Counted from the first letter of the stretch, positions 1-64,000 are shown. The stretch: 64,000 nt of DNA from Klebsormidium nitens (GCA_000708835.1 DF237132.1:93424-157423); one strand, 5' to 3'. The notes: generated from the sequence alone by a model not told the origin. Numbers and translations: made by a program.

Positions 1-2481
1 AGGTCGGGCGTCTAAGCTGTGTTGATACATTTTTGTACCCTAATCTGGAAGAAATCGTACCGCTAGTGTAATTACAGGAAAGAGCTTCATTGAAAGAAAT
101 TCTATCGACTTGACTACCCTGCAAGAACCAGCAGTAGAATAAGGCTTCCTACAGCGCCTGGCAACGGCTCGGGGATCATGTGAAATGCAACCTAAGTGGA
201 GGAGTGTTGTTCCCCCCCTTTGGCACTGCTCCCCAGAATGCCAAGCGTTTGTCGCCATCTTGTGCCTTTCAAGCCAACTTTATATGTCGGACGCCGTCCA
301 TCTGTCCATTCTAACGGGAGACGCATCTCTTAGTCACGACCTTTCGACTCAGAGGTGCATTAGCTGATACACTTACTGAATACTCAGTCGTTGAGACAAC
401 AAGGACAGTCCCGTTGTCCTTGCGCTTATTTCAATGTAGAAATGTATCCCAAACTGTGACACGGGCGCACTCTCCTGATTGTCCTCACCTTTCACAGCAA
501 GGACGGGGGGACTGTCACTCAGGCCCTTAAACTTGAGCTTTGGCAGCGTGAAGCTCCGGTCGAGCTTGCACTTCCGCTGCGCCTCCACCGAATCCAGCGC
601 AGTTTCGATGACGAACGTTTTGAAGCGGCGGTCCGTTCGGCAGCGCTCGTATGTGGCGGAGCCGATCACGAAGTCGTGCACGTCGCACTCCTTCCCAGCT
701 GCATTACAGATGAGTTGGTTGATCTCATGGAACGTGGGGACTCACTTTACACCCCGGTCGCTTCAAGGAAGAGGGGTAGAAAGCTCTTGGCAGGGAAAAC
801 GGGTTGTTCGTCGGCAGGGGGCTGTATGCCTACTATTTTATGTCTTCGCTTTTTACAGCTGATTCACTTGCACCTCTGGTCTGTGCCGCATCAAGATGAG
901 CCTTCGGGACAGCATTTACTGGACACATCAATCGTAGAGGACAGATCACCTCTGGAAACCGAAATCTGCTTCTGCGCCGTTTCGCCCCGGCCAGGTCCAA
1001 ATTTCCTTAGCGGAATTGTCTATACTGTACCCAATCAAGGCAACTCTTCTCTCCCGCAAGACAACGGCTGCCCCTGTCACCTATCTTCACCTTCTCGATT
1101 TCTCCAAACCGTCTCACCTTTGTCTTTCTCTTTGCGCGCTGTAGACAGGCTGTACGGAATGGACCAATCGGCTCCCGTGCTGTCGGTGCGTGGAGTTGAG
1201 GTCGCCGCACCGATCTTATCCGAGTGGCAAATGTTTATGAACGCCTGAGACAAGCGACAAACACTTACTTCATACCCCGACAGAACACTTTCTCTTTGTT
1301 TGGCGCTCTGTTGAGCTTTTCAATCATATCAGATCTCATAATTAGACTGTAGTCAGTGGCTCAACAAACACGAAATCCCTCCGTATGGGCAGCAAGTCAA
1401 GGTGCAAAGTGTCATTCAGCGTGTCAGCGGTCAGTGCACAAAGAAGCTGACAGTCTGGAAGACCATCTGGCACAGGATCTAAAAGCTCTCACCTTGGCCC
1501 CTGTAATCTTGTTTTTAGTCTTGACACAGAAGCCGGCATTTGGAGCCACCAGCTCCGTGTCCTTTCCATAGACAGCCCCACCCTGGCCCTCTCTTTCCAA
1601 CTGCCGGAGGTATTTCTCGTTCTCCTGTACCACCAGCACACAAGATTTCATGCTTTTTTGGAACTAAACAATGGGGTTTGCATACTAGTTGCTTGGATCC
1701 CCAATCTCCCTGATCTTACCATGTTCACTGAACCACACTCTATCTACCTTACTGAGCAGATTGGAGAGTTAAGGACATAGGCAAGGGTAAACTATCAGCT
1801 TGTGGGATCAAGCCTGTGCTTTTCAACCACATCCTTGTCACCGCTCAGAGACTTTTGCAGCTATGAGAGGATTGCATTTTAGAAGCTGGCCAAACAATGC
1901 TTCAAAACGTGCCTTTTGAAAGACAACGTTGCTAATGTCGTCATTCTTGTAATGCACTCACCTCTCGTAGCTTGGGGTCCTCCATTTCCCTGGCATACTC
2001 ACTCAACATTTCCACAAACTTTGGGTCCTTCATAGCCTTCTCAAATCTGCCAAGCTCCTGCAACAAAAGTAGAGTAGACAAGCGTTAGCGTGCCAGCTTT
2101 GCCAGGTCAACCGAGCAATTGAGAGGTCGGCCTACCCCACTTTTGAAATGGATGAGCTACACTCAGTGAAGGGAAGATACCATTTTTGCTGCTGACATCA
2201 GAGGCACTATGGGAATTACGCAGGCAATCCTCTGCCGCACTCGGATTGCATTAGACATACTCAGCCACCCATGTGACCTCTCACAAGTAGCTCAGAAGTT
2301 CTCAATTTGAGAAGTATGTTGACAACTGAGGTAGATGTTTAAGTTTTGGGAGCAATAGAAACTCTCTTGAAGTTTTACATCAAAAGGTTGATGCCTCAGG
2401 CTTTACCTCTGTTGATAGGTCCAGGTCTTCGAGGGCGCGGCCCGCATGTTTCCTGCTGGACTCCATGCTAGCTCCCGGCAT
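1..2481 (-). CDS. DNAAF2: Kintoun / dynein axonemal assembly factor 2 (PIH1-domain protein; PF13), multi-exon. The 3' part probably runs off the left edge of the window.
   Basis: Exons spliced by hand at GT-AG sites: 2407-2466 (MESSRKHAGRALEDLDLSTE; alternative ATG at 2481), 1962-2057 (ELGRFEKAMKDPKFVEMLSEYAREMEDPKLRE), 1493-1624 (ENEKYLRQLEREGQ...PNAGFCVKTK), ~1114-1244 (AFINICHSDKI...DWSIPYSLS), ~491-698 (ECDVHDFVIGS...FVIETALDSVE...LPKLKFKG). These match the kintoun N-terminal helical region followed by the PIH1 motifs (P.PGFCVKT, FINIC, WSIPYSL). Confidence 0.85.
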
Positions 2482-3255
2482 AGCGACAGCTGGGCGCAAA
2501 GCCCGGATGCCTGCCTGTCTCGATGGCTTTATTATTCCGTCCTGTACCTCAGAAAATGTGCTCTTCCAGCTGATCAACAAAATTTCTTCTGAGCTTGGGC
2601 CATTGGAACAAGCGGTGCTGAGTGAAGGACTATGAGTCTGACTAGCTGCGCCGGTGGGTCCTTGTAGACTGCGACTTTGCAGTCAGAATTTGAAATTTGA
2701 GGAAGCGAAGCTGAGCACAGCATGCAGCCCTGGACAGTGGTCCGTGGAGGTGCACCTACAAGTAGCCTCGGCTCTGACCGTAACGGTCTAACGATCGGAC
2801 TGGATCCAGGATACCGGACTTTAACGTACACGAGTGTCTAGAAGGTCTGTACCGTCCGATGAAAAGCTCCATGCGTAACGACCGTCAGAATGAAAACGCG
2901 CGCGCAACTACCTAAATCGACGTCCACAGAGGACTCATTCGTATAAAACCTTTGAAGTCGACATCGACAACATGCGCAGAGCTAGGGGGGCCCAGCTAGG
3001 TACCAGGTATTGCGCGGGTATCGTGGTCCAGGTTGCATCGATGAGCGAGGGTAGGTAGGAAGCTAGCTGTAGGGGAACGGGTGGGGTTAAGTCAGGGGTT
3101 AAGGTGTGTACTGTCTTGAAGGAGCTAATACGATATGCGCAGATGTACCTTGAGACCTTGATTATACAGACCGGCCAATGATGATCGATGCATGCACATT
3201 GTTTCGTCGCCAGCTCTGACCAGCTTGCGTACGTCGGGTCCGACTCTATTCGATA

Positions 3256-5560
3256 TTAAGAGCTTTTGTATGCGCAGGCCCGCATGACGTCGAGATTGTG
3301 ACAGACGTACGTTGCTCGAGTCTGACTCGCTTGTCTCTTTCTCTCCATTTCAGCGGAACTTGTAAACGACGGATTGCTCCATGCACAGCATTTGCTATTT
3401 CCCCACAGCTTTGGCGTAATTGCGGATGTCGAAATAGTTCCTCTGTTAATTTTGCCATCTTCGATCATGGGATTCTGGCATGAACACTCGGATCGAGCAA
3501 ACTTGAAGAATGCGAAGTCTCGGACGCGTTTGAGATGTGTTGCGACAACCATATTTGGTGACGACGAGGTGACAACATGCACTGATTCCCTGTACTTCAA
3601 AACATGAAATAAGTATGTGCATAGCTATGTACAGCTTCTTCACATTAGAACGCCGCACAATGCAACATCAGACCTCCGATTAGCGCTGCGCTCGAAGGCA
3701 GGCTGACTTCGACAGATGATATATATCATTGAAACGCATCAGCTTGATCAGGTCTGGCCAGAAAGCTAATATAGAGTGAGTATGTGAGTATGATTGAAAC
3801 GCTCGGCTAATGTATACGAAGGGCGCGGCTTATTATCAGTTCACACCAAGGTACGCATTAAAATAGACGTTGGCCCTGGTGACTTCAACCTCGTGTGGAA
3901 AACTGGCATGGTCTTTCACTTTTTCGGATGCAATTCCGACCGCAGTTTGGATCATCTTCAAGTGGATTTCAGCCACTGTGCATCAGGATCCAGATTGCGT
4001 CGTCCAACAGGATGACAATTTCTAAAAAACGTGTTGCCACCATTGCTAGCTTATTTTGCGGGTTCGATTCATGAAGTAAGTGCCATCCTCATTTTGGCGG
4101 GTATCATCCACTGACATTGTTTCTCCGGGGGCCGCGGCCCTGCCGGCCCTGTCGGCCCCATGTCTTGTGCAAGGGCATCATAATGAGGGTATCCATCTGG
4201 ATCCTTCAAACATTCTCCCTGCTACCTAATCTTCCCCCTAATATGAAGTCGCCATAAGACCACAGATTAATTTTAGTGAGTTGCGATACTTATACTGCAG
4301 TCTTTTTGCGCTGCAGTCAATCAGCCACCGGATCTTACGTTTCTTTGTTGTCTTGCTATATTGACTGCCAAAGCCAAGGTACTACCAGGTTATTAGGAAT
4401 AGGAGTATTACAGAATTGCAGTATTGTACATATGAAGACAACGTGGAGGATCAGAACTCACTGCTGCTTGGCAGCCTTCTTTGCAGCATCCAACTGTTGC
4501 TTCTTCTCCGCAATCTCGTGGGCGAGCTGCTCTGCTTGTTCCAATTTCTGCTCAGCAAGCTCTTCGCGAAGCTGCAAAATGATTGCTTGAGTGAGCTTTT
4601 GAGTCAACAATGTGAATGACTCAATGCAATAAACAAAAAGTTCAGAATTCTGACCTGTGCAATGCTCGACTCGAAGCCAATGTATTGTGATATAACAGAC
4701 AGCATCGCCTGCATATTCGTGCATTCAGATGCCGTGACGGAGAACGGGCAGGTTGTCAATCACAATCGCAGGAAGCACCTTCCAGTGAAAGAGAGTGTCA
4801 AAGTGGCTGCCGGTGAGCAGTTTTTTGAAAGTTCCACAATGCCTACCTTAGTATCTTTCACAACTCCTTCCTGCAATCAAGAATGAATAGCATTAGCAAT
4901 CAGGTGCCAACCTAACACAAATCAAACAGCTCGCATAGTCACACCTGACAGAGCTTAAAGTCGAAAGAAATACTGCAGAAATCTTAGCTGGTCTCCACCT
5001 TGCACAGTTGGAGGATGTCCAATACGCTAAGTCCAGTGGCCTAAGTTTAGATGCCTTGATCAGCAAAAGGGAGCGCCACAACAATGTATGTGAGCAATGT
5101 GAACCAGGTTCAATGCAGTTGACATCGTCATGATTCTGCAAGGTCGATCCCTTGCGGTACCTAGGATCTGGACTGCAGTTACATCCAGGGGCAACTGAGA
5201 CCAAAGTGGATTCAAAGGAAGTCCTTGACAACTCCCGCGAGTATGCTTCGCTGAATTCACAATGCTCTGAGAGAAGCTGACCTGAGTAGAAAGCTGAGTC
5301 CAGATACTGGATTTGGACAACTGAACTGGACTTTACCAAGCCTGCGCTCAACCAAACCCTCACTATATGACATGATAGGTATGTAAAATGAAACAAAAGC
5401 ATATTCGTAAATTATGAAGTACTGAGAGATGTTTCTTGAAGGCAAGCAAATCTCAAGCAGCTTACCAGCGACTCCTCAGCTGCAGCTTTAGCTTCGTCAT
5501 GAGTGTGCTGGTGCTCTGGGTCTGCGTGATGGTGGCCAGTGCTCGCCATGACTCTGTTGG
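3256..5560 (-). CDS. Uncharacterised multi-exon gene with a coiled-coil exon (model incomplete)
   Basis: One clean exon, 4462-4571 (tttgcag|...|gtgagt), encodes LREELAEQKLEQAEQLAHEIAEKKQQLDAAKKAAKQ. Other candidate exons: ~5466-5550 (MASTGHHHADPEHQHTHDEAKAAAEESL|gtaagc), a 24-nt EGVVKDTK exon near 4850, and open frames near 3850-3980 and 3256-3600. I could not join the phases into one ORF, and both ends are uncertain. Confidence 0.35.
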
Positions 5561-6493
5561 GACTTATTCCTGGAATCAAATTGGGCTAACCAGTTTGTCT
5601 GTGGGTTCAATCAATAAAATATGGGGACTCCCTGAGAAATGACGGCGGAGTTGAAAACTTTTTGAAAGGAAGCAAGGAGCATATACATACCTGAGGCTGA
5701 CCAGTCTGCTTTCTCAAACGTGCTTCTCTTTCTGGCATCTGCTCTTTACTGCGATGCTGCTTGAAGTTGTACTATAGGGACCTAGTAGCAATGCTGGGCA
5801 AGAGCCGGGCCGGGGAATGTCTCCACAAACAACGAATTACGCTTTGCCAAGTGGATTGCCAACGTGGCAGCACCTGACGTCACGTATCCAGCTGTCAGGA
5901 CGAATCCCGTCTGGTGGTCCGTTCCTAAAACCGATGATCCAACGGTAGCGGTCAAAAGCAGCCGACCACAGTCTCATCTATCATTCGTTCCGCCTGTATC
6001 CAATCGGACGGTCTGCGTCTGCTTGGATGCAACCGGGATCCAACGATCGTAAACATCGCCACACGCAGCGACAATCTATCGACCGTCGATAAAAACCGTC
6101 CATGTAGAGCGCTTTCACCACGTTGCGTGCATGCAAAAATTGCATGCAGGCCAAGCCTTAGCCAAAGGACCCCTTCCAAGTGGCCGCCTCGCAATGGCCA
6201 GCAGCCCTTCTTCAGGATGATGTGGCTCCCAATTGCAGTTCCCCAGTGAGGGCGGAGCTCCTTTGGCATACGTTGATCGCCACGTCCCTTCATGAGCTGT
6301 CTTCTCTGCAGTGGAACTGTGGAAGGAAGCTCAAAAGCACTGCACCAAAAGCTCTTGTAATCCTTGCCGATTCCTCATTCACAGACACCAAGTTGCTTAC
6401 ACACCTCTCACCGGCAACAATCTTCGAAAAAGCTAGCTTGATCACCTTCCTTCACCGTTAGAAACCGCCCGTAGAAAGCTAAGATCAGCGAAA

Positions 6494-8604
6494 ATGGCTT
6501 CCAGCATGATGACCAGGGCCGTCTCCAGCGGCGCGGCGTTCGCCGCCGCGCCCATGGATCGCATGACGAGGCAAAGCATGACCGCACGGCCGGCATTCAT
6601 GGGGTCTGCCATCAGGGCTGTTAGGCCGGCAGGTAGGTTGTTTCATGACGTGCTGGAAAGCCAACAATATACTTTTGTAGGCTATGCTTGAGCTCGCCAA
6701 TGCAGGGGTGGCAATAACAGTCACTGCGCAGGGTTCTGCGGGACGGGCATTGCCTTGAATGAAGATGTACCATTGTCTGAGCGTGTGACACTACTTCTCA
6801 CAGCTCAGCGGTACTTGAGCAATGGCCTCAGATGGCCTCTTTGAGTTTAAGATATTGGCCTGCGGTTCTTCAAAAAACCTCCTTGACGTTGGGTTTATTG
6901 CATTTCACTGCAAGTGCCGCTGAGGTCAGGAGGAGTCCAGTCATGCCCATAACTCCTGCTCAGGGTGATGTTTGGAACCGAGAGTCAGGGACAATGACTG
7001 GCTGCGCATTGTCAAATTCTTTGAAGAACCCCAGGAATGTGCTTAATACTCAAGAGTGCAGAAGTCCTTTGTGTCTGGCACCAGCAAGACGATTGGTTGT
7101 GTCTGCAAGCACTTAATAAGGTCTTCTCTTTATTTCATGTAGTTATGTCCCGGTCAAGCCGCGGCCTGTCTGTGCGCGCGGACGCCAAGGTGCAGCCCAC
7201 AGAGAGGACTGGCGAGGCGGACCAGGGCAGCGTGCGGAGCGGTGTGAGTGGCAATGAGGCGCCCAGGGGACACATGACCACAAACGCCCCTCTTGGCCAG
7301 GGCAAGGTGCGGTTCTGTTCCTGCATTAAGTTTTGCATGCATTTTGCTTGGGTTGCCTATGTCCTGCCTGGACATTGGCAAACCACCTGCGAACTGACTG
7401 ATGTTGGCAGACTTGCTCTGATTATAGTGAGGGAACTCAAGAGCGACACGTGAATCTACTTGGAGAATGATTACGAGTGGACATACACCCCCTCTTACGG
7501 TTTACATTCTTGGAAAATGACAGTAGTCCTACGGTTTGAAATGACATTTGACTCTGGGCTGGGCTCAAAGAACCACTGCGAAGGCGACAATGTGTGGACC
7601 TTGGTGCTTTTACGCAAAATGACGAATTCAGGAAATATTCATCAAAGAGGTATGAAGCTAATGTAGTCAGATTTCAGCTTGTTACCTACTTGCATTTCTT
7701 AGTCCTTCCTCTGCAATCATTCATCACTGTGTCAGTCATTCAATTAAATCTGTTTGTACGAGGAGAAAAGCTCGCCATTGAGAGGTTGGTTTGCGCACTC
7801 AAATTCCACACACCCTCTTCATATGGCGAGATGCGTCCTTTAAGTGGTCAATATTGTGTGTGCTTGACATACCACATTCTTATGAGAACGGACTCATACT
7901 TGCAGGGCCCTGTGGGTGAGAGGATCGCTTACCTGTGCAACTCCTGCGGATATGTGTATGACCAGGAGACGCCCTGGGAGGATGTTGCTGACGACTATCA
8001 GTGCCCAGGTAAACTTCTTTGCCGTTTCTGATTGACGGTGATTTGTCATGATCGTACGAACCGTTTCTATAATGGCCAGTTGGCCAGTGAAGTATAGAGC
8101 TCTACCATCAAGTCGCAGTTGACCGACTGTCAATGCAACCCGTGCAATTTAGGGGTTCACCGTTCACCAACAATATAGGGGAACGAAATGAACGCTTGTT
8201 TACTGCACGAAAGAACATCGGATTAGATGTACAAAACACCACCTGGACTAGACAGAAACATACAGGAAGGACAGGAAGACTTTGTTATTATACATTCCCA
8301 ATAACCACACATTCAATCCTTTGCCCTGGTACTAGCTTTAGTTGCCGGTTCAAAAGTCCGGCCGACTTGATCAGACGTTTCCTGGCTTCTGTTCGGAAGA
8401 TTGTAGTATCCAATCATCTCGATTCAAAATAAATTTGAATCGATATGTCGCATTCGGAAAATATTGCGCACCTGGGAAGTTGACCTGACTTGTACTCATG
8501 AATAGCTCGTTACCTTTGCAGTTTGCTCAGCGCCCAAGGAGTCCTTCACCGTCCAAAACGCAACAGTCGGAGAGATGGAGCAGCTCGACGATGAGAAAGC
8601 GTAG
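6494..8604 (+). CDS. Rubredoxin-domain protein with an N-terminal plastid transit-peptide-like sequence
   Basis: Four exons, 6494-6632, 7143-7306, 7906-8008 and 8522-8604, join in phase at GT-AG sites. The C-terminus [36 protein letters not shown] has the two CxxC rubredoxin knuckles. The N-terminus (MASSMMTRAVSSGAAFAAAP...) is Ser/Ala/Arg-rich. Confidence 0.92.
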
Positions 8605-9810
8605 GTCTAATGAAGGACTGATAGCGTAATTGATTTTGTGTCGTGTTGAGGAAATTGTTAGCGTTGCCAAATATTGATTGTGACCTCGATCAGGAACATT
8701 TTGTTGTGGAAGCTGACGGTGTGACGGTTGTGCCGAAAGGCGGAAAACATTGTACAGCGTTGTAATCTATAGACCTAGTGTGTGCTCTTTTGAAAGGGAT
8801 AGCTAGGTTTAGTAAGCCTCGTGCACAGTGACGAGTTTGTCAAACAAGCAAACTGGACGCAACGAAGGATGGGAACTAAGCAACATCCAAACTGAAGAGA
8901 AGGTTTTTAACGGAAAATTGTGACTCGCGAATCTGCAACTTACACACGTAACGCTGCCAGAAGGATCAATTGGTGTGTGCACACTGTGCGAGAAGGAAAC
9001 AGTTCTGTCAACTCGTGTTGCAAGATATGTTTGTGTGTGGAATGACAAGTACAAACCATCGAAAATGGGAAAAACAAATTCTGACTGCTGTCGCACGTGT
9101 GCGCGCTGATTCACTCACAATTCGCCTGAAAAGTGAAGTATGAAATAAGAAATTATCATTATAGTGCATGGGGAAAGTTGAATTGTGGGGCGTACATCCT
9201 CGAATCAATGTTTACACTTGCCAAATCGCAAATTCAGCGTTATAGTTCGAAACTATGAAATTCCGACCTGTGGACTGATCGACTGAATCTTGTAGAATAT
9301 ATTGTGTGCAAGCGGATATGGCATGTGCAAATATATTACCATGTACACTTTTACTTTACATTACATTTAGTAACGAAACCTATATATTTAACATTAGGCT
9401 TCCCAATCGTACCTAGCAATTGACAGATTGACTCGTGTGATCTATGTGCGATCCGTTGGTGCAGTATTTCGTGTGAGCTAATTCTACGATCGACTTCACT
9501 GCATGCAATGATATATGACAGAGTCCTTCGATCATTACCTTTTATTACGTTTACACTTTTCCGGTGCAGTACACGGCGTTGGAATATAAGGCCGCGCGGA
9601 AGATGCGTTTTATATCACGTAAGAGTACATTTTGTCTGCATGCGGCAAAGATCGACACGAACCACTCTGGTATTGTGATATATCAATGGCCGCATATGTG
9701 AGCAGATAAGATCTTGACCTGGATCAGGAACTTTGATAGGATAACCTCAAGCAGGCTGGAAAAAAGCAACCTGCTCCGGACGATACGCTGACCATTCGCG
9801 CCACAGCAAT

Positions 9811-12800
9811 TCAAATGGTAAACGTCCCAATCTCGGCGTTGTTCCTATAAAGCGTCACCGTCCGATCCTGCTTGGGTTCCAGCCGCAGGCTCAGATCCAG
9901 CCCCTGCGTCACCGCACTCAGATACTCTATTGACGTTCTCCGACTCCGGCTCATTTCCCCAGTTCTCGCGCCCAATTTTGGCTCAAGTCCTGACGAGCCC
10001 AGACCCGGCAAAGGCGGAAGCACCACCATTTTACTGCACTGCACGAGCGTGCTGGTTCGGCGCATGTTCGCCCACCAAGCGGCGCCGAGGTTCCACCACC
10101 GCAGCGCGGAATTCGGGCGGGAATAGGCGACCACGCCCTCGCCGTCCGATGAGAAACAGACGGCCGCGATGCTGCCGTACGTGGTCGCGGCGGCGCCCTC
10201 GGCTTTGGAGAGGACGTGCGAGAGCGTGGCGTTGACGCCGTTGTGCGTCGCGGGCCCGCCGCTCGCGTCGAGGACGCGCATCTGCGGGTGGGGAAGACGG
10301 GCTGCTTAGAAGCGGCCCGACACTAGACGCGCGTCTGTACCGGACGATATTCGTAGGCGAATCTGTTGGATGATCAGAGTCCTTTGAGTCCGTTTTTAAT
10401 TCAGAATACCAGACCGGTAGAGCAGGCCATAGGCTGCATGGCCAGTCCGCACCAATCGGCTGACAAGCTAGCCGCCCAACACTCTAGACAACTTTTGCAA
10501 ACTGTCTTCCGACTTTCCCAATAGCTGTACTTGAAACGCACGACAAGTAATGCAATTGTCCCATCTTGACATTACGTTCTGGAATGCATTCTGAAGGGCT
10601 GAGTCAGCGCCATGGTCCACATCGACCCATGATCCGCAGCCATGCCGCTGAGGCAATTTTCCCATCGCGCTGCGGTCGAAACGACTCACCTTGAATGCAT
10701 TTTGAAGATCGTACACGTCGATCTTGAGCGCGTTGGCATCCCCGATGGGGTCGCCCACCGCGAGCCGCATGCTCTCCTGGTGGTAGGCGACCATGGGGTA
10801 TATTCTCACCAGCTCCAGTAGCACCTGCGGGCAGGAGCGAGAGTGCGATCATTGTGGTCCTCGCAAGAGCCGGTGGGATGTCTGCAGTTGACGTCAGTGC
10901 GGTCAGCGAAAGGGGGCGTGCAAGCGAAGGGAGCCGTGCTCGATAAGTTCACGTGCCATGCAATACCAGCGAATGCGGGTTGGAACCAGAACCGACCAGC
11001 GGACTCGCATGGTGTTCTTATCAAATTGGGGTGACAGGGACAATCGACATCCAAGCGCAAAAGAAAGACTGGCTCTTGCGAAGGTAGGAGTGCTAGAGCT
11101 GGGAGATGCGTCTCCAACGGTAACGACAGGGCTTGCAACGTAAGAGCGGGGCACTCAGCAGAAGAACCCGAAATGACAGGATGAAAAGTTGAGGGATAAG
11201 GGGAGGTGCTGGGAAGAACGTGGAGGACCACATCGAGAAGGATGAGTAGCAACGTACAGGAAAGGGGGGGAAAGGCCCCAAGAAAAGGCTCGCTTTGCGT
11301 TTTTTTCAGGAGAATGGATCAGCTTTCAGGACACGCAACCACAAGGAAACCACAGAAGAAAGAACTGAAGGATGCGGACACGAGCAGATTAAGAAGCTCT
11401 GCGCGACCGCACCTCCTGACCATGCCCAACCGCACCTCCTGACAAACGCCACCAGCACGCAGCCAGCGGACGGCTGGTTGCGCCTAACGAGGGGTGACTT
11501 GAACTGTGTATTAACTCGTGAAGCTGTCTATCACAATCTTGCTCTGACAGAGGATGCTTCCATCAGAAGGTACACTTGATGGCACTCAACGAATTTGAAG
11601 GACAAAGGATGGCAAGTAGTCGTTCCTGTACCGATCTGGAAACCAACGCGGCTTACCGCCATCGCAGTCTGGAGGCAGACTTTGCGGAGTGCGGGCAGCG
11701 CGGGATCGATGACGTGGACGACGACCGCGACGAGCTGGCTCAGGTGGGGCACGAGCACGCGCGAGTTGGCGCGCACCGCGCGGATGAGCGCCATAAGCGC
11801 GGTCAGGTGCGCGGGCGACTCGGGGGACACCGTGTCGCACTGGTGCTGCATCGGGGAAGGGGAACCGGTTAGTTGAGCGGAAGTGAGAAACAGACCTGGA
11901 CTTGTTCGATTTCCCCGTTCCCCAGATTAGTTAAGCGGGAGTTTGAGCTGATCTTGGGAAACACGGTCTTGCACTGGTGCTGCATGGGGGAAGGGGACTT
12001 AAAGTTACGGCTTCCTTAAAATCCAAAGCAAGGAGGAGTGTGCCACGAACTTGCCCGTCTGCTTCATATTGCCTTGCAATTCGTTCTGCTGTGCGTTGAG
12101 ACAGAAGCAGACCTACAAGTGCCCGAGCACAGTTTTGGATGTTAAATGCCAATGAAGGCCTATCAGCTCAAGTAGCGGTTGCAGTGCTCTCCCTAAAAGG
12201 TGACATGGTTTTGCACTAGTCGCCAAGAATAATCGACCGGGTTCTCGCTCTTATGAAAGCCCCTGTGGCTGCTTTTATCAAGCTTACTTTCGGAGAGCCG
12301 TCTAGCTTTGGTCGTGCGGGGGAAGCGGGACCGTTATCCAGAAGAGCAACATTTCTCTCTTTTCATCTCAGCTTGAGGCACAATTTGGACTCAAGGACCG
12401 GCATACGAAAGCCGCTGTGCCTTTTGCAATTCCGCAGCGCCCCGATCGACCTACATGATGATCAAGCGGACCTCACATCTTCTTCTGCGGCAATCCTCGT
12501 CAAAGCCGAGCCACAATCCAAACCTAACCCCAACTCTAAGCAACCTCAAACGCAAACTCAGGCCCAACCCCCACTTCGAGAGCGAAACTGAACCCCAATC
12601 GTAAAACTCCGAAGCCCCTTACCCTTACGACCTGCAGAAATCCCGGTAGGTCTGCCGCAGCCAGCGCCGGCAGCAAATTGCTCGCCAGACTCTCGCGCAC
12701 CACCATCGCGACGGCGGGAGAGATCCCGCCTTCTCCCGATGGGGTTTTGGGGGTTTCCGACTTCGCTTTCGCTCCGCTCAGGCGCTCCGTCATGCCAAGG

Positions 12801-15800
12801 ACTTGCGACACGAGCTGGTTCAGCGAGCCAAGGAGGGGCTGCCACGTGGCGACCATCCCCTCCGCGAGGACCTCGGCGGCGGTGGCGGAGTGGCGGCCCG
12901 CGCCGACGTCGGCTGACGTCAGCAGCTGAAGGAGGTAGGGGGCGACGATGGCGGGGAGGTCGGGGCGAACTAGAGAAGGGTACCTGAGGGGGGCGCGAAG
13001 AACCAATGTTATGGTGGACGAGGGGGACTCTCTCTGAAGAAGGGTTGGTCTGCCACAAAGGGCCATCGAAGTTTGAAGAAAACCCATTGTGAAGCGCGCC
13101 TAGCGCCTTGAGGTATCTGTGTGGATTAGAGCGGTATTGTTGTGTATTGTGGCATCCCCCAACAAAAATCCTGCTCAATGAAGGCAAAGCAGGCTTGTCC
13201 CGAGCTAGAAAGAATAGTCCCTACCGTTCAAATCAAGAACGTGACGCTCAAGTTCAGACTTAAGGAGCTCTTTCATGAGGACGTGCGCAAACCAGCCTAC
13301 AGCCTTTTGAACCTTACGAAGCCACTTTTGTTTGGAAGAAACTGCTCTCCTTACCAGACGGACAGAGCAGCCGCCACGACCACGCGGGCCGCCTTTGCGT
13401 CCTGGCGGGATCCCCCGATCACGCTCGCCCAGTCGTGCCCGTCCTCCGACTCCAGCCATCCGACCACATCCGCCCGGGTGCCCTCCCACCGCTCAACGCC
13501 CCACTCGCCCTTGCCCGGGAAATCTTCTCGGGGCGTGCCAGGCCTGAAAGAGTGATAGAAAATCAGAAACCATCGGACGGAGCGCAGAAGTTTGGAATGG
13601 CTGGGGGACAGTTGAGAACCGTGTCGCTACCGTCTGTCTTTTCGGCGTCGTAAAATAAACGTTCCGAATTCATCGTTGCAATATGCGTAGACCTGTTGGC
13701 GCAAACCCTTTGTCGAACCCCATTCAACGCATTTGAGCTGCCCACAGCTAAATCGTGCAGATTTGAGTTCTTTCGTGTGAAGAACGGACGGTCGCGACAC
13801 GGTTCTGTCCATCGTGAGCTTTTGCAATCCGCCTGCCATGTACCTTCGATCCATTCATTTCTACAACAGGAACGGAAGAGGACTAGAAAGCATGCGATTT
13901 TCTTCGTCAATATGCAGCATGGCCGGCACTTTGCCGCTCGACAAATGATAGGAGGCGCATTTGGGGCTCGCAAAGAAGACGCATGAGACGAGTCCCTTGC
14001 TGAAAGCACCCTCTCGGCACCCTCGTTGTTGCCTCGCTGTGATTTTTCCTAGAATTTGGATTACAAGCAATCACGTGAAGAACGTGCGAGGGAGGGCGAA
14101 TACAAGCGCCTCTCGTTGTCTAGAATTTTGACGGCTTTCCTCACCGGCAGATAAAACTTAGCTTCTTTCTGTCCGCAGCCTCCGCAGCAAACAATCAAGG
14201 GTTTCTACAGGGTAAGCAGCTCTAATCACGTTCTACAACTCCTGGATCTTTGTCGGCCCCAAATCGACTCGGCTCGCTGAAAAGGCTTCGATTTTCACAC
14301 TACGTTTGAGGAGGCGCAGGATACCTCAACCAAGATCACACGATCAACAGAAGACTTTAAAAGACAAAGCAAAAAGGAAAGAGCCGCGGCGCACCTTGAC
14401 GGCGGTCCCCGCAGGAGGTCCGGCAGCGCGCGGAGGGCGGCGTTGTGGAAGAGCGAGCGCGCCGCCTGGCGCAGGTGCTCGCACGAGTCCTGCCAGAAGC
14501 ACGCAAACACCTCCAGCGACGGGGGGGCCATCCCGCGCAGCTTCTCCACCAGGCCGCGGCTGTACTGGGCCGCAAGCATGCTGCACAGAGGACGGAACAA
14601 TCGTTAAGCTTGCGCTTGCATGGAGATATCTCTGTGCGTTCTGGGCATCCGTAGGTACATATTCCACGCCATGCTTCGTTGGTCGATCTCTCCAATGTTC
14701 CATTTCGTCTTTGATTGGCAAGAACTGAGCATGACGCCCAGAAGATCACGCTGGAGGCAGTCTGTCCGGTAACCTGCGACTTGCGCGAACAGGTCCATTT
14801 CTGCTTCTTGCGCAAGTCGCAATACATCTCGGGACCTGAAACCCTGGAAGGACGACAAGCTTCTATTTGCCTGCACATATTAGCACCTTTGTGATAGTGC
14901 GGACTGAACAAAGATTTAGTTACCCGCCAATCCAGTTACACATCCGCTGCATGCGCGACCTTGTCCTCTCACTTCTGATGCATGTCTAGCTAGCTGACTG
15001 GAAACTGCCACCAGACTCCGCGCAACTCAGCGACCCGAGACGGTCGGACCCCCTGCAGGATTCCCACAACCAATGACGCACCTGCACGCCCCGCGCGCGT
15101 TCTTGGACAGCAGCATGAGCCGCTGCGCGAGCGCGACCATCGTGAGCGCGCGCACCGCCGAGAACTCGGGGCTCGCGCGCCAGAACTCGTGCCGGCTGCG
15201 GGGGGCCGGGAACAGCAGCGTCATCGCCCCCTTGTCGCCCATCAGCCCCGGCCCGATACGCAAATCTTCTCCCGGGGGGGTCACCCCGAGCACGTCTTTC
15301 AGCTGTTGATCCAGGTCGGGGGACACCCCCCAAAGGTGCAGGAACGCGAGCGACATGCGCAGCGCACTCCCCTCGACCGACCACAGCTTGTTCTCGTCCG
15401 TCGCTTTTTGTTCTGCCAGGGCGGCCGACAAGCCCCCCTTGCCGGGGGTCTGGGGCTTGGCGCCGTCGGAAGGTTTGGGCGAGGGGCCGGGGGTGCCGAG
15501 GTCCGAAGAGATGCCCGCCAGTTCGGGGGCCATGAGCATCATAAGATCGTACTGTAGAGCGGCGACCCCCGGGAGGGGGCACGTGCCCCGGATCGGCTGC
15601 TGGGGGGTCCGCACGTCTGCCACGTTCGCCCCCTCTTTCACGCGCGGTTTGGGCCCCCCGCTGACGTCACCGCCGCCCCCCCGATCCCCCGCCTTCGACA
15701 CCAGGTTCGAGAACGCGGTCTTCAAGCCGGGAGCGTCGTCCTTGCCTCCGCCGGTGAAGAGCGCCGTCAGATTCGACGCACTGCCCAGCGACGTGAGCCC

Positions 15801-18800
15801 GGTGCCAGTCGATCCCTGGGCAGCGCCACTGGCCCCGCTTGACACCGCCGGCGGCGCGGACCCCCCCGGGGGACTGACCGCAATCACCTCCGCAGTCGGA
15901 ATCGCGAGCGCTGCCGTCGTGTTTCCCCCCATCGCGGAACCTGCCCCCGAGTTTGCCCCGATCGTCGTGACGCTTATTCCCGAACCCGCCCGCACCCGCG
16001 TGCCGAGGAACGAGAAAAGCGAATGCGCGGCCGAGCCACGGAGGTGCCGGTCCCGGCTCCCGGAATGGAGGTCCCAGATGTACAGCACGTCATGAGTTCC
16101 GCTAGAGTCCGGGCAGCAGAGGCAGGCGAGGTAGCCGCGCTTGCCGTCCCAAACGCAGGCGCGGGGGGGTGCCACGTGGCCGGGAAAGATGCGCTCGCAG
16201 CGCAGGGTTTCGAGGGACGAGAGCGCTACAGTGGCGTCATCAGAGACGGTGCAGAAGGAAGAGGCCCAGGGAGAGGGGGTGCCGGCGGGGGGGAGCAGCA
16301 GGGCACGGACCTGAACAAGGGAAGAACTGAATTGTCAAGATAGACAAATGCTTCGCTCAGATTGATTTCGCTCAGTATCTTCTTTCTAGTTTCGAAGGAA
16401 TTCGTCGTGGACACAGCATTCTTGAAGACGTCTTGACGTTGAGACGATCCAATCATGTCCTTAGAGAAGCGAGGAAGGGCTTCCAGAGTTACGAAGGGCG
16501 TCGAAGTACTTCGGCTGAAAAGGTAGCAGAACGGGTACTTGGCTCAATGCATATGCCGGGAAGAAGGTGATGTAGTGACCGTGCAGTTAGCCTAACTCTT
16601 TGTAAAGCTGAGAAACATGATCCGGAAAAACGCAGTCCTTCATACACTTGCGAGAGAAGCAATCCAGTGAAACCCACCGGCCCGACATGCTGGCGGAAAA
16701 CCGCGAGCGCAGCGCCCGCCCTGGAGACGTCCCACGCGCGCACCGTCCAGTCGAGGCTCCCCGAAAGTAGCACCCGGCCATGCCCCACATTTAGAGATGG
16801 GGGGGCCTTTTGCTCGGCCAGGCAAAGGACGGCTGCCCCGTGGCCCTCTAGACTGAGCACCCCCTGGTTTGATTCTCTACCCCCCTGAAGCGTTCCAGGG
16901 GGGCTCGCTACCAGCGAAAAGATTCTGATCAGCCCGTCCGCGTAGCCCCTGACCAGGCACGTGGGGGAGAACGCGCCGCCCCCAATCAAAAGGGAGGAAG
17001 TCACTGGTGGCGTCGACGCCTGTTCGAATGTTCCCGCATCTTTTTCTGGTGCTTGAACTGGTTCGGATGAAGGATCCGACTTTCCGACCAACAAACTGCT
17101 GCCCTCTCGAAGGAGCCCCCCCGGTTCTGAATATGCCCACCCGTCTGCTAGACGCGCTTCCTCCACAAGTTCCGCTGCAGGGGGTTGACTTCCCTGCTTT
17201 TCCAAGGCCCCCGAAGAAAGCGGAGGCAGCTTCCACAGGGTAACGCTCGGGTTTGCGCCCCATCCCCCCTCTACAACCGTAGGGCCAACCGTCACCCGGG
17301 CGACGACCCTGCCCGCCACCTGGCAGAACCGGCAGCTGCTGACATCATCCTCCGTCGTCGCCTGCGGGATGCTCGCCACCGCGGACAGGCTCGCCGGATT
17401 CAGTTCTTTCCCGTTTGGGGCCGAGTCTGGATGAGAGTCGGTGGAAAGAAGCCCGACTTGAAGGCTAGAGATGTCGTAGACGACTGCGCCTCCCGCTTCG
17501 TCCCACAGAAGGAGCCGATCCGCGGAGGCGGAGCTTTCCCCTTGACGCAAGAAGAGCGCACCTTGCCAGGCAGAGCCGCCGTCCCTCGTCTCCCGAGCCA
17601 GGACCTTTGCCCCCTCGACCAATCTCACCTCCCAGAAGTTTTGTCCCACCACGGCCACTAACCTTCCGTCAGGCGACACGGCAGCCGAGACACCAGGTTG
17701 TGAATCCCCTCCCCCTGTGAGATCACCGTCCTCCTGTTTCGATTCAGCTTTCTGCTTGCCTGCGTCTGCTTTCGGGCTCTTAGCCTGCGGCTCTTTCCGA
17801 CCGGCCCCTCCTGCAATACCCCACCACACCTGGACCCCCCCGCGCGCGTCCGCCGCCACCAAGGTGTGGCACGCCGCCGTTTCGTAATCGAGGGCGGCCA
17901 CCAATGACTTCACAGGGCCGATTCCCAGCACTCCGTGTGCCACCGTTTGCACCACGGCTAGTGTCGCCGTGTCTACAATCAAAACCACCCCCCTGCCGGA
18001 CCCCCCCCTTTGCGAAGCAGAGGCCCCCGTTGGCGCGATGCCCCCCAGGCCCAGCCCTGACGCCCCCTCGCAAGCAACCGACACGTAGCGCCGTTCCTTG
18101 CCAAGCACGGCAGACGCTTCGGGGACCCCCGCCCAGGGGGGGAGGCGCCGCCTCCGTCGGCAGCGGCCAGTCCCGATGTCCCACACGCACAGTGTGCCGT
18201 CTACACACAAGCTTAGCAGAGCCTCGTCGTCGCCCCCCAGGCCCCCCGACGTTTCGCTCTCGATGCTAGACCTCCGGCGCTGCTCTAGGCGTTCGGCCTC
18301 CTCATAAGCTGCCATTGGAGATGAGGACGGTCCGCCGGAATCGAGAGCCCCCATTTCGAGGCTCCTGTTGCTGGCGTCCGATAGGAATGATTTTTTTTCT
18401 GAAGAAGGACGGTCAGAGAGATCTGCAGACTCTGCACTGGTGCGGCGGCTGACATTGCTGCTGGCGGCGCTGATGCGCCGACCGCTGGTGTCAAGGAAGG
18501 TGACCTGTTTGACTGAGCTCCGGCGCGGGGGGCGGGTGTCTGTGCCGGCGCTGTCGGAACCGTCCGAAGGTTGGCAGATTGCCAGGGCTGAGATGGCCGC
18601 GGAGTGGCCGCAGAGCATTGCCACTGGCCAGAGAGACTGCATAACGCGGACATTATGGAATTATTTAGCAAGTTTGACGTCTTGAGTGCCAGGTTTTGGT
18701 CTGAAGCAGAGTTCAATCCGCGCCCTGTGATTTGCCTGATTTAGCAGTTGAGCTGAAGATTTGGTTGTCCTTGCAACAGAAGATGGCGCAGGCTGATATG

Positions 18801-19198
18801 CTGGCTGATGTGAAAAGAAGGGAGGTAAACCCCTTTCAGGAAGAAGCAACCCTTCAGATCTTCTTGCAAAAAAGCAACGAAGAAGCTATCAGTACGTGCA
18901 ATGACAACCATGAGCAACAATGCTGAGTCTGCAACAGCAAAATTGGATCCTTGCAAGCCACCTCTAAGATGCTTTCCAGCATAGGGTCATCATCCGGTCA
19001 ACCCCTTACCTTCTGTGCATGTCCATCATTTGGCCCCTCGTTTAGATCAAGCACCTCTCCTTCCACCCGCCAATTCAGAATGCCACCATCAGCAGCCCCC
19101 GTCCAAATGGAACGCCATCCAGACGATGCAAGAACACACGTGACGGCGTGCTCAGGGGGAGCCTCTGGCCACAAGGCCTGAGGCAAGATGCACCGCAT
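9811..19198 (-). CDS. WDR7: WD40-repeat protein, WDR7/Rabconnectin-3beta-like (plant type), multi-exon
   Basis: The N-terminus MRCILPQALWPEAPPEHAVTCV...IWTGAADGGILNWRV and LWPVAMLCGHSAAISALAIC are typical of the WDR7 family start. WD repeats: LSLCVDGTLCVWDIGTG and LEGHGAAVLCL...LLSGSLDWTVRAWDV. Further motifs: CLCC...DVLYIWDLHSG, RLAVGD...IDVYDLQ and AVCFSSDGEGVVAYS...LRWWNLG. Large exons lie in ORFs 16489-18642, 15027-16175, 12536-13087, 11531-11851, 10468-10824 and 9811-10281. Confidence 0.88.
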
Positions 19199-19939
19199 GG
19201 CTGATCCCCGAAACCTCTTGGTGAGGACTCAATTGGGGCAAACTGCTTCCATGCTTCGTCCGGTCCTGCAATTGCTCTACTCCACCCTGATCTTAGAACC
19301 AACTACGGTTTTGCAGAGAAGCTTCTATCAGACGCGGCTGAACGAGCAGGCTCTGCCAGGCTCTGCCAGGCTGGGCAAGGGCGCCATTGGCGTGGTTGCT
19401 TCTGCCATCATCGTGATCAAGCATCAATCATGCAGCTACAGTACCCAAGGCTGTACAGCAGTGCAGGCTTCAGCCAACTCGAGAGCTTTCCAAACCCTAA
19501 TTTCAAAAGTTCACTGTACGGCACAGGCCCCTTCCGAGGCGCTTCCTTCAGCACCTCGTCACCCGGTGGAACTTGCGAGGCGCTGCTTCTCCACACAGCG
19601 TTTTTGACTTGCCCTGGTGTCCAAAACGACAGCAGGATGCACAGATTCTTTGCTCAGAGCTAGCCTCTAGCTGCTCTTCAATTTTGCAATCTTGAGCCCT
19701 TCAAGAGGCTTCAAGTTGAGCATGCGAATTGCAGGATCAGCACTGTGACGGCCATGATCCTGTAGGCATTCCACCTCACATGAGCAAGGGGCTTCACTAC
19801 CGTCTTCTTGAGATTGCAGCGATCTCCGTCTGGAAAAAACAAGTTTGATCAACAGCTGTGGTGGCGGGCAGCGAAACTTCAGTAGGCGGATCGAAAGCAT
19901 TCAGGAACCTGTGCTGCATGCGTTTGATTACTACCTAGC

Positions 19940-22900
19940 ATGGCCACGTTTGTTCAGAAGCATGTCTCCCAGCAATTGAGGATGTTGCAGCTCTCAAGGC
20001 AGCATTGTACATTAAGAGCCTTCCCCTTGATGACTTTTAAGCACGCAACTTTGAGAGGGCATCAGGCTTTGCACCACCAACAGAGGCATTGCCTCTTCAC
20101 AAACACAGACAAGTCTAGCATCTTCATACAACAATCAGGGGCCAGAGAAGGAATGCTTGTGAAGCGGAATAAGGTTCTCTATCCATCAGCCAGGGGGCCG
20201 AGGGAAGGGCAATCCGTGAGTGACCTGGTCTCAGGTGAGCCTTGAATGCAACTTTGGGTGTCACAGGGAGACAACTGTTTGCACTAAAAGCAATGCCCTA
20301 GTGCAAAGACAAAGGGGCGACTGCATTCATTTTATGCTCAAACAAAGCATTCTCCTAACGCTCCATCACCACCTTTACTCATGAAGGTTATTTGCAGTTC
20401 AGCATGTAGCCTGGATCAAGTGCTGAGGGCCGGCACACTCGCTATGCTGGTGTACCACTAGTAAGTGAATGGAACTAGTGGTGCCATCTTGGTGGCTTGA
20501 CACTCTTTGTTCTCCCCAACCAAGTGTTGAGATTGTCTTCATCTGGTTGCACAGACACGGAATTGAATGAGCCGAAGGACTTTGAGCACCTGGCAGACTC
20601 GGACGGGCTCCTGTCCATTGTTGGCTTCGGTTCTCTGCTTTCAAGTAAGTGTTCTTTCCTTTCACCCTGCCTCCGAAAGAACCATTGCCCTCAAAGGAAT
20701 GGTCCAATAGTTGTCAAAAGCGTGTGTCACCATCAGACTTGTCCCAGAGCAAGCATAAGAAATTGTGTTCGGTTTTGCCAAGGATTCCACAAGTTTCAAA
20801 TAAGTCTGCGGAATACATCACAGCGACGTACGTCTTGGAGGCGGTGCCCCCTGCATATCTTCCTAAAAGCTTCTCACACGCAGAATCTTCTCATCTGCGC
20901 TTGAAAGTCACATCAGGAATGTGTACTAGGAACATTGATCATCACGGAGAAGCTGAGTCCTAAACTCTGCTTGTCATCCACGGTCATTCAACCTCTGTCC
21001 TCCCAATCACAGTAAGGAGCGCTAAGTACACTTTTCCGGACCTGCAAAACTTTCGAGTGGCTCGCCTGGACGGCTTTCGGCGGGTGTTTGCACATGTGGC
21101 CCCTGTTTTCCTGGTCAGGGGCATAGCCAACCTGGAGACTAGGGTAAGAGCGTCCGCAGGATCGCTTTCAAACATCTAATGCGAAGTCGTTTTCGCCCCC
21201 TGAACAGCAGAAATGTATGTGACCAAAGAGGGGCTTGCAACACCTTATACGTGGGTCCATGTTACAAGGCCTTCAATGATGCGGAGGGGCCTCAGCTCGT
21301 ACCATGCGCCATTTGTGTCTCTCCTGTCACAGTGTGTGGAACACGAAAAAAGGAAATCTGTTTATTGTTCAGATTTCATGGGTCGTACGTTCTTTAAGGC
21401 CTCCAACTAACGCAATGATAAGGAGACATGGCGGCGCCTTGATATTTGCAGGAGATGTCGAGCTTGAGCGTTGAACCATGCAGAGGGGAGTCGATCGTCG
21501 TCACCATGTTTGAGATCGATATCTCTGAGGTAAGCTGAATGGTCCTTCAGAAGATTGGCAAGTCATGGAGCCGCGTTTTCCATCCCCGTTTGCTAAGCAG
21601 AAGTAATAGCTACTGTTGTTTTGATCGAACAAGAGAGCAGTGCTCGAAGATACACCGGTTGCGCAATGGATTGCCTTTCCCGAAAATCTATCCCGATGAA
21701 TATCTTAGCCCCTCGATCGCTTGGATCACCTTAAGAACCTGCGTTTGCATGCTAGGTAAATGCGGACGTCAAGGCTTGTCGTCAGCGATTTGTTGTGCCT
21801 GTCCGGGCCTGGCGCTCTCTCATTCGTCCCTTTATCCTTCCGTTTTTTCCAAACTCCAGGTTCCTGCCTTTATCGAGCGGGAGCACGAGTTCCGCTTCCT
21901 TAGAGTCTATCCCCAAAGCGTCGGCTCGACCAGCCTCAGGCCAGCGGTGAGGTCTTGACTCAAGAAGTAACGCAATCGAAAGAATACGCGCAGCTGTACA
22001 AGTCTGACTCAGTCAGGCGTCTGCTGAAGCATGTGCGAGGGGTTACTCAGATGCATGTGGTTTCTCCTTTTGCGCTTTCTGATACAAGATTTTCATAAGC
22101 AATTCGGCATGGGCACTGTCGTCTGCATCCGGCCATACAGCGCGCTTTTTCTGTCCACAACTTTGGGTTTCCTGACTTCGCTTATCTGTCCGTGGCCGTG
22201 TTTCGATACGCAGGTGGTTTGCAGCCGGTATAGCGACGAGGAGTACCGCCAAGTACGCTGCAAAGGCAGGTAAACCGCCCTCCAAAAACTGCACCGCAGA
22301 CACTGCGATCGTGTAAGTAGGGAAGCCGTTCAAAGCAAGTTGTGAATTGCGGCATTCCCATGTCGAGTGAATAGCGAGCTCCCTCCGCATTCAAGACGTT
22401 TCCACAATGTCATCTTTCCGCAAACAATTTCATGACGGCGTTGCTTTTGATAGTTCTGACTGATGGGCCTGGAGCTCCAGCATTTTTTCGCAAACCATGG
22501 CCTTCGTCCCCCTTTTGGTGCTCTGCGTGTTTCAAGCCGTCCCTTCAATTTCCGATTTCGGTACAGGTAGCGAGGAGGAGTTCGAACGACGGTACGGCCG
22601 TTTTGGAATCCAGCGGATCTGGGTTGATGACGTGCTTCCATGTCGGACTTACCTACGGCACTGGTAAGGGCCAAGGACCTATCTCCTAGAGCTTATATAG
22701 CCGTGCCGGAACTTGTGCCTCTGGCTGTGATTTCCACTCACCTTTATTTCGTCGTCGTGCATGTTGAGAGGCTTGTCGCAGTTTAGTCTCGTCTTTCTCC
22801 TGAGCCTGGCTACTCGAGCAAGCAGATGCTGCGTCGTATTGAATCGACATTCTGGAGAAACAGGAGCAAAAGAGGGTGGTCTCGTCTTGCCTTCAGCAAC

Positions 22901-23104
22901 AAGACCATCTCTAACTGCCGTTCTCAAACTTATGTCTTCAGTGTGCTTGCGGCTCAGAACCTGTCGCCGGAGGCTTACGCCAGCTTCTTGGACCACACGT
23001 TCCTGGCTGATAGACGCACCACTATCAGGCAGCACTTACAAGCTGACCCGCAGATCATGCTCGAACTCCCCCCACCGGAGTTGGCTGAAAGATACGGGGG
23101 GTAG
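19940..23104 (+). CDS. Conserved plant/algal protein with a gamma-glutamylcyclotransferase-like N-terminal motif and a probable organellar transit peptide
   Basis: Spliced peptides: ...DTELNEPKDFEHLADSDGLLSIVGFGSLLS / FPDLQNFRVARLDGFRRVFAHVAPVFLVRGIANLETR / EMSSLSVEPCRGESIVVTMFEISISE / VPAFIEREHEFRFLRVYP / VVCSRYSDEEYRQVRCKG / SEEEFERRYGRFGIQRIWVDDVLPCRTYLRHC / VLAAQNLSPEAYASFLDHTFLADRRTTIRQHL...ELAERYGG*. The GFGSL motif resembles GGCT/ChaC-fold proteins. First exon 19940-20235 joins in phase but is less certain. Confidence 0.78.
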
Positions 23105-24457
23105 GGCAGAACAAAGACTCTTCTCGGATCGAAACAACAGCCTTCAAGGTACTTGGCAAATGTTTCTCTGACGATACGAATCTACATGGGGCTGGGCAGT
23201 CCTTCCGATCCACTGATAAGTTATATTGATAAGCTCAGATACGAGTTGACGAATTACAGGTTCCTCAAGATTGGCAAGCAGGTTGTGTAGCTTCGTTCAT
23301 TATCAGGAACATTACTCGTCACATGCAGCTTCCGTCAAGGACTGAAGGAATGTTCCGAATAATCTGCAATCATGCATTGCATATGCATACGGCCCAATGT
23401 ATCAATTCTATCTTGCACGGTCGTGTGACATAAGGATCGGACTAGCTAGAACATCTAGCTTGATCTAACCTTGTAATGCACAAGAGTTCGAATACTCTCA
23501 CCGCCACAGTACTTATTTTTTAACCAAGGGTAGCTCAGCTTCATCGTCGTTGCCTATCCCGAGCCAGGATCGGACCTGGTCCTAAACGGACCAGTTTGGA
23601 ACCAGGTAAAGGTCAAGATGCCGCTCCTTCTGCACAATCAACTCTTGGCGTGAGTCGCTCAGGGATGCCTTCTCTCTTCATGCAGTCACTATTTTGCTCA
23701 TGTACTAGCTATTCAGCTGCGGCTTAACCGCTCATGTGCTACACTTGTCTAAGCTTGCACTCGGGTTTTGATTGCATGCTTCGGGCAACCGTTGGATGGC
23801 GATAGTGCAACACGAGAAACTCTCCTGTACATGACAATCTCTCTTGTTGTCCGAACGTTGTAAAAATTACCATCTGACGCGTTTGCAAGCGTACCTTACT
23901 GCCCAACTTGCTTGCAATTTCAGTTGATGTCTATGATTTGATCTCCACAATACCGTCATACATGCATGCACGCTGCGCGGTTAGACTGCACTTGCCAAGG
24001 ATCCTCAACCGTGCCAGACGAGAATATGTCCGACGCCGGCGATCGAGTATACAACCCAGCGGCACACGCCGACAGAGGTGCATGGGCTGCCAGGCAGCTC
24101 ACAATATGGTCGGACGTGCAACATCATGCATCTGCGATTTCCCCTCTTTGAGAAAAAAAAAGCTGATTGCTGATCAGCGGCTAGAGTACGTCCAACCTTC
24201 ATGATCAATCGAATACTGAAGCGCAGATCCGCATATCCGCATATCCGCAAGTCTTGCGACTGGTAACGATCATGCAGTGGAGCGACAGAAGGCTGTCCTA
24301 TGTAAGAATAGCCGACGACCTTCTCACGAAGCTACCGTCCTGTCAACAGAAGCTGCTTCGCATCAGCATGGAAGTCTCAAGTTGGACTGGTATGGAAACG
24401 CCCTTCAATGCTTACTTGTGCTAAAGAGCAGAGATTGATCCTCTGTACTTTGCACCG

Positions 24458-27400
24458 CTAATCAATTCCCTCGACTCGTTTGTCTTGTAGTAGCGTGAAA
24501 AAGGAGCGCATAATGCCGTTGCTGAAGCGTAGCTTTAAGTAAAACCGTCCATCAGTACTCGTCTCGACAAGGAGCCCGTTTTTAAGGAGCAGCTCGACCG
24601 TCAGATCATGGGGCTGCGTGCGCGCGAGCACTTCTGTTACTTGATCGGGCGCCAGGCAACCGTTTGGCTGCAGATCCATTTCGCGTGCCAGCTCCAGTAG
24701 GGCCTTCGCTTCCTGAAGGCAAGAGACTCACAGAGTGGTCCTTTAGGAGACGCTTACAAACGTCGGTGAAAATGATCTTCCGCAAGCTATAAGAATCCGA
24801 GTCGACTCGGCTGGTTTCGTTTCGAAGGCAGCAAATGTCCAGCTTTCAGAAGGAAGCCGCGCCGTTGATCCAGTCTGATATTCAGAAAATCCGACAATTG
24901 ACAGCCTAAATATATGGAAATGACACGGATACGTTGCACCCGCCCTTGGCATCATCGAGGTTTAAGTTGGCTAACTTCCGAAGCCAAAGGCATCCAGCCT
25001 TTTGAACCTCACTCATTTGTACTCCGTCAAGGTCAGTTGTAGGGCGGAGGCAAAGCCGATAACCTTACCTTGCTCCCATCTTCGAAGGTCAAGGGTAGCT
25101 CTCCCGGCTTGATCGGCCCGTCTGGAACCTTCTCCCTCCAATATGCGCCCACAGTTTCGCAGCGTCGCGCTCCCTCGTCGAGAACAAACTCGATGACACC
25201 TGTACAAGGAAAACGGAACGCCAGTCGTGCCCAGACAGGGAAAGCAGCAATAGGTATTCAATCCGCATCTGATTGGTGCGACTAAGCCAGTGGTTTGATT
25301 GGCATGCCATTCTATGGACCACACAAATCAAAGAATGAAGCCTCTCATCGAAAGAAGTATACGAACCCCGGGAAAGCCGGGATGGCTAAGCGGAGGACGT
25401 CAGAAGTCCAGACACTTTTCATCAGTCTGCCAACAAGAAGGACCACGTGTCAAGAAAAAGAGGACCACATTATGGGCTCCTAAGAAGGTTAGAGAAGGCC
25501 CGCGTTTCTCGAAGTCGGGGCTCCCGGTGAAGCCTGCAAGGGTCCGTAAGCTATCCGCCAGGGTTTGGAGGTTTCCGCCGAGGAAGCGCGCGGCGAACGC
25601 GGCCTCGCGCGCCCTGAGCGTCGGCTGCAGGAAGCGCGCGACTTCGGACGGGGAAGCCTCTTCGACCTCGAGAGCGATTTCGTCGCAGAGGTAGCGCCTG
25701 ACGTCTGTAAGGATACAGTTTGTCTTTTGGTTTCAAGTGAATTTCAGTTGTAAACAAGAGCTGAACACCCGACCGCCACGAATCCAACGGAGCAACCTCC
25801 GATCGAGCGGCGCAGGCACAGCCACAGGACGCGATACAGCGCCGCTGAGATACTCTAAAGATGAAAGATCAGCTGAGACGGCCCTACTACGATGCAAAGT
25901 CAGTATTTTGGAAAAAAAAGTGCTCGTGATTGTTTCTGTAAAACTTACATATTTCCGAAACGAGGCCCAGAGCAAAGCCGTCCACTACCAAGACGACACG
26001 TGCTCGCGTGTCATTCGCCCAGCGGTCGAACGTACGCAAGAGGTCACCCGAGGTGGACTCCTTTTCGTAGAAGTCACGGCCGGAGACCGCATCTATAACG
26101 ACGACGGGAAGTTTGCCCGTCCGCTCACGGTACCGGTCGCACGCGGCTTCAAACAAGTCTTCTATTGCCCATTCGCCCCTCGCTGGAAGAGGAAAGACAG
26201 GGGTTTTTGGCCGTTAATCAGGGATAATTATGGGCTGGTTAAAGAATGATTATGTGTTCAATAACCAGACTTGGGCTATAGCTAGCGTAGGGGCAGGGTA
26301 GATTACCGCATGTCTCCAATGACCTGAGACTAAGTCTCGTTTTTAGCCAGGTTAGCAGCCAAAACTTTTTCCTTAATAGGGTTGAGATAGAATAGCTTGC
26401 AAGAAACGGTTTCAGAGAGCAGCACTATGGGATTCTCTGAAAGCACGTCTTTGGGAAAAGGGAGGTCCACGGTCCAAGATGACGTACCAATATTCGGAAC
26501 CCAGTAGATCTTGATTGATAAAGCGTCCTTTACAACCAACTCCAAACTTTTGTTCCGACTGTTTTTCGGCGCTATCCTCTTTACCTTTGAAAAGTGTGAC
26601 ACCGAAATCGTCCTCGAAATGTCTGAAGAGGTTGCCAAGAATGTTCTGCTTAATCATTATTAAGGCGAAAAATCAAGTTAGAGTGACTCATTGCGCGACG
26701 CCGGCAGGCCCTACCTTGCAAGCGCGCCGCTAGGAAGTCGTTGCCAAATTTGTCGCGTCTGATGAGGGCTCTCGCAAAACGACCCCAGAAATCGTCCACC
26801 GTCTTCACCTTATCAACATAGATGACCCCGTCCAAATCCCCGGTCGCTTTCAGATCCAGAGTTGCCTGCCGCAGGAGTGTCGTCTTCCCGGTTCCTTCTG
26901 CCCCGACCACCAGCGAAAGGTCTCGCCGGGGATGCTTACTCCTGATGCCGTATTCCACGGATCGCACGAGATCCGCGGCTTTGTTCTCCAGCTCGACACG
27001 TGGCAGTCTGAGCTCTTGTTCCGGGTGAGGCGGAACGTGGCTGCCGCGGTTGAGCGTCTCGTCGAGCTACAAGTGGCGTCACGAGCGGACCCGTTGAAGA
27101 GGACTGTCATGAATGGATGCAGCCGATAAAGAGTGCTGATGCTTATGTTGAGCGGGGGCATTTTAGCGCGATTTTTCGAGGAGAATTCCTTGCTGCTGAG
27201 CTTGATATACAATGGATAGTGAGCAACGGAGATTGCAGCGTATCCAAAAGGAGACATACCGACTCAATGAAACAAAACATCAGCAGATCGAACAGTTTTT
27301 GTCTAAAGAAAGCTCTGTATATCAACCACTTCGGCTTAGGACGGCCGAGGCCTCCTCGACAAAAGGTCCACGTGAGATATGTGGTGGCGATTCACCGACA

Positions 27401-28512
27401 GCAAGTACGCCAAACCGGTGCAACATTCGACCCACTGGCCGCCTTTACCAGCGGTAGAAATACCAGCTTCTGCACGGGTCTCATGAGTTGTAGCGGCGTC
27501 CAATGGGGGACGTCCGATAACGGAGCGTCAGGAGCCAGACCCTTTGAGCTTACCTCTCTGGGCAATCGGTAGCTGACGTAAGCGTGCGTCAGCTCCACGG
27601 AGCCAACGAGGATGGTCACCACCCCGATCAAACCGCCTATAAGTAGCTGCATGAAACAAGATTCGTTTGATACCGACAACGAGAAGAATTCCGGGAGCCA
27701 AAAGCAAGTCGGATTATTTGCGTCCTGTGTGGGCGGCATGTGAACAAAAACGGTATCGAAAAGACGGATGACCTTATTGAACGCTGTGGAGGACCAGGGA
27801 ACGCTTAGAAGACTCAAGCTCATTGAACATACCGTGACTGACCCACGCGTTAAGGTTCGTAAAAGCTGGCTTGCTATCTCACACTTAATCCTCGTTAGCA
27901 CCAAAGCTGCCCATCGAGGGTCTCGGCCAGGGTAATGAAATAAATTGCCTTATTTTTTTCATCTATTTCTCCTCAGTCGCTTTCAAACGAGTCTCTAACA
28001 CGAACCAACAAGCTTAGAAGGCTGTGCCTGACAAACAAAGAAGCTGATGCTTTCATGAAGAGCTGTGTGAAGGCGACCCGTACAAGGAGATCCCCAAGTG
28101 CCTCCAATACGCTCGCGAGAAACCCCTTTATAAGAGCAGCCTTTCCAGTCCTCTCTCCAGCTTGATCAAAGCCCCTGCGTCCAGATTCCGAGCCTTTTCC
28201 CAAATTTCCATCGCCCGACTCTTGAAGAAGACGGCTTTGCTGGTGTATCAGCCTGATCGTGCTGAGGCGATGGTCTGCCCGTGCTGAATGCAGGATATTG
28301 CGTGCTGCAAAGCTACCCGCGAAGATACTGTCTGATGAAACTCTGCTCACTTTACGTACGAGCGCCGTCGAATGCAGGGCGGCGGTTGAGCTTGTTACAA
28401 GACTTCTGACTTGCTTGTCTACGTGCTTGCTTGCGGCGGAGAACGTTAACGTTAACCGTGCCTGTGCAAGTTGCCGAAGCAGGCGAGGGGCTGAGCTCGG
28501 GCGGAGGGCCAT
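24458..28512 (-). CDS. Membrane-anchored P-loop NTPase (STAND/ATPase_2-like), paralogue 1
   Basis: Exon 1 has an Arg/Ser/Ala-rich presequence (MALRPSSAPRLLRQLAQAR...). A hydrophobic exon follows (LLIGGLIGVVTILVGSVELTHAYVSYRLPRE). The NTPase exon reads LDETLNRGS...LRLPRVEL...LVVGAEGTGKTTLLRQ (Walker A). Then come KLPVVVIDA (Walker B-like), VALEV..AS..EVARFL...AFAARFLGGNLQTL, and a last exon ending MDLQPNGCLAP...VEGID*. One donor is GC instead of GT. Confidence 0.78.
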
Positions 28513-29349
28513 GCTGATAAAGAGTTTGTTCAGATGCGAAAGCGCGTCATATTTTGGAAGAGCTTGGACGAGAGCCCAATGTGAGGTGCGTCAGCTACTC
28601 ACTTCGACATTCTTAATTCAGCTCTATAGGATTATCACCTGGCACAATCTGTTCGGTCAAACTGCAAAGTGCGCGCCGGCGGATGTTGGCCGCGGCTCGG
28701 TGCGCCGGCCGCGCGGCCGCAACCAAAGTCACGCACCGCGCGCCGAGGGTTTAGCCCAGGATTTGGCCAGACTGGTACGCGGCCGCGCGCGATGGTAACG
28801 ACACGAACTGTCTGGCAACCGCGGCCGCTCGGCCTAGATGCTGACTCGGAATGGGTCTCCTCGCACAATACCGTCAGACATGCGTCCGCGCTGCGCGGTC
28901 ACTGCACTTGCCGAGGATCGTCAACGATGATATGCCCGACGCGATTGAGTGCACTCCAGCGGAACAGTCGGATATGCGTGCATCGGCTGGCAATCCACAT
29001 CGTCAGAGTACGCGACATCATGCATCTGCAGTTTTTACTTTCAGTGGAGAAAAAGCTGACTGATGATGAGCGACTAGAGTACGCCTGATAATCATAAACG
29101 ATGTATATTCGAAGCGCAGATTCGCATATCCGCGGTGTTGGCCACTGGTAAAGATTATCCAGTATAGCGACAAAAGGCCGTCCAATGAAGAATAGTTGAC
29201 GACCCTCTCACAAGGCTACCCATTGATAACTGAAGTTGCTTCGATCATCATGGATATGTGATTGAACTCACGGGTACTACGGTAAAGCCCTTCAGTGTTA
29301 CTTGTTTAAAAGGGCAGAAAATTAAATGGTTCTCTGTCCTTTTCTACAA

Positions 29350-32300
29350 CTAGTCTATTCCCTCGACTCGTTCATCTCGTAGTAGCTGGAGAAAGGAGCG
29401 CGTGATGCTGTTGCTGAAGCATAACTTTCTGTAGAACTTTCCAACGGGATACGTCTCAGAAAGGAGCCCGGATTTTAAAAGCAGCTTCACCGTCAGTCCG
29501 TGGGGCTGCGTGCGCGCGAGCACTTCTGTCACTTGACGCGGCGCCAGGCATCCCGTTGGCTGCAGATCCATTTCGCGTGCCAGCTCCAGTAGGGCCGTCG
29601 CTTCCTGAAGATAATCCACAGAGAGGTTCTTTGGGAGACAGTTACAAGTGCCTTTGGACAGAAAAAACCGGTAAGCTAGTAGACTTGAGTTGACTCAGCT
29701 GCATTGTTCATCGATATCCAAGGCAGGAACTTCAAGCTTCCAGAAAGAAGCGGCACGTTCTTTCGTTTGGCATTTAAAGGATCAGACAATGGATGCTGCA
29801 GATCTGTAAATTATCCCTGGGTTCAACAGATACGTTGCATTGGCCCTTGACAGCATTGAGATTCAAACCTTACCTTGTTCGCATCTTCGAAGGTCAAGGG
29901 CAACTCTCCCGGCTTGATCGGCCCGTCTGGAACCGTCACAGTCCACTCCGCGCCCAAAGCCCCGCAGCGTCGCACTCCCTCCTCCAGAACAAAGTTGATG
30001 ACACCTGTACAAGACAGCGGAAACCAAGTCGTGATCTAACATGAATCCGGTGATTTGGCTGATTTGGCACGCAAAGCAGTTAAGATTGATTGGCATGCCA
30101 CTTTTCATTTCTGCAGAGCGGCGAAAAGGTCAGCGAAGAGCAGATGTTGGAGACGACATCAATGATGAGAGCCTCGAGAGGCGAGGCTGAAACTATTGTT
30201 GCGGTTAAGGACGTTGAGCCTCACGCGTCTGGAAGTCGGGGCTTCCGGTGAAGCCTGCGAGAGTCCGTAAGCTATCCGCCAGGGTTTGGAGGTTTCCGCC
30301 GAGAAAGCGCGCGGCGAACGCGGCCTCGCGCTCCGTGAGTGTCGGCTGCAGGAAGCGCGCGACTTCGGGCGCAGAAGCCTCTCCGACCTCGAGAGCGACG
30401 GCTCCTTGGCAAAAGTAGTGCCTGAGGTCTGTAAATGTACAGGTTGTCCTTGATTTTACGGAAGGGATCACTTTCCGTGGGCAAAAGTAAGCTTCTTTAC
30501 CGCTGAAAACACAACTGGGAACCGGGCAGGCGCCAGTACGTTTGGGTGACTCTAGAAGCAGAAGCTTCTGAACTATGTAGCGTTTCATCAACGTGGTTGA
30601 AAGAAAGCTTGGTTCCTGAAATCCATCAAGCAAGACGAATATCTCCCCGACTTCTGACTCGGCAGAGGGTACTGACCTGCTGCGTAATGATACAGAGCGT
30701 TCAATGCGGAGCAAATGCTTCTTAATTCAAACCGTTTCCTCAAGATTATGCCTAGCAACAGCACGTACCAGACTGCTATGCTCGAAGCTCTTTTACAGAC
30801 CAACCGGGGACACGTGATCTGATCTTTAAAAGCTTGATGACTTTTCCATAAGCTTTCGAAGAGACACTCAAGCGCTCCGACTTCAACTCAGCGTTTCACA
30901 AGTGTCTGATGCACATTAACCAACGTCAGAATGCGCCAGCAGAAAGGACCGGAACTCGATCCTTCAAAAGAAAAGATTGAACCGTCTTCGGTTAGCGAGC
31001 TGTCAGCTTCTTGAACGGGGGGCTTTTCTTCCTCGCCGTAGAACTCACCTTCTCTTACAAGGTCCATAGCGAAGCCGTCCAGTACCAAGACGACCCGTGC
31101 GTACCCGTAGTTCCATTGCTCAAAAGTACGGAAGAGCTGAGACGTGGCGGCGGTGTTTTCAAAGAAGTCCCGGCTTGTGAGTGCATCGACCACGACGACC
31201 GGAAGTTTGCCCGTCCTCTTACGGTACCGAAAGCATGCACTTTGGAACGCCGCATCCACTTTGCCGCACCAGCCTGGGAGAGGACGTAGGGTTAGCGTTT
31301 TGCATGTGTTGATGTCAACGATTTCATCTCAGAAAATCAATATCCACGAGTGGCATTCTGAAAGACCATTACTAGTACAGGGAGAAATCCCTTTGGATCC
31401 GGAAAAATGACGACAAACAATTTCTTGATTCTAGTAAGCTGTTTGCAGCTGATAGAAAGTCGAGGTTGTGTGAGAAACATGCAACGGAGTGTGACCGAGT
31501 GCGACGGACCGATCGGCCCCTACCTTTCAAGCGCGCTGCTAGCATGCCGTTGTCAAGTCTCCCGCGGCCAATGAGTGCCTTTGCAAGACGATCCCAGAAG
31601 TCGTCTACTGACGTCAGGTTGTCGATATAGATGACCCCGTCCATCTCCCCGGTCGCTTTCAGATCCAGCAGCGCCTGCCGAAGGAGTGTCGTCTTCCCGG
31701 CACCCTCCGCCCCGACCACAAACGAGAGGCGCCGCCCATGATTGTACAGGGGTGCCACGGCCCGCACGAGGTCCGCGGCTTCCTTCTTTAGCTCGACACG
31801 TGGCATTCGGAGCTGTTCTTCTTGGAAAGGCGCGACCTGGCTGCCGCGATCGAAGGTCTTGTCGATCTGCACGTGGCGTCACAAGCGTCCGCCCCGTCGA
31901 AGGAGCCCGAAGAAGGAGAGAATGAAGAATCTAGTGCGTGTATAGGTTGAGCGGTGCTTCAGCGCGTTTGAGAGAAACTTCTAGCGAACTGCTGGGCTTC
32001 TAAATTGCAAACGAGCGGCCCCGAGAGTTTGCTCGTGATGGACTGAGACTGTCAGCTCATTGGATCAGGGACAAATTGAGCGCTGTTCTGTATTCATTGT
32101 GGTCCTCAACCACTTCGGCTTTAGGTAGAAAAAGCCTCCTCGGCGCTTGTTTAAGTGGGTCCAGGTGAGAATAGATACTGTCGTAACACCTGAGTCAGTC
32201 TTGGATTCGAGATCCTCATTGCTGAAACCTACCTTTTGGCCGCTTCCTAAGCGGTCCGCAAACAGATAGATAGTACAGTGGGCTGTAGGAACCACTCACA

Positions 32301-33538
32301 TCATAGCACTTAGAATCGAAACTAAGTCCGGAGCTTACCTCCTTGGGCAATTGATCGCTGACATACGCTTCGGTCAGCTGTATGAAGCCGAACAAGACGC
32401 CCCCCGCCACACCACACCATACCACATAGGCCACGAGCAACTGCATTCCACAGGAGTAAGACATGAAGGTGAAAAGCTTGAATTTGAAAGCGCTCAATAA
32501 AGTGAATGGATTATTATGCGTCCTCTGTCTCTTTTTCACTGGTTGGTATTTGAACAAAGACGGCTTGAAGAGCAACGAAATTGGCAGGAAACAGCGACCG
32601 GCAGAGATGGAAGACTGGACACTAGAATTCCCCAGTTGTTTTGTCGGCTGAGACCAAGACGGACTTAAACCCCAGTGGTTCTTCCCTGTCGGTTTAAGGC
32701 CGGTCGGAGAGCTCCCATTCAAGACCGCTTTGGTCTCAAAGCAGGGGCCTGTGCCCGAAACGGCCTTAAACTCCGCGGGTTTAAGAACGCCTTGGCCTTG
32801 AAGTTTGATCTCCAACACCTTAACTTTTTTTGTAAAGCGGGCTGTGGTTTATAGTGTGGATCTCACTTTTCACTGTACATATTCAAGACCTTAGAGGGAC
32901 TGACCACATTTTAAGCCTACCAAAAGTCGGCTTGAAATCGACGAATCATCCTTTTTAGCACCGCTATATTCTCCGAGAACCTGCTTTTCGAAGCTGCGTA
33001 TTTTTCCAAACCGATCTCGACTTCTTTCAAGCACAGTTTTGGACACCAATTTAACAAGCTAGAACCCTGTGGCCAAGATTAAAAGAGCAAAAGCTCCACG
33101 AAAAAACCCTGTGGGACGGCCACCCGTGTATGACTTTACCTTTAGTATCTCCCACCCGCTTGCCATCCACTTAGGGGAAGGTTTTTCGCAATTCTGTTGA
33201 AATTCCCTGGGGCCCGGCCGGTTTGCTGCTTCTTTCACTTTCTCAACCCCAGAGCTGTCTTGAAGAAGACCGCTGCGCTGGTGGATCAGCCTGATCGTGC
33301 TGAGGCTATTGTCTGCCCGTGCTGAAAGCAGGATGTTGCGTGCTGCAAAGCTACCCGCGAAGATACTGTTCGATGAGATTTTGCTCACTTCACATACGAG
33401 CGCTGGCGAAGGCGCTGCGGTTGAGCTTGTTGCAAGATTTCTCATGACTTGCTTATCTAAGTGCTTGCTTGCGCTGAAGAATCGTGCCTGTGCAAGTTGT
33501 CGAAGCAGGCGAGGGGCTGCGTTCGGGCGGAGGGCCAT
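29350..33538 (-). CDS. Membrane-anchored P-loop NTPase (STAND/ATPase_2-like), paralogue 2
   Basis: Same exon series as paralogue 1: MALRPNAAPRLLRQLAQAR...; LLVAYVVWCGVAGGVLFGFIQLTEAYVSDQLPKE; IDKTFDRGS...LRMPRVEL...FVVGAEGAGKTTLLRQ; KLPVVVVDA; FAARFLGGNLQTL; RVINFVLEEG...LTFEDANK; EATALLELAREMDLQP...VEGID*. GT-AG sites are in compatible phases for the internal exons I checked. Confidence 0.82.
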
Positions 33539-34049
33539 GCTGATGAAGAGTTTGTTCAGATGCGAAAGCGCGAAATGTTCTTGGAAGAGCTTGAACGAGA
33601 GCCAGCCAGCTTGACCTGAATATAAGATGCGTCAGCTACTCACTTCGACATTCTTAATCCAGCTCTAGTACCTGTTCGGTCAAGGTACTGCAAAGTGCGC
33701 GCCAGCGGATGACGTTGGCCGCGGCTCGGTATGCCCGCCGCGCGGCCGCAAACTTGAGTCACGCACTGCCGAGGGTTTGGCCCAGGGTTTGGCGACACTG
33801 GTACGCGGCCGCGCGCGACGGTAACGACACGAACTGTCTGGCAACCGCTCGGCCTGTGCTGATTCATATATTGATTGCGCCGAAATGGTGTCTCAAAAGA
33901 ATTTCATGACAAGGAAGCACATTCCTGGAACGCCGCAGGTCTTGACTGTACGAATAGCCTAGCCGCCACTCAATTGAAGAGATCTTTCCAGGGCAGGTAT
34001 TGTGATCTCTCGAGATTGCCCAAGCGTGCGGCACTCTATAGACGTCACC
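33539..34049. promoter_or_regulatory. Putative bidirectional promoter/5'-UTR spacer between the divergent NTPase and NPL genes (homologues at ~28513-28845 and 37019-37492)
   Basis: About 510 bp lie between the minus-strand ATG (33538) and the plus-strand ATG (34050). It contains conserved GC-rich, partly palindromic blocks (ggccgcggctcggt..., cgcggccgcgcgcga) and gtaacgacacgaactgtctggcaac, found in all three copies. The promoter function is inferred from position. Confidence 0.5.
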
Positions 34050-34535
34050 ATGACGCTCTGGAGCGCCATCCTGAGAGCGCGCTCGCGCGCTTCTAATCGC
34101 CACGCATCTTACGAGCCGCCTGCAAGTGGTTGGTGGACCTGCGAACGTCGGCTGCACCTGACGGCCGCCACCTGTACCGCTTCCGCCGGCGCCAAGGTGC
34201 CTCCCCGGAACCGGAACCGGAGGTCGGCGGACCTCTTGGCGGAGATGCCGCTCTGCGAGCTCCAAGTTGCAGACCCGCAGAATCTCGAAAAGAAGACCGG
34301 CAAGAGCTCTCAAAAGGACCATGTTTTATCTACCGAGCCAGAGGACGAGTTTCTGACGGTGTGTCTCTTGGGGGAAGGGCGGACTTCCTGCCAGCCGAAC
34401 CTGTTCTGCGGACCCGGAAGCAAGTTCCGCGTCGTTTCGTCGGACGATCAGGACCCGGTTCAAGATTACGACGTCCATATAGTCGGACATGAGCTCGCAG
34501 TTAGCCACGTGAAGTATAACAGCGCCCCGCTCTAA
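34050..34535 (+). CDS. Stand-alone nucleoplasmin-like (NPL) domain protein, copy 1 (161 aa, single coding exon)
   Basis: MTLWSAIL...RRLHLTAATC...FLTVCLLGEGRTSCQPNLFCGPGSKFRV...DVHIVGHEL follows the NPL pattern of HD-tuins/FKBP39-53 (M.FWG...LH(L/V)SQA.L...LC.L...Q..L.L.F....F......VHL.GY). Uninterrupted ATG-to-stop ORF with three paralogues nearby. Confidence 0.72.
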   Translation: MTLWSAILRARSRASNRHASYEPPASGWWTCERRLHLTAATCTASAGAKVPPRNRNRRSADLLAEMPLCELQVADPQNLEKKTGKSSQKDHVLSTEPEDEFLTVCLLGEGRTSCQPNLFCGPGSKFRVVSSDDQDPVQDYDVHIVGHELAVSHVKYNSAPL

Positions 34536-35579
34536 GAAAGAGCGTTTCACACGAAAGGCAGGTATCAGAAAATTTATCCATCCATTCTTGGAGTTTCCTT
34601 TTGGGGGTTTGAAGGTGCTCAAAGCGCGGTAGTTGTAGGGAGGCACAGAACTTCGTCACGACCGTGCATCAAGGCGGGCTGACGCACCGTCAAAAGTAGG
34701 TCAAAGGCAGAAGATTTCTGGGCTGTCCTCAAGTTTCAGGCAAAGGGAGGCTCAACGAGGTATCCAAGGACAGCGCTTTTTGAAAAAGTGTTACGCAGGG
34801 CGAGATCGCAAGGCCAATGACAAATGGAACGTCGTGCCTATTGCTAACCTGACGTGTGCTTCTTATGCAGGCGGATCTAGAGGGGATATGAAAGGCTAGA
34901 GCTCACAGGATGTCTCGATCTTCATTTGATCTGCTACTATCATGTAATGAGTTTTTGCAGCTAAACTTGGAGGCTTGCCGGCGGATGCCACTTGCCAATG
35001 CGCGGCGGCATCAAGTCATGCTCCGCAGAGAGTTTAGGTTTTGGCCGGCACGAACCGGCGGCCGTTTACGCTTTGGCCTTGTGACAAAGCGGTATCTCGG
35101 ATGGGAGTTATAAGTGGTCGTGATTCCAGGTCCATTTGCCAGCTTGCCAGATATTTGAAAGTGCCCGGGAAACGGGTGGGAATGTGTTGGGGTTTGATGA
35201 CAGTCTGCATGAGATACAAAAGTTACGTTGTTGTCCCGCGATTCGTTTCTAGTCACATCGTTGACACGTGACAGGCCTAGAAAGACAGTCCTTCGAAGTT
35301 TTGTGCTTCGACTCCTGGTCACATCTTCCAAACTTGACAGACAGCTCTCATTCTTTTCGCGTCCCACTCTAGTCACATCACCAAAAGTTAGACACTATTG
35401 GACAGACAGCCTCCAACAACTACGGATCGCAGTTTTCAGCGACGTTCAAAGGAGTTGTGCTTAAAGGGCTGACGTCTGCAAAAGGGTTCGTTACCTAGCT
35501 GCCACCCGACTGCAGCCAACTCTCCAGGGCAGGTTGCTATTCTTCATCATTCTTACTCTTTCATTGTACTCAAAGAACC

Positions 35580-36047
35580 ATGACGCTCTGGGGCGCCATT
35601 CTAAAAGCGCGCTCTCGCGCCTCAAACCGCCATACTTCTTATGCGCCTGGATGGTTTAACCCGGGCCGGCGACTGCACCTGACGGCCGCCACCTGTACTG
35701 TTTCCGCCGGCGCCAAGGCGTCTTCCCGGAACCGGAACATGGCGGAACTCTTGGCGGAGATGCCGCTCTGCGAGCTCCAGGTTGCAAAGCCGCAGAAGAA
35801 TAAGGCCAACAGTGTCGCTCCCAAGGACCGATTTTCATCTACAGAGCCAGAGGACGAGTTTCTGACGGTGTGTCTCTTGGGCGAAGGGCGGACTTCCTGC
35901 CAGCCGAACCTGATTTGCGGACCGGGGAGCATGTTCCGGGTGGCTTGGTTGGACGAGCAGGAGACGGGGCAAGATTACGATGTCCATATTGTGGGACACG
36001 AGCTCCAGATTAGCACCGTGAAACACAAAAGCGTTGGGCCGCTTTGA
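35580..36047 (+). CDS. Stand-alone NPL-domain protein, copy 2 (155 aa)
   Basis: MTLWGAILK...RRLHLTAATC...PLCELQV...FLTVCLLGEGRTSCQPNLICGPGSMFRV...DVHIVGHEL. The ORF is intact. Confidence 0.72.
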   Translation: MTLWGAILKARSRASNRHTSYAPGWFNPGRRLHLTAATCTVSAGAKASSRNRNMAELLAEMPLCELQVAKPQKNKANSVAPKDRFSSTEPEDEFLTVCLLGEGRTSCQPNLICGPGSMFRVAWLDEQETGQDYDVHIVGHELQISTVKHKSVGPL

Positions 36048-36792
36048 ACGAGCGTTACAGGAAAGAAAGGTGGGTACTGACACACGTAGCCGTTTGATCT
36101 GGTGCTCCGGATTCCTGAAGATGCGCGTTGCTGTTGCAAGAAATACAGAGCGGAAAAGTCTTTGACATTAAGACTGGCTGATCCACCTTAGAGCTTTTTT
36201 TTAGGGTGGAGTGAGTTTCTCAAACGTCGATTGAAAGCAGGATATGCTGGGCTGTTTCAATTTGCCCCTTGGGAAACGCTGACGCAAATAGCGCTAAACA
36301 ACAGAACACTTTGTAACGTCCGGGCCGTGCCTGGGTCGAAGTGCAAGCCGACGACGTCAAGAGTCCTGCCTTTTGCTGACGTGTTGTGTTCTTCATGCAG
36401 GCAGCCCTTGAGTTGCTGGAGCGCACCGAATGCCTCAATTCGCGTATGCCCATAAACAGAAATGCCAAAGGGCGATAATTGTCATGGTGACACGCTGCTC
36501 TGCTGTGGGCGATAAAGCAAAGATCTTAAATAACACTATCTCAATGTTTGATCTGCGAGTTTCCTGTGATGTTGAAGAAAGAGAACAAGCTGGTCTCTGA
36601 AGGGATGCCTTGTCTTTACGTCCACAATACATTCAGCTGGCCGCCTTCTTCCACCACTGGCAGTCCCCCGGCTTTTACCGTCGTAGATTATTGCGTTGTG
36701 ATGCCATACTGAATTTGAAATCATGATCGATTGCCACGCGTCGCCTATGCAACCTCGAGTATCTGCATGACCGCTGCATGCGTGATTGAATC

Positions 36793-37018
36793 GGGCGACT
36801 GTCGGCCCGTGCTGAAAGCAGGATATTGCGTGCCGCGAAGCTCCTAGCAGGAATTCGGTCTCATGGAAATTTGCTCACTTCACATACGAGCGCCGTCGAC
36901 TGCGCGGTGGTCGCGCTTGTTGCAAGAGTTCTGAATATTTGCTTGTCTACGTGCTTAATTGCGCCGGAGAATCGTGTTGCCGAAGCAGGCGAGGGGCTGA
37001 GCTCGCGCGGAGGGCCAT
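36793..37018 (-). pseudogene. Frameshifted 5' fragment of a third P-loop NTPase paralogue
   Basis: Begins ATG GCC CTC CGC GCG AGC TCA GCC CCT CGC CTG CTT CGG CAA like the intact copies. It then lacks about 10 nt (ttgcacaggc) and hits a TAG shortly after. Homology to exon 1 stops at ~36793 (after ...CAGCACGGGCCGACAGTCGCCCG). No NTPase exons follow. Confidence 0.85.
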
Positions 37019-37492
37019 GCTGATGAAGAGTTTGTTCAGATGCGAAAGCGCGAAATGTTCTTGGAAGAGCTTGAACGAGAGTCCAGCTTGAGCTGAATAT
37101 GAGGTGCGTCAGCTACTGACTTCGACATTCTTGATACGTCAAACCGCAAAGTGCGCGCCGGCGGATGTTGGCCGCGGCTCGGTGCGCCGGCCGCGCGGCC
37201 GCAATCAAGTCACGTACCGCCGAGGGTTTACAAGTTCAGGGTTTGGCCAGACTGGTACGCGGCCGCGCGCGACGGTAACGACACGAACTGTCTGGCAACT
37301 CGGCCTGTGCTGATCCGAATTGGGCCAGGATGGTGTCTCTGAGAGTCTCAAACAACTTTCATGACACATTCTTGAACGCCGCAGGTCTTGATTGTACGAA
37401 TAGCCTAGTCCCCACTCAACTGAAGAGATCTTTCCAGGGCAAGCGAAAGCTTTTGAGATTTCGCAAGCGTCCGGCGCGGTATAGACGTCACC

Positions 37493-37975
37493 ATGACGCT
37501 CTGGGGCGCCATCCTGAAAGCGCGCTCACGCGCTTCCAAGCCCCACGCATCTTACGAGCCGCCTGCAAGGCCTTGGTGGGCTGACGAGCGTCGGCTGCAC
37601 CTGACGGCCGCCACCTGTACCGCTTCCGCCGGCGCCAAGGTATTTGGCCGGAACCGGAACCGGACCCGGACCACGGCGGAACTCTTGGCGGAGATGCCGC
37701 TCTGCGAGCTCCAAGTTGCAGACCCGCAGAAGAAGAAGGCGGAAAGCGTCCCTCCCAAGGACGACATTTCATCTTCTGAGCCGGAGGACCAGTTCTTTCC
37801 GGTGTGTCTCTTGGGTGAAGGGCGCACTTCCTGCCAGCCGAACCTGGTCTGCAAACCCGGTAGCAAGTTCCGGGTGGTTTGGTTGGACGATCATGAGGAG
37901 CCGGGTCCAGATTACGGTGTCCAAATCGTTGGACAAGAGGTCACGATTAGCAAGTACGCATTCGTCCCGCTCTGA
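37493..37975 (+). CDS. Stand-alone NPL-domain protein, copy 3 (160 aa)
   Basis: MTLWGAILK...ERRLHLTAATC...FFPVCLLGEGRTSCQPNLVCKPGSKFRV...GVQIVGQEV. The ORF is intact. Confidence 0.72.
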   Translation: MTLWGAILKARSRASKPHASYEPPARPWWADERRLHLTAATCTASAGAKVFGRNRNRTRTTAELLAEMPLCELQVADPQKKKAESVPPKDDISSSEPEDQFFPVCLLGEGRTSCQPNLVCKPGSKFRVVWLDDHEEPGPDYGVQIVGQEVTISKYAFVPL

Positions 37976-39532
37976 GATTTACGAATTGTCGAACGAAAGG
38001 TGGGTATCAGAATCTGGAATGTAATTCTTTTGAATGACTCGGTTTTGAAGCGGTGTTGAAGCGCGTTTCTGTTGCAGAAAGAGACACAAACCGGAAAGAA
38101 GTCTGTTAAGATTGGATGATGCACCATCAAGCTCTCCTTTTGCATTATTTGAAATCACCTGATTCCCGTTGAGAGCAGATTAACCTGAGCTGATGATTAC
38201 ATTTTGAAAAGTCCGAAAGAGATACCACCAAGACAGAGGCTTGTTGAGACGACGGTGTTATGTCAGGGCCGGAATGCAAGCCCAAGACGTCAAAAGAAGC
38301 TGCCTTTGGCTGTATGACGTCCTGTCCACCGTATGCAGGCGGCCCTAGAGGTGAACTGACTGGAGCCCATTGAACGGGATGTCTCAATCTCGTATGAGCA
38401 GAAAGTGGCACGTCGAAGATAGTAGCAACGAGTAGATGTGCAACGAGCAGCGAAGCCAAAAACTTTGACACTTGGCATTTGACGATGGTCTCACTCTCGT
38501 GCTTTTCCTTGAAATTGCGCGGGGACGGAAGCGAGTTTATGATGCTATGGCCTTCACATACATTCGCTATCTAGCATGGATCCCTGGTCGGGGATGTCGC
38601 AGGACCGGAATTGGAAATTCTGTACATGGAGCAGTTGAATGGTCCTCGTAAAATGGGGCACGGAATCGATACACGTGCACAGTCTTAATCTGCTTTCGTA
38701 CTGATCCCGAACTCGTCAACATTGCCAACGCGTGGCTATCGAAGTCAGCTGCAGCGTAGGGAAGCGCGGCTTCAGATCAATGCAGTTCGGTTCAAAATCA
38801 GGGAAGGGAGACAAAAAACGACAAGAACAATGATGTTGGGGTATCACCATCTTCTTAAGCTTTTTCGGTTTATTTGCTGTTCATGATTGAGGAAGCAAAC
38901 TTCAGCAGCTACAATCCCAGGAGCGGGCCAGCGGATGCTGGCTTCGGCTTGGGGGCGGCCGTCGCATAGAGTCACGTACCGCTTGAGGGGTTGGGTTTTG
39001 ACCGGCACGAACCGGCAGCCGTGTACGGGAGACAAAGCGGAGTGTTCGGATTTCCAGGGCCAGCCAGATGTAGATGCACTTCCTATCGAAATTCAGTGCC
39101 CGGGAGACGGGTGGGAATTGGTCTGGGGTTTTATAGATGTCATAAGTTGCATAAGGTTCGGTGTTGCCTGCGGTCCATTTTTCTAGTCACATCATTGAAA
39201 CCTGACAGGACTAGAATACAGACAGCCTGTTCTGCTTCGATCCCAGCTAGTCACTTGACAGACCTGGACAGACAACCCTCATTCTCCGCCAAATTCAGTC
39301 ACATCATCAAGAGTTAGACAAGTGCTAGACAGACAGCCCCCCTTCACTCTCGCCGTCCTGGATCGGGCTCGCAGTCCTTGTCAGCGTTTAAAGGATTTGT
39401 GCACGAAGGGCTGACATATCTGCAGAAGGGTTCGTTACCTAGCTGCCACTCAACGCCACTCAACTGCAGCCATCTTTCCAGCGCAGGTTGTCAATCTTCT
39501 CATTCTTACTCTTTCCTCGTACTCAAAGAACC

Positions 39533-40006
39533 ATGACAGTCTGGGGCGCCCTTCTAAAAGTCCCCTCTCGCTACGCATCTTACGAGCCGCCAGGGGGGTG
39601 GTGGAATGACGAGCGTCGGTTGCACCTGACGTCCGTCACTTGTACTGCTTCCGCCGGCGCCAAGGCGTCTCCCCGGAACCGGAACATGGCGGAACTGTTG
39701 GCGGAGATGCCGCTTTGCGAGCTCCAAGTTGCAGATCCGGGGTTTGGCAAAGAAAAGGCCGCCACGAGCTATCCCAGGGACCGTCCATTTGCTGAGCCGG
39801 AGGAGCTGTTTCAGACGGTGTGTCTACTAGGCAAAGGGCGCACTTCCTGCCAGCCGAACCTGATCTGCGGACCGGGGAGCATGTTCCAAGTGGTCTGGTC
39901 GGACGATAATGAGAAGCCTGGTCATGATTACAAAGTCCACGTTGTGGGACACGAGCTCACAATCAAAAAGTACGGAAAGTACGGATCCGCATGCGTCCCC
40001 CTCTGA
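39533..40006 (+). CDS. Stand-alone NPL-domain protein, copy 4 (157 aa)
   Basis: MTVWGALLK...ERRLHLTSVTC...FQTVCLLGKGRTSCQPNLICGPGSMFQV...KVHVVGHEL. The ORF is intact; the ATG at 39533 is in the same context (aagaaccATG) as copy 2. Confidence 0.72.
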   Translation: MTVWGALLKVPSRYASYEPPGGWWNDERRLHLTSVTCTASAGAKASPRNRNMAELLAEMPLCELQVADPGFGKEKAATSYPRDRPFAEPEELFQTVCLLGKGRTSCQPNLICGPGSMFQVVWSDDNEKPGHDYKVHVVGHELTIKKYGKYGSACVPL

Positions 40007-41376
40007 AAGAGAGCCTTCCACGCGAAAGGTGGGCATCACAAAATGTATCCATTGCCATTTTCCTCCTGTTTTTTAAACGTGCTTAAGCTCGTTGCTGTTG
40101 CAGGAGAGACAGAACGGACAAGACTGTGACAAGACTTGCAGATCCGCGGCGGAACATTCTTCTAGGGTGATCTGAGTTTCTTGAACGCCAGCCAAGAGCA
40201 GGAATTACTGGGCTATTTGCACATTTACTGACGTATAACATTATCGTGATCGAGTGTATTGGAATGTTTGTGACAGAGCCGTGCGGCCGGGTCAAAGTGC
40301 AAGCCCGACGACATCAAGGATCCTGCCTTCTGTTGATGTGACGTGTTCTTCATGCAGGAATACGGCACATGCAAAACGGCCCTGGAATCGCTGGAGCCCA
40401 CAGGATATCTCAAGTCGGGTATGCTCATCGACAAAGTGGTCGGAAAGTGGCCGGTAGTAAAAATTCCCTTCATAGCGGCGGACGATTTCGGAGTGTTCCG
40501 GTTTAATTCCAGTTTAGCTAGTTTCCTGTACCTTGCGGAAAGACAGCAACCTTGTCTTTGGACATTTCAAAACCACAATACATACATCCGCCGTCTTGCA
40601 TTGTCGCTCCGGCTATTTCCGTTGCCGATATGCTCGCAAATCACCTGGCGGTGCAGGCTTAAGACACTCATGCACTCAAGAATGGAGCGTCGGACGGACA
40701 TAAGAATCCAACTTCCGTGATCAGGATGTCGTACTGATTCAGTCGACGACCGGTACTGATTCATGCAATAATTTGGAACTAAGTTCGTCAGCGTCGCTTA
40801 TATAATTACGCATAGGTGTCCATGCATAGATTTGCTGCGTGGCTGGCATCGCGGCAACATCGCGCGACTCTTGTGGACGTACAAGGGAATCGGTCTCGCT
40901 TACGATCCTTATACGCCGGCGGCGGGCTGGACAAAGATGTCTCAAGTTGGTCTCATGTGTCACGCATCATTCATTACATGGCTGGATCGCGCTTTTTGGC
41001 CTAGCAGTGACCAGCGCAATGAGTGACTGGACTGACATTCCAAGCGCAGCCATGCACCATGAGAGTAACTTTCAGAAACAACGCAGCCGGCCGCTCTGAC
41101 CACTTTATATTGAGCTTGATCGAGTGCGCCAAAAAGCTGAAAATGATGTTGTCAAACCAATTGGACATTTTCGAAGGCACCCTGTGACATGCGGTGTTAT
41201 CGAAGCTTCATGCAAAGCTCCGTGACTTGGACTTTTACCGGATCCTAAATGATCAAACACTGGACTGGACTTTGCGGATGGACTGCATGCTACAGCTGAG
41301 CTGTATAAGAAGACCTTAAATACAACACCCAAATAACAAAGTCTCGTGGCAGTGTCTCTACGACTGTATCGCTGCT

Positions 41377-47391
<6,015 letters not shown>

Positions 47392-48135
47392 CTTGCACGG
47401 CAGAGATCTGGCTTTCGAACTTCGATGGGGCAGGCCCTGTGTCTACAATCAAGCTCTCATAGTTTGTGATACATGCATGCTAAAGTGGGTGCTCCCCCTG
47501 TGGTGTACATAATCAAGGGCCACTGTGAAGATAACCAACCCAACCTTTCTTTTCTGATTGAAAAAGCTGTGCCTTGCAAAACCTGGCATTCATAAGCACG
47601 CACTTTCACGCACGTCCTTCTATCGTCCTTACAATCAAGACTTCATGGAGATTGTACTGGCAGAACTCAGATCGAAGTAGCTCCCCATAGCAGCGCCTCA
47701 TCGACCTTCGAACCACTTGCCAACCGTTCTCTGGCTGGCCTTCTCCAAAAAAGTTCCAACACATCTGTCGAGATGGTCGCCTGAACAGCAATGGCATAAA
47801 TCTGCAAAATCTTAGGTATGTTAGCTCAATATTCAGCGCCGTTCATGTTCAATTCCTAATTTCAGTGGTCAGCAGGCTGCAGCCCTTACAGCGGCGACCT
47901 GGGTGACCCCTTAAACATGTTCATGTCGCCAGCTTTGGCTCCATATCTGACCGGCTGACAAGAGTCGTATCATTTATTTGAGGGAATTGTGAAAAAGTCC
48001 AGCGAAATTTTAAGCCTGCTGACACATAATGTTGCTGACGTTGAAAGTGGTGGCAAAGAAACGGAGAAGCAAATTGGGTCCACATTGGCGTTGCAGTTTC
48101 ACCAAGTCGCATTGGATTGAGGGCTGGTTGGACGA

Positions 48136-48900
48136 GTGGCGGCTTTCAACATGTCTGCGGTGGCGAGGGGCATTCGTGTGGGGCTGAGTGGCCTGCGATG
48201 TGCACCTACGAGACTTGGGGGCTCGATTCAAAACTCCCCAACCGGCAGATGGGCCCTTCCACGCAGCCGGATCAGGCTCTCAGCTCCGCTCAAGTACAGA
48301 GTTCGCTGGTCTCGCAGAATTGCAGCACCCCCACCAAACCCCTGCCTTGCCCTCCCCCGCCGGCATGAATCAGTTCTCCCTACTCAATTCGAGTCGGTCA
48401 CCTTCAAAGGCACCCAAACGAAGAGGTCTCGGCCAAAGGTCGCCAGCCCTCAACAGTATGCGAGCACTAGCTGCGCCAGCGACTCGGAAACACATAGAAA
48501 AACGAAGAGGGAGACAAGCGTCCTGCTGCCAGGGCTGCCTCTGTTTGGAAACGCCTTAGATGATCCCTCCGGGCCTGGAAACGGCGTGGACTCCCTGGTC
48601 GGGGGTGCATGGCTGGAATTCTTCAGGCCGTGCGGGTGCTGGTTAGAAAGGGCATGCTTATGCATCATTCCAGCAGGTCCCGTGCGAGACCTTCCCCTCA
48701 ATGGGGATGACGAGGATGAGAACCTGGGGGATGCGCTGCCTCTGGGGGAGACTGTCATAACGTGTGCCACGCATGGGGATTTGGCACCATATGGTGAGTG
48801 GACAATCATCCTATGGTGTTTTAAGAATGCTTCTGAGGAGGCCCCAGGATTTTTGGTAATGGTTTCAGTCCAAGCAGGCAATTGTGTGATCAAAATTTGA
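48136..48900 (+). CDS. Hypothetical ORF (254 codons; first ATG at 48151), divergent from MNS1
   Basis: Long open frame with a transit-peptide-like start (MSAVARGIRVGLSGLRCAPTRL...) but no recognisable domain. It overlaps an antisense 208-codon ORF (48450-49076). Either or neither may be real. Confidence 0.25.
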   Translation: MAAFNMSAVARGIRVGLSGLRCAPTRLGGSIQNSPTGRWALPRSRIRLSAPLKYRVRWSRRIAAPPPNPCLALPRRHESVLPTQFESVTFKGTQTKRSRPKVASPQQYASTSCASDSETHRKTKRETSVLLPGLPLFGNALDDPSGPGNGVDSLVGGAWLEFFRPCGCWLERACLCIIPAGPVRDLPLNGDDEDENLGDALPLGETVITCATHGDLAPYGEWTIILWCFKNASEEAPGFLVMVSVQAGNCVIKI

Positions 48901-51533
48901 CAGCGGCGATCTCCGGAAGTGTCGGGCAATGCTGTGAGTGGGAGACCGTGTTTACCTTCACGCGTCTTGTTTTTGTTGAAGGCACTGCTTGGCAAAGTAA
49001 GAAGTGGTTGAAGCATAGGTGCTGAATAAACTTTTGCGATGGCGGCGTCATTTGCACCTGAAGTCAAGAGGAACAAGCATTTGGTAAAAGATCACCACCC
49101 CAGAGGTTTTTATGCTGATGGTATGCCTTTTTCAGCCAGGAAGAATGTTATACGTCACGCAGTCTGCTGCTTGTTCTTTCTTTCAATGATTACTCGCAAA
49201 TGTGGTCTTCTGACTTGCGTAATGGAGAGATTGAAGGGTGGTATATGTAGATTGAAAGCGTATCTTCACGTTCTGGTGCTTGACTACTTCATTGCTATGG
49301 TTGGCCAAGACGCTGGTTTCTGCATGCCAGCATATTAGAAATTATATTGTTCAATTTTGTTATCGTCTTGTGATGAAACGGAGCTAGAGGATTCAAACGT
49401 CGAAAGAGGTTCCATGTCTTCAAACGTCGAAAGAGGTTCCTTGTCCTGAAAGGCAGAGCATGCTTTACGAAGTAATGTAGAGGGTACTCGTCCTTCTTAC
49501 CGTGTAAATTCTACTTCAAAAGCATCATATGGTCATCGAGGTCGCTCGTGAGTCGGTCATGTAAATTTGCCTCCAGATTGCCGTCCAAGTGCCTCTCTAA
49601 TATGACAGGCAGCATATCTTGATTGAGTCTTGGAAAAGGTACCTTCTACGATGTGAGATAACGTGTTTGGAAAGCATCTATTTGTGGACTACATAGAAGA
49701 AAGCCGTTGACTATCTTCTAGCAGAGAGTCTTGGCTTGGCTGGATCCCCCTTGAGTCGCTGTTGGTTTTCACATTTGCGTGTTCCCAGAAGGATACTGGA
49801 TACTGAAAAATACCAGTAAGTAATTCCTCCCAGTTACAGGAATCTTGAACCAGTTTCTGTCGAAGAGTTGGGTTTCTTCGAACGAGTCAATTGGTTTCTG
49901 GCTTTTCCTTATACTTTTGTGTATCAGTAGACATGAAGTTCCTATCTTCGTGCCTTGTTTGCAGCTTGCTGTGCCACAGGAGCCTGATGCTCATGCCGGT
50001 GTCACATGTCAAACAAAATGAGAGCGAGGAAGTGTACATCGTAGTGAGTATAAACGAAAGCAACGGTCAAGAGTTTAGTCACCTGCAAGTAGCGAGGAAA
50101 GGTTACACTCTTGCTTCCTAGAAAACCGGCTTGAGAAACAAGAGCACAATAGATGGTGAAACCTCAAAAGGCAGCACCTAGTCCTGGTCATGCTCAGTTC
50201 AATGCTCGCTTTTTCATGGTCCGTGGCAAACCTCCTCTTTGGAGTTTGTCACATGTACATAGGGTACGTCACTAACACTGTCACGACTTGGGGTCAATGC
50301 TTAAACATAAATAAGGGCAAATAAGTATTTCCAGGCTTCATGGACTTCCTGGTTTGGACGTCACGTATCCATCTTTAGACAGCTTGTCCATCTTGCACAT
50401 GCGCTGCACAATGAATGACAAATCTAGGCAGAAACGACGACTTATGATGAGAATAATATGTTGTAACGCTCGTCCAACGTATGCCAGCACACGATCGCCA
50501 ACCCAGTCCTTCCATCAACCACGCTTCGTCAATCATGGGTTTCCCAATTTGTACATGGACGGCCATGGATAAGCCGTTGCCTCGGTTTGAACTCGATATA
50601 CCTAAAACTTGCATCATACTGCATGTTGATCTATATGCAGCCGCCAGTGCGCGGCTGGCACGTACATCAGTACAGTTATTGAATGACATTCAGCACCTGG
50701 TCAGATCTCACGCATTAGACAATCACGTCACTGGCTGGACGAGTTTAGTAGCTCACGCGAACTATGATACTACGTACCACTTTATGGAGCAGTGCATTGC
50801 AGTTAGTCATGGGTATGTATGTCTATACTCTAGAGGCGCAGATATCTCGATCATTTGAAATTATCCAGAAACAAGTGCACGTGCATGTCGCGATCCTCTG
50901 GTCGGATCGATTCCAATCACAAATTTTGAGAACTTATACGGGGCACAATTGGCGGTGCCAGGCAGAATTAAACAAGAACACTTCGCAATGACGGTATCTT
51001 CGTACAGATTCAAGGGAGCTGTTTGCGGGCCAATATGTCTCATTGAAACAATCGATCATTAACGATGTCAGGGTCTTTTGAAACACCAACCTACTCAGTA
51101 ACAGCTAAACACTTGTTGTAACAACTACGCGTGAAAGACTCGGAGTTCCTTACTTATCTTGAAAATAAACCAAATCGCAATGTTTGGAAGTACCTTCGTG
51201 GAGGGCCGCGAACATTCGAAATTAAGCCTAGCATACAACTCCAACTGATTCCCGTGAGCTTTTCAGTCGTTGCTTTTTGTCAGTGATTATTAGCCATTCT
51301 CCTCTGATCGAAACACTCTAGCTAGACCCATTGCCCCAATAGCGCCATACTCTGACGCAAAAAAGCCCAAGTGCCAGGCGACTTGCGAACTGGCCAAAGC
51401 CAAATGAAGTGAACCATTTACATTTTGGACTCTCGTGGAACCATGTAATGACATCAACGTCTATGATCTCTGCCCGTCATCAATTTTGTATCTCAAATTC
51501 GAAGACCCTCTTTTGACTGCGGTTTCTTATCCG

Positions 51534-54500
51534 TCACAATTGCAAGCAGATGGTCTCCCAATGACTGTCTTTCGAATCCATTATACCGCCGTGTCGCCTC
51601 GAAACGGCCTCCCATTGCGGCTCCCCCCCAAGAGAAGCAGCACCGTGAATCCTTCGTCCGCCATTTTCCCCCTCAGAATCTTCCGATTGCTCCAAATTAG
51701 AGCCGTCTCGAGTGCCCCCGGTTAGGCCAAACCACCGCTTCCAAAACCCGGAACCTGCGCTTTGCGCGCCCTTTCTTTCCGTCTCACACCCGGAGCTTTT
51801 AACCGTGCCTGCCTGGCTTTCCTCCAAGCTTTCCAACGTCGCCCCAGACTCTGCTTTCCCGACTGCACCCAATTGCACCGCTTCTTTACGCGCCCCTTGA
51901 CACTTGGGTGCTCTCTTCACAGGGAACGTTTCCCCCAACGTACGACCCCCGTCCTGTGCCGTTTCCTCTTCCCAGCGCTCAGTCGACGCCGCGGGGGCAA
52001 GTCTCGTTTCGTCCCTTAACCCCGAAACTTTCCTTCTCAGCGGCTTCGACGGCATCACTCTGCCACAATTCGCTTCAGGCACTTCCGCTATCTCGACCGG
52101 GTAGGAAATATCCTCCCAGATCGCCTTCATATCCCGTTCTGCTCCTTTTCTCGATAACCTCCGATCCGTCGTTCCCAGTACACTGGCCTGTTTCCTTTCC
52201 GCTGACTGCACCATTCTGTTCCGTTCGCTCCTCCCGTTCCGTTCGTCCCCGTAGTCCTTCCCCTCAATCTCTCCGTCTCTTTCGTCCGCACCTTCCCTTT
52301 CAAGGCCGTTCATTCCGTTCCATCCCTCCCTGCTTTTTGTCACATCCAACCCGTCATTCCCGTTCCGCTCGACCGTTCCGTTCCGCTCGCCCCTCCGCTC
52401 CTCCTCCCCCTCCTCGCTCCCGATGCTCGCCGTCTCCTCCGCGTACCGCTCCACGTTACTGCTCGTCCCCTCTAGCGTGATCTCGTAGCTCTTGCGCGGT
52501 CTGAGCTTTCCGCGAAGATCTCTAGCCTTCCCTTCGTCCTCGACGCGCATTCCCTCCCGGTCGATGCTGTGCGCGCGCGCCAGGCGCTGCGCGACCGGGG
52601 CCGCGAGCTGCGTCTCCGCGGCCGGCCCCTCAAACCCTAAACCCTGTAGCGCCTGGTAGAGAAACTTGTTGTAGCTTCGGATGTGGTGATCGCTCGTTGC
52701 GGTCAGGGACAGAATCAGCTTCTCGAACCGGCCGCCGGTCGGGGTGGAGGTGAGCACCCGAGGCCCCACCTTGCCGCAACTGCGAGGAAGGGTTAGAATG
52801 AGATTTGCGTTGCCCGAAAGACTGGAAGAAAAAGATGCAGAGGGGGGCTGAAAAATATTGGCGGTAAGACGACGGATGGCGAAAACAGATTGACTCCTTG
52901 GCTCGTATCTTCCGTCGACCGCGTAAAAGGTGGCCTGTGCCAAGTATAGTTGAAGACCGTCTTTTTTCATGAGTCACTCCTTCTCGTCAGAATTATGTGA
53001 ACAGGACAACCTGCTTAGGATTATGCTAAAATCACGCAAAAAAAAACAGGCTAAAATAAAGTCTCCTCTGCAGGGACAGAAACTTTACAAGATGGACGAC
53101 TTGACTGAATCCTAACTAGAGAAGATAACATCGACTAGCGAGCACTTTGAAGCTTGTTGGTTACTGGTTCCCCTTTCCTTCGCTCATCAACGAAGTAGGA
53201 CTGCAATCCTTGTTAACATCGTTTGCAAGAGAGGCCGTCAGAATTTTCTTTGTAAGGCTAGTGTAAATCGGAACGCTCACTGCCAGGGCTCCTTGTATAC
53301 AATATGGTACAGTTTCCCCGGTGGGTAGAGCCGCGCGGGGTCCCGGAGACGCCGCCCCGACGGCACGAAGAAGTCGGACAAGCACGCCTGGGTGAGAATA
53401 CCGGCCAGCCTGCAAGACATCCGACGTCTTAAGAACGTAAATTTGCAACACATGCAGATTCTCAATCTTCGGGTTTTTAAGACCGACCCGACAGCAAGCT
53501 GGGAGCAGTTCTCGTCTTCTCTCTCTTCATGGCTCTACTAATGAGAATTCAATCGCGCTTTGACCATATTAGAAGTTACCTCCGCCAAAGATGACAACTG
53601 CTGACATCATCGGTCCCAACGGCCAAGACCTTCTACAGTTACCAAGGAAACCGGCTCACCAGACGCCGGTGAAGCCGAGGAAGATGTGCTGTACGACGGA
53701 GGTTGAAACACGCGAGAAGAAGTCGTCCTGTAGGACCACGCCGCAGATCGCGTGGCTGTAGTTGGCCACGTGGTTGCGCGAGATGACACGTGGCGGCGCG
53801 AAGCAGACGGCGCGGATGCGGTCCTTGTCGCGGGGATCGATGCCGACCTGGATAGATTGAAGAGACTTTTGGACGGGTTGAGTGCCCATAGAGGGTGGTT
53901 TAAAGATAGAGACGGGGCTAGTTTGATAACGAGGTTAAGCTAAGAGCAGGGTTCTCTGAACAAGTTCACAACAGATTCAGCACGAAGCAAGGTTGTCTTC
54001 AGACGGGATTGTAACGCGGAGGATTTTGATGCAGAGGAAATTGGAGTGAGTCACAACTACGTCCGCAACAGGGTTTGTTTACCGCAACATCTTTTCGTCG
54101 AAGCAAGCCTCGCTTGAGGCGTTGCCTCGCCAACAACAGTAAATTGAAGACCTTCTTTATTCCAACACCGCATCATTTGCATCTCTCAACCAGTCAAAGA
54201 GTCTTCCAAATATACCAGGCCTTCAATCACACCGACCTTAGTAGGTTTGTCATGCAGCAGGACGCAGAGCAGGGACGCGACGCCCGCGCCGAGGGAGTGA
54301 CCGACGATGGTGAGCGTATATTCGGGGTGCTTCGTGCAGTGCTTCTTCAAGATGCGCTCCTCTTGGCGGAGCGCCCACTGGGCGGCCTTCAACATGCCGC
54401 TGTGAACGAACCTGGCACAGAGGGCGAAACGCTGAGTGTAAGCATAGACTGGGGCGTTACAAGCTTTGTGAACCATCTGTCACGACGAGGCGAATAATGA

Positions 54501-56856
54501 GGGGTTAGCGCCTAGACCATCGAAGGATGTCGACGATCGTCTTTGTTACCTCCGAAGACAATTGGCAGACTCCTCCTTTCTGCGGAGCCTTCGTTTTGAA
54601 CGTGACCGTGGCGGCACCGTAAGCTTTCGGCAACGTCAAGAAGAGACCGATTTTTATCTCCTCACGTAGCAATCCTGTGTGGACTTATTGTGGACTGTTC
54701 TCTGTACCGCATGTAACGTCTGCAAGGAACAGTACACAAGGTTGCAGAGAATCCCCAAATTTTCTGATTGCACAGCTGCAAATGGAGTATCTTCGAATGC
54801 AACTTCTTTCCGAAACCACGCATCCGGAAAGCCCACGCCCACGTGCAGTGGAAACACCGAATAGCACTTCGCCCAATGATGCACTGCCACGTATCTCCTC
54901 ACCCGTGGTTGTACGCCTTGTGCTTCTTCCGCATGAGCACCGCGAAGTCCTTCTTGGACGCCATGTTGAGCCCCCGGAAAACAAGCGCAATGTCCTTCTT
55001 CTCGTGGTTGATGTACAGGAAGTAGGGGGGTGCCCTCCGGTTCTCGTCGTCCCCCACGAAGTTGAGAACGTTCTCGGACACGACCAACGAGGTGCGTTCG
55101 TCCATTGCTGCGACGCTCTCCGCGTAGGCAGCGAGGTTCAGCTGTGCGTAGTACATCAGGTCTTTGAGCTGTAAGGTTGGGAATTTGAGTAAGCAAGAAT
55201 TGATGTCGTACATTGTTTTGCTGGATTCCTGTTCACCTGATGTTGGATTCTGCTTTTAGTCTTGGATATGGAGGACCCTTGAAGTGGTCCCAGCTTGGAA
55301 AATGTCAGCTGCATTTGTGCCTGCGGGGCCTGCTGTATGGACTCATCGGAGCTTACATAGACTGTGGTATTGGTCCCAATCCTGGTCAGGTCCTGGCTTG
55401 ATACCCGGTCTCCCAACTCAGAAGTCTTTGGTACCCGGCCTGGACTCAATGGTACCTGGTCTTTCAACTCACAACGCACAATTTCCAAACTCCCCGGGAC
55501 TTGCAGCAACTTTCGCTCTAACTTTTTCTAACTTAAGCATCTACTTCAACCTGGGGGTGAGTGGTGAACTCGAACCCACGAAACGCTGGTCGGATGTGCC
55601 TCGCAATCAAGGAAAGACCCCCTTCCTTACAAGCCCTTCTTTTCTTTTCTCCTCTCCTACAGCATAAGGAAAGAGATTGAACCACCATCTGACTGCCTCT
55701 TCTGTTGAATTTCAATGAACGATCTGAGAAACGATCTGAGAGAAAACACGCTTTTGGAAGGCCAACCTTTGTATGTGATTGACTACAAGACGAGCTTGCA
55801 AACCAATTGTGAACTCCCAAGTTTATGCAAACATGTGTTTCACCCGAGTGGTGGCGCTCTCGAACAAGCAAGGAGCTCTAGAGCCAGCTGGCACTTCCAT
55901 TCACGAAGTGGCAGTTGCAATACCAGAACAGGGACAGCAATGCTAGATCGTGCATTTGGCATAATCTCGACAGGTGTGCTTAGAAGCATTCCAGCCTGAC
56001 AGATCTGATCTCTGAACCCGTGAATAACAATCCGCAACAGAGCAAATGCCGGGTTTGTCCAGAACCTGCGGCCCTCAATCCTGGACGCCATCCGCAGTAG
56101 TCTGAGACTTGTGAACCAGTCGCAAGAAGAATTTCAGCTGAAGTGTCTTGGACGGTCACGTCCTACTTTCAAGAAAGAAAACCGACACGAGAGGCTGACA
56201 CAAAGTGCAATCCTACTCAGAAGGTCTTACAAGGGTTTGAGGGGCCCTCGGGACAGCTCATTCCAGCGCATCAAGAAAGGGCAGCAATACGAGAGGCTGA
56301 AACAGAAGTGCATTTTCCAGCGATCCTACTGAAAAGGTCTCACAAGGGTTCGAGGGACCCCTTTGCTGCTTACTGCTTGTTCTTCATCTTAAGGACCCGT
56401 GCACTACCGCACAAGCAGAGTCATTGCATTGCCAAAACTTGGCTGAAATTGGCAGGAAAGTACTGCCCTTGCATGCACTTTTCATAGACATCCCACTTCC
56501 TATGCAACCCACAAAAAAGATTCACCGCACTAATTGTTTGTTCACAAGCTCTTTCAGGCCTGACCGCTGCACATTATAGCCAAGACTTCTTAGCTATCGG
56601 GTTCATCTGTTTTTCCTAACATAGACCTCCCGTGACAAGAACTCCCTCAGAAGTAACCACAGCTCAATGCTGCCTTCTCAGCTGCAAACCAATGTAATAA
56701 GAAACAAAGCCAAGTGCCCCCCACCTCTCCCGGCCCTGCCTCCAGCCATCCCTTGCTGTCGTTCGCGCCAAACTTGAGGCAGCGATAGCACTGCCAGCAG
56801 CAGCAGCCCAGGCCCACCGCGACCCCGCACCAGTCAAGACCTCCCAGCGTCGTCAT
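51534..56856 (-). CDS. Plant-type mono-/diacylglycerol lipase (Lipase3_N + Lipase_3) with a long low-complexity C-terminal tail
   Basis: Exons: 56725-56856 (MTTLGGLDWCG...LGCCCWQCYRCLKFGANDSKGWLEAGPGE), ~54903-55168 (LKDLMYYAQLNLAAY...APPYFLYINHEKKDIALVFRGLN), GFVHSGMLKAAQW...TLTIVGHSLGAGVASLL (GxSxG nucleophile), IRAVCFAPPRV...VVLQDDF, RLYPPGKLYHIV, and a last exon GRFEKLILSLTATSDH plus the tail to 51534. Confidence 0.9.
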
Positions 56857-57945
56857 CCTGGTTGTTCCTTTTGTAGGTTTCAGATTTCATCTCAGCACTC
56901 CTTCCCTCCCCCTCGGACACTCCCATGCATAAAGCATCACCCTAATGCAGTTTGTAAGCAGCTTTACAACAATCCAAGACCACTTATTCAAGCCCATTTG
57001 TACACATCTGATCGGGCGTAGCAGCCAGCAACGGAGTAATCTTTCGCTGCTGTTTTTTTTTCTCAAACAAGCGTCTTCCCAGCTTGAAGGGCTTAACGAT
57101 TGCGTGGTCAAATGGAGGGTGGACTGAGGTCTTGTTCATAAGCTGGCCAATCCTACTGTAGAGGCTGAAAGGGTTGCACAAAGTAGCATCAATACGGATG
57201 GAGGGGAACGATGCAAACCTCAGCCCTGGATCGCTTTGCACCAGAAAGGCGAAACATGATAATGCGAGCTGACGTTGGCTTTTCGGAGCATCCAATCGCC
57301 GTGCATGAAGCAAAGACTCCGACTTGAAAGAGCTTCACCAAGTCTGATCACGGAGACGACGTTGCTGGATCGGATGCCTTGCAAATCCAAGGAGCTCTGC
57401 AGTAGACTCTACCGGTAGTGTAGACCTGGGCCAATTCGTGCTGACAATGCAACATCTTGGCGATGATCGCGAATGGCACAGATGGCAGTCTCTCGTGAGA
57501 TGCACTTTACAGTGCGAGCGCACTTTTGAGATCTGCGGATCTTGTGCCTGTGTTCTGCGCCTCATTTGTGGATGCCAGCTTGGCAGCTGTGACGTCAAAA
57601 GCGGCAAATCAACAACCCTCTTGACAGGTGTCGCACAGTGAACGAGTTTGCAGCAACGTAACGCAATAATCTTGATCATATAGGGGGCGTTACAGTAGTT
57701 GTTTTCTGCTATAGGTTAATACGTACCTATGCCCGCCGCGCCATTAAATACCAGATCAGGTTCAATGCCTTTGCCATTGGCCCACTGCTACCGTCAACCA
57801 CGTTGCCATTGGATTCTGTCCTGTCTAGATGCTCGATCTAGCACTACTCATATACAGCACCTAAGGACACCTTCGTGCAGATTAGCGCTGCAATCAACTT
57901 CTTGCCCCTCTCAAATGTCAGTGCTTGAGGTTCCGGAACGCAAGC

Positions 57946-60900
57946 ATGGCATTCTTAGCTCCGAAGCTGCTGAACACAGCATCAACGACACCCCGTCTTT
58001 TTCCGAGGCAAGCCCAGTTCCTCCTTGATAATTGTTTCCTCCTCCATCCAAAATTAGGCAAGCACTTATGCGCCCGCACTGTCACATGCCCGTCAAATCC
58101 TCATCTACACAGCTCACCGTCAGCAAGCATTTCTGCTTCACATAGCTGCCTTCCAATCCATTCCGCAGCTCCGAAGCCCTTTTCAAAAACAGTCTCCAAA
58201 GCAACATGTTCCTCCCCGCACCAACGGAATGTCACTAGCCGTGCAGGGCGGCCGCTTCTCCTGCCGGTGTCAGAATTGGAGAATGCTGACATCATCTATG
58301 CAACAGCGGCATCCCTGGGTCATGACGACGAGGGTCATCCGGAGTGCGCGCTGCGAGTGCCCGCCATCATGGCGGCCCTCGAGAAAGCGGAGCTAGACGC
58401 TCAGGTGAGGACCCGGTGCCATTTCTTCTACTCTCCATCTTTTGGGTTCTTCTCCGGAAGAAAGTGGAGCTCCTCAGGCAAGGGCCTGGTTCCACTTCTT
58501 CTTGTCTTGGTCTGCTTTCGTGTGCTTTCATGAGGGTGTTTGCTATCTGCTCCCTGCGCTAAAGAAGGGCAGAAATAAGCCTTCTCTTTCTTCGCGTTGA
58601 TGTCTGGACTGGCATTCTGGCGGCTCTAGAGAAAGCGGAGCTGGAAGCTCAGGTGCAGACCCGGTTTGGCTTCTTCGTTTGTTGGTCCGTTTGCCTGTTT
58701 ATGGGGTTTGGCCCCCTTCCTATCTGGAGGGGCAAGAAAGGAGATTTTTTCTTACATTGCGTTGATGTCTGGACTAGCATTCTGGCGGCTATGGCGATAA
58801 GCGGAGCTTGACGCTCAGGTAAGCCGTGTTTTCTGCCCTTTCTGTTCAAGTCAACGGCAAGACGAACTCTCAAAAGACATCAGGAGTGATGTTCTTCCTG
58901 AGACACCACACCAATCGTTCGTACGTTGTATTGATGTGGATAACAGAAGCGGAGCGCAACGCCCCAGTAAGAAGCCCCATCTTCGACTCTGCCCTCTTCC
59001 CGCTGTGGAAGGTCAACCGGGGCTTCCAGTACAGCTTAGGCACAAGGCAGTCCTTGGGCGCACGGCTTTGACACCACCCCCTGTACCATGGCACGTAGTG
59101 AACGAGGATCCGTTGGTCAAGTGGGCACCTGCTTTCATTTGACACTGACTGCAAGTCTGGATAGTCTCTTGACCTTTTTTGATCACGCCATAGAAGTCGA
59201 TGGATGCGGAGGGGACTACAGCGCGCAATCCATGAGGACAATGAGACGAATCAACTCCTGACCTTGAAATTCAATCCCAAAGTGGTTCGATGACGGCAAC
59301 CAGGTTCTTTAAGCTTGTACCTTAAGTGGGCATGGTTCAACTTTCAGTCCCAGTCTTCTGGTGAAGCATTGACGACGGCCGCTGAGGAGACAGAGGACTT
59401 GAAACTTGATTGTTCCAGCAACTGTCAGGTCTCAACCGGATACTATTTTCCAAGCCTTTATTGAGAACCGTTATAATACCTTTCAACGTGAAAGCCTTTA
59501 AAAAGCTCCATCCCTGGCTATCTGGCTTGATCTAAGCCAGAACAAGGGCGGAATGGCGTCTGTGTTCAGGTACGATCAAAAGCGAGCTGCTTCTTCTCCG
59601 AGGTCCTCGTCCTTTGCCACAGAATAGTTGATTCCGAGGTGCAGAAACAAGCACGGACATTTCGATTTAGCCTCAGCAACCTGTGTCTCAATCAGGTTCA
59701 TATAGCTTGGCTCCGCTCTTGGTGTGTCTTCTGGTTTGCCAAACGTGGCCGCTCAAAACAACTTCGACTTGGTGCGCGGCAGAGAAGTGGATAGCTCTTG
59801 AGTTTTGGGGGCGAGAGGAAGATTTCGACCATCACAAATGTACTCCTGAGCCCTCGATTCTGCGATACTGATTGCTCCAGATCTAAAGTTGGGCAAGACG
59901 CACAGGATGGAAGCATTCGGCACCATTTGGCCTGCACCGCTAGTGTTGACAACCCGACCAGCTTCGAAAACAAGTTCGGTGAGCGTCAGCTTAGGATGGA
60001 AGAACCTTCAACGAGTTTTCTCGGATGTCACAACACTATAAATACAAGGCAAACAGACGCGTGTCAGCAAACAGATGAAGCTCCACAAGCTCTTGCGCAC
60101 TTACTCAAAATTCTACGAAAAATTCGAATCTTTCTCCGCAGAGCCGCCCGAAAAGCGTCCTCGAGCTGCGCGACTTCTCCCCTGCGACCGCGTCTGACAT
60201 CGCGGCCGTGCACACTCCAAACTACGTGCAAGGCCTGCAGAAGCTGATGGAGCAGGCGCCGCTGATCGTCGACGGAACGGGACCCACGTACGCAACGGAA
60301 AAGACGTTCGAGGATGCGTCGCTCGCGGCGGGGGCGGGAATCGCGCTGGTCGATGCCGTGGTAGCAGCGTCGAAAGGTGAGCACCCAATAATAAGTACTG
60401 TTCATCCGAATGTGGGTCAAAAGGCCCGCACCATTCAAGACTGCTCTTCAGAACGAGTGCTTGGCGAGCTCGTTGCCGCCATTCGGCTTATCACAAGCCC
60501 ATCAAGTTTCTCAAGACAACGCGCTCAAATACAAGGAGTCTCGACTCTCCACTGCATGGTTGAGCAGCCACGTCAGTATGTCAACATTTCATCCGCATGA
60601 TCCGAGGGTGCGTTCCGAGTGTCTGGCTTGCAGACCATCAACATCTGTCTGTGAAAGTCGTGAAGTAATCTGAGCCCAACGAGGTGTCGTGACTGAGGAG
60701 ATGAAGGCTCGATCAAGAACAGGGATCCCCCGAGCGTCACCGGCTTTAAGCAACTCGAAATCTCTGGCATTCGTTCCGGATAATTTTGTTGTTGAAAGTA
60801 GCGACCAGGTCACCACGCTACTGTTGCTGAGCTTGGGGAATGATTCTGAATAGACGACCATCCGAATTTCTCTGAAGAAACCTCAGTAGTCCACTGACGC

Positions 60901-62253
60901 GGCTCCTGTACTTCCCTACATCAGCGGTCTAAGTCCGCCGCCTGAGCGAGCTCTTGCCGGTGCTGAAAAGCGTGCACTATGCAATGCTTGAACATAACTT
61001 CAATTCCGACGTTCGAAGCATTTGTGTTCATAGGCGGCTAAGCAGTTCCGTCCCCGAATTTCGCAGGCAGCCGACCCCCCCCCTCCGGGTTCGCCATCAT
61101 ACGCCCCCCCGGCCACCACGCGGTGCCGATCGGTCCGATGGGCTTCTGCCTCTTCGGCAACATCGCCGTCGCGGCCCGGCACGCGCAAAACGCGCACGGG
61201 TTAAGGCGGGTTATGATCGTTGACTACGACGTGCATCACGGGAACGGCACGAACGACACCTTCTATGAAGATCCTGACGTGCTCTTCTTGTCGACGCATC
61301 AGCAGTACAGCTATCCCGGGACGGGTAAGGCCTGCTGACGTCATCGTGCATCCGTTGGGTCCTGTTGACGTCATGTTTGCGGGCTATAGGTTTTGCGAGG
61401 GTTATTTTGTCGGGTCAGCTCACTGAACGACGTCGGTTGTTGCGTCGAAGATACGATCTAGAAGGAAACGTAGGGAATAGCGACCAAAAAGCGGTTGACA
61501 GACTTTCAACCCGATGTCATCGTTTCGCGACCGGTTTTGTGCTGATTGTTGGGCCTTTGATAGACGATTAATTACTTCGTCTGCTGGAATCTAGCAATTA
61601 GGGCTTTCCAAATGAAGACTGCGCAGGGCCCCTGAGAGTCGGACGATCACGCACTGGAAGAGAAGATCTGAATCAAAGACCTCCTTTGACGCCTATTTAG
61701 TATAACCTTATACTCCGAGCACCGTCTCACGCATTTAAACGACGTTTTCCATGACCTCTCTTATGAACTGTTTCCTGATCTTTACGCAGGCAAGCCCGAC
61801 GAGGTGGGAAAAGGCGCCGGCGAGGGCGCGACCGTGAACCTGCCCCTCCCCTGGGGCTCCGGAGAACAGGCAATGGCTTACGTCACGGATGAGGTCATCG
61901 CCCCTGCCGCGCAAAAGTTCAAGCCCGACATCATCCTAGTTTCCGCGGGCTTCGACGCGCACTACCAAGAAACGATAGCGGGCCTCCAGTTTACGAATAG
62001 AACGTACCATAAGCTAGCAAAAGACATGCGCACGTTAGCGGACGAGTTGTGTGGGGGGAGGATTGTGTATTTTTTGGAGGGGGGTTACGATTTGCGGTCC
62101 TTGTCGGCGAGTGTAGCGGATTCCTTCCGGGCGCTGCTCGGGGAGAAAAGTGCGGATAAAGTAGACCCCAGTTTGGCGCTCGAGTTCGAACCAATTGGAT
62201 TAGTGGAGCAGGCGGTGAACGAACTACGAGCCATTCATTCGGATTTCCGGTAA
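57946..62253 (+). CDS. HDA14: Class II RPD3/HDA1-family deacetylase, HDA14-like (plastid transit-peptide-like N-terminus)
   Basis: Exons: 57946-58404 (...[29 protein letters not shown]), 60142-60376 ([26 protein letters not shown]...[23 protein letters not shown]), 61067-~61324 ([32 protein letters not shown]...[14 protein letters not shown]), ~61790-62253 (TVNLPLP...[13 protein letters not shown]...FLEGGY). Confidence 0.93.
58360..58970 (+). repeat. Three to four degenerate tandem copies of the HDA14 exon-1 3' end and splice donor
   Basis: gagaaagcggagctagacgctcag|gtgagg (58381), gagaaagcggagctggaagctcag|gtgcag (~58630), gataagcggagcttgacgctcag|gtaagc (~58796) and a weaker gaagcggagcgcaacgccccagtaag (~58946). 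The later copies are preceded by gcgttgatgtctggact(g/a)gcattctggcggct. Confidence 0.85.
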
Positions 62254-64000
62254 CGAATTCCAAGGTTTATTGAGGATACTGTACATATATGAACGAGTTG
62301 CGCATACGGGTCTTTATTTCGGAATCATCAAGGGGTGCGGATCAGACTCTGCGTCGAGGCGCGGGCACGCCCCGAAATCAACGTCCGAGCGATTATGGTC
62401 AGCGTCCCATAGGGTGCCCTCGTTCAGCCTCACTATTGCGCCTGGTCAGTGAGCTTGGCCTGCGGCCCGGGAAGGTCCGCCTTCGGCCCGACGTTTTCCG
62501 CCCGGGGCAAGCACGAACGTTTAAAGGGGATGCGATAAGTTCTCTGGATGTTGCTTGGGCAAATGTCAATGTTGCAAGATTTTGCAAGTGCCATGCAGTT
62601 CTTTGATCGAATTGCACTCGATCATCGGATCGACTCGGTGGTCCGTTGACCAGAGGCAAAGCCAAGAGTGCTAGGGTAGGAATCGTACATCACCTGCATG
62701 GAATGCTAAATCGCGATCGGATCGTCGATCTGGGCACATGAAAAGCTATTGAGCGAGAAAAGTAATTAAGTAGGTGTCTACATATTGTTAGAAGGACTGT
62801 TGGGGCAAAAAGTCTTCACGTGACGACCCCCTACCTTTGACAGCTAGTCCGTAGCAACTAGGAAAATGTTGAGACTGCCCCCTGTAGGTGATCATACCGA
62901 AGATCTGGCGGTATGCGGGTCTTGTTCGGAGCGCCGTCGTAGTCCTTTTCCGCCATACTCTAAGTAGCATTTGATCGCTATTAAGATCTTGAGATGAACC
63001 CCCCTCAAAATCTGGGTGTGCAAAGAAGTCCCACCGTCAGCGCCGGTCATGTGTAGCCAGGCGAGTCAACTCCGTAAGACCATTGAGCCAGAGAACCTCT
63101 CGAGGGCATGCAAAGACGTTGATTTGTCCAAAAGGGAATCATTTTGAGGCTCGAAACGTAACCCAAGCTTCTAGCTTCTGTTGGGTCAGGCTGCCCTACG
63201 TCACGCACGCGGCCGCATAACCCGCCCGGCGCCGGTTAACACAAGTAGCTGCGCCGCAACTCAAATGATTTTGGATGGGGTTCAATTTGGACAGGAACCG
63301 GGGCCTCTGCAGCCTGCTGCAGATTTCCCCGGAGGTCCCGTACCGGTCAGGTCTTTAGTTCACGGATTCACTAACCCCGTCTTGATGACCGTCCGTTAGT
63401 GCATCATGATCTCGCGGCCGGCCCCTGACACGTGCGCATATTGTGGGGGACCCCCCAAATGTTTCTTCTGACTATTCCCGAAGGAATGGTCTGGCAGGCA
63501 TTCCGCTCATTGTTCTGTGAAATGTCCAACGTTAGATGGATGGATGGTTTGGGGCAAAGACGGTCAGGATTCGCTCCCCTGAGGCCGCACTTCTCGGGTT
63601 GCGGCATAGGGGCGCTTATATGCAGGCAGTGCGTATAAGCTGGAAATTGGTAAGCGAACCGTGACGTCACCGTTGGACATCTCAAGAGGTTATGATTGCC
63701 GTCGATTTGGCCGAGAATTGGACTGCCAGGATGAAGTTGTAACTAAGAACCGTGGCCGTCGATCGGTAGGTTTTGAAGTGATCGATCGAGACTGAATCGT
63801 AGATTCAGATAGCGTTTCTGGCTTGAACAAAGGCCAAAAGGCAGCATTCGTTCAGAGTTGAGAGGCAAACACAAACATGATGGCGCATGCCGGGAGTGCT
63901 TTTCAGCCCTGGAATCAGCCAGAACTTTGTTCACGTGGAGCGCCTTTCGCTGTGGCGGTTGTTCCGGCTCCTTTTGGAGAGGGTGCCGAGCGGAGGTGAG

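Follow-up and report, generated by a model that had tools for sequence, protein, structure and literature searches.

A Klebsormidium-restricted tandem family of small, tail-less proteins with partial support for a highly diverged nucleoplasmin-like fold

Introduction

Nucleoplasmins are pentamer-forming proteins with an NLS and with acidic tracts, of which A1 lies in the core and A2 and A3 in the tail. The fold of nucleoplasmin-like domains is an eight-stranded jelly-roll beta-sandwich; in their head-to-tail pentameric ring, the core of each jelly-roll rests on the outer face of its neighbor, strands 1 and 8 meeting strand 5. Such cores are unusually stable. Three classes of nucleoplasmin-like (NPL) proteins have been described, namely the nucleoplasmins, the HD-tuins and the NPL-FKBPs, and in all of them a stretch of over 100 charged, mostly acidic residues comes after the core (PMC4414354). 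The pentamer interface of the FKBP39 NPL domain involves Phe4, Tyr47 and Leu84, with the Ile48 N bonded to Ser82, and the NPL pores present a conserved His-x-Ser on strand 3, for which R-x-T is the fungal variant; fungal NPLs also carry some 50 inserted residues between strands 4 and 5 (PMC4414354). The core of AtFKBP43 alone does not bind histones, the acidic arms being needed (bioRxiv 10.1101/2022.04.25.489347).

We have analyzed a window of 64,000 nucleotides from the streptophyte alga Klebsormidium nitens (GCA_000708835.1 DF237132.1:93424-157423), in which a sequence-only reading had proposed four tandem genes for stand-alone NPL domains. Positions are counted from the first letter of the window. 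The reading that we favor, with a probability of roughly 0.55, is that of a Klebsormidium-restricted tandem family of highly diverged NPL jelly-rolls, which are tail-less and assemble head-to-tail in rings.

Results

Four intact paralogous ORFs of 155–161 residues are found on the plus strand at 34050-40006 (Table 1), just as the sequence-only reading had described them, with an in-frame stop upstream of each. Their database label is "hypothetical proteins", and a literature search on the gene identifiers returned nothing relevant. The predicted proteins have a mass of about 17 kDa and a pI of 7.0–8.7, with Lys and Arg at least as numerous as Asp and Glu. The copies are pairwise 67–73% identical at the protein level and 77–84% at the DNA level, and the indels between them (about ten positions) are all multiples of three. 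The dN/dS ratio is 0.39–0.46 in five of the six pairs, and the two of these that were tested gave Fisher p values of 7e-5 and 3e-4; the ORFs are under purifying selection. In view of the in-frame indels, dN/dS values mostly around 0.4 and spliced plus-strand RNA over three of the four genes, the four-gene tandem is confirmed and is beyond chance.

Table 1. Coordinates of the four genes and of associated features in the window
Feature	Position	Strand	Remarks
Copy 1 (KFL_001830220)	34050..34535	+	161 aa ORF, intact
Copy 2 (KFL_001830225)	35580..36047	+	155 aa ORF; 3′ part and stop codon under spliced RNA contigs
Copy 3 (KFL_001830230)	37493..37975	+	160 aa ORF; whole ORF within single unspliced contigs
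Copy 4 (KFL_001830235)	39533..40006	+	157 aa ORF counted from the conserved ATG; unspliced RNA contig
P-loop (STAND-like) NTPase gene, first exon	33059-33538	-	divergent from copy 1
Divergent intergenic region	33539..34049	.	511 bp, between copy 1 and minus-strand NTPase first exon; duplicated upstream of copy 3
Duplicate of NTPase exon-1 and promoter segment	36794..37475	.	upstream of copy 3; remnant
3′-UTR intron of copy 2	36070..36400	+	331 nt, GT..AG, starts 22 nt past stop; joint 36067->36399 (cut +2), runs X1 and X4
3′-UTR intron of copy 3	38000..38338	+	339 nt, GT..AG, starts 24 nt past stop; joint 37997->38337 (cut +2), four of four runs
Predicted 3′-UTR splice donor of copy 1	34557..34568	+	GAAAGGCAG/GTATCA; homologous to read-verified donors of copies 2 and 3
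Predicted 3′-UTR splice donor of copy 4	~40029	+	counterpart of copy 1 donor

Four studies supplied RNA contigs, which extend over copies 3 and 4 and, in part, over copy 2. The single contigs that hold the whole ORF of copy 3 come from four runs of four studies; they start at 37364–37396, which gives a 5′ UTR of about 100–130 nt, and no upstream splice joint is present in them. The unspliced contig of copy 4 extends from 39057 to past 40006. No joint before a stop codon was found in the RNA contigs, the sole splice joints lying 22–24 nt beyond the stop codons in copies 2 and 3, so that the introns belong to the 3′ UTR; for copy 3, an intron-retaining contig is also present. A conserved donor motif of the GAAAG/GTGGG type occurs 20–27 nt past the stop in all four copies.

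In the curated annotation the four genes have mutually inconsistent C-termini. The annotated models that are spliced before the stop are unsupported by the RNA contigs, and the four database gene models are corrected here, one coding exon followed by a 3′-UTR intron being the best explanation of each gene. The proteins end 12–17 residues past the VH(I/V)VGH motif or last strand, in a conserved P-L-stop. Since the transcripts retain the stop and have their introns beyond it, exons for an acidic tract, an FKBP domain or a zinc finger are not added; splicing from upstream of the stop onto exons for an acidic tail or an FKBP domain was looked for in the RNA contigs and not found. The claim that these are stand-alone proteins therefore stands, in line with their near-neutral pI.

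It might be argued that the genes are young duplicates drifting to loss, that is, transcribed ORFs without functional importance. Copy 1 is without RNA contig over 34050-34447 in four runs from four studies, and the youngest pair has a dN/dS of 0.69, which is not significantly below 1 (p 0.15). The family is also tiny, its outside relative looks truncated, and the C-termini are annotated inconsistently. However, all four ORFs are intact and differ by in-frame indels only, dN/dS is significantly below 1 in both pairs tested among the five at about 0.4, and several independent studies contain transcripts of three copies, which makes drift to loss very unlikely.

The repeats are laid out as a duplicated two-gene unit, (1,2)(3,4): the match of 33304-34570 to 36794-38012 is at 79% and that of 35008-36453 to 38964-40428 at 69%. 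The duplicated NTPase segment upstream of copy 3 is considered a remnant because it holds no long ORF and 36637-37233 is free of RNA contigs. The N-terminus of the NTPase itself (MALRPNAAPRLLRQLAQARFF...) looks presequence-like, and the 511-bp region is common to this gene and copy 1. Together with the duplication of the NTPase/copy module, this would fit a model in which the small proteins are organelle-targeted, M-T-L-W-G-A-I-L-K-A-R-S-R-A-S being a mitochondrial or plastid presequence and the divergent presequence-bearing STAND-like NTPase the partner. Residues 1–20 of copies 1–3 do hold four Lys or Arg and are free of acidic residues; the first AlphaFold2 run, of low pLDDT, has a helix at 3–13. 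We regard organelle targeting as quite unlikely, since residues 1–8 hardly vary among the copies whereas presequences usually drift, residues 1–20 of copy 4 include only two basic ones, and ESMFold2 sets residues 1–5 in a subunit interface with low error. In addition, tblastx found no NTPase neighbor at the syntenic relative described below, so that the NTPase pairing seems to have arisen as a side effect of segmental duplication. The lowest dN/dS, 0.28, is that of the N-terminal block (alignment columns 1–34), and such a near-invariant N-terminus would be more in keeping with strand 1 as a structural element than with a targeting peptide.

Several sequence features could be compared directly with NPL domains. 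The conserved region begins at Met1 in all four copies, which is the position at the extreme N-terminus that NPL domains occupy. The motifs put forward earlier are largely present, with the M-T-(L/V)-W-(G/S) start, LHLT, VCLLG.GRTSCQPNL.C and F.V found as described; VH(I/V)VGH holds for copies 1, 2 and 4 but is VQIVGQ in copy 3, so that the copy with the most consistent RNA contig cover carries Gln at both strand 8 His positions, a point against the favored reading. The five conserved cysteines that had been noted (C42, C69, C105, C114 and C120 in copy-1 numbering) are invariant across the four copies, as is H36-x-T38. The presumed strand 6 (S-C-Q-P-N-L-x-C) has an invariant Asn and no Asp. 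The internal loops comprise a basic RNRN after strand 3 and, between strands 4 and 5, a K-rich stretch followed by an acidic S/T-E-P-E-D-E, in which E-P-E-D-E is the sole acidic run of the protein.

Profile searches gave no support to the proposed family membership. The check that the sequence-only reading had suggested, hmmscan against Pfam NPL (PF17800) and Nucleoplasmin, yielded no match even at E<=10, whether with the four copies, with copies 2 and 3 trimmed at the N-terminus or with the relative P0006, taken entire or as residues 1–70. A HMMER search of 1.84 billion proteins with the family profile returned no NPL protein among its matches, and no PDB sequence matched the profile. Two of the profile-search matches are spurious: P0005 is a protein of 1045 residues in perfect repeats, matched in 16 stretches, whereas P0007 (E 1e-4) consists of bacterial Ig-like repeats. 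The only Pfam match is a partial, sub-threshold one to CUB_CDCP1_4th (PF25142) that recurs in all four copies (E 4e-4 to 0.14; 13–21 bits against a cut-off of 28 bits; profile positions 20–57 of 88) and falls on the VCLLG...SCQPNL.C..GS.F.V stretch. A CUB domain was rejected on the gathering score, the partial coverage and a charged N-terminus without the hydrophobic core of a signal peptide; the match probably arises from pattern similarity.

The family consists of the four K. nitens genes and one syntenic metagenomic relative (L001), which keeps only the C-terminal ~80 residues. In L001 only LAEMPL.ELQVA...HI.G is conserved, and the N-terminal half is unrelated and of low complexity; an insertion of about 25 residues between strands 4 and 5 in the K. 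nitens copies is absent from it. A possible N-terminal exon at L001 2331-2410 was dismissed as a chance match, antisense to an F-box/LRR-like ORF. Metagenome scans revealed no further relatives and a word search no proteins beyond the four of K. nitens. The family is narrowly distributed and restricted to Klebsormidium.

Language models, conversely, point to an NPL fold. The ESM-Atlas clusters nearest to copy 2 are all NPL (PF17800) or Nucleoplasmin (PF03066), with scores of 0.88–0.89 (the best, 0.89, against a tool line of 0.9; recognition low, 2132) and 187–195 of 256 features shared, and the ten best family-bearing matches all fall within one family or clan. Both AlphaFold2 models are too poor for structural comparison (pLDDT 38 and 44), and in both of these low-pLDDT runs strands are predicted at the places expected for strands 3, 4, 5, 7 and 8.

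The possibility that the paralogs assemble with one another, raised earlier, is backed by an ESMFold2 prediction for four chains of copy 3 with one of copy 2. The ipSAE was 0.68 (0.69/0.68/0.68), against 0.00–0.02 for three controls (best 0.02); of 78 solved complexes 51 attain the ipSAE mark applied, as do 2 of 108 mismatched pairs. The partner has a pLDDT of 65–67, and contacts agree to at least 72% between runs. In the predicted complex, the partner touches exactly two neighbors through two different faces, i.e., head-to-tail; the output is limited to these two neighbors per partner, and closure of a five-subunit ring is not part of it. The contacts of lowest predicted error are those of strand 5 (FLTVC, residues 95–99 of copy 2) with neighbor residues 3 and 5 (strand 1), 39–43 (strand 3) and 144/146 (strand 8). 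This modeled interface matches in kind that of the FKBP39 NPL pentamer (PMC4414354). The Atlas and ESMFold2 positives both come from ESM-type language models and are not independent, and the ESMFold2 score may stem from solved NPL pentamers that the model has memorized.

The putative NPL fold is accordingly supported in part only: profile and PDB sequence matches are missing, whereas the nearest Atlas neighbors belong exclusively to NPL families and the predicted assembly resembles that of FKBP39 NPL. An orphan, lineage-specific family whose small, beta-rich fold is a different and possibly novel one would also account for the negative HMM-based tests, with the C-terminal ~80 residues as the conserved unit and the NPL likeness a coincidence of language model and motifs. 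It would agree with the failure of AlphaFold2 to fold the protein, with the recurrent weak CUB_CDCP1_4th matches and with L001, for which ESM-Atlas has no match and in which the C-terminal motif alone is kept. We consider this explanation doubtful, although it deserves serious weight. Against it, the best Atlas neighbors all belong to NPL families, the modeled interface reproduces the published NPL strand pairing with controls at 0.00–0.02, purifying selection within K. nitens is strongest on the N-terminal half, and the variable insertion lies precisely where NPL domains are known to have theirs.

Discussion

We propose that the four genes encode all-beta, near-neutral proteins of ~17 kDa that most likely have a highly diverged NPL jelly-roll, an ancestry that we infer from the evidence above. 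The NPL domain would be the whole protein, followed neither by a disordered acidic tail nor by an FKBP domain or a zinc finger, and the subunits are predicted to form head-to-tail homo- or hetero-oligomeric rings, probably pentamers. Lacking the tail, such a ring would not be capable of canonical histone chaperoning, which is also unlikely given the pI of 7.0–8.7. As the AtFKBP43 core requires its acidic arms, canonical histone activity is not expected of the K. nitens proteins. A bare ring scaffold appears more likely, with specificity possibly provided by the internal loops or by the His- and Cys-bearing strands, which line the pore in canonical NPLs.

It is also conceivable, if unlikely, that the tail-less, near-neutral NPL ring has been freed from histone chaperoning, its paralogs mixing into hetero-pentamers, and acts either as a poison or modulator subunit in HDT/FKBP53 pentamers or as a Cys/His-lined, metal- or redox-responsive ring. 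In the first case, co-assembly with canonical HDT/FKBP53 pentamers would cut the number of acidic arms; in the second, a new client for a Cys/His-lined ring would result.

If the NPL assignment is true, the family offers a natural core that is tail-less, transcribed and selectively maintained, in which the role of the ring by itself (for example scaffolding, the binding of metal in the pore, or titration of canonical subunits) could be tested directly. The family would further reveal to what extent the fold is able to diverge past HMM detection. If the assignment fails, the locus represents a small orphan gene family of one algal genus.

With the fourth CUB domain of CDCP1 (PF25142), the K. 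nitens proteins have in common the appearance of a Cys-containing beta-sandwich, but they are without its signal peptide. They resemble the nucleoplasmin/nucleophosmin core (PF03066) as a small candidate jelly-roll core, putatively pentameric, without a further folded domain, and the Atlas matches include Nucleoplasmin clusters; they differ in having a single acidic run, located in an internal loop, and no match at the sequence level. The motifs S-A-G-A-K, Q-P and V-H-I-x-G-x presumably recall the NPM1 core, which we take as a lead.

The closest comparison is with the NPL domains of the plant HD-tuins (HDT/HD2) and of the NPL-FKBPs (Drosophila FKBP39, yeast Fpr3/4, Arabidopsis FKBP53/43), all under PF17800. 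In contrast to these, the K. nitens copies have neither acidic tail, FKBP domain nor C2H2 finger and a pI of 7.0–8.7, contain five conserved Cys, give no significant HMM match and show no obvious equivalent of the canonical pore Asp (Asp(-x-Asn), strand 6). The likenesses are a putative hydrophobic-W-G strand from residue 1, the nearest ESM-Atlas clusters, a candidate His-x-Ser/Thr on the presumed third strand (here H36-x-T38) and, with the fungal NPL-FKBPs, the variable insertion of about 25 residues that separates strands 4 and 5. With FKBP39 NPL, the proteins would share the predicted head-to-tail packing, strand 5 lying against the neighboring subunit at its strands 1 and 8.

Gene Structure and Transcription

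The four tandem genes (copies 1-4, Table) are intact ORFs, and their database matches are K. nitens entries, each labelled 'hypothetical protein'. Pairwise identity among them is 67-73% for protein and 77-84% for DNA. Alignment of the four copies confirmed an earlier sequence-only reading in which five Cys were said to be conserved in every copy: Cys is invariant at five alignment columns. The motifs quoted in that reading are also present, except that copy 3 has VQIVGQ in place of the VH(I/V)VGH of the other copies.

Table. Coordinates of the genes and related features, in the window unless marked L001 (the metagenome contig carrying an outside relative)
Feature	Coordinates	Strand	Description
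Copy 1 (KFL_001830220)	34050-34535	+	161 aa
Copy 2 (KFL_001830225)	35580-36047	+	155 aa
Copy 3 (KFL_001830230)	37493-37975	+	160 aa
Copy 4 (KFL_001830235)	39533-40006	+	157 aa, counted from conserved ATG
Intron, copy 2	36070-36400	+	begins 22 nt past stop codon
Intron, copy 3	38000-38338	+	begins 24 nt past stop codon
Flank similarity A	33304-34570 and 36794-38012		similar segments
Flank similarity B	35008-36453 and 38964-40428		similar segments
NTPase-like genes	27973-28512, 33059-33538, 31372-31872	-	two paralogous multi-exon genes
NTPase exon 1 + promoter	28220-28822		no adjoining small-protein gene
NTPase exon 1 + promoter	33258-33848
NTPase exon 1 + promoter	36794-37475		remnant only
WD40 ORF	16489-18642	-	717 aa
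GH47 class I alpha-mannosidase	41359-45303	-	multi-exon
GH47, L001	10378-16117
F-box/LRR-like ORF, L001	1800-2788	-

Contigs from four public runs, belonging to four studies, were compared with the window. These contigs represent RNA, because GT..AG joints occur on the + strand. The whole ORF of copy 3 lies within single contigs beginning at ~37364-37396, copy 4 is covered by a contig running from 39057 past 40006, and cover of copy 2 starts at 35844; in copy 1, positions 34050-34447 have no contig in the four runs. Just two joints were seen, and as their introns begin shortly past the stop codons, they are 3'-UTR introns of copies 2 and 3. A GAAAG|GTGGG-type donor lies 20-27 nt past each of the four stops, and a conserved Pro-Leu-stop terminates all four unspliced ORFs. 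Conversely, the deposited models of all four genes splice ahead of the stop onto the same acceptor as the contigs, giving four unrelated C-termini and lengths of 121, 156, 167 and 176 aa; in KFL_001830230 the C-terminal third of the ORF is spliced out. These models are unsupported, since the RNA contigs carry unspliced ORFs with the intron after the stop. The transcripts do not splice ahead of the stop onto an exon for a tail or FKBP domain; therefore the proteins are really short, and the claim that they lack a tail stands. The anatomy and transcription of the four genes are solid.

RNA contigs of one run (X1) also tile 38337-40006 without a gap, from the 3' exon of copy 3 into copy 4, which could reflect read-through transcription or a ~470-nt 5' UTR of copy 4.

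Duplication and Selection

The similarity of the flanks (Table) indicates that a two-gene unit was duplicated. Indels among the copies occur at ~10 positions and are all multiples of three. In five pairs of copies dN/dS is 0.39-0.46, with Fisher p = 7e-5 and 3e-4 in the two of these pairs tested; for copies 1 and 3, which form the youngest pair, the value is 0.69 and not significant. That the copies are decaying duplicates appears highly improbable. Across the four CDSs, alignment columns 34-78 (RRLHLT...CELQVA) have a pS of 0.136, ~3x below that of the remaining CDS (0.36-0.46), which suggests gene conversion or nucleotide-level constraint.

Neighboring Genes and a Metagenomic Relative

A HMMER profile of the family, searched against 1.84 billion representative proteins, matched only the K. 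nitens proteins, two repeat proteins judged to be spurious, and P0006, a gene call of 103 aa from JGI metagenome contig L001. This contig is syntenic with the window: in both, the small-protein family is followed by a GH47 alpha-mannosidase gene in opposite orientation, whose individual segments are 65-86% identical in amino acids. The tail-to-tail arrangement of GH47 with copy 4 is kept on this contig of a Klebsormidium relative. L001 has a single copy of the small-protein family. Its conservation is confined to the C-terminal ~80 residues (LAEMPL.ELQVA ... VCLLG.GRTSCQPNL.C..GS.F.V ... HI.G), it lacks the charged loop of ~25 residues, and its N-terminal half consists of low-complexity sequence unrelated to that of the K. 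nitens copies. Two metagenome scans returned no further relatives. The family's N-terminal motifs also match, by chance, the antisense strand of the F-box/LRR-like ORF on L001.

The minus-strand NTPase-like genes combine presequence-like N-termini (MALRP..APRLLRQLAQAR) with a P-loop exon; their matches to nSTAND_NTPase5, AAA_22 and NB-ARC are weak and under cut-off. Their first exon and promoter occur in three copies (Table). The ORF with WD40 repeats (PF00400, 32 bits) is apparently unrelated to copies 1-4. Copy 1 is divergent to a presequence-bearing P-loop NTPase gene and the first 20 residues of the small proteins are basic, as would suit an organelle-targeted partner of that NTPase. However, the first eight residues are nearly invariant, the N-terminus of copy 4 is less basic and the NTPase neighbor is absent beside the L001 relative, and we regard such a role as improbable.

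Fold Prediction

The assignment of the four proteins to the nucleoplasmin-like (NPL) fold received divided support. At E<=10, neither Pfam NPL (PF17800) nor Nucleoplasmin (PF03066) was matched by any copy, by trimmed segments or by the loop-less relative. NPL proteins were absent from the reverse search with the family profile among 1.84 billion sequences, and PDB sequences gave no match. The sole recurrent Pfam row, CUB_CDCP1_4th, is partial and sub-threshold. AlphaFold2 models from shallow alignments (pLDDT 37.7 and 44.0) place strands at the expected positions of NPL strands 3, 4, 5, 7 and 8; fold searches using the second, better model, itself of low pLDDT, returned noise only. The negative HMM tests, together with a relative conserved over half its length only, would fit an orphan beta fold that resembles NPL by coincidence, an explanation we consider rather unlikely.

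Conversely, the ESM-Atlas clusters nearest copy 2 all belong to NPL or Nucleoplasmin families, having 187-195 of 256 features in common with it and scores of 0.88-0.89, slightly below the tool's 0.9 line; the L001 relative has no ESM-Atlas match. An ESMFold2 complex of four chains of copy 3 and one of copy 2 gave an ipSAE of 0.68 (0.69/0.68/0.68), a mark reached in 51 of 78 solved complexes and 2 of 108 mismatched pairs, while the best of three controls gave 0.02. Partner pLDDT is 65-67, with at least 72% contact agreement between runs. The partner contacts exactly two neighbors through two different faces, packing its strand 5 (residues 95-99) against residues 3/5, 39-43 and 144/146 of the next subunit; a closed five-subunit ring was not seen. 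The high score may stem from NPL pentamers of known structure that the model has memorized. Both tools are based on protein language models and are not independent of each other; the central fold claim rests on one class of predictor.

We propose, with a probability of about 0.55, that copies 1-4 fold as a highly diverged NPL-type jelly-roll, whose subunits would join into homo- or hetero-oligomeric rings. If so, the genes would encode an NPL core that is near neutral, bears Cys, has no tail and is confined to Klebsormidium; otherwise, they form a small orphan family. The NPL-ring idea is open to direct test. The proteins might serve as a bare scaffold, modulate canonical NPL pentamers or form a metal- or redox-binding ring. 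Copy 3 has Gln in place of both strand-8 His, which weakens the case for a simple His-based metal site.

Comparison with Known NPL Proteins

NPM1 presumably carries similar G-A-G-A-K, Q-P and V-H-I-S-G motifs, which we take as a lead only. In the three described NPL classes, the core is followed by >100 charged, mostly acidic residues (PMC4414354), and the AtFKBP43 core alone binds no histones (bioRxiv 10.1101/2022.04.25.489347). Copies 1-4 are near neutral (pI 7.0-8.7; K+R >= D+E), and their only acidic run is E-P-E-D-E, within the strand 4-5 loop. Canonical histone chaperoning is therefore unlikely. The conserved His-x-Ser of NPL strand 3 (PMC4414354) is paralleled by an invariant H36-x-T38. 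In fungal NPLs, strands 4 and 5 are separated by an insertion of ~50 residues (PMC4414354), exactly where copies 1-4 have their variable loop. Additionally, in the FKBP39 NPL pentamer Phe4, Tyr47 and Leu84 show the largest numbers of inter-subunit NOEs, and Ile48 N is bonded to Ser82 at the interface, which is described in the same terms as the strand 5 packing predicted here by ESMFold2 (PMC4414354).
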